A stretch of DNA of 64,000 bases from an uncultured Bacilli bacterium. GTDB taxonomy: Bacteria > Bacillota_I > Bacilli_A > RF39 > UBA660. Shown here one piece after another: positions 1 through 64,000 of this stretch. Position 1 is the first letter of the stretch. Every line of letters begins with the position of its first letter. A program made the translations under genes and the position numbers. Under the pieces are notes generated by a model that searched no databases, was not told where the DNA came from, and was given only the letters and a program-made list of their open reading frames with translations. The DNA is taken from NCBI GenBank assembly GCA_947632405.1, contig CANRPE010000002.1, forward strand, positions 1,254-65,253, in the 5' to 3' direction.

Positions 1-1626
1 CGTTGCATTAGCAACATCCACACCTACTTCAATTACTGTTGTAGATATTAAAATTTGAATACTTCCTTGAACAAATTCTTGCATAATTAAATCTTTAGCG
101 CCACTTGCCATTTTACCATGAATAATATCGATTTTATATTTTTTACCAAATGCTAACATCATTTGATCTTTTAAATTATAAACCGTCACTATACTTTCAT
201 TTTCACTATCTTCAATCAATGGTGCAATAACATAAACTTGATGATTTTGCTTCAATTCATCTAACATCATTTGCAAAACATCTTTTATTTCATTATTACT
301 CTTTACATATGTTTTGATAGGTTGTCTACCTTTTGGTCTTTCTTTAATAATTGACATATCCATATCACCATAAATTGTTAATGCATAGGTTCTAGGAATT
401 GGAGTAGCACTCATATATAAAATATCTGGCTTAATTCCTTTATTTTGTAAATTTTCACGTTGATTTACTCCAAAACGATGTTGCTCATCAGTAATAACAA
501 GACCTAAATTACTATATTCGACTTCTTCTTGAATTAAAGCATGAGTTCCAATTATCATATCAATTTTTCCATCTTTTAATTCTTGATAAATTCTTTGTTT
601 TTCTTTTTTTATAGTAGAACCTGTAAGTAATTCTACAGATACTTTCTTATCTTTTAATAATTGTTTTAAATTATTATAATGTTGTACTGCTAAAATTTCT
701 GTAGGAGCCATTAAAGCACTTTGATAACCACTTAAATAACTAGCATACATTGCAATAAAAGAAACTATTGTTTTACCACTACCTACATCACCTTGCAATA
801 AACGATTCATTCTACAAGAACTTTCCAAATCATTTATTACATCATCTACTGCTGTTTTTTGATCTTTTGTTAATTCAAAAGGAATACTAGTAATAAACTT
901 ATTTAGCTTTTCTTTATCAATATTATGTTTAACACCTTTATTATTCTTTTTATTTTCATATTTTAAATAATTCATTTTAAACATAAAAGCAAATAATTCT
1001 TCATATTTTAATCTAATTGTTACTTCTTTTAATTTTTCTATAGTAGAAGGATTATGAATTATATTTAAAGCTGTTTTTTTATTTAAAAAATTATATTTTT
1101 TAATATATTCTTCTGGAATATAATCAGGAATTTCTTTTCCATAAAATAGTAATGCCATATTAATATAAGTTGCAATACTTTTATTTGTTAAACCACTTGT
1201 TGAATGATATACTGGTTCTATTTTTACCTTATTAGATAATGTTTCTAATTTTATTTCTGAAGCAGTAATTACATTTTTCTTTTTATCATATTTTCCAATA
1301 ACAGTAACTCCTGTACCTACCTGTAATTGATTTTTTAAAAATGCTCTATTAAAAATAGATACACCTACTACACCACTTTGAGTTACAAGTCTAAAATTCA
1401 TCTTATTTAAGCCTGCTTTAAATCTCATTAATATTGGAACACTTTCAATTTTACCATCAATAATAATATGACCCTGATCTTCTGTTTTTGTCAAATCACC
1501 ACGTTCTAAAACATCGTAACGAAATGGATAATGCGTAACTAAATCCTCTATCGTGTAAATATTGATTTTGTTTAATAAAGATAATGCTTTAGGTCCTACA
1601 CCTTTTACATTCTTTAGTTCAGTCAC
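1..1626 (-). CDS. recG: ATP-dependent DNA helicase RecG, first ~542 codons (3' end of the gene lies beyond position 1)
   Basis: Not in the ORF track because it runs off the window. The minus-strand reading starts at GTG 1626 with AAGGAAGTGA upstream and gives VTELKNVKGVGPKALSLL. Further in are LLQGDVGSGKT (Walker A), ITDEQHRFG (motif II) and MSATPIPRT. The frame stays open to position 1. Confidence 0.9.
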   Translation of the reverse strand, partial: MTELKNVKGVGPKALSLLNKINIYTIEDLVTHYPFRYDVLERGDLTKTEDQGHIIIDGKIESVPILMRFKAGLNKMNFRLVTQSGVVGVSIFNRAFLKNQLQVGTGVTVIGKYDKKKNVITASEIKLETLSNKVKIEPVYHSTSGLTNKSIATYINMALLFYGKEIPDYIPEEYIKKYNFLNKKTALNIIHNPSTIEKLKEVTIRLKYEELFAFMFKMNYLKYENKKNNKGVKHNIDKEKLNKFITSIPFELTKDQKTAVDDVINDLESSCRMNRLLQGDVGSGKTIVSFIAMYASYLSGYQSALMAPTEILAVQHYNNLKQLLKDKKVSVELLTGSTIKKEKQRIYQELKDGKIDMIIGTHALIQEEVEYSNLGLVITDEQHRFGVNQRENLQNKGIKPDILYMSATPIPRTYALTIYGDMDMSIIKERPKGRQPIKTYVKSNNEIKDVLQMMLDELKQNHQVYVIAPLIEDSENESIVTVYNLKDQMMLAFGKKYKIDIIHGKMASGAKDLIMQEFVQGSIQILISTTVIEVGVDVANAT

Positions 1627-1648
1627 GACTATCACTTCCTTCTCGCAT

Positions 1649-1676
1649 ATTATATCATAAAATAAATTTTTTTCAA
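1649..1676 (-). promoter_or_regulatory. Candidate sigma-A promoter for recG
   Basis: The minus strand reads TTGAAA (1676-1671), a 16-nt spacer, then TGATATAAT (extended -10; TATAAT at 1654-1649). This lies about 25 nt upstream of the RBS and GTG. Confidence 0.4.
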
Positions 1677-1700
1677 AGAAAAAAGAAAGAATTTTCTTTC

Positions 1701-2507
1701 CTATTTTTCATAAAAATAATTCTTTAAATATTTTTCTATTCCCTTATGATTACAATCTTCTGTAATGAATTTTGCTTTCTTTTTAATACCTTTACTTGCA
1801 TTTTCTAAAGCAATACCTAAACCTACATTTTCTATTATTGGAATATCACTATCTTCATATCCAAAAGCAATAACATTATCTAAATTCAATTTAGGAGCAA
1901 TTTTCTTTAAAGAATCTAATTTATTAACATCTATATGAGTAATTTCTATAACATAATATTGTCTATCTATTTTGCTATTAACATTTATCTTTAAATTAAA
2001 ACTATTTAATTTTTTAATTGCTTTTTTGACTTGTGCTAATTCTTGAAAATATAATTCTATTTTATAAATATTGGTCTTATTATTTTCTATAAATTTAGTA
2101 TAATCTTGTATTTTAATAAAATCATATAATCTTATTAAATTATCTGCCTCATTAATCAAATTCCATCTATAATCATCTACTAAATAAATTATTGCTTCAT
2201 TATAAAATTCTTTTACTATTTTTTTTATATTACTAAATAAAATATTTTTCTTGTAAATAACTTTTTCATTGATAGAATCATAAATATATGAAGCATTAGC
2301 ACAAATGATATAATCGATAAAAGGAAAATCACGATTATAATCTAATATTGATTTTAAGCATCTTGACGTTATTACTGCAAATTTATTATTTTTTCTCCTT
2401 AAATCATCAATTAGCATTACAGTAGATACAGGTATTTCTTCTTCATCATTGATAAGACAATTATCAAAAGAACTAACAATTAACTTTTGCATTTTAGTAA
2501 ACCCCAC
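1701..2507 (-). CDS. HAD-superfamily hydrolase, Cof-type (IIB) fold, with an atypical motif I
   Basis: The C-terminal FGYEDSDIPIIENVGLGIALENASKGIKKKAKFIT matches Cof/HAD-IIB motif IV and its context. The N-terminal motif I reads FDNCL rather than DxDGTL. The true start is probably the internal MQKL. Confidence 0.7.
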   Translation of the reverse strand: MGFTKMQKLIVSSFDNCLINDEEEIPVSTVMLIDDLRRKNNKFAVITSRCLKSILDYNRDFPFIDYIICANASYIYDSINEKVIYKKNILFSNIKKIVKEFYNEAIIYLVDDYRWNLINEADNLIRLYDFIKIQDYTKFIENNKTNIYKIELYFQELAQVKKAIKKLNSFNLKINVNSKIDRQYYVIEITHIDVNKLDSLKKIAPKLNLDNVIAFGYEDSDIPIIENVGLGIALENASKGIKKKAKFITEDCNHKGIEKYLKNYFYEK

Positions 2508-3097
2508 TTTCTTACTACTTTATCAAAAATAATTAAATAACAACTAGATACTATATATCCTGAAATAATATCAGTAAAATAATGTACACCTAAATATATC
2601 CTTGATAAACCAATTAAAAAAATTAATCCACCTAATATAATAGTAATTATTATTTTTATTTTTTTATTATTAAAATAATTCCAAACTAAATAAATAAAAG
2701 ATCCATATATAGCCATAGATATCATAGCATGAGCACTAGGATAACTATAATTTACTACATTTACTAAATGAATAAATACAGTTGGTCTTTCTCTTTTAAA
2801 GATAAATTTTAATACTAAATTTAAAATTTCTACATTAATTCCAATAATAGTTGGAATTAATATCATAATTTTGTTTTTTATAAAAATAAAAAATAAAATT
2901 AATAATATACAAATTATTTTAATATCAGCAAATTCTGTTATAAATTTAAAAAAACTAGTTAAATTCTTTGTTTTAAAAGAACTAATAAAATTATATATAT
3001 TAGTATCTAAAACTAAAGTATTATCATTAATTACAAAAAAAGTAATTACTATAAAAGATACTAATAATATTATGAAAATAATATCTACTTTTTTCAT
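2480..3097 (-). CDS. PAP2-family lipid phosphatase (membrane)
   Basis: Carries the PAP2 signature triad KRERP ... PSAHA ... SRIYLGVHYFTD and is polytopic and hydrophobic. Confidence 0.8.
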   Translation of the reverse strand: MKKVDIIFIILLVSFIVITFFVINDNTLVLDTNIYNFISSFKTKNLTSFFKFITEFADIKIICILLILFFIFIKNKIMILIPTIIGINVEILNLVLKFIFKRERPTVFIHLVNVVNYSYPSAHAMISMAIYGSFIYLVWNYFNNKKIKIIITIILGGLIFLIGLSRIYLGVHYFTDIISGYIVSSCYLIIFDKVVRKWGLLKCKS

Positions 3098-3157
3098 TAT
3101 TTCACCTATTAATATTATAACTTATTTTCAGATGAAAAAAAAGTAACTAAGTTACTT

Positions 3158-4054
3158 TTAAAAACTTTGATAAACAAAATATACACTTACTCCAATTATT
3201 ACTATTAAAATAATAACTAATATTATTTTTATAATTAAAGGAATTTTCTTTTCTTCATCATCACTATTAAAAAAGTCTTTATCTGATAAATCCATTGATT
3301 TAGTATAAAAAGATTTATCGATATCTTTCATAATATCACTAGTTGTATCTTTATCAAAATTAGAATCTTTTTTAGCATCTTCTATTTTCTTTAAAGATTC
3401 TTTATCTAAAATATCTTTTGATAATTCTAATTTATCATTTGTTTCTTGTAGTTTTTCTGTTTCAATTTTATCTGATACATTAGTAGCCATTAAATCACTT
3501 AATAGATCAAGACTAGCTTCTTTTGAAATTTCCCCTGCCATAGTTTTTGATGCTATTGTATCAATTAAATCTCTTATTTCATTTTCATCTGGTTTTAATC
3601 TTTTTTGTTTTTCTTGACGATATTTTTCAAGTTCTTCGGGATTAAGAGAAGCTAAAATATTATAATTAGTATTTTTTAATTTTCTCATTTCTTCTAAAGC
3701 ATCTTTTTCTTTTCTATTTTCTTTAGCTTTTTCTAGAACACTATTAATATCATAAATTCTATTTTCATGATCTTGATATAAATAATTAAAATCTTCTAAT
3801 TCTTTTTTTACTCTTGTTTGAGGGGTAATATTAGTAAATTCTTTCATTGCTTGATAATTTTCCCTAGTATAATTATCTTTCTTTGATGGATTAATCATAT
3901 AGGCATTACTTTTACTAACATCAGTAAAAGTAGTGTACTTTTTATTAGTACCTATATTTTGGTATAATTCTTGATTTTTATTTAGTCTATTTGATTTTGT
4001 TTGATCACTATCAATATTTTTATAACGATCCATTCTACTTCTCATTGCATACAC
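3158..4054 (-). CDS. Hypothetical coiled-coil protein with a C-terminal transmembrane anchor
   Basis: Long ORF with a Lys/Glu-rich body and a single hydrophobic C-terminal segment, IPLIIKIILVIILIVIIGVSVYFVY. I recognise no family. Confidence 0.45.
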   Translation of the reverse strand: MYAMRSRMDRYKNIDSDQTKSNRLNKNQELYQNIGTNKKYTTFTDVSKSNAYMINPSKKDNYTRENYQAMKEFTNITPQTRVKKELEDFNYLYQDHENRIYDINSVLEKAKENRKEKDALEEMRKLKNTNYNILASLNPEELEKYRQEKQKRLKPDENEIRDLIDTIASKTMAGEISKEASLDLLSDLMATNVSDKIETEKLQETNDKLELSKDILDKESLKKIEDAKKDSNFDKDTTSDIMKDIDKSFYTKSMDLSDKDFFNSDDEEKKIPLIIKIILVIILIVIIGVSVYFVYQSF

Positions 4055-4116
4055 CCTCTTAACTAAAGAATATCATATAAATCTTGATTTTTTAATAAAT
4101 ATTAATAAATAGATAT

Positions 4117-4136
4117 TTTTCTTTACGTAAAGAAAA
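4117..4136. promoter_or_regulatory. Perfect 18-20 bp palindrome (candidate operator) overlapping the -35 of the ferredoxin promoter
   Basis: TTTCTTTAC|GTAAAGAAA at 4118-4135 is a perfect inverted repeat, extendable by 1 bp on each side. It is followed by a 17-nt spacer and TATAAT about 30 nt upstream of the fer RBS AAAGGAGAAG. Confidence 0.35.
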
Positions 4137-4180
4137 TATTTATGTATAATAAAATTAAATAACAGAAAAGGAGAAGAAGT

Positions 4181-4369
4181 ATGAAAGTTAAAGTTAATCA
4201 AGATGCTTGCATTGGATGTGGTGCTTGTGTTGCTATCTGCGATGAAGTATTTGAAATAAATGATGAAGGATTATCTTCTGTAAAAGTTGATACTGTTAGC
4301 GACAACAGTAAAGATAGTGCAATTGAAGCAATGGAATCATGTCCTACAGGAGCAATTGAAGAAGAATAA
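4181..4369 (+). CDS. Small single-cluster [4Fe-4S] ferredoxin
   Basis: 62 aa with CIGCGACVAIC ... CP cysteine spacing and a strong RBS, GGAGAAG. Confidence 0.85.
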   Translation: MKVKVNQDACIGCGACVAICDEVFEINDEGLSSVKVDTVSDNSKDSAIEAMESCPTGAIEEE

Positions 4370-4405
4370 AAAAATTCTAGTAAACTTAGTTTACTAGGAT
4401 TTTTT

Positions 4406-5071
4406 TTACATTTCTTGATTGAAATTATTTAAAAATTGACTTAAATTATTAATACCTTGACTTACATTATCCATGAAATTGCTTTGTTGAGATTGATTTT
4501 TTAATTGTGGTTTTTTTGAAAACATTTCATCATAATATTCAAATAACTCTTTAAATCTATTAAAATGAACTACTTCTCTTTGTCTTAACCAAAGTAGTGG
4601 TCCTATTACATCTGGATCATCTGTTAAATCTATTAAGTTTTCATATACAGCACGTGCTTTTTGTTCAGCAGCCATATCTTCAGAAATATCTGCCAATGGA
4701 TCTCCAGTTGTAGCAAAATAAGTAACTGTAAATGGAACTCCATTTGCATCAGTTGGATATAATGCTTTATTATGTTCTGCATAATGAGGATCTAACCCTG
4801 CTGCTTTGATTTCTTCTATCGTTGCATCTTTCATTAATTGATAAACCATAGTAGCTATCATTTCAATATGAGCAAGTTCTTCTGTTCCAATATCAGTAAG
4901 TAGAGCCTTACCTTTATTATCAGGCATTGTATATCTTTGATTTAAATAACGAAGTGCTGCAGCTAATTCACCATTACTTCCTCCATATTGAGTAATTAAA
5001 AGTTTTGCCATTCGCAAATCTTTTTTCTTAATATTAACTGGATATTGTAATCTTTTTTGATAAGCCCACAT
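4406..5071 (-). CDS. cotJC: Spore coat protein CotJC (manganese-catalase family)
   Basis: N-terminus MWAYQKRLQYPV..LITQYGGSNGELAAALRYLNQRY and EELAHIEMI are typical of CotJC/Mn-catalase. It sits directly downstream of cotJB. Confidence 0.85.
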   Translation of the reverse strand: MWAYQKRLQYPVNIKKKDLRMAKLLITQYGGSNGELAAALRYLNQRYTMPDNKGKALLTDIGTEELAHIEMIATMVYQLMKDATIEEIKAAGLDPHYAEHNKALYPTDANGVPFTVTYFATTGDPLADISEDMAAEQKARAVYENLIDLTDDPDVIGPLLWLRQREVVHFNRFKELFEYYDEMFSKKPQLKNQSQQSNFMDNVSQGINNLSQFLNNFNQEM

Positions 5072-5502
5072 TATTTTTTAGAACCTCCTTCCCATGGCCA
5101 TGCATCTTTTTCCCATAAGAAACTAGATGACATTTCATCACTAGAAACTGTTAATGGTCCATATTTGTTTTCATATTCCATCATTAACTGATTTGTTTTC
5201 ATCCTATAATCATTAAATAATGTAAGCATTGTAGTATCTTCTGGATGAAGGTCTAAATATAAATTTAATTCATGAGCTGCAAAAGCATATCTAGATAATT
5301 CTAAAAATAAAGCTTCTTTTTCATTTTTTGCTTGTAATTTTGTAGGTTGATAATTTTTATAACCAACGTATAAGTTAGCAAATAAATTTCCTCTATCATA
5401 CCCTTCTTCTGGAGTATATAGATTAGGTTGATTATTCATCATATTATTAGGTGTAGTATTTCTGAAATAATCATTTCCTATATATTTGTTATAATTGTAC
5501 AT
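5071..5502 (-). CDS. cotJB: Spore coat protein CotJB with an N-terminal CotJA-like extension
   Basis: The C-terminal part, LSRYAFAAHELNLYLDLHPED..LFNDY, matches CotJB. The N-terminal PNLYTPEEGYDRGNLFANLY resembles the CotJA core. Its stop overlaps the cotJC start by 1 nt. Confidence 0.7.
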   Translation of the reverse strand: MYNYNKYIGNDYFRNTTPNNMMNNQPNLYTPEEGYDRGNLFANLYVGYKNYQPTKLQAKNEKEALFLELSRYAFAAHELNLYLDLHPEDTTMLTLFNDYRMKTNQLMMEYENKYGPLTVSSDEMSSSFLWEKDAWPWEGGSKK

Positions 5503-5629
5503 ATTTTCCTCCTTCTCTTTAATTTATTCTATTAGGAAAATAGTGTATGGACAAATAACTAAATAATGAAAAAACACTTGATTTTTTAGAGATTTTATAA
5601 TAAACTATAATAGTCTTTAATAGTTATAT

Positions 5630-5706
5630 GGCGTCATTGGTGAAGTGGTTAACACGCTGGTTTGTGGCACCAGTATGCAAGAGTTCGATCCTCTTATGGC
5701 GCCCCA
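5630..5706 (+). tRNA. tRNA-His (anticodon GTG) with encoded G-1 and encoded CCA
   Basis: Cloverleaf read by hand. The acceptor GCGTCAT pairs with ATGGCGC, and the extra 5' G (5630) is opposite C73. The anticodon stem is CTGGT/ACCAG with loop TTGTGGC. The T-arm contains GTTCGATCC. The 3' end is CCA. Confidence 0.9.
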
Positions 5707-5760
5707 TATAAGTGGATTGTCGTACTAATTAAATTTAGATACGATTTACACATAGAAAAA

Positions 5761-5791
5761 GGACTAACATAAATCGTTAGTTCTTTTTTTT
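5761..5791 (+). terminator. Intrinsic terminator after tRNA-His
   Basis: GGACTAAC / GTTAGTTC stem (one G-U pair), a 7-nt loop, then T8. Confidence 0.55.
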
Positions 5792-5806
5792 ATTAAAGAT
5801 AAAAAT

Positions 5807-5836
5807 AAAAGCTACACTTTTTTTGTGTACGCTTTT
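5807..5836 (-). terminator. Probable terminator after the M15 peptidase gene
   Basis: The minus strand reads AAAAGCGTACAC-A7-GTGTAGCTTTT followed by ATTTTTAT. The stem has one bulge. Confidence 0.4.
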
Positions 5837-5864
5837 ATCTTATAACTTAATTTATCTTTTTTAT

Positions 5865-7613
5865 TTAACTAATTTTAAAAGAATTATAAGTACTAGATTT
5901 ATAATCATCTTCTTGAAAATGCCACCACTCTGATTTTAAAGTTTCAAAGCCTACTGATGTCATAATATTATTTAATTTTTTAGCAACAGCATTATTATAT
6001 TTTGTAACTGATCTAGCATCTAAAGTATGCATAGTTGTTTGAGCATTTAATTCTATATTGTTTTTGTCAGTTAATGTTAAATCAAGGGCAGCTCCTCTAT
6101 TATGCATTGAAATGCTGTTAGCTAAAAACCAACTTGTTCCCCAGTAACTACCATCTTTATCATAATTTACTGCTTTTTTTACTTTTTTATTTGAATTATA
6201 TAATTGTTTAAATTCTTTATTTATTTTCTTTGAAATATCATATGGTCGATAAGTATCATATATTTTTAAATTATAACCTTGTTTTACAGCTTTATTATAA
6301 GCTTTTTGTAATTGTTTTGCTACAGGATATAATAATGGTACATAATAAGTAGTTTTATTTATTTTTTCGTTATATTTCATACTATAACCATATAAATTTT
6401 TACCAGTAATATTTGGAATATTTACACCTGCTGATCTATAAATTGATTTATTAGCATTACTAATATTATAAATTATATCTGGAATAATATCAGGTAGATT
6501 AATATAAATATAATTAGAATAAACATACCCTACTATATTTCTATACTTTACTTTAATATATTTTGTTGATGAATTTTCAGCAGATAAAATTTTCATTTTT
6601 CCACCTGTTTTAATAGTACCAAGTACTTTACTATTTTGATTAGCTTCTTTTCTAATATTAATATTTTGATTTGCCCAAGCAATTGCACCATATAAAGTTG
6701 CACTAAAGTTACCTACTTTTTCTTGAGCTACTCCATTATTATTTAAATATATATAATCGATGTAAGTATTAGTTAGCTTCTTATTATTTTTATAATAATA
6801 TTTTTTATTATTAATTGTGTACCAACCGTTTTTAATTTCTTCTTGAGCTACAGAATTACTAGGTTGAGATGGTAAAGGTTGAGTAGGTATTTGTTGTTCA
6901 GAAGTTACTTGATTAGAAGGTGGATTTTCATTATTAACTAAAGAATCATCTTTAATAGAATTATTTGAATTACTAGATGGATTAATTTGAATATTATTTT
7001 TATATTCAACACTACCTGAAATTGTACTACTATTAGAGTTCGTTTGTTCTTGATTATTATAAGTTGTATTATTTTTACTTAAAACTGTCACTTTTAAAGT
7101 TCCACTTCCAACATTTTTTACAGTAATTGTAATAGTACACTCTCCTACATTAACAGCAGTAACTACTCCTGTTTTTGAAACAATTGCTATATTCTTATTA
7201 CTTGATTGATAAGAAATTTCTTGTTCTGTAGCATTACTTGGTATAATAGTAGTAATAAGTTGTGTAGTATCTCCAATATAAAGACGATTATTTGGAATTT
7301 TTACATTAAAACTATCTACTGGAATATAATTATAATTTTGATTAACAGTTTCACTAGACTCTAAATTAGTTTCTTGATTTTCTTGACTTTCTTGTTGTGG
7401 TGCTTGTTCAATATTTTCTGTTTTATCTAAATCTTGAGTAGTTTTTTCTTGGTGTGTTTTATTATCTTCTATTGGCTTTTTTACTTCATCTTTAATTTTT
7501 GTTTTTGATTGATTATTTTTAGTTACATTCTTACTAAAAGCAAAAGTCAAACAACCTAAACCTATCATACAGACTAAAAATATAATTACTATTTTTTTAA
7601 TTGTAATTTCCAT
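5865..7613 (-). CDS. Secreted or anchored cell-wall peptidase: Big_2 Ig-like domain, SH3-like domain and C-terminal M15 (VanX/VanY-type D-Ala-D-Ala) peptidase
   Basis: Has an N-terminal hydrophobic anchor. IAIVSKTGVVTAVNVGECTITITV is Big_2-like. The KVLGTIKTGGKMKIL..GYVYSNYI stretch is SH3-like. The C-terminal YDTYRP ... SMHNRGAALDLTL ... SEWWHFQ is the M15 zinc-ligand pattern. Confidence 0.7.
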   Translation of the reverse strand: MEITIKKIVIIFLVCMIGLGCLTFAFSKNVTKNNQSKTKIKDEVKKPIEDNKTHQEKTTQDLDKTENIEQAPQQESQENQETNLESSETVNQNYNYIPVDSFNVKIPNNRLYIGDTTQLITTIIPSNATEQEISYQSSNKNIAIVSKTGVVTAVNVGECTITITVKNVGSGTLKVTVLSKNNTTYNNQEQTNSNSSTISGSVEYKNNIQINPSSNSNNSIKDDSLVNNENPPSNQVTSEQQIPTQPLPSQPSNSVAQEEIKNGWYTINNKKYYYKNNKKLTNTYIDYIYLNNNGVAQEKVGNFSATLYGAIAWANQNINIRKEANQNSKVLGTIKTGGKMKILSAENSSTKYIKVKYRNIVGYVYSNYIYINLPDIIPDIIYNISNANKSIYRSAGVNIPNITGKNLYGYSMKYNEKINKTTYYVPLLYPVAKQLQKAYNKAVKQGYNLKIYDTYRPYDISKKINKEFKQLYNSNKKVKKAVNYDKDGSYWGTSWFLANSISMHNRGAALDLTLTDKNNIELNAQTTMHTLDARSVTKYNNAVAKKLNNIMTSVGFETLKSEWWHFQEDDYKSSTYNSFKIS

Positions 7614-7744
7614 AAAAAATCCCCCTCTAAGTGTTTGTTATTATAACACTAAAACGAATTTTAGACAAGTATAAAATTTTAGGTATCCATTATTGTTCTT
7701 TTTTTTATATTTAAATATAATATAGTGAAAGGAGAAATGATTAT

Positions 7745-7909
7745 ATGTATATGTATGGATACCCAGCATATAATACTTGTTGTGGAAATTCTGGAAATAA
7801 TGATGGTTATGGTGCTGGCTGGTGGTTATGGGCTATTATTATTGTTATCATCATCATATTCTTCTTATTTCCAGGAAATGGATTTAGAGGAAACCAAAAT
7901 TTTAACTAA
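7745..7909 (+). CDS. YjcZ-like small sporulation membrane peptide (54 aa), missed by the ORF track
   Basis: AAAGGAGAAATGATTAT precedes the ATG at 7745. The translation is MYMYGYPAYNTCCGNSGNNDGYGAGWWLWAIIIVIIIIFFLFPGNGFRGNQNFN, a Gly/Tyr/Asn-rich head followed by one hydrophobic helix, as in YjcZ-family peptides. A clean terminator follows. Confidence 0.6.
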   Translation: MYMYGYPAYNTCCGNSGNNDGYGAGWWLWAIIIVIIIIFFLFPGNGFRGNQNFN

Positions 7910-7930
7910 TTATTTTTTATTGTCTCCTCA

Positions 7931-7960
7931 TAAGCACAGTAATATGTGCTTATTTTTTTT
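7931..7960 (+). terminator. Intrinsic terminator after the YjcZ-like gene
   Basis: TAAGCACA / TGTGCTTA perfect 8-bp stem, a 6-nt loop, then T8. Confidence 0.6.
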
Positions 7961-7970
7961 ATTTCATTGT

Positions 7971-7993
7971 AAAAAAAGAAACCTTAAGGTTTC
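7971..7993 (-). terminator. Intrinsic terminator after aspS
   Basis: The minus strand reads AGAAACC-TTAA-GGTTTCT followed by T7, starting right after the aspS stop. Confidence 0.6.
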
Positions 7994-9736
7994 TTATCTT
8001 ACTTTAATGTGTGCTTCACGTAATTGTAATTCACTTATTTCATTTGGTGCTTGCATTAATTGATCTGCACCATTTGCATTCATTGGAAAAGCAACTGTTT
8101 CACGGATACTTTCTTGATCTAATAATAACATTAACATACGATCAATTCCTGGTGCCATTCCAGCATGTGGTGGTGCACCATATTTAAATGCTTCATATAA
8201 AGCTTTAAATCTTAATTCAATTTCACTTTCATCATAACCTGCTATTTCAAAAGCTTTCTTCATAATTTCAGTATCATGATTTCGAACAGCTCCACTAGCC
8301 ATTTCAATTCCATTACATACAAAATCAAATTGATAAGCAATAATATCCTCTGGTTTTTTATTTACTAAATCATTCATTCCACCTTGAGGCATACTAAATG
8401 GATTATGAGTAAAAATATACTTATCTTCTTCTTCACTCCATTCATACATTGGAAAATCTTTAACTATACAAAATTTATATTCATTTTTATCAATAAGTTC
8501 TAGTTTTCTTCCTAATTCATCACGAATTTGACTTGCATATTTATAAGCATTTTTTCGATCTGCTATAAAGAAAATGACACAACCTGGTTTCAAATTACAT
8601 TTATTAATTAAAGCTGTTCTTTCCTCATCAGATAGAAATTTATCAATAGGTCCTGCAAAAGACATATCATCATTTACTTTAAAATAACCAATTCCAGGCA
8701 TTCCAATACTAGAAGCAAAATCAACTAATTCATTAAACCATGAATTTGATTTAGAAGCAATATTTTCAACAACAATTCCCTTTACAGCAACTCCTCTAAA
8801 TGGTCTAAAAGTTGTTTCTTCAAATTCTTCTGTTAAATCTACAAGTTCTAAAGGATTTCTTAAATCTGGTTTATCAGTACCATATTTTTCCATGGATTCT
8901 TTATAAGATAAACGTATAAATTTATTATCATCTAATTTTCCTTTTCCAAAATTTTGAAAAATATTGCGATATATTTTTTCTCCAATTTCTAATACATCTT
9001 CTTCTTCAGCAAAGGCCATTTCAAAATCTAATTGATAAAATTCTCCATATAGTCTATCACTTCTAGCGTCTTCATCACGAAAACAAGGAGCAATTTGAAA
9101 ATATTTGTCAAATCCAGAACACATTAATAATTGTTTAAATTGTTGTGGTGCTTGAGGAAGGGCATAAAACTTGCCATGATATTTACGACTTGGTACAACA
9201 AAATCTCTTGCGCCTTCTGGAGAAGAAGCAGTTAGAATTGGAGTTTGAAGTTCTAAAAATCCTTCTTCTTTCATTAATTGTCTAATAAAATCAAAAACTT
9301 TACTTCTAAAAATAATATTTTCTTTTACTTTTGGATTTCTTAAATCTAAATAACGATATTTTAATCTTACATCTTCAGAAACTTCATGAGATGTCATAAC
9401 TTCAAAAGGTAAAACATTTTTACTTTTACCTAATACTTCTAAAGTTTCTACTAATAACTCAATTGTTCCTGTTTTAATATGATCGTTATAGTCATCTTCA
9501 TTTCTTTTACGAATACTTCCTGAAATTGTAATACTAGATTCACGAGTAATACCATCAAATATAGAGTCATCATTACTTACAACTTGAATTACGCCCGTAA
9601 TATCTCTAATATCTACAAAAATAACTCCTCCATGATCTCGTATATTTTCGACCCAACCAGCAATACGAACTTTCTTACCAATTTCATTTTCAGAAAGTTC
9701 TCCACACATATTAGTTCTATATTTATTTTGTTTCAT
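7994..9736 (-). CDS. aspS: Aspartate--tRNA ligase, probably non-discriminating given the operon context
   Basis: Full-length bacterial AspRS: an N-terminal OB fold (RIAGWVENIRDHGGVIFVDIRD) and class II motifs (FRDEDARSDR, GIDRMLMLL). It is the last gene of the gatCAB operon and overlaps gatB by 14 nt. Confidence 0.92.
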   Translation of the reverse strand: MKQNKYRTNMCGELSENEIGKKVRIAGWVENIRDHGGVIFVDIRDITGVIQVVSNDDSIFDGITRESSITISGSIRKRNEDDYNDHIKTGTIELLVETLEVLGKSKNVLPFEVMTSHEVSEDVRLKYRYLDLRNPKVKENIIFRSKVFDFIRQLMKEEGFLELQTPILTASSPEGARDFVVPSRKYHGKFYALPQAPQQFKQLLMCSGFDKYFQIAPCFRDEDARSDRLYGEFYQLDFEMAFAEEEDVLEIGEKIYRNIFQNFGKGKLDDNKFIRLSYKESMEKYGTDKPDLRNPLELVDLTEEFEETTFRPFRGVAVKGIVVENIASKSNSWFNELVDFASSIGMPGIGYFKVNDDMSFAGPIDKFLSDEERTALINKCNLKPGCVIFFIADRKNAYKYASQIRDELGRKLELIDKNEYKFCIVKDFPMYEWSEEEDKYIFTHNPFSMPQGGMNDLVNKKPEDIIAYQFDFVCNGIEMASGAVRNHDTEIMKKAFEIAGYDESEIELRFKALYEAFKYGAPPHAGMAPGIDRMLMLLLDQESIRETVAFPMNANGADQLMQAPNEISELQLREAHIKVR

Positions 9737-11180
9737 TATTCTTTTTCCTCTTTTCTAATTCTATTTTTATAATCTCTAAAGATTTATTTGGATTTGCTTG
9801 ACGATTTGATTTTTTCATCGTTTGTCCAATAAAGAAATTAATAATAGCCTTATTATCTTCTTCAACATATTGTCTTACTTGTTCTTTATTTTCATCCATT
9901 AAAGTTGTAATTAAGGCTAGAAGTTCAGTTTCATCATTAATTTGATGTAAATTTTCACGCTTAACAATTTCCATTGGATCTGTTTTTTCTTCTATGGCTT
10001 TATAAAGAAGTTTTTTACCATGATCAAGAGACATATCATTTTTATGAACTAAATTGATAACATCACTTAACATTTTGGGAGTAATAAATAAGTCTTTTAA
10101 TTCAATTTCTAATTTCTTAATTGTAGATAAAATAGCTGTAGTTACAAAATTAACACTTAAATCAATATCAGAACCATATGATAAAACTTGTTCAAAATAA
10201 TCTGATGTTTCTTTATTGGCAGATAAAACACCAGCATCATATTCTGATAGTTTATATTTTTCTATATATTTTTGATAGCGAGCTAGTTTAAGTTCTGGTA
10301 TAGTTGCACGAATTGAATCTAAATACTCTTTTGTAAGTGGTACAGGTGGAATATTAGGTTCTACAAAATATTTATAATCTACTGCATCTACTTTTTCACG
10401 CATAGCATAAGTTTTACCATCCTCAGCAATACGACGTGTTTCTTGAATAACTTTTTCATTGTTTTCTAATATTTTAGTTTGACGTTTTATTTCATATTCA
10501 ATCGCATCTTTTACACTAGTAAAAGCATTAATATTTTTCATTTCTACTTTAGTTCCTAAAGTTTTGGAACCTTCTTCCATTAAAGAAATATTAACATCAC
10601 ATCTCATTTGTCCTTTATTACTTCTTGCTTCACTTACACCTAAAAAGATAAATACATCTCTTAAATCTTCTAAAAATCTTACAGCTTCTTCTGCACTTTC
10701 AATGCATGGCTCTGTAACTATTTCCATTAAAGGAATTCCACTTCTATTATAATCGATTAATGAATAAGCACTTCTATGTTCTAATGAAGCTGTATCTTCT
10801 TCTAAGTGTAATTGATGAATATACACTCTTTTAATATCTTTACCTACTAAGATATCTAAATAACCATTTCTTCCCATTGGTTTTGTCATTTGAGTAATTT
10901 GATAACCCTTAGGTAAATCTGGATAAAAGTAATTTTTACGATCAAATAAAACTTCATCAGGAGTAGTACAATTTAGAGCCATAGCAGTCATTAAAGCACG
11001 TCGACAAGCTTCTTTATTAGGAACAGGTAAAATACCAGGAAGTCCTAAATCAACTGTTGCTACATTTTCATTTGGAATATTAGAAAATGTATTAATAGCA
11101 GGAGAAAAATTTTTCGATTTGGTCTCAAGTTCACAATGAACTTCAAGGCCAATTACTACTTTATACTTCATTGCTATCAC
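9723..11180 (-). CDS. gatB: Asp/Glu-tRNA amidotransferase subunit B
   Basis: KVVIGLEVHCELETKSK, YFYPDLPKGYQITQ and DVNISL are GatB signatures. The true start may be the MKYK at 11171. Confidence 0.92.
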   Translation of the reverse strand: MIAMKYKVVIGLEVHCELETKSKNFSPAINTFSNIPNENVATVDLGLPGILPVPNKEACRRALMTAMALNCTTPDEVLFDRKNYFYPDLPKGYQITQMTKPMGRNGYLDILVGKDIKRVYIHQLHLEEDTASLEHRSAYSLIDYNRSGIPLMEIVTEPCIESAEEAVRFLEDLRDVFIFLGVSEARSNKGQMRCDVNISLMEEGSKTLGTKVEMKNINAFTSVKDAIEYEIKRQTKILENNEKVIQETRRIAEDGKTYAMREKVDAVDYKYFVEPNIPPVPLTKEYLDSIRATIPELKLARYQKYIEKYKLSEYDAGVLSANKETSDYFEQVLSYGSDIDLSVNFVTTAILSTIKKLEIELKDLFITPKMLSDVINLVHKNDMSLDHGKKLLYKAIEEKTDPMEIVKRENLHQINDETELLALITTLMDENKEQVRQYVEEDNKAIINFFIGQTMKKSNRQANPNKSLEIIKIELEKRKKNNETK

Positions 11181-12630
11181 CTACTTTACTATAAATATCA
11201 CTTAAACCTGTAACTTTCTCAATATAATTTGCCATATTAAGTACTAAATCATCTTCTTTTACTCGACCAGTTAAATTAATTCCAACAGGCATATTTTCAA
11301 TCATTGTAAATGGTAAGGTAATAGATGGAAAACCACCAAAATTACCAATTACTAAATGATTTTCTAAAATTAAATATTTTTCTGATAGTTTTTCAGAAGA
11401 ATCATCAAACTTTGGAGCAATACTACCACTTGCTGGTAAAATCATTCCATCATAATCTTTAAATAACTCATTTATTTTATCAACAATAAGGCGTCTAATT
11501 CGACAAGCATTTAAGAATAATTTTTCTTGATTTTCTTTTTGAAGGATAAAACTTCCTAAGATAAAACGTCTTTTTATTAACTCTGAAAATCCTAAAGTTC
11601 TATCTTTCATCATAATTTCTTGATAACTTGAACCATCATTTCTAGGACCAAATTGAATACCTGTTAAATTAGCATTATTACTAGTAGCTTCAGCACAACT
11701 TATACTCATATAAGTAGGATATAATGCTTCTAGTAGTTGTTTATCAATAGATACTTCTTCAATAATAAAACCTTGATTTCTTAATTTATCTAACATTTTA
11801 TGAAATTCATCAAGTATTTTTAACATAACTTCATCGTTACTATCTTGATATAGTTTTTTATCACATATTTCTTTTATATAAAATAATTTTTTTCCTTTAA
11901 TATCATTTTCTAAAGAAGAAACATAATTTTTATTATCATCTTTTAGAGTTGTCATATCATTAGGATCAAGGCCTTTAATAATATCAACAACAGCTGCAGC
12001 ATCATGAACATTACGTGTTAGTGTTCCAATATGATCAAGACTTGAAGCAAAGGCAAATAAACCATAACGAGAAATTCTTCCATATGTAGGTTTAAATCCT
12101 ACAACTCCTCCAAAAGAAGCTGGCTTTCTAATAGAATCTCCTGTATCAGAACCAATTGCGAAAGGAACTATTCCTAAAGCTACAGCTGATGCTGAGCCAG
12201 CACTAGATCCACCAATCATTCTATTTTTATCCCAAGGATTTCGAACAATTCCTGTATGTGCTGTTGTTCCTGTTCCACCCATGGCAAGTTCATCTAATAC
12301 TGTTTTACCAACTAATACTGCTCCTGCATTTTTTAATTTTTTATAAACAGTAGCATCATATACAGGAATATAATCTTTTAAAATATTAGAAGAAGAAGTA
12401 GTTAATATATTTGATGTTGAAATATTATCTTTCAAACCATAACAAATTCCTGAAAGAAGTGTTTTATTAGTAGTTTTCATTTTAAATTTATCAATAATTG
12501 TAACAAAAGAATTATATTCATCTTGAAGTTGATGAGCTAATTTATTAGTACTTTCAAATATTTCCTCAGGAGATATTCCTTCATTATCTATTTTATCTCT
12601 TAATTGTGTAATATTTAATCCTCTATACAT
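11161..12630 (-). CDS. gatA: Asp/Glu-tRNA amidotransferase subunit A
   Basis: Carries the amidase signature GGSSAGSASAVA ... GSDTGDSIRKPASF. Length and position between gatC and gatB fit. Confidence 0.92.
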   Translation of the reverse strand: MYRGLNITQLRDKIDNEGISPEEIFESTNKLAHQLQDEYNSFVTIIDKFKMKTTNKTLLSGICYGLKDNISTSNILTTSSSNILKDYIPVYDATVYKKLKNAGAVLVGKTVLDELAMGGTGTTAHTGIVRNPWDKNRMIGGSSAGSASAVALGIVPFAIGSDTGDSIRKPASFGGVVGFKPTYGRISRYGLFAFASSLDHIGTLTRNVHDAAAVVDIIKGLDPNDMTTLKDDNKNYVSSLENDIKGKKLFYIKEICDKKLYQDSNDEVMLKILDEFHKMLDKLRNQGFIIEEVSIDKQLLEALYPTYMSISCAEATSNNANLTGIQFGPRNDGSSYQEIMMKDRTLGFSELIKRRFILGSFILQKENQEKLFLNACRIRRLIVDKINELFKDYDGMILPASGSIAPKFDDSSEKLSEKYLILENHLVIGNFGGFPSITLPFTMIENMPVGINLTGRVKEDDLVLNMANYIEKVTGLSDIYSKVGDSNEV

Positions 12631-12631
12631 T

Positions 12632-12922
12632 TTATTCCACCACCTTTGGAATTTTTACTTGATCATCTACTTGTTGTTTTGTATTTGCTAAAACCTCTCC
12701 TGTTGTTAAATAATCACCTACAATATCTTCTCTTAATTTAGCATCTTCATTAATAAATGGAAAAGTCATTGGTTTTACTTTTTCAATATTAGGAATTTTA
12801 GCAATTAAATCCATTTGTTTTAAAATGATATTAAATTCTTCTTGTAAAGTTTCATATTCTTCTTCTTTCATATCAAACATTAATAGTTTTGCATATTTTC
12901 TTAATTTTTCTTTTTCAATCAT
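12632..12922 (-). CDS. gatC: Asp/Glu-tRNA amidotransferase subunit C
   Basis: 96 aa, placed immediately upstream of gatA (1-nt gap). Has the typical KLAKL..F.EEE..L...F..IL tail and the RBS GGAGGAGG. Confidence 0.85.
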   Translation of the reverse strand: MIEKEKLRKYAKLLMFDMKEEEYETLQEEFNIILKQMDLIAKIPNIEKVKPMTFPFINEDAKLREDIVGDYLTTGEVLANTKQQVDDQVKIPKVVE

Positions 12923-12937
12923 ATTATTTCCTCCTCC

Positions 12938-13196
12938 AAAATAAAAACACTATTTTCTCCACAAAGGGACGAAAAATAGTGTTTCCGCGGTACCACCCAA
13001 TTTATTATAAAGGAATTTCCTTATAATCACTTAATAAATGTATAAATAACGGAATACAAAACCGGCTTAGTCTACTAAGAAATCTTTTCAATAAGCAACT
13101 CCAGAGTGTTCTTTCAACTAGAAATGTACTAGGCTTTCACCAAATCCTAACTCGCTTAAATCATTTTTTAGTTTACTTTTCTCTTTCAAAGTCGAT
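12938..13196 (-). promoter_or_regulatory. T-box riboswitch leader, specifier codon read as AAC (Asn), with terminator/antiterminator
   Basis: All on the minus strand. Stem I elements are AGAGAAAAGTA and the distal loop TTGGTGAAAGCC. The specifier loop is GAAAG-AAC-A closed by CTCT:AGAG. The T-box sequence AATTGGGTGGTACCGCGG sits at 13002-12985. The terminator is AAACACTATTTT...AAAATAGTGTTT followed by TTATTTT. Confidence 0.85.
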
Positions 13197-13202
13197 ACCT
13201 AA

Positions 13203-13231
13203 ATTATATAAATTATTCCTATATTTGTCAA
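13203..13231 (-). promoter_or_regulatory. Consensus sigma-A promoter driving the T-box-gatCAB-aspS operon
   Basis: The minus strand reads TTGACA (13231-13226), a 17-nt spacer, then TATAAT (13208-13203). Confidence 0.65.
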
Positions 13232-13276
13232 TATTTAATTATAGTATAACCCACTTTTTAATATTCTATGTAAAGC

Positions 13277-13804
13277 CTACTTTTTAGCTTTACTTTTCTG
13301 ATTAGCTTTTACTAATATATTTTGTTTTTTACTAGAATTACAAACAAATTCAACTTTACTTATTTCAGTCATAGCTTCATTAAATAAAGGATTTTCTTTT
13401 AATTGAGAAGAACCATAGATATTAACTAAATCTTTAACCATTTTTTGATTTTTATCATAACTTCCTGTATTTAAATATGTAACATATTCATAATATGGAA
13501 ATGAATAATCTTCTTCATGTAGTGCTAAAGATTCAAAAATACATAATTTTGTAAAAAAGACCATTTGACTAATTAGATTTACTTTTTGTTCTAATACAGC
13601 TCCTATTTCTTCTTTAAATCCTAAAGAATCTGCATTATAAATTAAATCTAACATTGATTCTTCATCTGTTGTTAATTCAAAATCTTTTGGTGAAATTACT
13701 TTATTACCACATTTTAAATGATAATCATCTAATCTAATACTTCTACCTGTTAATTCGTGTTCTTCTAATAATGATTTTAATTTTATAAAAATATTAATAT
13801 TCAT
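13277..13804 (-). CDS. Hypothetical cytoplasmic protein
   Basis: 175-aa ORF with the RBS AAAGGGGGG. I recognise no motifs. Confidence 0.45.
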   Translation of the reverse strand: MNINIFIKLKSLLEEHELTGRSIRLDDYHLKCGNKVISPKDFELTTDEESMLDLIYNADSLGFKEEIGAVLEQKVNLISQMVFFTKLCIFESLALHEEDYSFPYYEYVTYLNTGSYDKNQKMVKDLVNIYGSSQLKENPLFNEAMTEISKVEFVCNSSKKQNILVKANQKSKAKK

Positions 13805-13914
13805 GCAATAACCCCCCTTTTTTTATGCAGCAGTATTATATCATATTTTTTGTTTTTATGCAATTTTTTTTTACATATTAAAATATACATGATAAAATAT
13901 TAGTAGGTGATGTT

Positions 13915-14919
13915 ATGAAAAAAACAATTCTTACAGGACTAAGACCAACTGGAAATCTTCACTTAGGGCATTTATTTGGTGCAGGAATAAATTATGTTAA
14001 AATGCAAGAAGATTATGATTTTTTCTTAGAAATTGCTGATGTCCAAGCTTTAACTGATAATTTTGAAAATCCAGAAAAAGTAAGATATAATGTCTATGAA
14101 ATTACTAAAGATTTACTTGCTATTGGAATTGATCCTAAAAAAGTACATATTTTTATTCAATCAAAGATTCCTGAAATTGCTGAACTTACTATCTTTTATT
14201 CAAATTTAGTTACTGTTTCTAGATTATTTAGAAATCCAACTGTAAAAAATGAAGTAAGTCAAAAAAAAGAATTATTTGGAAATGATGGTGAAAGCATTAC
14301 TTATGGATTTTTAGGTTATCCTGTTTCACAAGCAGCTGATATCACGGTTTTTAATGGTGAATATGTACCTGTTGGTGATGATCAATTACCTCTATTAGAA
14401 CAATGTCGCGAAATTGTTCGGAAATTTAATAATATTTATGGCGAAGTATTAACAGAACCTCAACAAGTATTAAGTACTACTTCTCGTTTAAAAGGTTTAG
14501 ATGGCAATGAAAAAATGGGAAAAAGTTTAGGAAATGCTATTTTTTTAGTAGATGATGAAGAAACTATTTCTAAAAAAGTTATGGCTGCTGTAACAGATCC
14601 TCAAAAAATAAAAAAAGATGATAAAGCTAATCCTAATATTTGTATGGTATATTATTATCATAAATTAGTAACTAAAGAAGATCAATTAAAAACAGTATGC
14701 CAAGAATGTAAGAATGGTACTCGTGGTTGTGTTCAATGTAAAAAAGAATTAATTAATAATTTAAATCAATTTTTAAAACCAATTAAAGATAGAAGAAAAC
14801 AATATGAAGAAAATCCTAATTTAGTAAAAGAAATTCTAAATGAAGGTACAAATTATGCAAAAAATATTGCTAAAGAAAATATGCAAAAAATTAAAGAAGC
14901 GATGAAAATAGACTACTAA
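13915..14919 (+). CDS. trpS: Tryptophan--tRNA ligase with a C-terminal Cys cluster
   Basis: Class I motifs are present: TGNLHLGH (HIGH) and KMGKS (KMSKS), plus GDDQLPLLE. There is an additional cluster, C243-x21-C265-x6-C272-x2-C275. Confidence 0.92.
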   Translation: MKKTILTGLRPTGNLHLGHLFGAGINYVKMQEDYDFFLEIADVQALTDNFENPEKVRYNVYEITKDLLAIGIDPKKVHIFIQSKIPEIAELTIFYSNLVTVSRLFRNPTVKNEVSQKKELFGNDGESITYGFLGYPVSQAADITVFNGEYVPVGDDQLPLLEQCREIVRKFNNIYGEVLTEPQQVLSTTSRLKGLDGNEKMGKSLGNAIFLVDDEETISKKVMAAVTDPQKIKKDDKANPNICMVYYYHKLVTKEDQLKTVCQECKNGTRGCVQCKKELINNLNQFLKPIKDRRKQYEENPNLVKEILNEGTNYAKNIAKENMQKIKEAMKIDY

Positions 14920-14929
14920 TAGTCTTTTT

Positions 14930-15595
14930 TTAGTTAGATGTAGTTTTTTTCTTAGAATGAGTTAATTTCAATATCTTAAATAATTCATTATAACAATCAC
15001 GATAATGATTAGAAATATCTTCTACTAAAAATTGATATTTTTCTTCAAATGTCTTAGAAGTAGTAGGATAAATTTCTTCATATAAATAATTTATTTTTTC
15101 ATATTTACTATGTTTCTTTGCTATTTTTAATTCTCTTAATAAATAATTTTTACGATATTCTTCTTCTCGTGTTAAATAACTAATTTTATGTTTTCTTTTT
15201 AATTTTTTATAAGAAATTGTTCTAATTTTAATATCATTACTTACTTCCAATATTTCTTCTTCCTCATCTAAAAGTAAAAAACTTTTAAATAAAGATTTTC
15301 CTTCTGCATTAAATTCAACAGCAATTACTTTATAACCATCTGTAAATAAACAAGCATAATCAATAACTCCTATTTTATCATTATTATAAACTTCTGTTGC
15401 TTGATAAAGTTCATTTAAAAATTCTTTTTCTATTATAATATTATGATTAGTAACAGTATCTAAAAAATGACTATTTACTTTTACCATTGGTATTTTTTTG
15501 ATATGTTCAATTTCATCTTTAGTATTCCATTCAAAAAATTCATATACACGTTCGCTATCTAATAAATTTAATAAAATATCATATACATTTAACAT
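14930..15595 (-). CDS. Hypothetical protein
   Basis: 221-aa ORF, co-directional with and overlapping the preceding small membrane ORF. No motif recognised. Confidence 0.45.
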   Translation of the reverse strand: MLNVYDILLNLLDSERVYEFFEWNTKDEIEHIKKIPMVKVNSHFLDTVTNHNIIIEKEFLNELYQATEVYNNDKIGVIDYACLFTDGYKVIAVEFNAEGKSLFKSFLLLDEEEEILEVSNDIKIRTISYKKLKRKHKISYLTREEEYRKNYLLRELKIAKKHSKYEKINYLYEEIYPTTSKTFEEKYQFLVEDISNHYRDCYNELFKILKLTHSKKKTTSN

Positions 15596-15800
15596 TTTTC
15601 TTCTCCTTTCTTAAAATAACAATTGCCTCAATTAAAAAACCTACAATAAAATACCAACATTCATATCTTGTTACTAAATATGAAAAATATTCTTTAACTG
15701 TATAACCAAAAGTTAATAAATTAGTATATACAATAATATGAGCTAAACCAACTATCATTAAAAAAAAACCTAAAATTAAAAAAAATATTCTTAAAATCAT
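15579..15800 (-). CDS. Small two-helix membrane protein
   Basis: 73 aa with two hydrophobic segments. Its 3' end overlaps the downstream ORF by 17 nt, which suggests coupling. Confidence 0.4.
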   Translation of the reverse strand: MILRIFFLILGFFLMIVGLAHIIVYTNLLTFGYTVKEYFSYLVTRYECWYFIVGFLIEAIVILRKEKKNVKCI

Positions 15801-15878
15801 TTGAACTCCTTATTTATATTTATGAAATATCTAATTATAGTATAACAAATATTTTTTTTAAATATACAAAAAAAATAA

Positions 15879-16958
15879 CTACTTTAATTCGTTATTTTCT
15901 TCTAACTTATTTACTTCTACTTTATTAATTGATTCAAATTTTTTTGTAATTTTATCCGTAGTTATTGATACATTTTCAACATCTTTATTTACAGCTTGAA
16001 TACTACGTGATAGTTTATCCCATCTTTCTTTATATCTTGAAAATTCTAAGCCAAGCTTATTTAATTCTTCATGAATAATAGATGTATATTTATCTCGTTC
16101 AATATTTTTAATAATCATTTCAACTACTGTTAAAGTAGAAATTAAAGTAGTTGGAGATGTAATCCATACATGTTTTTTATATGAATATTCAATAATATCT
16201 TGATGATAAGCATTAATTTCAGCAAAAATAGCTTCAGCAGGTAAAAACATAATAGCTTGATTACTTGTTTCTCCTGGAATAATATATTTACTACTAATAG
16301 CATCTATATGCTTCTTTACATCAATTTTAAATAATTTTTCATATTTAGCTCTTTCTTCATTAGATAAATTTTTATCAACCATTAATTGATAATTTTCTAA
16401 TGGAAATTTAGAATCAATAGCAATTGTTCCTAATGGCTGAGGAGCAAATAAACAACAATCTACTATCGAATTATTACTCATTGTATATTGTAACTTATAT
16501 ATAGCATCATTTCTTTCTCCAAATACATTAACTAAAATATGTTTTAAATTAATCTCTCCAAAAATACCTCTACTCTTTTTATCAGTTAAAATACTTTGTA
16601 AAGAAACAATATCTGTTGATAAATTTTCAATCTTTTTTTGTGCTTCATCAATTTTACTTAACCTTTCAATTACAGAAGTAAATGTTTTATTAGTCTTTTC
16701 AAAATTTTGATCTAATCTTTCATTTACTTTTTCATTAATTAAAATCAATCTTTGTTCAACTTGGTCATTTAATTTTAAAAAATCATCATTCATATTACGT
16801 GTTAAATCAGTTTTAAATTCTCCTAATTCTTTAATCATATTTACTTCAAGTTTTCCAAGACGTTCTGTAATATTACTTTCATTAATATTTTTAAATAGTG
16901 ATATTACAATTAAAATTAAATTTAATACTAATAAACCAATAATAATATAATCTATCAT
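15879..16958 (-). CDS. rmuC: DNA recombination protein RmuC
   Basis: N-terminal TM, a long coiled coil, then the RmuC core IDSKFPLENY ... MFLPAEAIFAEI. Confidence 0.85.
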   Translation of the reverse strand: MIDYIIIGLLVLNLILIVISLFKNINESNITERLGKLEVNMIKELGEFKTDLTRNMNDDFLKLNDQVEQRLILINEKVNERLDQNFEKTNKTFTSVIERLSKIDEAQKKIENLSTDIVSLQSILTDKKSRGIFGEINLKHILVNVFGERNDAIYKLQYTMSNNSIVDCCLFAPQPLGTIAIDSKFPLENYQLMVDKNLSNEERAKYEKLFKIDVKKHIDAISSKYIIPGETSNQAIMFLPAEAIFAEINAYHQDIIEYSYKKHVWITSPTTLISTLTVVEMIIKNIERDKYTSIIHEELNKLGLEFSRYKERWDKLSRSIQAVNKDVENVSITTDKITKKFESINKVEVNKLEENNELK

Positions 16959-16972
16959 ATTTTCACCTACTT

Positions 16973-17542
16973 TTATTCTATTTTTAATTTTTTACTTACT
17001 AATTTAGAAACTAAATAAGCTATTAAAATAAATATTGAAATAATAATAATAGTTTTAATATCAGTAATACTTTCTAATAAACTTTTACCAACACATCCCC
17101 AAAACGTAATAATTGAAATTTTACCTATTAAAATAGCCGCAACAAATTTTTTCTTATTCATATTTACAATTCCACAGGCAATATTAATTAAAAAAGCAGG
17201 TGTGAATGGTAATGATATTAATACTACTAAATTAGAAAAAGTAATATTTTTTATACCTTCTATTACAGTTATTAATTTTCGTTGTTTTAGATGCTTACTA
17301 AAAAAATTTAAAGAGAGAAATCGAAAAAATAAATAAGATAAATAACAACCCATGCAAGTTCCAATCCAAGAAATTAAAATTCCTAGAAAAAGACCATAGG
17401 CTGAAATATTAAAAGTAATAAAAACACCTAAAGGTAAAGCGGGAATAATAGATTCCAATAACACTAAAATAATTCCATAAATAATACCGCCAGATTGTAA
17501 TAAATTTTTAATTAGATTGAGATAATTATTTATATGTTCCAC
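16973..17542 (-). CDS. TVP38/TMEM64 (DedA-related, VTT-domain) membrane protein
   Basis: 189 aa and polytopic, with the size and topology typical of SNARE-associated/VTT-domain proteins. Confidence 0.6.
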   Translation of the reverse strand: MEHINNYLNLIKNLLQSGGIIYGIILVLLESIIPALPLGVFITFNISAYGLFLGILISWIGTCMGCYLSYLFFRFLSLNFFSKHLKQRKLITVIEGIKNITFSNLVVLISLPFTPAFLINIACGIVNMNKKKFVAAILIGKISIITFWGCVGKSLLESITDIKTIIIISIFILIAYLVSKLVSKKLKIE

Positions 17543-17603
17543 TATATCACCCTAAGGTTATTATAATACAAATATATTTTAATTAAAAGAAAAAGATAGT
17601 AAT

Positions 17604-17903
17604 TTATTTTATACTATCTTTATAGCCTTGATATCCATCTAATATATTAACTACATGATAACCTTTTCTATGCAAAAAAGAGCAAAGCCTACGACTATTA
17701 CTTCCTCTTTCACAGAAAATATAATAAGTATCATTATAATTTAAATAATCACTTGGATTTGTAATTAAAAAATTAAGTGGAATATTTTTAGCATTTGCTA
17801 TGGTTCCAGAAGAAGATATGTAAGAATCTCTAATATCAATTAAATTAAGATTTTCTTTTTTCATCATATCAATTAATTCATAGGAATCTATTTCTTGATA
17901 CAC
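17604..17903 (-). CDS. Single-domain rhodanese-like sulfurtransferase
   Basis: 99 aa with LIDIRD and the active-site loop FCERGSNSRR. GTG start preceded by a GAGGTG RBS. Confidence 0.8.
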   Translation of the reverse strand: MYQEIDSYELIDMMKKENLNLIDIRDSYISSSGTIANAKNIPLNFLITNPSDYLNYNDTYYIFCERGSNSRRLCSFLHRKGYHVVNILDGYQGYKDSIK

Positions 17904-17959
17904 ACACTACACCTCAATATAGTATATGAACTATCAAATAATTAAACAATGATACATTC

Positions 17960-19264
17960 CTATCTAATTACATAAGGATTTTTTTTGCTACCATTACCTT
18001 TTTCTAACATTGTCTTATCACTTAAATGAATAACTGTTCTGATATAAGACTCTGTTTTAGCATCAGTTTCCATAATATATCCTAAAGATACTTGATATAC
18101 TTTACTACTATTATCTTTATCTCCATTAGCTAGAAAATAACGATAATCTGTAACTAAATAATTATAATTTTGACAATCTTCTTTTAAGGTTTGATTACAA
18201 TTACTATCAACAGAAGCATTTAAAAAATCATAAACAGAAAGTAAAGACATTTTTGTTTTATAAGTAACACTACATTCTGCAGCACCTTTTTTAGTTTGAT
18301 CATTTTTAGAACGAGTTCCAACACAAGCATCAAATTCAACTACATTTTTCTTTTGCTTTTTAGTTAACATAGTTCTTTCTTCTCTATAATAAACATCTTC
18401 ATCACTATTTAATGTATTATCATATATCTTTTTTAAAATTCCACTAATATAACTATTCTTATATAAATTAATACCTGCATTATCTTCAGTTACACTATTA
18501 TATCTTTCATCCCAACTATAAGCATTATTAGTTCTTTTATCACTTATCAGTGCAATTTCATTATTACTTGTAACTTTTATAATTCTCCATAAATCATCTG
18601 AATCACTAAAACGAATATAATTATTAACATCACTACCACGATATACATATTCATTATTCATATAATAAAGACCAAAACCTTCTTTTACAACATTCTTCGA
18701 ATTAGTAATAGCTTCATATAATTTTCTTGTTGTATATTCACCATTATTACAAGAAAGAATAGGTGTATAACTATATGATTTAGATTCATCTTTCTCTACA
18801 GAAACTTTACCACTACAATCTTCCTTCTTTAAATAAAATTTTAAATCTTTCATATATTTATGGTTTGCTAAAATAGTTGTATCAATTTCAACAACTTCAT
18901 CACTATTCTTTGGTAATTTTTCCTTATTTTCTTCAAAATATTTAACTGCTGCATCTTCCATAATATCTTCTACATCAGCATAAGTATAATTCTTTTTAGT
19001 AAACAAAGAGATAATAAAACCTATAACCAAAATAAGTATTAAAGCAATAAATACAAGTTTAAACATTTTTAAAATTTTAAGCTTAAACTCATCTTGATTA
19101 TTATTACTATCATTACTATTACTATTATCATTAATATTATCATTTACTAAATAATTATCATCCACATCTACTTTTTCATCAGTAACTTGTTCTTCTTCTA
19201 AAGAAGTAGTTTCATCTATTTGATTAAGCTCACTATCTTTTAACGAAGATAATTTATCATTCAT
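17960..19264 (-). CDS. N-terminally anchored surface protein, short member of the 434/585/599-aa family
   Basis: Acidic N-terminus and one TM. The post-TM module (AAVKYFEENKEKLP ... C..KVSV ... Y.Y..ILSC) is shared with the 585/599-aa proteins. It then has one NYIRF..LWRIIKV domain ending GNGSKKNPYVIR. Confidence 0.6.
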   Translation of the reverse strand: MNDKLSSLKDSELNQIDETTSLEEEQVTDEKVDVDDNYLVNDNINDNSNSNDSNNNQDEFKLKILKMFKLVFIALILILVIGFIISLFTKKNYTYADVEDIMEDAAVKYFEENKEKLPKNSDEVVEIDTTILANHKYMKDLKFYLKKEDCSGKVSVEKDESKSYSYTPILSCNNGEYTTRKLYEAITNSKNVVKEGFGLYYMNNEYVYRGSDVNNYIRFSDSDDLWRIIKVTSNNEIALISDKRTNNAYSWDERYNSVTEDNAGINLYKNSYISGILKKIYDNTLNSDEDVYYREERTMLTKKQKKNVVEFDACVGTRSKNDQTKKGAAECSVTYKTKMSLLSVYDFLNASVDSNCNQTLKEDCQNYNYLVTDYRYFLANGDKDNSSKVYQVSLGYIMETDAKTESYIRTVIHLSDKTMLEKGNGSKKNPYVIR

Positions 19265-19284
19265 ACTAATACCTCATTTCTATT

Positions 19285-21405
19285 TTAATTATCGAAGAAA
19301 TCATCAAAGAATTCATCATCATCTTCTTCTTCATCCAAATCTAAATTTTTATTTATAATTTCATCTTTATGAATAATCTCAGAATCTTTATCACCAATAA
19401 CTTCTAATTTTTCATTCTTTTTCTTTGCTTCTTCTTCTTTTTTATTTCTCTTTTCTTCTTCCTCTAATTCAGCAATTTTTGCATCAATCTTTTTAACTAA
19501 TTCATCAACATTAAAACTATTAGATTCTGCAGGTGAATTATTATATTTTGTTGGTTCTTTATTAAATAAATTATTCATACCTGGTATAGGTGGAATATTT
19601 GGTTGATTGCCAAAAATAGGTGGAGATGGGAAATTAGGCATATTTGGTATATTTGGCATATTAATATTACCATCAGCAGAATTCATCATATCCAATAATT
19701 TTTTCTTTTTATCTGCTTTAACAAACTCTTTAATATCAAAAGTATGTACTTCTGTTTTCTTACGATAAGGATATTTTGCTTGTGGATATTTTTTACCCCA
19801 ATTTATTTTAAAATCAGGAGTCATTTTTGTCTTAAATGGTTGTTTTCTAAGACGTAAAATAATTGTTTCAAATTGTTTCATACGTTGTAAATCAGAAACA
19901 GTAACTAATGGAGTTGAAGCAGTTTTATCATCTTTTTTACTTTTTACTTCTCCACATAATTTAGAAATTTCTTCTAAAGCTGCAAGCTCTGTACTAATTA
20001 AGTAAATAATATTTCCACAATTACCTTTAATTGTTTCAGCATTTTCTTTACCATATACTTTATTTAATTGAGCAAAATTTTGAATAATCATAGTAAATCT
20101 AATTTTACGACTTCTAGCAGCTGTAATCATAGTAGTTACATCTTTTAATGGTGGCATATTTGCAAATTCATCTAATAAAAAGTTCGTTCTAACTGGTAAT
20201 TGTCCACCACTTTTTTGAGCAACATCAATTAAAGTCTCATAAATTTGTTTAAGTAAAATTGTAACTAATGAGTGATATGTTTTCTTTTCATCTTGAATAA
20301 CAATAAATACAGCTGTTTTTCTTTTACCTATAGAAGATAAATCAATATCACTATAAGATAACATTTCACTTAAATTTTCACGAGATGCAAATAATTTAAC
20401 CTTTTGTTTAAAAACTGATAAAATAGAACCTTTAGTTTCACTTGGTGCTGTAATAGTACCAAAAGCATTAACTGCTGCGGCACTTGAAGGATCTTTAGCC
20501 ATAAAATATTCTTTAATGTAAGTAGAACCTCCAAATTTATCTTCACCAATCGTACTCATTAAGTTAATACTATTAATATTAATTTCATTTGGTTTTGCAT
20601 CTTCAAATAAACCAAGAGCAAGACCAGAAAAATAATCTGCTGATGTTTTCTCCCAAAATGGATCTGCATTAGCATTAGATTCATCATATAAAATATTAAG
20701 AGCCAAGTCATCTAATAATTCTATAGCTTTATCCTGTTTTCCTTGTTTATAAATTTCATATGGTAAAGACATTGGATTCCAAGCATTTCCATTTTGAGGA
20801 TCACGGAAATTTAAAAGTAATATTTGGTAGCCCTTATCTTTTAACATTTCGGCTGTATTTTCATAAATTTCACCTTTAGGATCAGTAATAATCATACTTT
20901 CACCTTTTTTAGCTAAAAACTTTACCGTTGGTTTAATTACAGTTTGCGTTTTACCACTACCAGTAGCACCTATAACTAAAGTATGATACTCACTATCATC
21001 AATCCATGCTTCATTATCTTTTAAAATTAAAGGAACTCCTGCTACATCTGAAGTCTCTTGAATTGGAGTTATATGACGAAGTTCTTCTTTCATTTCTTTT
21101 TCTTTTGCCCATCTACTATAACCTTTATCTTTTTTACTAGTAGTAAATCCAAAGCCTTTATCTAGTTCAAAAATCTTAGAACTTACACTAACAATTAATG
21201 CAATTAAAAATACTAGAAAAAATGCAAGTGTAGTTTTAATGTTTTCACTACTAAAAGCTGGTAATGGATTAATTCCAGAAAAGTTACCAGTTGTTGCAAG
21301 AGAAGATAAATTTGCAACAGCAACAGCTACAACATATAATAAAAAAAGTGAAAACAATAAAAACATTAATAAATCTTCTGAATCGATTCTAATTTTGAAC
21401 TTCAT
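19285..21405 (-). CDS. Type IV secretion coupling protein (VirD4/TraG family) with a Pro-rich and acidic C-terminal extension
   Basis: Two N-terminal TMs. Motifs: VIGATGSGKTQ (Walker A), ITDPKGEIY, DPFWEK, FLLDEFANMPP (Walker B) and IIQNFAQLNKVYG. Confidence 0.88.
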   Translation of the reverse strand: MKFKIRIDSEDLLMFLLFSLFLLYVVAVAVANLSSLATTGNFSGINPLPAFSSENIKTTLAFFLVFLIALIVSVSSKIFELDKGFGFTTSKKDKGYSRWAKEKEMKEELRHITPIQETSDVAGVPLILKDNEAWIDDSEYHTLVIGATGSGKTQTVIKPTVKFLAKKGESMIITDPKGEIYENTAEMLKDKGYQILLLNFRDPQNGNAWNPMSLPYEIYKQGKQDKAIELLDDLALNILYDESNANADPFWEKTSADYFSGLALGLFEDAKPNEININSINLMSTIGEDKFGGSTYIKEYFMAKDPSSAAAVNAFGTITAPSETKGSILSVFKQKVKLFASRENLSEMLSYSDIDLSSIGKRKTAVFIVIQDEKKTYHSLVTILLKQIYETLIDVAQKSGGQLPVRTNFLLDEFANMPPLKDVTTMITAARSRKIRFTMIIQNFAQLNKVYGKENAETIKGNCGNIIYLISTELAALEEISKLCGEVKSKKDDKTASTPLVTVSDLQRMKQFETIILRLRKQPFKTKMTPDFKINWGKKYPQAKYPYRKKTEVHTFDIKEFVKADKKKKLLDMMNSADGNINMPNIPNMPNFPSPPIFGNQPNIPPIPGMNNLFNKEPTKYNNSPAESNSFNVDELVKKIDAKIAELEEEEKRNKKEEEAKKKNEKLEVIGDKDSEIIHKDEIINKNLDLDEEEDDDEFFDDFFDN

Positions 21406-21458
21406 AAGAATACCTTCTTCCCTTTCACGTTATATTATAGCATTTAATATATAATTTG

Positions 21459-22145
21459 TCATTCATAATTTTTATTTTGTTTCATTCTAAATAATATTAA
21501 ACCTACAATAAAAATTAGAAAAAGAAATATCATAATATAAGCTATTATTTTTTCATGATTTGATAAACTACTTTTCTTAATACTTTTATAATCTATTTTC
21601 ATATAAATACTTTTATTTTTAAAATTTTGATCAGTAATATTCCATATATATTCATTATCTTTAACTTTATCTGCATTAGTTTCTACAACTTTATAATCTG
21701 TATTAACATGAACAGTCAATTTATCAATTTGCTTTTGACCATCTCTATAAATACAATCAACTCCATTACTTGTATTCAAAGTAATATAATTTTGATCTTT
21801 AATAACACTTTTATTATAAAAACATTCACCTATAGCATTAGAATATTGTAACTTTTTAATAGGATAAACATATTGATAAGTTAATGCTAGTGAATTATTT
21901 TTTTTATCTTTAGATTGACTAATATCATAATACTTAGATTCATTATAATCATTATCATAATAAGCTAATGTTTTATTATTAGTTATTTGTTCAATTAATT
22001 TTTGATTAGTTGTAGTATTATTAAAAAATGCTACAATCTTTTCTTTAGCATTTTCTTTATCAATATTTATTGTATAATCAACACTACAACCTGTCATAAA
22101 TAAGGATAATATTAATAATAATAAAACTTTACTGATATTTTTCAA
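21459..22145 (-). CDS. Lipoprotein with an additional C-terminal TM anchor (T4SS-associated, function unknown)
   Basis: Lipobox LFMTGC near the N-terminus and a C-terminal hydrophobic segment, IIAYIMIFLFLIFIVGLILF. It sits between the hydrolase and VirD4 genes. Confidence 0.55.
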   Translation of the reverse strand: MKNISKVLLLLILSLFMTGCSVDYTINIDKENAKEKIVAFFNNTTTNQKLIEQITNNKTLAYYDNDYNESKYYDISQSKDKKNNSLALTYQYVYPIKKLQYSNAIGECFYNKSVIKDQNYITLNTSNGVDCIYRDGQKQIDKLTVHVNTDYKVVETNADKVKDNEYIWNITDQNFKNKSIYMKIDYKSIKKSSLSNHEKIIAYIMIFLFLIFIVGLILFRMKQNKNYE

Positions 22146-22155
22146 TCTTTTTCAC

Positions 22156-23844
22156 CTATCCTTCTAATTCCATAAAGTATATATAGCCACTAAATCTATA
22201 AGCTCCTGTATAATATTTACCAAAAGAATTATAAAAATCATCTAAGGAAACTGTTCTACTTTTAAAGTTTACACAATTCCAACTACTTGGACAACTTGCT
22301 GTTGCTGTTGCCCAACCTTCGGTTATGGTAACTTTTTCATCACTAACATCTTCTATAACTGCAACATGTCCATAACCACCTGGTTTTTTCCAAGAAATTA
22401 AAGAACCTGCTTTAATATCTTTAATATTATTACTTCCTTTAAAAACACCCCTTGTATTATCATACCAATCGCCACCATTACCATACGCTCTTAATAACTT
22501 TTCTTTGATAGCATTAGCATTTTCTGCAGAAAGTTTACCTTTACTTAATAAATCTTCAACAATTTCAACGGCACGAGCTTGAGCATACCAAACACATTGA
22601 CCACGATTACTACTAACATATGTAAATGCTTTATCATTTGGAGTTGGTTCTGTTGTTCTAATATTCCATCCATTTATGCTTTCAGTTAAACTATTTTCAC
22701 ATTTAGCACTACTAGATGTATTAACAACAACATCAAATCTAGATAAATTATAAGTATTAATTAAATTAATTAAACTAGAGGCATAATTACTTGCCGTTGC
22801 ATAACCTGCAAGTTTTAAAGCACGAGCTTGTTCCTCATAATTTCTTGCACTAAAAACACCAGCTTGCGAATAAATAGAATTACTTTTTAAGAAATTAGAA
22901 TGGTCTTCAATTGAATTTGCAACACTTGGATAAGTTCTAAATGAATCAACAATAGAAACTGATTGGCCATTATATTCTTCATGTGTATTAACACTAGTAC
23001 ATGTAGCATAACCATGACATTTTATTCCAAATAAATTATTTTGAATATCTGAACATGCCCATGCTGATTCTATAATAGCTTGAGCAAGAGTAATTGATGC
23101 AAAAACTCCAGTACGACTATAATCTTTTTGAGCAATAGGACCAAATAAATTAATCCATTCTTCATATTTATTTTGATTATGTAATTGACATAACTCATCA
23201 GCTTGCAAATTATCTGTTACACAAGAATCTTCATAAATAGAACCATGTTTATCTTTAGGATCAGTTCCTTCTTCATCAGTTCCTGAAATAATTGCTACAA
23301 AACCAAAGAAAAAGATTAAAAGAAAACCTCCTCCTAATAAACCTAATTTTAATTTTAAACTTCCAATACCAGCTAATTTACCACTACCAATAAAATCAAC
23401 TGATCCTGTTGTTGAATTATCATCACTACTGTTACTTGAAATATCCATAGATGAAGATTTTGATTTTTCACCAGATTCACCAAGTCCTGGAAGATTTGAA
23501 TTACTATTTCCTAGAGATGGAGAAGCTCCGTTTTTTCCTCCTTCAACCATAGAAAGACCTTGATCAGCAGCATCTAAAGTACCAGAGTCGTCTAATTTTT
23601 CAGCAGCTTTTTTCAAAAGAGGATTTTTATCAATTTCTTTACCAGCTTTATTTAAAATAGCATTTCCAAGTTTACTATCTGCAACTTTATCAACAATTGC
23701 TCCACCTTTTCCACCTGTAAAATAATCAGCTGCTCCTTTTGCAACTACTTTAGCTGTTTTTTTACTAGAGTCACTTGCTTCTTGACTTCCATTTCCATCA
23801 TGATTTGCTTCATACTTTTCTGGGTTTTTTGGCATACCCTTCAC
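22156..23844 (-). CDS. Bifunctional peptidoglycan hydrolase (N-acetylglucosaminidase + CHAP) of the T4SS
   Basis: One TM after a ~170-aa N-terminal region. Glucosaminidase motif ITLAQAIIESAW...NNLFGIK. CHAP Cys/His pair QCVWYAQARA ... GHVAVIEDV. The architecture resembles CwlT, TcpG and Tn916 Orf14. Confidence 0.85.
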   Translation of the reverse strand: MKGMPKNPEKYEANHDGNGSQEASDSSKKTAKVVAKGAADYFTGGKGGAIVDKVADSKLGNAILNKAGKEIDKNPLLKKAAEKLDDSGTLDAADQGLSMVEGGKNGASPSLGNSNSNLPGLGESGEKSKSSSMDISSNSSDDNSTTGSVDFIGSGKLAGIGSLKLKLGLLGGGFLLIFFFGFVAIISGTDEEGTDPKDKHGSIYEDSCVTDNLQADELCQLHNQNKYEEWINLFGPIAQKDYSRTGVFASITLAQAIIESAWACSDIQNNLFGIKCHGYATCTSVNTHEEYNGQSVSIVDSFRTYPSVANSIEDHSNFLKSNSIYSQAGVFSARNYEEQARALKLAGYATASNYASSLINLINTYNLSRFDVVVNTSSSAKCENSLTESINGWNIRTTEPTPNDKAFTYVSSNRGQCVWYAQARAVEIVEDLLSKGKLSAENANAIKEKLLRAYGNGGDWYDNTRGVFKGSNNIKDIKAGSLISWKKPGGYGHVAVIEDVSDEKVTITEGWATATASCPSSWNCVNFKSRTVSLDDFYNSFGKYYTGAYRFSGYIYFMELEG

Positions 23845-23861
23845 CTACTTCTAGAATTTAA

Positions 23862-25652
23862 TTAGAATCCACCACCATTACCAAATGAATCAAGTTCATT
23901 TTTAGTAACTGTAACATTAATTCTCATTCTTCGGTTACCACACACAAATAACGCTTCCCCTTGTGAATATCGTTTGATACTTTCTTTTTCTCCTTCATTT
24001 AAATCAATTAATAAACTTAAATCTTCTACAGCTTGTTTTCTTAAACCCATTACTAAATAATAAGCGGCATTATCAAATATTGCTTTACCTTGAGTAATTA
24101 CATCAGGTGCAGAAAAATCACTAGGCTGTTGAGTAATAATAATAGTTCCCGTATTATACTTTCTAGCACGTCTTTGAACTTGAGCTAAGAAATCAGCTCC
24201 AAGCGAATTATGATCACCAAGTAAAACGTGAGCTTCATCAACCATTAATACTGTATCAACATCAGAATCTAAACATAAGCCCCAAGCATACTTTAAAACA
24301 TTAAAGAATAAGGCATTTTTGACATTAGAATCACTATTCATTAACTCTTTTATATTAAATACCATAAAATCACTATCATTATCAATTGTTGTATGTCCAT
24401 CAAAATAGAATTTTAATTCTTTAACAATTGGTCGTATCTTTAATTCAAGACGTTCCATAATATCACGTTCTTGAGTTTGCTCGGTCATTGACATTAAACG
24501 ACCTTTAACAGTCGCATAAACATCACTAAATGTTGGATAATCTTTAGAAGTAAAGCCTGAAAAATCAGTATTAAAATCAATTCCAAATCTTTTATAAGTA
24601 TCTTGAACTACTTCACTAAACATAGTTAATACATCCTCAGCTATTGATGGATCATAATACTTCATAAAAGCTTTTAAAAATTGTAAAGTTCTTGTTAAAA
24701 TAGTATAACCAAGACCTTGTTTAATTTCTTCTTCATCAGCATCAATTACTACTTCTAATGGGTTAATTAAACCAAATTCTCCACCTTTACCAATATCTAC
24801 TTGATCTCCTCCAAAAGTTCTAGTAATTTCAGCAAGTTCGTTTTCTGGATCAATAGCAACTATTTGACAACCATTTCTAATATGAGATCTTAACATTAGT
24901 TTTGCTGCTGTTGATTTACCAGAACCTGAAGTACCAAGTATAATCATATTAGCATTATTTCGATTATTTTCTTTTCTAATTTTATATAAAAATTGATTAA
25001 ATAAAATGACTCCTCCAGAAAAATCTACTCCAAGTAAAGTAGAAAGACCTGGATCTTTTATACTATCAAAAATAAATGGATACATAGCAGCTAAAGTAAC
25101 AGATGGAATTGGCGTACCAATTCTATCTTCTATTTCTTGAGATGGAAAAATTGGTAATATAGATTTTAAGACTTTTTCTTGTTCAAAACGTAAAGAAATT
25201 GCTTTTAATTCCATTGCATCTAAATAATTCTTAACATTTACTTTTTTTAATTCTAAATCCTCTTTAGTATCTGCTGTAATCATAATATGCATTTGAAAAT
25301 CAAAAATCCTAGCTTGGCTAGCAGCAAGCATTGAAGTATAATACTCCAAACTTTCAGCATCTTGTCTTATTTTTTCACGCATTACTTGATCTTTTTCTCT
25401 TTGATATTTTTCTTTTAAATCAGCAACTTGTTTATTTAACATTTTAGACATAGTTGAAAATGCAACAGGTATATGTTTTATAACAATTTTAATTCCTGAC
25501 ATACTAGTTAAAGTAGATAAATACCCTGGTTGAATATATCTTGGAAAACTAACTACAGTTAATATAGTAGCATATTTATCACTTATAAAGAAATCACTTG
25601 CATTAAAACTTAATCCCTTAGGGGCAAGTTCACTTTTTATACTTATACTCAT
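23862..25652 (-). CDS. VirB4-family T4SS ATPase, C-terminal ~3/4 (ATPase portion)
   Basis: Motifs ILGTSGSGKST (Walker A), LMVDEAHVLL (Walker B) and RKYNTGTIIITQQPSDF. Its ATG overlaps the stop of the upstream ORF as ATGA. Confidence 0.88.
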   Translation of the reverse strand: MSISIKSELAPKGLSFNASDFFISDKYATILTVVSFPRYIQPGYLSTLTSMSGIKIVIKHIPVAFSTMSKMLNKQVADLKEKYQREKDQVMREKIRQDAESLEYYTSMLAASQARIFDFQMHIMITADTKEDLELKKVNVKNYLDAMELKAISLRFEQEKVLKSILPIFPSQEIEDRIGTPIPSVTLAAMYPFIFDSIKDPGLSTLLGVDFSGGVILFNQFLYKIRKENNRNNANMIILGTSGSGKSTAAKLMLRSHIRNGCQIVAIDPENELAEITRTFGGDQVDIGKGGEFGLINPLEVVIDADEEEIKQGLGYTILTRTLQFLKAFMKYYDPSIAEDVLTMFSEVVQDTYKRFGIDFNTDFSGFTSKDYPTFSDVYATVKGRLMSMTEQTQERDIMERLELKIRPIVKELKFYFDGHTTIDNDSDFMVFNIKELMNSDSNVKNALFFNVLKYAWGLCLDSDVDTVLMVDEAHVLLGDHNSLGADFLAQVQRRARKYNTGTIIITQQPSDFSAPDVITQGKAIFDNAAYYLVMGLRKQAVEDLSLLIDLNEGEKESIKRYSQGEALFVCGNRRMRINVTVTKNELDSFGNGGGF

Positions 25653-26215
25653 ACTGGCATCACCGTTCCAAATTCTGTAGTTCTACCCCCATTTAAGAAA
25701 TTATCTATAACAATTCTTAAATCATCATTACTTACTTGAGCTGCATTTAAACCACAAGTAGCCAAACCATTAATTAACATTCTAATTTTCTTCTGTAATA
25801 AATCATCATCTTTTTCTTTAAATAAAATATAATATTCAGTATCAACTATATTATTATTCATAAAAGTTTGACCTTTATCTAAATCTTGCAGAATAACTTT
25901 CCTAATAGCAGCATTATTTGTATTATTAAGAAGTAATTGTAATTGAGACATATAAATTGAAATATCTACAGGTCGGTCAGCAACAACTAGCCAAAATTCA
26001 AAATCAATCATATTATAAAAATTCTTTAAACTAATCAAAATATTATCTTGAGTACTAGTATCTAATATAAAGATATTACGAGGTGTAATTTTAACTCCAG
26101 ATACTTTATTATTTCCATAAGTAATGATTGTACTATTTTGAATACCCTTTATAGGTAACCAATCTTCTGTAGATTTATTATTATTTACCCCTTTTTTCTT
26201 TTTCATGGCTAACAC
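25649..26215 (-). CDS. VirB4 N-terminal domain encoded as a separate 188-aa ORF
   Basis: STEDWLPIKGIQNSTII..VSGVKITPRNIFILDTSTQDNIL..FYNMIDFEFWLVV resembles the N-terminal region of Gram-positive VirB4 homologues (PrgJ, TraE, Orf16). It is followed by ATGA coupling to the ATPase ORF. Confidence 0.6.
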   Translation of the reverse strand: MLAMKKKKGVNNNKSTEDWLPIKGIQNSTIITYGNNKVSGVKITPRNIFILDTSTQDNILISLKNFYNMIDFEFWLVVADRPVDISIYMSQLQLLLNNTNNAAIRKVILQDLDKGQTFMNNNIVDTEYYILFKEKDDDLLQKKIRMLINGLATCGLNAAQVSNDDLRIVIDNFLNGGRTTEFGTVMPV

Positions 26216-26501
26216 ACCAACCTTTCCATTGATAATTTCTTTGTGTAGTTATAAATTCAGTTAATTCAGCAATTACATTTAAAATATTATGATAATTAGG
26301 AACAGGAACTACTAATAAGCCTGTTATTAATGCTGGAAGCATTACAATAACAGTTACAATAGTAGACTCAAGTGGTAAAATTACCATAAATAAGATAGTA
26401 ATAATAACACCAGTTCCAAATAATATTAAATCAAATGGTTTAAACATTCCAAAAATCAATCTTCCGTTTTTAGTGTTTGCAGGAATTAAATACGAATTCA
26501 C
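26181..26501 (-). CDS. PrgI/TcpE/VirB3-like small membrane protein
   Basis: 106 aa. YLIPANTKNGRLIFGMFKPFDLILFG is followed by two TM helices. It lies immediately upstream of VirB4, as in Gram-positive T4SS loci. Confidence 0.55.
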   Translation of the reverse strand: MNSYLIPANTKNGRLIFGMFKPFDLILFGTGVIITILFMVILPLESTIVTVIVMLPALITGLLVVPVPNYHNILNVIAELTEFITTQRNYQWKGWCVSHEKEKRGK

Positions 26502-26531
26502 TATATATCACACTCCCTTTTAATAATTATA

Positions 26532-28490
26532 TCATTTTCTTCTATTTTCATGGCTAACATTATATTGACGATTACCTCTATATGTCATATTAGTATTAGG
26601 ATCTCTATATGTATTGTTTGGTAAATTTCTATCGTATAGTCTTCTTGCCCTTCTTCTACCTCTAGCACTGTATTTTTCTTGGAATGTTTCATTAATACCC
26701 ATAGTTTCCATAACTTTTGCACCTTCTTCAAACCAAGCATTTTGTTTAGCAGATGCTGTTTCTTTGCTAGACCAATCATCTTCCAATGCCCTAATAAGCA
26801 AAGCATTCTTTTGATCATCACTATAAGTACTATAAGTTGCTGCAGTGATTCCTTCAGCAGCAAGAAAATCTGTAAACATTTCACCTGATTCAATATTAGC
26901 AATTTCATCTTTAGTCATTTTACCTTGAGCTAATCGTTCATACCTATTTTTTGCTTCTGAAGCTGCTGATGCCATTGCATATTTTAAGTTTTTAGCTTCG
27001 GCAACTTTATTTCTGTTAATACCAAAAACACGTTCTGCCATATTAGCAGCATTTCTTTCTGTTGCCATTTGAGTAAGATGACCAAGGAATCCTCCTCTAG
27101 CATCTTTATTACCAGTTAATAATTGTTCCATTCGATCACGTTGTGATGAATAAGCTGGAGGAGCTTGTTTTCCTTGAGCAGCAGCTTCTGCTGCTTGAGT
27201 TGAAGCATTCATAAATCCAGAGGAAATTCCAGATAAACCTCCACCACCCATTAAAGCTCCAGCAGCTCCAAGTACTCCTGATAAACCAGCTCCAAGACCT
27301 AAACTCTTAATTCCTAAAGCATCCATAATAAATTTAGGAGCTTGTCTAGCAAAATAGAAAAGACCAATAATAATAAATACAGTAGATAATAAACCAACAA
27401 TCGAAACTCCATCACTAATTGGTATTTCAAAATTACCTTTCGTAATTTCTCCTACTAAAAAGATTACAAAATATACGATTGCAAGAATAATAAATAAATT
27501 TAGAAAAGTAGTCATTAGTAATTTAACCCAATTAGCAAATGCTCCATTTTCTGATGATTTTGGATCTATATAACTAAGAATTGGAATAGGTGCAATCAAA
27601 CGTAAAATTGCCAATTTCAAAGCCCTAATCGCAACATCAATACAAAATCCAACTAAAACAAAAATTACTAATCCTCCACAAATTGTAGGTAAAAGTGGAC
27701 AATATGAATAAGCATATTTTTTACCATCAGTCGCATTAATATAATCTAAAATATCTCCAGGGGAAGAATCATCACTAAGCCAAACTTCATATGCAGCTTC
27801 ATCATCATTTTTTAAATCATCTTCTGGAATCATATAATTTCCAGAATCACCATCAGCAACATTGATATCTGCATTCTTTTTAACATTAATTCTAACAAAA
27901 GCTTTCAATATATAAGTTGACATTTGATTAGCATTATCATCTATACTAATATTTGAATTACTATTTTGTGATGTATCAGTCCTTGTATTATCCGTTGAAC
28001 CTAAAATAAGTTTTGGAATAACCCCATTATTTAAAATTCTAGCTTGTAAAGAATACATTGTTCCAAATAATAAACCATTTTGGTTTAAATAAGAATTATA
28101 TGTACCAGGTTCTGCATTTGGTATATTTAATGGCATAATTGCTGTAAACATTGCAAGCATAGTAATAATTCTCGTAATTATCTTACCCATGCCCTTTTTC
28201 TGATCAGATAAAATATCAGGATTTATAATTGCTTGGAGTACAGAAATAGCTAATTTAAAAATCATAAAAACTCCAATAATAAGTTGAATTCTTAAAAAGA
28301 AAAATTTAATTGTTTCAGATGATACAATAGTAGAATTGGCTATATTAAATAAAATTTTATAAATAATGACCATTAGTTCATATACTACACGATCAAAAAC
28401 ACTAAGCAGAAATCTAATTGCATCACTAAACCAACTTTGTTTGGCATTATCTGTTACAATACCAAATGCTAATTGAATCATTCCAAACAC
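26532..28490 (-). CDS. VirB6-like polytopic channel protein (ConG/Orf15/TcpH analogue) with a Gly-rich, hydrophilic C-terminal tail
   Basis: 652 aa with at least 6 TM segments interrupted by a large hydrophilic loop, then GLGAGLSGVLGAAGALMGGGG and a ~200-aa charged tail. The call rests on position and topology only. Confidence 0.5.
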   Translation of the reverse strand: MFGMIQLAFGIVTDNAKQSWFSDAIRFLLSVFDRVVYELMVIIYKILFNIANSTIVSSETIKFFFLRIQLIIGVFMIFKLAISVLQAIINPDILSDQKKGMGKIITRIITMLAMFTAIMPLNIPNAEPGTYNSYLNQNGLLFGTMYSLQARILNNGVIPKLILGSTDNTRTDTSQNSNSNISIDDNANQMSTYILKAFVRINVKKNADINVADGDSGNYMIPEDDLKNDDEAAYEVWLSDDSSPGDILDYINATDGKKYAYSYCPLLPTICGGLVIFVLVGFCIDVAIRALKLAILRLIAPIPILSYIDPKSSENGAFANWVKLLMTTFLNLFIILAIVYFVIFLVGEITKGNFEIPISDGVSIVGLLSTVFIIIGLFYFARQAPKFIMDALGIKSLGLGAGLSGVLGAAGALMGGGGLSGISSGFMNASTQAAEAAAQGKQAPPAYSSQRDRMEQLLTGNKDARGGFLGHLTQMATERNAANMAERVFGINRNKVAEAKNLKYAMASAASEAKNRYERLAQGKMTKDEIANIESGEMFTDFLAAEGITAATYSTYSDDQKNALLIRALEDDWSSKETASAKQNAWFEEGAKVMETMGINETFQEKYSARGRRRARRLYDRNLPNNTYRDPNTNMTYRGNRQYNVSHENRRK

Positions 28491-28504
28491 ACCTTTCTAA
28501 TATT

Positions 28505-35781: not shown

Positions 35782-36674
35782 TACTCAGCACCTACATTCT
35801 CATAGTAATATTTTTCTCCTTTTAGAAGAAAATAACTATTAATAATAATAACACCGTGTAAGAGAATTTGTATAATCATTGAATCTAGTAATTTTAAATA
35901 TGCTTCTGTTCCCAATAGGTATTGAACTAACATAACCATAAGATATAGCATAATACCAAATTGAAGAAATTGTTTATGGAATGTTGCTCTATCAATTCTA
36001 TCTCTATAAACACTTTCTACTAACATATCAATATCAAGTTGCATATTTTCCAAACTATCCATAGAGTTTCTTGCACCTTCTTTAGTAATTTGTAAAAATA
36101 ATTGATGCATATTCTTTACAATAAAATATGGATATAAATTTGACATATAGTTAACAGCTTCATCTATTGTACCATTTTGATAAGCTAAATCTATCATATG
36201 TTCTACGTCCGTCTTAACAGGATCTTCTAAAATTCCTGAATCTCTTACACCTTCTATAGCTTTTACAAAAGATTGAGTAGTTGCAAATTCCATAATAGTA
36301 TTTGAAGTATAAGTTTGAATTTGTTCAAAAATAAATTCACTATATACTTTTTTGCATCTTAAATATGATAGATATGGAACAAAACCTATTACAACAACAA
36401 TATAAAAAATAGAAACCATGATATTGTAAAAGTACATATAAGTAATAACACCTGTTACTATTGAAAAACCAGCAACTTGTAAAGCATATTGTTTTATTGT
36501 AAATTCTTGACCAAGTTGTTTGGTTTTTTCACGAACTACTTTATAAGAGTATGGTGCAAATTTATTATACATTCCAACTGCTTGTTGAGTAATAAATTTA
36601 CCTAAATGTTGACCATTATAATTACGACTTATTAAAATAATAAATGCTATTAACAATAAAAGAAATAATACCAT
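35781..36674 (-). CDS. TadB-like platform protein (T2SS-F-type)
   Basis: 297 aa with the same topology class as the TadC-like protein. It lies immediately downstream of the CpaF/TadA ATPase, with a 1-nt overlap to the next gene. Confidence 0.5.
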   Translation of the reverse strand: MVLFLLLLIAFIILISRNYNGQHLGKFITQQAVGMYNKFAPYSYKVVREKTKQLGQEFTIKQYALQVAGFSIVTGVITYMYFYNIMVSIFYIVVVIGFVPYLSYLRCKKVYSEFIFEQIQTYTSNTIMEFATTQSFVKAIEGVRDSGILEDPVKTDVEHMIDLAYQNGTIDEAVNYMSNLYPYFIVKNMHQLFLQITKEGARNSMDSLENMQLDIDMLVESVYRDRIDRATFHKQFLQFGIMLYLMVMLVQYLLGTEAYLKLLDSMIIQILLHGVIIINSYFLLKGEKYYYENVGAE

Positions 36675-36688
36675 ATATTATCACCCCT

Positions 36689-37963
36689 TTAATTACTCGC
36701 TACAGGTGGAACTGTTACCACTTGTGGTTTAGGTTTAGCAGGAGGTACAGACACAGTTTGAACTTTTGGTGCTGCTACTGTTTGAACTGCTACTTTTTGA
36801 TTTGGAATTTGTTGATTTCCTATATTATTAACTGGTGATTGTAAAGATGGATTTGGAACAGAAGTTGTTACTTTTTGTTCTTGATTTTTTGAAGTTCCAT
36901 TATCTTCAACCATATGATTAATAATAGAATTAATATCAATATTTTGATTTTCTAGGTATTCCATTAAATGTTTACTTGGTCTATGAGTAATTGGTGATTT
37001 ACCATATATTTTTTGATAAATCACATGGGTTTGAGGTTTATTATTTTCATCAACATAAAATTCAACTACTTCATCTAATTCACGATGGAATTTACCATAT
37101 TCTTTACTATAATATGCTTTTATGTGAACACCTAATTGAATATAACGATAGATTGTATTTAAAAATTGATCGACATCAATATCTGTTTCCATTAAACTAT
37201 ATAAACGATATGGAATAGCACTTGCTTTATCTGCATGAATTGTTGATAAAATATTATGTCCAGAAGAAATCGAGTTACGAACAGCACTAACTGCTTCAGC
37301 ACTACGAACTTCGGAAAGTAAAATCCACTTTGGATTCTGACGCATACAAGTTACTAATACATCAGTATAACTTGCTACATTATTAGTTTTCATTGCAACG
37401 ATATCACGATCTGGAAAAATTCTATCTAAGTGCAATTCTAAAGTATCTTCAATCGTAATTATTTTTTCTTCATGTTTAGTATGACTAGCTAAATATTTAA
37501 CAAATTCTGTTTTACCTGAACCAGTTTCACCTGCAACTAGAATATTGCAATGACCTTCAACGCATTTAATTAAAATATCATGAATATCTGCTGTAAAGTA
37601 ATCTTCTTGTAATAATTTTTGTTTTTCCAAACGAATTTTTGCTGGAGTTTTACGAATAACACATGCAATACCATTAGTTGCAATTGATTCATGTACAAAG
37701 TTAAAACGAAGTTCTGCTGATTCAGCATCTAGAAATGGTTTAGCATTATTAAAAGTTGTTCCCATTACATTTGAACATTGAAATGCTAATTTTTCCATAA
37801 ATTCTTGTGTAACACCAGCTACTTCTATTCTTTTTGAGCCTTGAGTTAGTGAACGAACCCAAATTTGTCCTTTATTACAAAAGGAAATATCTGTGATATC
37901 ATCATCATCTAATAATGGTTTTAACGGTCCAAAATCAAGTTTATCAAAAATACTTTCGTTCAT
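36689..37963 (-). CDS. CpaF/TadA-family (VirB11-related) secretion ATPase with a Pro/Val/Gln-rich C-terminal tail
   Basis: Motifs: ITDISFCNKGQIWV, IRK, VAGETGSGKTEF (Walker A), ITIEDTLELHL (Asp box/Walker B), LLSEVRSAEA and STIHA (His box). Confidence 0.88.
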   Translation of the reverse strand: MNESIFDKLDFGPLKPLLDDDDITDISFCNKGQIWVRSLTQGSKRIEVAGVTQEFMEKLAFQCSNVMGTTFNNAKPFLDAESAELRFNFVHESIATNGIACVIRKTPAKIRLEKQKLLQEDYFTADIHDILIKCVEGHCNILVAGETGSGKTEFVKYLASHTKHEEKIITIEDTLELHLDRIFPDRDIVAMKTNNVASYTDVLVTCMRQNPKWILLSEVRSAEAVSAVRNSISSGHNILSTIHADKASAIPYRLYSLMETDIDVDQFLNTIYRYIQLGVHIKAYYSKEYGKFHRELDEVVEFYVDENNKPQTHVIYQKIYGKSPITHRPSKHLMEYLENQNIDINSIINHMVEDNGTSKNQEQKVTTSVPNPSLQSPVNNIGNQQIPNQKVAVQTVAAPKVQTVSVPPAKPKPQVVTVPPVASN

Positions 37964-37996
37964 CTAACCACTTCCCTTTTTATTCTTTTATTCTTT

Positions 37997-38800
37997 TTAT
38001 TCTGTCCAAACAGTAATACTATTTATATAATCTTTAAGTTCTTCACTACTTAATTTTAAATCTCCTGGTTCATCTTTTAAGCTTTCTGCAGTAGGAACAG
38101 GAATTAATGTAGTAGAAACTGATCTTAAATACTTTGCTTTATTTAAAAGAATGTAATATTCTTGAGGTACTGCAAAGATTAAAGTAGCAGGAGTTTTATT
38201 TTCATCTACATCTGCAAAAACATTATTACCACTACTATCATTAACAGCAATAACTTCTACATTTTCTAGTAATTTTCCTACCATGATTTTATCACTAGTT
38301 ACAATATTTTCTCCTTCAGCTTGAGCATTCTGTGCTTTTAAGTAAATATCAATATAATTTCCAGGATAAATTGCATTACCATATGTAGTTTCAGTATCTA
38401 CATTCATATAATATAGAACATAACCTTCAGGATAATCATATATAATCTCATCTGGTAATTGATTTTTCTCTACAACACTTCTTTTATAAAATAAGCTTCC
38501 TTGAGGAATTACACTATCTGCATTTGCATATTTATTAACTACTTCATTTACATTAGTATAAGCAAAGCCATCATTTATTGTTTCTGATGATACATTTTTA
38601 GTACCAATCATTTCTGATGTAATTTGTGTACCAGGTTTTATTGTTTCTCTAGCATATGGAACATTAATTGGAGTAATAGCTTTATTTACTCTCGCATTAT
38701 ATCCAAAATATAATACTAAAACAGCAGCAATTACACCAATAACTGTAACTGTATTTTTATTAGATAATATTTTCTTTATTGTAATACTAATATTTCCCAT
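37997..38800 (-). CDS. CpaB/RcpC-like pilus assembly protein (SAF domain)
   Basis: N-terminal TM, then VPYARETIKPGTQITSEMIGTKNV (the SAF-domain pattern of CpaB). It lies directly upstream of the ATPase. Confidence 0.65.
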   Translation of the reverse strand: MGNISITIKKILSNKNTVTVIGVIAAVLVLYFGYNARVNKAITPINVPYARETIKPGTQITSEMIGTKNVSSETINDGFAYTNVNEVVNKYANADSVIPQGSLFYKRSVVEKNQLPDEIIYDYPEGYVLYYMNVDTETTYGNAIYPGNYIDIYLKAQNAQAEGENIVTSDKIMVGKLLENVEVIAVNDSSGNNVFADVDENKTPATLIFAVPQEYYILLNKAKYLRSVSTTLIPVPTAESLKDEPGDLKLSSEELKDYINSITVWTE

Positions 38801-38821
38801 TTTATTCTTCCTTTCTAAATT

Positions 38822-39268
38822 TTAATATAGTCCTTTTAAATATTTTGTTGTTAAAATAGGATCCTGTTTATTATTTGTTTCTAAGATTCCTTCAAGTCTT
38901 GTTGAAATATTAACATTAGAAGTTCCATCTGGAGAAAAACTATTATTAAGTGAATCTATTTGAATTGTAACTTTAGGTGGTACTTCATTAATATCATAAA
39001 ATTTAATATCATATTCTCTAGAATTATCAACATTAGATGCAAATCTAAGGACGAAGTTTTCAACAAACTTCTCCTTATCTATTCTATATACACCACGTTC
39101 TGTATGATATGAAGTATCAATAGCATCCATCATTGCTGCTTGAGTTGTTTCTTTTAATAAATAATAATCTAGTTCATTTCCTGTAGAATAATTAGTAATT
39201 AAGTTAATAGCCGCTAAAGCTAAAATACTTAATACAATGATACCTACTGTTAAATATGCTTTATTCAT
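38822..39268 (-). CDS. N-terminally anchored 148-aa protein, possible pseudopilin
   Basis: MNKAYLTVGIIVLSILALAAINLI is followed by a small alpha/beta-looking domain. It sits between the giant protein and CpaB genes. Confidence 0.35.
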   Translation of the reverse strand: MNKAYLTVGIIVLSILALAAINLITNYSTGNELDYYLLKETTQAAMMDAIDTSYHTERGVYRIDKEKFVENFVLRFASNVDNSREYDIKFYDINEVPPKVTIQIDSLNNSFSPDGTSNVNISTRLEGILETNNKQDPILTTKYLKGLY

Positions 39269-39284
39269 TTATTAACACCCTCCC

Positions 39285-42257
39285 TTAATTATTATTGAAT
39301 CCAATTCTTGTATTAACTACAGCATCAGTAGTATAAGTTGGATCATAGAAAATATTACTTTTATAGTAGTATAAACCTTCTACTTTTTCTGGACTTTCAT
39401 TTTTATTATTACCTTGATATGAAATATATCCATATTTTTTTGCATAAGAGCGTAAATTTTTAATATTTTCTTTTGTTAAATGTACTGTATAATCAGCAGT
39501 ACCACTATAAACTGAATCTGGATTACCTTTTGCTTCTTCTTGAAGTGTTTCAGCATAATTTCCAGGATCAATTCCATAACTTGTTCCTGCTGCAACTTTA
39601 TCTGTAGCTGCACTTGTCCAGTTAAATCCAACTTCTCTTTGATTTATTCCATCAGAAGCTGGGAATAGTAATTGTTGTTCTACTGGTCTAAATACTGTGT
39701 TACATAATGCTGTACTATTTTCATTACTACATTCATTTTTTTCTTCGGTAGTTGGTGGTGGCGTTGTATTATCGCCAGAATCACCAGGATCATCTGGATC
39801 AACTTGATTACTTAAAGCATAGAAGCAATTTAAATCAATATTCCAACTATATTTACCAAAGTTTCTAATATTTGTTTTTATATTATCTGGTCTTTCTACT
39901 TTAATAGTATTTATATCTCCCTTATTATTGATTTTCCAATTCCACCATTGTTCATTTACTGGTTCAAAGTCATAGCCAGTACAATAGTAATTTTCTTTTT
40001 CTCTAGTATTATCTTTATTTACTTTATCTTCATGATAATATCTCTTAGCACTTTTTAAATCAATCCATGTACCAGGGAAAGTAATAGTAGTTTTATAATG
40101 TTGCCAATATTCTGGATTATCTTTTCCATAACAAATTCCATTAATACCATTAAGTGCACATAAAGCATCTTTAGAAGTTTCTTTATCAGAATCTAATGGA
40201 ATAAACATTTTTACATCTCCAGTTGGAGTTAAACATGTATTATTAGCAGATGTTTTATTTTGTGATGACCAACTAGATTGATCATCTGGATTTTTATCTT
40301 TCATTACATCATTATCAACTTGCATATCAAATGTTGCTTCTTCTTCATTTGTACATTTAGCACTAGCTGTACATTCAGATAATTCTGCACTAATTTTTTC
40401 AAATTTTTCAACATAGTATTTTCTAAGATTTTCACTACTATCTTGACATTCACCTGCTGTTGTTTTTAAGAATCCACAAGTTTCATAACATTTATAACTT
40501 CTTGAACGTTGTCTTTTTATACCACCATCATCGATTATATAAGATCTTGCTTCACCATAACCATTTAATCCATTATTTACTCCATAGAATGATTGAATAG
40601 TTTTTAATGCTACAGTTTGATTACGGAAATAATATGGTGATGATCTTTTTATAGATTCAATCCAGTTATCCCCAGAAGGTGAACCTGTTGTTTTTGCTAC
40701 ACTAGAATCTGGTTTCCAAATATAATCGAACCAATCAATATTTCCATTATATTTTTGATAAACTCCTAATGGTTCTTCTTGTTTTAATTTATAAAATGCT
40801 TTTGCACATGCTTCTGCATTGCTTTTAATTTGAGCATTAGTTTTACATCCATCGATATTATAATATGGATCATCTTTATTTTCTTTTGCAAGTTTTTTAA
40901 CATTACTAAATGTTGTTGTTGCAGCAACTTTTTTCGTTGTTGTATTATTTTTTTCATATACTTTTTTATAACAAGAATTTATACAACTTTGTGAATATTT
41001 ACCATTATCACAAGCTTGAATACAAGTATCAAAGTCTTGGCTTGGTCCTGCTTGAGTTTCATTTTCATTTCCACTACAAATTGGAGTATAACTACAAATT
41101 GAAGGAGGTGTAGGCCATTTTATATCGCCTTTTGGTTGAGTTTTACATGTAACTTTACTTTTTACTGTTACTTTATATTGGAAACAAAGTCCTGCTTTTG
41201 TTGCAACAGGTGGATCATATGTAACTTGAATTTGTTCTTGACATGTAACACTACATGCATTATTATTTACTTCTTCGTTTTCAGTATAATATTTAGCTGT
41301 TTCCTCTGTAGTTTGTTCTTTCTTACAAGATAAAGTTTCTACACTAATTCCCTTACTATTATAAGTTAATTTCTTATAACCCTCATTTTCAATTTCTGCT
41401 TTAGCTTTATCAAATTCAGAATTATCTTTTTGACTTGATACAAAATCTAAATAAACTTTATATGCTTTTAAAGATGCTTTTCTTACTTTTTCAATATCTT
41501 TAGCTGTAATCTCAAAAGTTGATGAGTAACCTTGATAACAATATGGAAAACTAGATTTCATTTGAGCATTATATTTATCAACATCTTCTTGGCTTGATAA
41601 ATAAACATCACCATCTTTTTCAAGCTTTCCTTCTAGCATAGCTTGGCATTCTTTGCCTTCTTTTGAATTAGGATCTACTGCTATACTAACCTTTGCATCA
41701 TCTGCAAATTTTTGAGAAATATATGCTGCTGTATTATTAATCTGAAGTTTACCACTATTATCAATTGCTACATTTCCTGCTTTACATGTTGTAGTAGCTG
41801 ATTTTCCATCTTTATCTTTATAAGTAACTTTTAAAGCTTTTCCATCAGTATTAACAATTTTTCCATTATCATTCTTAACAGGCTCAGCAATTAAGAAAAT
41901 TGCATTACCAGGACCTACACTAATTTCTAAATCATTACCCCCTGTATAATTAACAGTTATTGGAGTTGCTTGACTTCCTAATACTAAGGAATAATCTGCT
42001 GATGTAGAGTCATAATCAATAGCATATTTAATTTTCCATTTTCCTTCTTTAGAATGAATCTTAATTTTATAATTTTGTTTATCTACTGTTAACATTTTAT
42101 CTGTATATAAAGCATTTTCACAAGCTTTATCTGCTAATGATTTTGTACCTGTTGCACTTTGCTTTGTTTTAGCATTTACTTCTGTTACCATTAAAAATAC
42201 AGAAAATACTAATACTAGTATTAAACATTTACCAACCCTTTTACTAAAACTATGCAT
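39285..42257 (-). CDS. Giant secreted cysteine-rich protein (990 aa), paralog B
   Basis: Sec signal ending VNA|K. About 30 Cys by hand count. The conserved core is AGLCFQYKVTVKS ... QAGPSQDFDTCIQACDNGKYSQSCINSCYKKVY. It has a Pro/Asp-rich linker and a C-terminus NTRIGFNNN. There is no LPXTG and no C-terminal TM. Confidence 0.8.
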   Translation of the reverse strand: MHSFSKRVGKCLILVLVFSVFLMVTEVNAKTKQSATGTKSLADKACENALYTDKMLTVDKQNYKIKIHSKEGKWKIKYAIDYDSTSADYSLVLGSQATPITVNYTGGNDLEISVGPGNAIFLIAEPVKNDNGKIVNTDGKALKVTYKDKDGKSATTTCKAGNVAIDNSGKLQINNTAAYISQKFADDAKVSIAVDPNSKEGKECQAMLEGKLEKDGDVYLSSQEDVDKYNAQMKSSFPYCYQGYSSTFEITAKDIEKVRKASLKAYKVYLDFVSSQKDNSEFDKAKAEIENEGYKKLTYNSKGISVETLSCKKEQTTEETAKYYTENEEVNNNACSVTCQEQIQVTYDPPVATKAGLCFQYKVTVKSKVTCKTQPKGDIKWPTPPSICSYTPICSGNENETQAGPSQDFDTCIQACDNGKYSQSCINSCYKKVYEKNNTTTKKVAATTTFSNVKKLAKENKDDPYYNIDGCKTNAQIKSNAEACAKAFYKLKQEEPLGVYQKYNGNIDWFDYIWKPDSSVAKTTGSPSGDNWIESIKRSSPYYFRNQTVALKTIQSFYGVNNGLNGYGEARSYIIDDGGIKRQRSRSYKCYETCGFLKTTAGECQDSSENLRKYYVEKFEKISAELSECTASAKCTNEEEATFDMQVDNDVMKDKNPDDQSSWSSQNKTSANNTCLTPTGDVKMFIPLDSDKETSKDALCALNGINGICYGKDNPEYWQHYKTTITFPGTWIDLKSAKRYYHEDKVNKDNTREKENYYCTGYDFEPVNEQWWNWKINNKGDINTIKVERPDNIKTNIRNFGKYSWNIDLNCFYALSNQVDPDDPGDSGDNTTPPPTTEEKNECSNENSTALCNTVFRPVEQQLLFPASDGINQREVGFNWTSAATDKVAAGTSYGIDPGNYAETLQEEAKGNPDSVYSGTADYTVHLTKENIKNLRSYAKKYGYISYQGNNKNESPEKVEGLYYYKSNIFYDPTYTTDAVVNTRIGFNNN

Positions 42258-43029
42258 CTAAAACATCTCCTTCCATTATTTTCTTTATTTTATTATAGTT
42301 TTTATTTTCTTTTATTTTATAATTACTAATTAACTCATTTTTTCTTACTAATCTAGCATCAACAACAAATGAATACTCAGTTGTTGGACCAAAAAATCTT
42401 GTACATGTCACAAGTGTTATTAATTTATCATTTTCATCTACATCTATATTAAAATCGAAATAACTATTTTTTTTAGTATATTTAATATATTGTTTTAACT
42501 CTTTTTTACTAGGATTTATATTATCATAATCTAAATCTTCTTCTTTTTGAAAAGAAATACCATATATCTTAAATAAATAGTTTTTACCATTTACTGTATA
42601 TTGGATATATTTATTGTCTTTAACAAAATCTGAATAAATATAAGCCATTAATTGTTCAAATCTTTTATGATTTTTATTACCTATTAAAGGATTAGAAGAT
42701 ACATTTAATATATTATGAGAAAATAGTGTTGTTTTTTTCTGTAATGTTTTTTTATCAGAGTAACTCCAACCTAATTCATAAGTTGGATCTGAAACATCAC
42801 TAGTATCATAATTAACAATTGGAAAGTCTATATTTGTTCCTTGAACTTTCAACCATCCTATTGCTGTTTCACCATTTACTCCTTTGAATTGTTTCATTTT
42901 TTTAGTTCTATCTTCTACTTTATAAAAGGGAAATAGTAATTTCCAAATCAGAAAACCAATTATTATTAAAATTACGATAATAATGAGCAGTCGCGACAAC
43001 ATATATTTTTTCGATTTTAATTTTTTCAT
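42250..43029 (-). CDS. Class-B-like sortase
   Basis: N-terminal TM and IGWLKVQGTNIDFPIV. The catalytic triad candidates are His in TLFSHN, Cys in LITLVTCT and Arg in VVDARL. Its stop overlaps the start of the 990-aa gene by 8 nt. Confidence 0.8.
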   Translation of the reverse strand: MKKLKSKKYMLSRLLIIIVILIIIGFLIWKLLFPFYKVEDRTKKMKQFKGVNGETAIGWLKVQGTNIDFPIVNYDTSDVSDPTYELGWSYSDKKTLQKKTTLFSHNILNVSSNPLIGNKNHKRFEQLMAYIYSDFVKDNKYIQYTVNGKNYLFKIYGISFQKEEDLDYDNINPSKKELKQYIKYTKKNSYFDFNIDVDENDKLITLVTCTRFFGPTTEYSFVVDARLVRKNELISNYKIKENKNYNKIKKIMEGDVLDA

Positions 43030-43041
43030 AATATCTTACCT

Positions 43042-44841
43042 CTATTTTGTTATTGTATATGGATTTGTTTCACTACCTTCTCCATTTTTTATAACAATGT
43101 TTTTATCTAAATAACCAACTAATCTAATACCATTTGTTTCTTCACTATCAAATTTATTTGAAGTAATACCTAATGTTGCTGAATTAATATAAACTGAATC
43201 TTTAGATATTTCTTGATACCATGTACTAACACCATTAGTTGTATTAGCACTATATAAATCAAATACACTAGCTAAAGATAATTTAACATTATATTTTTTT
43301 GTATTTTTTTCTTGATTATATAAAACATAATCATTATATGTATTTACTGTTATTGCTTTAGAAACAAAATAAGTCGTTTTTATACTTTCAGATATTTGAT
43401 TTACAATTTTATAAGCAACATTATTTTTTCTAGTTGGATTATATGGTGTTAACTTAGAATCATATTTAGTATAATAACCCTCACCATTATTCTTTACTGG
43501 TTCTGTCATAATTACTTTTGTAGTTTCATCGTTTTCTTTTTCAATAACTCTCCAAAGATAACCTGAGTATGAGATATAACTTCCTGTATTAACATTTGAA
43601 ATTTTATTTCCTTTTTTAGAAGTATTCTTATTTCCCTTTAAAATATATGGATTAGAACTACTTCCATCTCCTGCAATTACTGTTGCATTCTCAGTAATAT
43701 TTAAAGCAGGTTTAATATTAAATATTTTGTTATTACTAAATTCTTTATAATTTGAAAAATTACTATTTGCTATATCAAAATAGGAAGATACCCAAGCTGT
43801 TTTTTTATCAGTCTTAGAATTAGAAGTCCAAACAGCTGTATCATTTACTATATTTGAAACACCATCACTATCTTTAGAATTATTATAATCTAAAATAGAA
43901 AGTAACCCTATTGGATTTTTCTTAGAATAGTTTGTACATTTTTTATATTCATCTGGATTTTTTACACTATCAATGCACCATTTACTATCTTTTTTAATAT
44001 AATCTTTAGCACTATTGCTTAATTTTTCATAGAAATAATCATTTAACCAAGAATTAATACCTTCATAATCTACTGATCCTAAAGCTTCTTTAGAAACAAC
44101 TTTTACACTATTATCTTCATTTATACCTATCATCTGGAATAAAATACCATCAAGTTTTACATAATTATTATTTTGATTTCCTTGATATATTTTTGTTTTA
44201 CCTGTATCTTCTTTAATAATATTATTTAATGTTTGTGTTACTTTAACTTTTCTTATTTTTACTGTTTTATTTTCTAAACTATCTTTAGCAGTATATGTAA
44301 CTTCATATGTACCAATTTTATTTACGTTTACTTTGCTTGTATCTACAGTAACATCATTGATACTCATTTTTCCATCACTATCATCAATAACACTTTTAAT
44401 ACCTTCATCTTCATAAGCATTACCTTGATAAACAACAACTTCATCATTACCTTTTAAAGTAATTGTTGGTCCTTCATGATCAATTTTTGATTTAAACATA
44501 CCACATTTTAAATAAACATTATATTCATATTCGCCATTTATTTTTCTAACTCTTGCCCAACTTTCATCTGACTCACAATATTTATTTGTATATGGCGCTC
44601 TTAAATCTTCTTTAATAAAGTCTTGTTTATATAAAGTTTGTAATGATACTTTTTTAATTTTAGTACCTGTTGGAAGCTTACTCTCATTTATTTCAAAATA
44701 TCGTTTTGTTGCTTCTAACATATTTTTTTCCATACTTTTAAATTTTAGTATTGGACTAACTACTAAAAACCACACTAATAAAACAACTACAAGAACTGTA
44801 ATCATTATTTTAAAATTCTTTTCATCCTTTTTTTTCTGCAT
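43042..44841 (-). CDS. N-terminally anchored surface protein (599 aa): shared N-module, DUF5011-type Ig domain and two WR[IV]I domains
   Basis: One TM and ATKRYFEINESKLP...YEYNVYLKCG. The Ig-like stretch is HEGPTITLKGND..GIKSVIDDSDGK..IGTYEVTYTAKDSLENKTVKIRKVKV. The two repeats end GDGSSSNPYILKG and GEGSETNPYTITK. Confidence 0.75.
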   Translation of the reverse strand: MQKKKDEKNFKIMITVLVVVLLVWFLVVSPILKFKSMEKNMLEATKRYFEINESKLPTGTKIKKVSLQTLYKQDFIKEDLRAPYTNKYCESDESWARVRKINGEYEYNVYLKCGMFKSKIDHEGPTITLKGNDEVVVYQGNAYEDEGIKSVIDDSDGKMSINDVTVDTSKVNVNKIGTYEVTYTAKDSLENKTVKIRKVKVTQTLNNIIKEDTGKTKIYQGNQNNNYVKLDGILFQMIGINEDNSVKVVSKEALGSVDYEGINSWLNDYFYEKLSNSAKDYIKKDSKWCIDSVKNPDEYKKCTNYSKKNPIGLLSILDYNNSKDSDGVSNIVNDTAVWTSNSKTDKKTAWVSSYFDIANSNFSNYKEFSNNKIFNIKPALNITENATVIAGDGSSSNPYILKGNKNTSKKGNKISNVNTGSYISYSGYLWRVIEKENDETTKVIMTEPVKNNGEGYYTKYDSKLTPYNPTRKNNVAYKIVNQISESIKTTYFVSKAITVNTYNDYVLYNQEKNTKKYNVKLSLASVFDLYSANTTNGVSTWYQEISKDSVYINSATLGITSNKFDSEETNGIRLVGYLDKNIVIKNGEGSETNPYTITK

Positions 44842-44905
44842 AATAAAATTCCCTTTCTCTTTATTTTAAACAATCTAATGTGCCTATTCTCATTATCTAT
44901 ATTTT

Positions 44906-44933
44906 ATTTTATCATATTGAGATAAATTGTCAA
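44906..44933 (-). promoter_or_regulatory. Promoter of the 599-sortase-990-Tad transcription unit
   Basis: The minus strand reads TTGACA (44933-44928), a 16-nt spacer, then TGATAAAAT (extended -10; TAAAAT at 44911-44906). Confidence 0.5.
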
Positions 44934-44956
44934 TTAGTTGTTTCATATTTTGCAAA

Positions 44957-44984
44957 GAAAAAAAGTCTGTAAATTAATACAAAC
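44957..44984 (-). terminator. Intrinsic terminator after the 1051-aa gene
   Basis: The minus strand reads GTTTGTA-TTAATT-TACAGAC (7-bp stem, one G-U pair) followed by T7, beginning 2 nt after the stop. Confidence 0.55.
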
Positions 44985-44985
44985 T

Positions 44986-52665: not shown

Positions 52666-54828
52666 TTATTGATAATTTTTGACAATTTCTCTAATACTTT
52701 TAGCATCTTCATCATAAAAATCAAATCTTTTTTGATGTGGAAAAGATAATTTCTTACTTAAATTCTTAACTTCATAATTTAAAATAACTGTATTATTTGC
52801 TTCTAAATAAACATCAAAATATCTATTTTTAAAATCTTTTAATTGATACTTAGAAAAAGAATCAATATTTAATATATTACCCTTAATATACATATTTTCA
52901 ACTTTACCATATACTAATATTTCTGGTATTAAAATTTGACCAAATCTTTGTTGATAATTTTCTAGTAAAGTTATTATTTCTTCTTCAGTTAATTCTACAG
53001 ATAAAGCAAACTCTTTCAAACCATATTTTTGTAAATAATAAGCTGTATATGAATTTTCAATATTTAAAGTATAATTTCCAATATTATTATTTTCTTGTTT
53101 AAATAAAAAATATTCACTAACTAAATTTCTAGAATTAGTTTGATCAATTAAAAATAAATTTCTTATATGCTTATAAAATACTTTACTATTATTTTGATAC
53201 TTTTTATATAATTCATAATTATTAACATAAATTCTTGAAAAATTTAATTCTAAGCAAGTTTTTAACTGTTCTTCATTCATAACTTTAGCAGTTAAAATAT
53301 TACTTTGTGGTATATCATGAGATACTAAAGAAAATTTAACTTCTTTCTTTTCAAATAAAGAATTAGGATTTTGTCTTTTAATAATTAATTTTTCTAAAGC
53401 TAGTCTTCTTAATTCATTTAATTCTTTTATCGAAATAAAAATTTGATCATCTTTTTGAACTATTATATTTTTTACTAGAAAAGGACTATTTCCAACTTTT
53501 TGAAGTTGTTCTTTTATTCTTTTTAAAGAAATAGATGAAGTCTTAGCTTTTTCTACAAGACTTTTTTCTACTATAACTTTATATTTATCATCTTGAATTT
53601 CTAATTGTAAAGGTTGATTAATTTTTGCTTTTAATTTCATTGTAATAAATATTTTCTTTTCTTGATAATGTTGTAAAGATTTAATTAATTTTTGATCTAA
53701 AGTCTTATAAACTGTATCATAAGTTTTTAAATCTATTTTATTATCTACATAAACAAAATCATGACTACTATTAATTAATTGATCTTTCTCATTATATAAA
53801 TAATTACAAATTAACCCTTTATTACTTTCTAAAAAACGAATTCCATCTTCTTGATTTAATTCCTTTTCTAATTTTATTTTAATTTTTTTCTTACTAATAT
53901 CTACTACCTTTCCTATTTTTAATCCTATGTGATTTGGAGTTTCAATATTCATTAAATCTAAATCAGAAAATAAATGTCCTCCTGTAAATTTACGATTAAA
54001 AATAGTACGTAATTTATTTAATTCTTCATCTAAGTTAATAGGAACTAAATCTATAAGTTTGCGATATAGATTTGTAATAAATCCAACATATTCAGGACTT
54101 TTCATTCGTCCTTCTATTTTAAAACTAGTAATATTAGTATCAAGTAATTGAGAAAAATTATAACTACTATTTAATTCTTTAGTACTTAAAAAATATTTAG
54201 CTTCACTTAATGGTTGATTATCTTTATATAGATAATAAGGAAGGCGACAACAACCAGTACATTCCCCTCTATTACCACTTCTATTTCCAAGCATTGAACT
54301 CATTAAACAATTACCTGAATAACTAATACATAATGCTCCATGAATAAAAATTTCTAATTCAATAGGAACTTTTATTTGCTTAATTTCCTCTATAGATAAT
54401 TCTCTAGATAAGACTACTCTTTTTACTCCAATCTTATGAAAAAAATTAATAGTATCAATACTACTATTATTAGCTTGAGTTGAAGCATGAATTTCTAATT
54501 TTGGAAAAAGCTCTCTTACTAAACAAATCATTCCAAAATCTTGCATTATAATAGCATCTACTTTATTTCTGTGTAAAAATTCAACTTGCTTTAAAAATTC
54601 TGTTACTTCTTTTTCTTTTACTAAAGTATTCATTGTTACATAAATTCTAACTCCATATAAATGACATAATTTAATAGCTTCAACCATTTCTGTCTCAGAA
54701 AAATTTTGTGCATAACTTCTCGCACCAAATTTTTTTAAACTTAAATAAACAGCATCAGCATTATTATTGATTGCTTGATACAAAGATGCCATATTACCAA
54801 CTGGTGATAATAACTCATATTTTTTCAT
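52666..54828 (-). CDS. Peptidase U32 family protein (long form)
   Basis: ELLSPVGN..AI..NADAVYLS.KKFGARSYAQNFS, and the signature EIFIHGALCISYSGNCLMSS. Confidence 0.85.
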   Translation of the reverse strand: MKKYELLSPVGNMASLYQAINNNADAVYLSLKKFGARSYAQNFSETEMVEAIKLCHLYGVRIYVTMNTLVKEKEVTEFLKQVEFLHRNKVDAIIMQDFGMICLVRELFPKLEIHASTQANNSSIDTINFFHKIGVKRVVLSRELSIEEIKQIKVPIELEIFIHGALCISYSGNCLMSSMLGNRSGNRGECTGCCRLPYYLYKDNQPLSEAKYFLSTKELNSSYNFSQLLDTNITSFKIEGRMKSPEYVGFITNLYRKLIDLVPINLDEELNKLRTIFNRKFTGGHLFSDLDLMNIETPNHIGLKIGKVVDISKKKIKIKLEKELNQEDGIRFLESNKGLICNYLYNEKDQLINSSHDFVYVDNKIDLKTYDTVYKTLDQKLIKSLQHYQEKKIFITMKLKAKINQPLQLEIQDDKYKVIVEKSLVEKAKTSSISLKRIKEQLQKVGNSPFLVKNIIVQKDDQIFISIKELNELRRLALEKLIIKRQNPNSLFEKKEVKFSLVSHDIPQSNILTAKVMNEEQLKTCLELNFSRIYVNNYELYKKYQNNSKVFYKHIRNLFLIDQTNSRNLVSEYFLFKQENNNIGNYTLNIENSYTAYYLQKYGLKEFALSVELTEEEIITLLENYQQRFGQILIPEILVYGKVENMYIKGNILNIDSFSKYQLKDFKNRYFDVYLEANNTVILNYEVKNLSKKLSFPHQKRFDFYDEDAKSIREIVKNYQ

Positions 54829-54906
54829 GAAAAGTCCACCTCTAATAATCTTATCATATCACACTATTTCTTAAATATAAAAGAATTTAATCGCATATAT
54901 TTTAGC

Positions 54907-55266
54907 ATGAATGACGATACAGAAAATATGGTAAAACGCTTAAATTTTGAAAACTTTATTTGGGTAGGCTTTATTATCGTTGGAATATTAGATATTTATG
55001 GTGATGAATTAATAAAAAAAGGCTTAATTCAACATGATTCAACAGCCAATAAAAAAGCCAATAAACTTTTTTTAGGCATCAGTACTTTCACTATTTTAGT
55101 TTATATTTATTTTTTAATAAGAAACTATAGCGACTATAAAAAACACCATAATAAAAGCTATGAAACTAGATTAATAGGCAGTATGTTTATTTTAATAGGA
55201 TCTATTTTCTTATTATACTTTCAACTAACAACAACTAAACAAACTGATTCACCTTCCAATGTCTGA
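54907..55266 (+). CDS. Small three-helix membrane protein, paralog 1
   Basis: 119 aa. It shares ENFIW...I..L.I..DE and the overall topology with the 125-aa ORF at 55592. Confidence 0.5.
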   Translation: MNDDTENMVKRLNFENFIWVGFIIVGILDIYGDELIKKGLIQHDSTANKKANKLFLGISTFTILVYIYFLIRNYSDYKKHHNKSYETRLIGSMFILIGSIFLLYFQLTTTKQTDSPSNV

Positions 55267-55539
55267 TTTTAAATTATTAATCTCTTGATTTAGTGCATCT
55301 ACCATTTTTTTCAAGATCTTTATGCTCTCCTCACCAGAAATAGATGAATTTATTTGACTTGTTCTTTCTTGTTGTACTTGTTTATAAAAAGCATTTGTAC
55401 ATAAAACTTGAGCTGTTAACATAAGCCAATTTCCTAAAGCATTTTGTTCAGAAGCTGTTAAATCATCTATTAATAAATAACCAACTACTACAGCACTAAA
55501 AGAAAAAGCTTTTGGAGATACATTAGGAATGATATTCAA
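55249..55539 (-). CDS. Hypothetical small protein
   Basis: 96 aa. Convergent with the 119-aa gene and overlapping its 3' end by 18 nt. No family recognised. Confidence 0.4.
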   Translation of the reverse strand: MNIIPNVSPKAFSFSAVVVGYLLIDDLTASEQNALGNWLMLTAQVLCTNAFYKQVQQERTSQINSSISGEESIKILKKMVDALNQEINNLKSDIGR

Positions 55540-55591
55540 ATTTTTTCACCTAATAAATTATATTACAAAATAAATAGAATATATTTTAATA

Positions 55592-55969
55592 ATGACAGAA
55601 ACACAAAAACGACTTAAACAAATTAAAATAGAAAATTTTATTTGGTTTATTTATTTAATTTTAATTAGCCTATCTATTCTTGCTAACGAATATGAAAAAA
55701 AATATTTTTGTTTTCATGATTTAATAGCTAAAGAAAAATATCGAAAATTAACTATTGGTATTTTTTCTGTTGCTATTATTATTTATTTTTATTTTTTCTT
55801 TGATAGTTATCAAGATATAAAAACTAATAATTATTATAAAAGTATGAAAAATAAAAATTTAAGTAATCTTAGTTTACTTGGTTCAACATTAATTTTAATT
55901 AGTGGAATTATCTTTTTATATATAGCTATTGTTGATAAAGACTTAGAAATTGAACTTGCTTTTAATTAA
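55592..55969 (+). CDS. Small three-helix membrane protein, paralog 2
   Basis: 125 aa. The N-terminal IKIENFIWFIYLILISLSILANEYEKKY parallels the 119-aa protein. Confidence 0.5.
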   Translation: MTETQKRLKQIKIENFIWFIYLILISLSILANEYEKKYFCFHDLIAKEKYRKLTIGIFSVAIIIYFYFFFDSYQDIKTNNYYKSMKNKNLSNLSLLGSTLILISGIIFLYIAIVDKDLEIELAFN

Positions 55970-55999
55970 AAAAGCATCTACTTTTAGTAGATGACTTTA
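55968..55999. terminator. Bidirectional terminator hairpin
   Basis: CATCTAC-TTTTA-GTAGATG (55975-55993) flanked by an A-run and T-rich sequence. It lies between convergent genes. Confidence 0.5.
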
Positions 56000-56386
56000 T
56001 TCTAAAAATATTTTTCTTGTAATAAAGTTAAAGACCATTACAATAGCTGTTGCGCCTATTTTAACAATTAGATAACTTATTTTTAAAATATCAGTACCAA
56101 ACCACATAATAATTTCTGTTAAAATTAAACCAATAATACTAAATATAATAAATAAGATAAAATTTTTTTTCTCGTCTTTTTCTTTATTAACATCAAAAAC
56201 CCACTTAACACTAGCAATATAATTAAATATTACAGAGATAATAAATCCTAAAGCAGCAGCAAGTAAAACATTAAGACCTAATATTTCTTTAGCAATAATC
56301 ATTACTCCATAGTCAATTAGAAAAGCTATTCCTCCAACAAGACCAAATTTCATAATTTGTTGAAATAATTTATTATTTTTTATCAT
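55997..56386 (-). CDS. GtrA-family membrane protein (polyprenol-linked sugar translocation)
   Basis: 129 aa with four TMs. N-terminus QQIMKFGLVGGIAFLIDYG is typical of GtrA. Confidence 0.8.
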   Translation of the reverse strand: MIKNNKLFQQIMKFGLVGGIAFLIDYGVMIIAKEILGLNVLLAAALGFIISVIFNYIASVKWVFDVNKEKDEKKNFILFIIFSIIGLILTEIIMWFGTDILKISYLIVKIGATAIVMVFNFITRKIFLE

Positions 56387-57320
56387 ATTCGTTTTTTGTC
56401 CTTATTAATACTAATTCAAATAATTGACGATGTTTTTTTACAACAACTTCTAAGATAATACCACAGACAAACATTAAAATAGAAATTATCAGCATAAATC
56501 CAGAAACGATTAAAGTAGGATATCTTGGTACTAATCCAGTTTGAAAATATTCCACAAAAACTGGAACTCCAAAAATAAGAGATACTATTAAAAATAAGAA
56601 ACTAATTAAGCTAAAAAACAACGTAGGCTTATATTCTTTAAAAAGACGAGCAATTGTTTTTAGTACTTTAAAACCATCGCTAAAAGTATTTAATTTAGAA
56701 ACACTTCCTTCTGGTCTATCACGATATTCTACAGGAATTTCTTTTAATAAAAAATTTTTATCTAAAGCATGGATTGTCATTTCTGTTTCTATTTCAAATC
56801 CCTTTGATAGTACAGGAAATGTTTTTACAAATTCATAACTAAAAGCTCGGTAGCCAGTCATAATATCTTGAACATTACTTTTAAATAATTTATTAATTAA
56901 ACCTCTTACTAAAACATTTCCAAAATTATGAAAAGGTCTTTTATTTTCTTTAAAATAAGTAGATGATAATCTATCTCCTATAACCATATCTGCTTTTTTT
57001 TCTAAAATCAAATCACACATTTCTTTAGCATTTTCAGCAGGATAAGTATCATCTCCATCAATCATTAAGTAACAATCAGCATCAATATCTTTGAACATTG
57101 ATCTAATTACATTTCCTTTACCTTGCTTATATTCATATTTTACAGTTGCTCCTGCTTTTTGAGCAATCTTATCAGTATTATCACTAGAATTATTATCATA
57201 AACAAATATTTCAGCATCAGGTAATGCTTTTTTATAATCTTTTACTACTTTATCAATAGTTTTTGCTTCATTATAACAAGGTATTAATACCGCTATTTTA
57301 CTTTTTGTTTCTTTTTTCAT
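56373..57320 (-). CDS. GT2 polyprenol-phosphate glycosyltransferase (GtrB / dolichyl-phosphate-sugar synthase-like)
   Basis: IAVLIPCYNEAKTI, YDNNSSDNT and DGDDTYP (DxD), with two C-terminal TMs. Overlaps gtrA by 14 nt. Confidence 0.85.
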   Translation of the reverse strand: MKKETKSKIAVLIPCYNEAKTIDKVVKDYKKALPDAEIFVYDNNSSDNTDKIAQKAGATVKYEYKQGKGNVIRSMFKDIDADCYLMIDGDDTYPAENAKEMCDLILEKKADMVIGDRLSSTYFKENKRPFHNFGNVLVRGLINKLFKSNVQDIMTGYRAFSYEFVKTFPVLSKGFEIETEMTIHALDKNFLLKEIPVEYRDRPEGSVSKLNTFSDGFKVLKTIARLFKEYKPTLFFSLISFLFLIVSLIFGVPVFVEYFQTGLVPRYPTLIVSGFMLIISILMFVCGIILEVVVKKHRQLFELVLIRTKNEYDKK

Positions 57321-57392
57321 AAAATTACTCCTTACATATTTCTTATTTAATTATAACATATTTATAACCTTTGTAAATTCCCAATTTGACTA

Positions 57393-59639
57393 CTAAAGCC
57401 AAAATTGAATTAAATAATAAAACTCTAACCAAAATCTTAAATTATTAAATTTAAAATCATTACTGATACTAACAAAAAAGTAAAATCCTTGGTATATTAA
57501 TGATAAAGTCGCTAAAAGAAAAATAATTTTTAGTAATAGTTTTTTATTAAATTTTCCAGATTCATTTAAGGCTAAAATAATAAGTACACTAGATATTACT
57601 AATAACCACTGAAAATCAGTAAAATATCTTGCTAAAATACCAGCCATTTCAGTATCTGCAATAATGATAATTAAACTTGCTCCAATTAGAAGTAAACAAA
57701 GGTTAAAGATAAATTTATTATTTATATATTTTTTTAATTTAAAGATAAATAAATTTAAAATAGTTATTGAGGTTGAGAAAAATAAACCTCCATATATAGG
57801 CTCATATATAGTAATACCTAAATAATTAGTTTCTAAAGAAGTTTCTATAATATATGGAAAAATATTTTTCATATTAATTGGATTAAATAAGAATATTATT
57901 ATTCCTAAAGGAATTCTTCCAAAAACAAAACCTCGCTTTGTCATATCATTAGTTGTTAAATTATAGTTAGCTCCAAAATCAAATGGTGAACCAAATCGAA
58001 TATAGTTATAATACATAAGTGCTCCTGCTACTAAAATATATGGTATAACAATCATCAGAGCATTTAGTATTAATTCTTTCTTTGTTAATTTATTATTCTT
58101 AATATAAAGATAAATAAGAGGTATTATAAGAATAGATCCTAATAATAATTGTGGTCTACATCCTGCTACTAAAGCTAAACATAAAGATCCACAGAATAAT
58201 TTAAACTTTGATAATTTATTAATACAAGAAACTAAAAAGATTAAACCTAAATATGTAAACATTATGCCTGTTATAATAGGTAAATTATATAAATCTGGTA
58301 ATTTCAAACAATACATTAAACCAGAACAATAAATTAAAATTAAATTTATTAAAATAAATAATCCTACTGAACACTTCTTAAAAAAATTTTTTATTATTTG
58401 ATTAAATAATAAAATTAAAAATATTGCAGATAACATAGTTATACAAAAAACTATAAAACTTGTTTGTAAATTATGATTAGTAATTAATTTAAAAGGAACA
58501 TAAAAAAGAATTATTGGAACAACTCCAAAATAGGAATAGTAGCGTCCTTTATAAAAAGCTGAATCCCATAAATATGTCATATTATGTTCTTTAAATATTT
58601 TTTCTCTTAAATTATGATCATAAGGATTAGCCATAGTATTAAGTAATTCTTCTGAACCATTTTTATCAATAAAATAAGTTTTACCTTCTATCAAACTATC
58701 AGCAACTCTATTATGAATATTACTTGTATTGGAATTAAAATCTCTAATTGCCCTAATTGATAAAACTGAATAAGAACTTATAATTAATAAAATAAACATT
58801 ACTAAAAGAAATCTTCTTTTTTTAAATTCATTATATTTAATGGTATATAATTTTGAATTAGGTCGTAAAAAATATATAAATAATAAGATCAAAAATACTA
58901 AAAAGACTCTTATAAAATTAATTCTTAGATCAATCTTACTATTAATAACTAGATTATTAATTAAAATTTCATCTCCATTTAAAAAATCAAATTCAAATTT
59001 TAATTTTTCACTTTTACCACTAGTATTAAAATTTAATATCTTTGATTTATAAATTTTTTTACTGACAGTTCTACTATTTAATTGAATATATAACTTATTA
59101 GCTTCATCAGTAAAAAATGGAATTATATCATATGAATCAGTCTTAGTACTATTAATATCTATATATACATTATGAACTTTATTATTAATATTTTTAATTT
59201 CTATATAAGGATTTTCAGTTACTACTTTATATTTATTATTAGTTATTTTCTTCATATTTGTATTTAATTCTACTTTATCTAATAAAGTAATTGGTTTATA
59301 ATTTAAACTCATATAACTTCTAATATTAAATACAGTAAGTTCTAAAAATATAGCTATATTAAAAAATAAAAAAATCATTAATAAGTAACGTATTTTCAAG
59401 TTAGATATTTGAATTTTTATATTTTTCTTATAATATAATAAAATAATTATATTATTTATTAGATAAACTAGACTAAATAATTCAAGACTATTAACTAAAA
59501 AGATTATAGTAATAACTATAATATCTAAGACTAGCATAAATATATAATTATTTTTCTTAGTAGTTTTAAAGTTATAAGTTATAACTAAATTAGTAATAAT
59601 TATTAATAAAGGCCATAATAATATTAGGTTATTAAACAT
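57393..59639 (-). CDS. Large polytopic membrane protein, probable GT-C-type glycosyltransferase (GtrC-like role)
   Basis: 748 aa with more than 12 TM segments, directly upstream of the GtrB/GtrA pair. The call rests on context and topology. Confidence 0.4.
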   Translation of the reverse strand: MFNNLILLWPLLIIITNLVITYNFKTTKKNNYIFMLVLDIIVITIIFLVNSLELFSLVYLINNIIILLYYKKNIKIQISNLKIRYLLMIFLFFNIAIFLELTVFNIRSYMSLNYKPITLLDKVELNTNMKKITNNKYKVVTENPYIEIKNINNKVHNVYIDINSTKTDSYDIIPFFTDEANKLYIQLNSRTVSKKIYKSKILNFNTSGKSEKLKFEFDFLNGDEILINNLVINSKIDLRINFIRVFLVFLILLFIYFLRPNSKLYTIKYNEFKKRRFLLVMFILLIISSYSVLSIRAIRDFNSNTSNIHNRVADSLIEGKTYFIDKNGSEELLNTMANPYDHNLREKIFKEHNMTYLWDSAFYKGRYYSYFGVVPIILFYVPFKLITNHNLQTSFIVFCITMLSAIFLILLFNQIIKNFFKKCSVGLFILINLILIYCSGLMYCLKLPDLYNLPIITGIMFTYLGLIFLVSCINKLSKFKLFCGSLCLALVAGCRPQLLLGSILIIPLIYLYIKNNKLTKKELILNALMIVIPYILVAGALMYYNYIRFGSPFDFGANYNLTTNDMTKRGFVFGRIPLGIIIFLFNPINMKNIFPYIIETSLETNYLGITIYEPIYGGLFFSTSITILNLFIFKLKKYINNKFIFNLCLLLIGASLIIIIADTEMAGILARYFTDFQWLLVISSVLIILALNESGKFNKKLLLKIIFLLATLSLIYQGFYFFVSISNDFKFNNLRFWLEFYYLIQFWL

Positions 59640-59656
59640 TTCTTCATCCCCTTTAG

Positions 59657-61402
59657 TTATTTTTTATTAATTGTTTTAGATAGTAATTTATTACTTAAAA
59701 GTAATAATGGTAAACAAGTATATGCACAATAAATATATCTAAATTCAGCAAATACTGGAGTAGCAACTAACATTGTTAACCAAATTCCAATAACTGGACA
59801 AAATACATATAATATTTTTTTATTTTTACTTTTAATTATCATTGCTATAGAAATGATAATAATCCAAATACATAAACCTATACTCCAAATAAATCCATAT
59901 ATAGGAATCTTTTTAGTTATTAATGAATCAGAAAGTTTTTTTACTTTACTAGGAACTAAACTATTATCACTTAAATTAATATTATTTTTATCAATTCTAG
60001 GAACAACAGTCCAATAGTCAATATTAGGATACCAATAACCTAAAGTAGAAATTAAATAAGCTTCTGTAGCAATATCAAAATGTTTTAGGCATAAAGATAT
60101 CCACATATTTAAATACTTAGTTTTTTGCTTTTCAAATGCCTCAATTTTAAAACTTTTATCAAATTTAATACTATCAACAATTTCAGCATTATAAACTTTC
60201 TTTAATGTTTCTAATGGAATTACTTCATTAATTAATTTTTTCTCATTTTTTGTAAAAGTTACATTTTTATATGCCATTCTTCCTACTTGTTGTAATGGAA
60301 TAGCAATATATTCTGTAGATTTTGACTTTTTAATTCCAAAATAATTAAATATAGGTCCTTTAACTATACCATAGATTAAAAAAATTATTAAAAACATACT
60401 TAATATAACTTTTCTTTGTTTCTTAAAAATAAAAATAGAAATAATAGTTAATAATAAGTACATATAAATTGCATTGTTTCTAAAAAAGATTGTCAAAACA
60501 GAAACAATTATAAATGAATAAGAATTTCGATATGTAATTTGTTTTTTCTCTAATAATTTAATTAATTCCATTGTAAGTAATAAAACACACCCACTAAAAA
60601 TAATATCTTTCCACATTGTAATACTATAAAAAGCATGAATAGGTACAATAGCAAAATATAATAAAATTAGAAGTAAAATTTTTTTACTAACCCCTCGTTT
60701 ATATAAAAATGAAATTACGCTTCCAAAAATAGTTGCCATAATCATCATTTGACAAATAATAATTAAAGAAGCCGCTATATTAATATTATTAAATAGATGC
60801 ATTCCTATTTTAAATGGAATTGCTGAAAGTAAAATATGAATTACAGTATGATGATCACTTAAATTCGTAAAATTATTAATAATTTGGGTTAATTCTGAAA
60901 TAGAATCTCCTGTAAATAAACCAGGATAATAAATAATAAAATATGGAAGCCAACAAATAAAAATAATAATAGTTGCTAAAAGAAAAATATTTACTTTTTT
61001 AGGTAATTTAAACTTTTCAAAAATATTAATTTTATTTACTTTAGGCAATATATTTATAAAGAAAGGATAAAAAAGAGAAAAATATCCACTTAAATAAAGA
61101 ATTGATTTTATTTGAAATAATTCTATCCATATATTATAAGTAGAATTATATCTAAAGTTATAGCAAATTCTTCCTAATAAAAATAAAATAGAAAAAATAC
61201 TTGCTAATGACAAAGATATTTTTCGATATTCTTTATCAAATAAATTACTCTTATAAATATAAGTACCTACTATAAAGAAAATAACTAAATATAAAATATT
61301 AAAATAATCAAGATATTTTTGAAAGTGAAGTGTAAAATATATAAGAATTACCATAAATAGTGATACTAGAAGTTTTCCTAATTTCTTTTTATTATTTGTC
61401 AT
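59657..61402 (-). CDS. Polytopic membrane protein of the glycan locus (function unknown)
   Basis: The track ORF extends to 61483. I prefer the internal ATG at 61402 (MTNNKKKLGKLL), because the upstream 27 codons overlap the preceding ORF and look non-coding. More than 10 TMs. Confidence 0.5.
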   Translation of the reverse strand: MTNNKKKLGKLLVSLFMVILIYFTLHFQKYLDYFNILYLVIFFIVGTYIYKSNLFDKEYRKISLSLASIFSILFLLGRICYNFRYNSTYNIWIELFQIKSILYLSGYFSLFYPFFINILPKVNKINIFEKFKLPKKVNIFLLATIIIFICWLPYFIIYYPGLFTGDSISELTQIINNFTNLSDHHTVIHILLSAIPFKIGMHLFNNINIAASLIIICQMMIMATIFGSVISFLYKRGVSKKILLLILLYFAIVPIHAFYSITMWKDIIFSGCVLLLTMELIKLLEKKQITYRNSYSFIIVSVLTIFFRNNAIYMYLLLTIISIFIFKKQRKVILSMFLIIFLIYGIVKGPIFNYFGIKKSKSTEYIAIPLQQVGRMAYKNVTFTKNEKKLINEVIPLETLKKVYNAEIVDSIKFDKSFKIEAFEKQKTKYLNMWISLCLKHFDIATEAYLISTLGYWYPNIDYWTVVPRIDKNNINLSDNSLVPSKVKKLSDSLITKKIPIYGFIWSIGLCIWIIIISIAMIIKSKNKKILYVFCPVIGIWLTMLVATPVFAEFRYIYCAYTCLPLLLLSNKLLSKTINKK

Positions 61403-61685
61403 TATTATCACTACTTTCTTTAGTTTTTTCAAGGTATTTATTATTAAATTTATAAAAATATTGCATGCTAAATTTATTTTCATTTATAGATTTCTCATTA
61501 AGTTCATTATCTTTAAAAATATCTTTTAAATGTAAGGAGATGTTATTTATAGAACAATCAAAAATTTTAGCCATTGTTTTTTGTGTAAACCATAAAGTTT
61601 CATCTTTATAAACGGCATCAATAACAATATTGCCATCTTTATTTTTATATATTAATAAATTATTTTGATCTTCTAATTTTTTCAT
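61392..61685 (-). pseudogene. Truncated RhuM-family gene remnant (N-terminal ~65 aa conserved)
   Basis: LLIYKNKDGNIVIDAVYKDETLWFTQKTMAKIFDCSINNISLHLKDIFKDNEL matches the N-terminal region of RhuM-family proteins. Those are several-fold longer as I recall. Here the ORF ends after 97 aa with an unrelated tail. Confidence 0.5.
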
Positions 61686-61732
61686 TAGCTCATCTCCAAT
61701 CTATAATATTATGTAAAACTTTTTATGAAAGT

Positions 61733-62770
61733 TTATTTTTGTTCATTTTGGTTACTTTCTAGGATCATATCAAAATAAGTTTTAAAATTAAGTGCTACTT
61801 TTTGCCATGACCATTTTTTAGAATTCTTAATATTTTCTTTAGATAAATCTTTCATTTCTTCACAATGTTCTAGTAATTGTTTTAATGTGTCATAAACAGG
61901 ATCTAAGTTTCTTTCTTTTATAATATATTTTGACTGTTTTTTTCCTAAAGCTTCTCTTACAATACCTACATCTGTTGAAACGATTGGAACTCCACATGCT
62001 AAAGCTTCTAAAACAGGATTAGGCGTACCTTCTATTTTAGAAACACATACTAAGATATCAATATTTGCATAATAATCTACCATTTTATCATGTGGAATAA
62101 AACTTTCTTGCGAATCAGCAAAAGAACCTTCTACATTGAAACCATCTTTTTTTAATTTTTCAATAACAGGTATTAATAAAGTTTTAAGTCCTTTACAATC
62201 TTCATTACCAGCCCATTTACTATTACCTACCCAACCTATTTTAATAGTCCTTTTTGAAATATTTTCAAATCTCTCTAAATTTTTTGGATAAAAAAGATCT
62301 AAATTAACTCCATCAGTTAAAACTGTAGTTGGTTTATACTTAATATCTAAATTATCATAAATATTTTTTAAAATATTAGATGATACAGAATAATACTTAA
62401 TATACTTAAAAATGGTTTGTGTAATATCAAAATCTTCATCTAAAAATAAATGATCATATACAGCTGTTGATATTTTATTTTGATTTAAATATCTATAAAT
62501 AAAATCTTCTTTTGTTATACCGCTCATTTCTAAATCCCATAAAAATGCCGGATTATTTAAATTCAATTGATATCTCCAAAAGAAATGAACTAAATCATAA
62601 TCTTGTACTAATAGTAATATTCTAAGTAAATTATCATCTAAATAACTTGACGGAATAATATCAATATCATAATACTTCGATAAATATTTTTTAATACTAC
62701 AAGCATTATTATAATAAGCCCAAGCTACTTTATCTACAATTAGTGCTATTTTCTTCATTTCTTCCACCAC
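61733..62770 (-). CDS. GT4-type (GT-B fold) glycosyltransferase
   Basis: C-terminal-domain motif KIEGTPNPVLEALACGVPIVSTDVG. 345 aa. Confidence 0.7.
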   Translation of the reverse strand: MVEEMKKIALIVDKVAWAYYNNACSIKKYLSKYYDIDIIPSSYLDDNLLRILLLVQDYDLVHFFWRYQLNLNNPAFLWDLEMSGITKEDFIYRYLNQNKISTAVYDHLFLDEDFDITQTIFKYIKYYSVSSNILKNIYDNLDIKYKPTTVLTDGVNLDLFYPKNLERFENISKRTIKIGWVGNSKWAGNEDCKGLKTLLIPVIEKLKKDGFNVEGSFADSQESFIPHDKMVDYYANIDILVCVSKIEGTPNPVLEALACGVPIVSTDVGIVREALGKKQSKYIIKERNLDPVYDTLKQLLEHCEEMKDLSKENIKNSKKWSWQKVALNFKTYFDMILESNQNEQK

Positions 62771-62937
62771 ACTAACTTTCTTATTTTTCTAATTAATTGA
62801 TATGATCTTGAATTAATAAGAGCTTCTTTTTCATTTTCTAAAGTTTTAATATTTATTCTTAAAAATTCTATTTCTTTTTCATAAGCTTTACATTTTATTT
62901 GTAACTTTTCTAATTCATTATCCATTATTATCACCAT
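62755..62937 (-). CDS. Small coiled-coil ORF (uncertain)
   Basis: 60 aa, overlapping both neighbours (16 and 20 nt). Heptad-like sequence LEKLQIKCKAYEKEIEFLRINIKTLENEKEAL. Confidence 0.3.
   Translation of the reverse strand: MVIIMDNELEKLQIKCKAYEKEIEFLRINIKTLENEKEALINSRSYQLIRKIRKLVWWKK

Positions 62938-64000: not shown

Follow-up and report, generated by a model that had tools for sequence, protein, structure and literature searches.

The described enzymes closest in sequence and fold to the sortase reported here are the class B sortases (SrtB) of S. aureus (1NG5, 4LFD), C. difficile (4UX7, 5GYJ) and C. perfringens (5B23). A precedent for dedicated tethering is the class B sortase SrtB of S. 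parasanguinis, which adjoins its single substrate AbpA; in the signal of AbpA, nothing but AVK comes after LPKTS, and a hydrophobic or charged tail is absent (PMC4974636). The concept of fibre subunits joined by a sortase comes from the pilus-assembling class B/C sortases Spy0129 of S. pyogenes (3PSQ) and SrtG of S. pneumoniae PI-2 (4Y4Q), both of which are fold matches and act on pilins with (E/Q)VPTG-type CWSS, TM segment, tail and Lys pilin motifs. From a Gram-positive conjugation-type locus, the secreted pLS20 adhesin TIE(pLS20)/p34 is known to have no LPXTG motif, no TM segment and no known wall-binding module, while pLS20 has no sortase gene and the host sortases are dispensable for transfer (PMC8092201).

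We analysed a window of 64,000 nucleotides (the whole stretch of DNA under study) from an uncultured bacterium of the RF39 Bacilli, for which a peptidoglycan wall is predicted (PMC10868615). Its sortase belongs invariably to an exchangeable 'head cassette' that stands before the Tad-like motor/T4SS cluster of RF39-type gut Bacilli. This cassette is made up of a 520-aa polytopic protein, an N-terminally anchored stalk protein of about 590 aa, the sortase, an anchorless Cys-rich giant of about 1000 aa and a DUF5411 pilin-like protein. The corresponding features of the window are:

49927..51489, minus strand: 520-aa polytopic membrane protein, which opens the cassette; weak DUF4352 match
48159..49916, minus strand: 585-aa protein, paralogue of the 599-aa protein (52% identical), with PF16403; ends GDGTSLNPYEIAK
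44986..48141, minus strand: 1051-aa paralogous giant without a sortase of its own, 37% identical to the 990-aa protein; ends NTRLGYNNN
44906..44933, minus strand: promoter-like site, TTGACA-16-TGnTAAAAT, within the 144-nt gap that precedes the 599-sortase-990 module
43042..44841, minus strand: 599-aa protein, N-terminally anchored, with an Ig-like domain and two domains of ~170 aa; ends GEGSETNPYTITK
42250..43029, minus strand: sortase of 259 aa ('TCTR' SrtB-derived clade); TM helix at the N-terminus (residues ~3-32), catalytic domain extracytoplasmic
42250..42257, minus strand: overlap of sortase stop and giant start (8 nt, ATGcaTAG), read as translational coupling
39285..42257, minus strand: 990-aa Cys-rich giant, secreted (signal peptide, membrane anchor absent); foremost candidate for partner or substrate
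39288..39314, minus strand: tail NTRIGFNNN of the 990-aa giant, candidate non-canonical signal
38822..39268, minus strand: DUF5411 pilin-like protein of 148 aa, encoded immediately downstream of the giant (PF17424, E 1.7e-45)

Class and descent of the sortase

The 259-aa protein is a real sortase with an N-terminal membrane anchor. The Pfam Sortase profile (PF04203; MEROPS C60) matches residues 60-228 with 35.9 bits (cut-off 26.6), covering all 125 model positions, and the AlphaFold (AF2) model (pLDDT 85.7, pTM 0.84) has the eight-stranded β-barrel of sortases. A Foldseek search of the PDB with this model gave 121 matches at E<=0.001; the 50 best were all sortases, and the best 19 were class B sortase chains. 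The class B equivalog TIGR03064 was the sole NCBIfam class model matched, with 62.2 bits, which is under the cut-off of 153.75, whereas the two canonical SrtBs of the same genome reach 201 and 185 bits. The NCBIfam profile search gave no match to the class C sortase model and none at E<=0.01 to NF040525, the model for the AbpA-type, LPKTxAVK-specific SrtB, on which the canonical SrtBs of the genome score 83-89 bits (cut-off 200). In the tree, the TCTR clade is monophyletic (95/91 support) and sister to the genome's two canonical SrtBs, with which it groups at 100/100 against class C/D-like paralogues. The class-B-like assignment made by the sequence-only reading is thus borne out by class HMM, fold and tree, and so is the SrtB-like N-terminal region, whose motif GWLKVQGTNIDFPIV aligns with the SrtBs of C. 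perfringens and C. difficile. Profile, fold and phylogeny all point to class B as the nearest class, yet the enzyme is not a standard SrtB and represents a distinct, undescribed, SrtB-derived lineage.

At 24-26% identity, the sortase shares with the canonical SrtBs the β-barrel, the N-terminal TM anchor, the motif GW..(V/I).gTnIdyPv, the His ending β4, the TLxTC Cys ending β7 and the helix in the β6/β7 region. It departs from them in that 11 residues are inserted behind the His, the TCTR motif is present, Ser replaces the β8 Arg and the C-terminus is extended by ~30 residues; a substrate of the NPxTN or SPxTG type, complete with hydrophobic segment and basic tail, is also missing. Its nearest relatives outside the clade are stand-alone 'class B sortases' of Oscillospiraceae (for example Oscillospiraceae bacterium LTW-04 and Candidatus Fimivivens; P0337, P0316, P0210), which are 28-37% identical and score 110-150 bits against the family profile, compared with about 40 bits for canonical SrtB. 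This sister family has the GHNxxNxSxxPxIG insertion, TCTR and the β8 pattern ...FVVxAR(L/M)xRxGE in common with the clade. In contrast to the clade, its members have a long linker of low complexity or additional domains at the N-terminus, and their genes adjoin dcw and envelope genes and not a pilus/T4SS cassette.

Catalytic residues

Conservation was assessed among 70 relatives that are 41-74% identical to the query. The residues concerned are:

42715..42717, minus strand: His105 codon, catalytic His at the end of β4 (strand E99-104 in the AF2 model)
42667..42708, minus strand: clade-specific insertion LNVSSNPLIGNKNH, residues ~108-121, after the catalytic His and followed by invariant RFEQL
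42403..42405, minus strand: Cys209 codon, catalytic Cys at the end of β7 (TLVTC; strand E203-209 in the AF2 model)
42397..42399, minus strand: Arg211 codon (TCTR), the only strictly invariant Arg beside the nucleophile
42370..42372, minus strand: Ser220 codon, canonical β8 catalytic Arg position, Arg lost in the clade

The strings TLFSHN, TLVTCT and VVDARL, from which a His-Cys-Arg triad had been read, are all present, and the His and the Cys hold. His105 is invariant in 70/70 relatives and aligns to YGHNM of C. difficile SrtB (its context is SHN here and GHN in most relatives); Cys209, likewise 70/70, aligns to the TLxTC Cys of the SrtBs in the PDB. The third member does not hold. R226 of VVDARL was rejected as the canonical catalytic Arg, since the ungapped alignment of EYSFVVDAR with NQRFVVMAR of the sister family and NRRVIHAK of a canonical SrtB of the genome places that position at Ser220, where the commonest residues among the relatives are S (25), E (15), T (11) and D (7). 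R226 itself aligns to the Lys of ...HAK in SrtB and is Lys in 6/70 relatives. The conserved Arg that opens β8 across the sortase superfamily is therefore missing, a loss limited to the TCTR clade and not seen in the Oscillospiraceae family (QRFVVMAR). Arg211, present in all 70 relatives and also in that family, is a candidate stand-in for the β8 Arg. The insertion, where C. difficile SrtB shows a gap of 11 residues when aligned to the family profile, has invariant N109 and P114, S111 in 69/70 and H121 in 62/70 relatives; its residues 108-114 have low pLDDT in the AF2 model. Altogether, H105, N106, T208-C209-T210-R211 and RFEQL are invariant in the 70 sequences, and in the tethering model proposed below the invariance of His, Cys, TCTR and RFEQL is read as selection for catalysis.

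The β8 Arg is essential in studied sortases (SrtA R197, SrtB R233), so that transpeptidase activity of a sortase without it is not assured. The missing Arg and the low score against the class B equivalog model would suit a catalytically dead sortase fold that helps the giant to be exported or folded, as a scaffold or chaperone. We regard this as extremely unlikely, as His105 and Cys209 are absolute down to about 41% identity, which is hard to explain without catalysis. Judged by its conserved residues, the sortase is probably still catalytic. It is also conceivable, although quite unlikely, that it is no longer a turnover transpeptidase and acts as a hydrolytic maturase trimming the variable C-terminal extension of the giant, or as a single-turnover tether, the giant being kept at the membrane by a long-lived thioacyl intermediate. 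The restriction of the β8 Arg loss to the TCTR clade is consistent with such a change, as are the hypervariable giant extensions and the plain membrane-anchored protein that is coupled to a giant in sortase-less genomes (both described below); the latter suggests that the conserved need is for a membrane-bound partner and not for a ligase. Against this stand the strict invariance of His, Cys and TCTR and the Lys or Arg found at position 222 in 54/70 relatives, which together make compensation for the lost Arg plausible. Moreover, we know of no precedent for a sortase as a stable anchor.

Distribution of the cassette and conservation of the giant

The sortase gene begins with ATG, is preceded by the ribosome-binding site GAGGTAAG and lies, as previously described, between the 599-aa and 990-aa genes. 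The promoter-like site upstream of this module matches the consensus at 11/12 positions with an extended -10, and consensus match is its only basis. Coupling to the 990-aa gene by an 8-nt overlap had also been proposed; the overlap was confirmed by reading the sequence, and sortase stop and giant start overlap (-4 to -47 nt) in 65/65 related loci, counting those in which the giant could be called. A single sortase domain is encoded in the window and in the whole of contig C2, so that only the second [599-sortase-990] module has a sortase. This asymmetry, also noted earlier, applies in the host's genus, whereas genomes exist elsewhere in which each of the two cassettes includes a sortase.

Among 301 genomes of the host's order, the sortase clade is present in 53 and absent from 82%, with a sharp boundary (members E<=4e-43, next sortase paralogue 1.4e-14). 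The giant occurs in 54 genomes, including all 53 with the sortase, and the single case without it concerns a fragment at the edge of a contig. Full-length orthologues of the 599-aa protein (E<=1e-65) occupy the same 53 genomes. The pattern of occurrence does not distinguish the giant, because the match with the sortase is equally perfect for the orthologues of the 520-aa and 590-aa proteins. The 520-aa protein is conserved in position and C-terminus (YT[IV]RNxxYxY[KR][IL][KR]) in about 50 loci. The DUF5411 protein, which may serve as acceptor or adaptor, comes next after the giant at almost every locus, was duplicated along with it in genome G208 and is found in 244/301 genomes. The wider Tad-like/T4SS cluster is likewise present in 244/301 genomes, elsewhere with a different, sortase-less head cassette. 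There, the slot of the sortase is taken by a type I membrane protein of 217-254 aa that is translationally coupled to a different Cys-rich giant, whose C-terminal domain is distantly related and ends in VIGGPSWK, not in G-x-N-N. No sequence relatives of the sortase or the giant were found in 72,556 plasmids.

The 990-aa giant has no Pfam or NCBIfam match, and none of 65 giant homologues has a hydrophobic C-terminus. In the AF2 model of its last 170 aa, the tail is a coil after the last β-strand (T977-V981). The tails of the 990-aa and 1051-aa proteins are alike at 7/9 positions, compared with 38% identity over the last 170 aa, and tails far more alike than the remainder are also seen in paralogous giants within genomes G136 and G208. 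The string NTR[IL]G[FY]NNN, put forward as a conserved signal, proved to be genus-specific; across the 65 giants only its core G-x-N-N (or x-C-N-N) recurs, followed by 1-38 variable residues. The G-x-N-N core is at least 80-90% conserved. Counting against the giant as a substrate, the tail resembles no known sortase motif, having no Pro and no conserved Thr, and the strict motif G.N[NGS] is present in only 49/65 giants, with a single residue after it in the window.

Candidate substrates and proposed role

No protein of the window combines a sorting motif with a hydrophobic segment and a basic tail, in agreement with the earlier view that no canonical LPXTG or NPxTx substrate is encoded nearby. 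Within the cluster, only a 228-aa lipoprotein has a C-terminal TM with basic tail, and it carries no sorting motif; a substrate of the NP(Q/K)(T/S)(N/G/S) type with hydrophobic segment and basic tail was not found in the cluster. CWSS pilins with a Lys-containing pilin motif are also lacking, as no cassette protein has a CWSS, which sets the cassette apart from the Spy0129 and SrtG systems; in contrast to those sortase-polymerised pili, the filament system of the cluster is Tad-like. The six other sortases of the genome each lie directly downstream of their own canonical substrate gene, among them the two canonical SrtBs on contigs C12 and C13, which adjoin NPQTS and NAQTS substrates. With canonical CWSS proteins beside their own sortases, a canonical protein encoded elsewhere is unlikely as the only target of the TCTR sortase. 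A general housekeeping sortase acting in trans on such proteins, its place in the cluster being incidental, would fit the CWSS-like proteins for which no neighbouring sortase was found (for instance a 1073-aa VPNTM protein on contig C45 and a 346-aa protein on C3) and the stand-alone position of the Oscillospiraceae relatives beside dcw and envelope genes, which is common for housekeeping sortases. We consider it very unlikely, given the perfect co-occurrence and coupling with the giant across 53 genomes and 65 loci, the absence of the clade from most of the order and the six sortases already serving canonical motifs.

Both neighbours of the sortase have conserved C-termini without an anchor (...NPYTITK in the 599-aa and ...NTRIGFNNN in the 990-aa protein). 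By analogy with the gene order of the six other sortases, the substrate would be the upstream 599-aa protein and not the giant, and this protein, with PF16403 at 127-201 and a C-terminal motif conserved in 65 loci, is a candidate alternative acyl donor. Its C-terminal end would be cleaved and joined to the wall or to an amine of the giant, resulting either in a machine stapled to peptidoglycan or in a covalent stalk-plus-head with the giant. The end, ...G-x-G-T-x-x-x-P-Y-x-[IL]-x-K, is invariantly placed, the motif lying always 3-5 residues before the C-terminus in about 65 orthologues; here it reads NPYTITK, is NPxTx-like and would have a three-residue leaving group. NPYTI fits the class B pattern NPxTx, the SrtB substrates of the genome carry NPQTS/NAQTS, the end resembles the short LPKTSAVK signal of AbpA, and the N-terminal TM supplies the membrane retention normally given by a C-terminal anchor. 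The presence of the full-length orthologues in the same genomes as the sortase is consistent with this. However, the NPYx[IV] ends, also suggested before as a signal, belong to a repeated domain: the same ending closes an internal repeat of the 585-aa and 599-aa proteins (GDGSSSNPYILKG) and is C-terminal in 430-455-aa paralogues of genomes without a TCTR-clade sortase, which makes it a feature of the domain fold. In addition, the would-be P1 residue varies across orthologues (T, K, I, V, S, E, N, Q, R, Y), and sortase-giant(-DUF5411) units exist without an adjacent 590-aa gene. We consider this donor unlikely, though the likeliest of the alternatives to the giant.

We tentatively favour the giant, a preference that falls a little short of even confidence, and propose that the sortase is a dedicated enzyme which would covalently tether this anchorless protein by a non-canonical signal. 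Tethering appears the likeliest job for an enzyme whose gene is coupled in translation to that of a protein lacking any anchor of its own. According to this hypothetical scenario, (i) the giant would be exported by Sec; (ii) Cys209 would attack its non-canonical, anchorless C-terminal signal, for which the exposed tail around the conserved G-x-N-N core is the best candidate; and (iii) the acyl-enzyme would be resolved by transfer to the cell wall or to a cassette partner bound to membrane or pilus, such as the DUF5411 or the 590-aa protein. The arrangement is comparable to AbpA-SrtB of oral streptococci in that a dedicated class-B-type sortase is encoded next to one secreted partner (PMC4974636). 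It differs in that AbpA keeps the LPxT core, which the giant lacks and the 599-aa protein has only loosely (NPYTI), and in that the partner is a Cys-rich protein of ~1000 aa in a Tad-like/T4SS cluster. Like TIE(pLS20)/p34, the giant is a secreted protein of a conjugation-type locus that lacks LPXTG, a TM segment and any known wall-binding module. In these uncultured gut bacteria, the sortase is never inherited or translated apart from its giant, a secreted protein that does not carry the normal sortase tag.

Class, fold and active site of the sortase

Two things define a sortase: a His-Cys-Arg triad, and substrates in which a motif is joined to a hydrophobic segment and a tail of basic residues, the cell-wall sorting signal (CWSS). 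The genome from which the window derives is 1.35 Mb long, with 25.5% GC and 96% completeness, and the cassette features considered here are as follows.

Cassette features in the window, with the C-terminal tails considered as candidate signals
42250-43029, minus strand: 259-aa sortase ORF, ribosome-binding site GAGGTAAG upstream
39285-42257, minus strand: 990-aa Cys-rich secreted protein (the giant), tail ...YTTDAVVNTRIGFNNN
43042-44841, minus strand: 599-aa N-anchored Ig-like protein (590-aa family), tail ...GEGSETNPYTITK
48159-49916, minus strand: 585-aa paralogue of the 599-aa protein, tail ...GDGTSLNPYEIAK
49927-51489, minus strand: 520-aa polytopic protein at the cassette head

The sortase matches the Pfam Sortase model (35.9 bits; gathering score 26.6) and, as its sole match among the NCBIfam class models, class B (TIGR03064; 62.2 bits against a cut-off of 153.75). 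Its AlphaFold model (pLDDT 85.7, pTM 0.84) has a transmembrane (TM) helix at the N-terminus, strands 99-104 and 203-209 ending at His105 and Cys209, respectively, and an SrtB-like helix (175-188) between beta6 and beta7. Class B sortase chains took the first 19 Foldseek ranks (target-normalised TM-scores 0.59-0.77), with classes A and C behind. In a tree that took in the genome's six other sortases, the clade (95/91 support) is sister to the same genome's two canonical SrtBs, and the two together split from four class C/D-like paralogues at 100/100. The class-B-like assignment of the sequence-only reading is thus borne out by class model, fold ranking and tree placement.

A search of 5.8 billion proteins yielded 325 relatives, and alignments of 22 and of 70 sequences were built; the related loci come from uncultured Bacilli, Tenericutes, Mycoplasma sp. 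CAG:877 and Candidatus Faecimonas. The best 120 of the 325 show 47-74% identity and span 246-276 aa, except for three shorter, probably truncated entries. Invariant in both alignments are W59, G64, T65, H105, N106, N109, P114, R123-F-E-Q-L127 and T208-C209-T210-R211. An apparent replacement of the catalytic His by Asn in a phmmer alignment with Clostridium perfringens SrtB (GH against GN) was dismissed as an artefact, as family and profile alignments show H105 to be the His of GHN. Against C. difficile SrtB, the family profile places ilSHN opposite iyGHNM, followed by an 11-residue insertion (VSSxPLIxDKxH) ahead of the invariant RFEQL. That the ORF encodes a genuine SrtB-derived sortase, with His and Cys under strong selection, is well supported.

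The catalytic Arg had been assigned to VVDARL (R226), which the alignments contradict: MAFFT with the genome's own SrtBs sets TTEYSFVVDAR opposite NTKNRRVIHAK, an ungapped alignment with a sister family sets TCTRFFGPTTEYSFVVDARLVRKNE opposite TCTRAYGQTANQRFVVMARLMRPGE, and both therefore put the canonical beta8 Arg at Ser220. Here 70 relatives most often have S, E, T or D. R226 instead matches a Lys/Arg at the far end of beta8, where 6 of the 70 have Lys; beta8 (219-227) pairs with beta7 (203-209) in the model, and the strand geometry suggests that R226 would lie at the hairpin end distal to Cys209. At position 222, where the query has Val, 54 of 70 relatives carry Lys or Arg, and R211 of the TCTR motif is the sole strictly invariant Arg near the nucleophile.

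The sister family comprises about 270 clusters of Oscillospiraceae proteins annotated as class B sortases and encoded by stand-alone genes beside dcw and envelope genes. It has the insertion and TCTR in common with the RF39 clade but keeps the canonical Arg, so that the loss of this residue is specific to the RF39 cassette clade. At two loci (L121 and L122, from Oscillospiraceae bacterium LTW-04 and Candidatus Fimivivens) these genes occupy a fixed site between mraZ-PBP-Mur (dcw) and PIG-L/GT2-GtrA/NAGPA envelope genes; the proteins have long, Ser-rich linkers, and one (P0266) carries Ig-like repeats ahead of the sortase domain. No adjoining substrate that would give a motif was found at the sister loci inspected, and a phylum-level genome search for this family told us little, its one further match belonging to the class of the window and none to Clostridia.

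Because the canonical Arg is lost, readings other than transpeptidation stay alive. The protein could be a maturase or a long-lived acyl tether, which we regard as improbable, or a dead scaffold, for which we see very little likelihood.

A cassette-bound gene and its genomic setting

At 79 species-level loci the genes are ordered as a ~520-aa polytopic protein, the ~590-aa N-anchored Ig-like protein, the sortase, an 860-1360-aa Cys-rich giant, the pilin-like DUF5411 protein, CpaB-CpaF-TadB-TadC and a type IV secretion system (T4SS). The 8-nt overlap noted earlier with the 990-aa gene was confirmed in the sequence, the sortase stop lying over its ATG, and the sortase stop and giant start overlap by 4-47 nt at all 65 loci with a callable giant. 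Four queries were run against one set of 301 genomes from the order. The sortase clade occurs in 53 (E<=4e-43; next-best paralogue 1.4e-14), full-length 590-aa orthologues (E<=1e-65) in the same 53, and the giant in these 53 plus one as a fragment at a contig edge. DUF5411 is present in 244 of the 301 genomes (106 of 127 genera), compared with 53 for the sortase, which makes the sortase cassette one variant head of a far more widespread cluster. In a plasmid search, the giant had no relatives and the sortase retrieved only distant srtB genes. The dedication of the sortase to its cassette is well supported.

Cassette genes differ in copy number among genomes (L107, L108 and L113; G091, G097 and G208), with sortase:giant:590-aa ratios of 1:2:2, 1:2:1, 2:2:1 and 2:2:2; in G208 DUF5411 is duplicated along with the giant. 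The only sizeable intergenic gap of the window's cassette (144 nt) holds a strong match to a sigma-70-like promoter consensus with an extended -10 (44906-44933, minus strand), which suggests that the 599-sortase-990 module could be transcribed apart from 520-585-1051.

Five genomes without the sortase clade (loci L095-L099, genome:contig G116:C2, G241:C25, G137:C13, G021:C5 and G073:C3) have in the same slot a type I membrane protein of 217-254 aa, in which a signal peptide and an ectodomain containing Cys precede a C-terminal TM segment and a KRKR tail; it matched neither Pfam nor the sortase profile. In four of these genomes the stop of this gene overlaps the start of a Cys-rich giant (1069-1225 aa), and the fifth has a 647-aa protein 19 nt downstream. 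Two of these giants weakly match the C-terminal domain of sortase-cassette giants (domain E-values 4e-9 and 3e-6), and three end in VIGGPS[WY]K. Both cassettes share one theme, in which an anchorless giant is coupled to the gene of a membrane-bound partner.

In some sortase-less genomes DUF5411 forms the N-terminal part of a larger protein (570-585 aa). A Rosetta-stone search for fusion of DUF5411 to a giant or 590-aa protein retrieved long ORFs in which it is joined to fn3 and Peptidase_M15/VanY, not to cassette proteins. The one copy scanned (L095:7049-8779, minus strand, 576 aa) combines DUF5411, fn3 and this D-Ala-D-Ala carboxypeptidase domain, and thereby ties the pilin-like protein to the remodelling of peptidoglycan. 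Many RF39 genomes also encode, away from the cluster, 520-565-aa proteins with a ~360-aa N-terminal extension and a C-terminal SrtB-like domain, one of which (L092:8787-10403, G021:C4) adjoins lysyl-tRNA synthetase; the 520-560-aa sortase-domain ORFs were rejected as relatives, being unrelated SrtB fusions.

Candidate signals and the target of the sortase

As had been noted from the window, the cluster holds no canonical substrate. A genome-wide CWSS scan recovered the motifs VPNTG, VPNTD, VPNTY, NPQTS and NAQTS, each in a protein whose gene directly precedes that of one of the six other sortases, and none in the cluster. These other sortases lie on contigs C11, C12, C13 and C15: two canonical SrtBs adjoin the NPQTS/NAQTS proteins, and each of four class C/D-like enzymes overlaps or abuts an upstream VPNTG, VPNTD, VPNTY or VEDTA protein. 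None of the genome's seven sortases matched a class A model. A housekeeping role for the query, whose clade occurs in 53 of 301 genomes, is very unlikely. The C-terminal TM segment and basic tail of a 228-aa protein (21459-22145, minus strand), whose gene lies in the T4SS part between those for a VirD4-like protein and a cell-wall hydrolase, raised the question of a hidden substrate; the protein is a predicted lipoprotein (lipobox MTGC) without a sorting motif. A role in place of a prepilin peptidase was also discarded, as an A24 peptidase is present elsewhere (C40) and the sortase topology is wrong.

No hydrophobic C-terminus was found in any of 65 giants (maximum 15-residue hydropathy 1.0). 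Of the proposed NTR[IL]G[FY]NNN signal, the full motif is confined to close relatives, while the G-x-N-[NGS] core holds up within the last 45 residues of 49 of the 65 giants, with x-C-N-N in most others and 1-38 variable residues following. When the last 170 residues of the giant were modelled by AF2 (pLDDT 72.9; no fold match in the PDB), TDAVV formed the final strand and NTRIGFNNN was coil. Paralogous giants of one genome resemble each other more in the tail than in the remainder of the protein: NTRIGFNNN and NTRLGYNNN of the window's pair are identical at 7 of 9 positions, compared with 38% over the last 170 aa, the tails in G136 and G208 are nearly identical, and those in G091 read KWQIGTNNR and NWEPGFNNK. 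Gene conversion was set aside as their source, the 3' DNA differing at one synonymous site in a test that codon bias weakens.

We tentatively favour the giant as the target, a reading that falls somewhat short of probable. It rests on the universal translational coupling, on the occurrence of sortase-giant(-DUF5411) units without an adjacent 590-aa gene, on the giant being the sole cassette component without an anchor, on a tail type that is cassette-specific (although tail-type correlations are confounded by phylogeny), and on the precedent of the AbpA-SrtB pair, in which AbpA carries the anchorless signal LPKTSAVK (PMC4974636).

The main rival is that the 590-aa protein serves as acyl donor. 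It has a conserved end, G-x-G-T-x-x-x-P-Y-x-[IL]-x-K, whose distance to the C-terminus is fixed; the window form, NPYTITK, resembles both the genome's NPQTS and the AbpA signal, and every other sortase of the genome follows its substrate. However, the would-be P1 residue is variable, and the same ending closes an internal repeat and terminates 430-455-aa paralogues in sortase-less genomes. This demonstrates that the PYxI ending is independent of the sortase, which speaks against the earlier proposal of NPYx[IV] as its signal, and we consider the 590-aa protein an unlikely donor. The 520-aa protein and about 50 related loci likewise have a strongly conserved end of their own, YT[IV]RNxxYxY[KR][IL][KR]-COOH, and a conserved C-terminus is therefore by itself no evidence of a signal.

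A sortase outside the usual rules

Although conservation within the clade is strong and co-inheritance with the neighbouring genes strict, the clade departs from both the triad rule and the substrate rule. Full-text literature searches retrieved no account of the present sortase clade, nor of DUF5411 in a Tad-like/T4SS cassette; cell-wall predictions for RF39 are available (PMC10868615). As a speculative model, with the giant still as our preferred target, the exchangeable head of this chromosomal Tad-like/T4SS machine in RF39 might be built by an Arg-less TCTR sortase that reads a short anchorless C-terminal tail, either G-x-N-N of the giant or PYx(I/L)xK of the stalk, and covalently links the giant to a membrane-, pilin- or wall-bound partner without an LPXTG-type motif or membrane-anchor signal.

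If the anchorless-tail reading is true, sorting signals would gain a new class and sortases a new field of use, in type IV filament or secretion machines. Ligation of the anchorless giant would reveal a new sorting signal and possibly a new ligation specificity for protein engineering, whereas a protein acting only as maturase or scaffold would be a case of a sortase fold repurposed. The locus belongs to a widespread, uncharacterised pilus/secretion cluster of abundant uncultured gut bacteria, and ligation of the giant would account for the hold of this contact protein on the cell, a question also posed by the TIE adhesin of pLS20, which is without any known anchor (PMC8092201).
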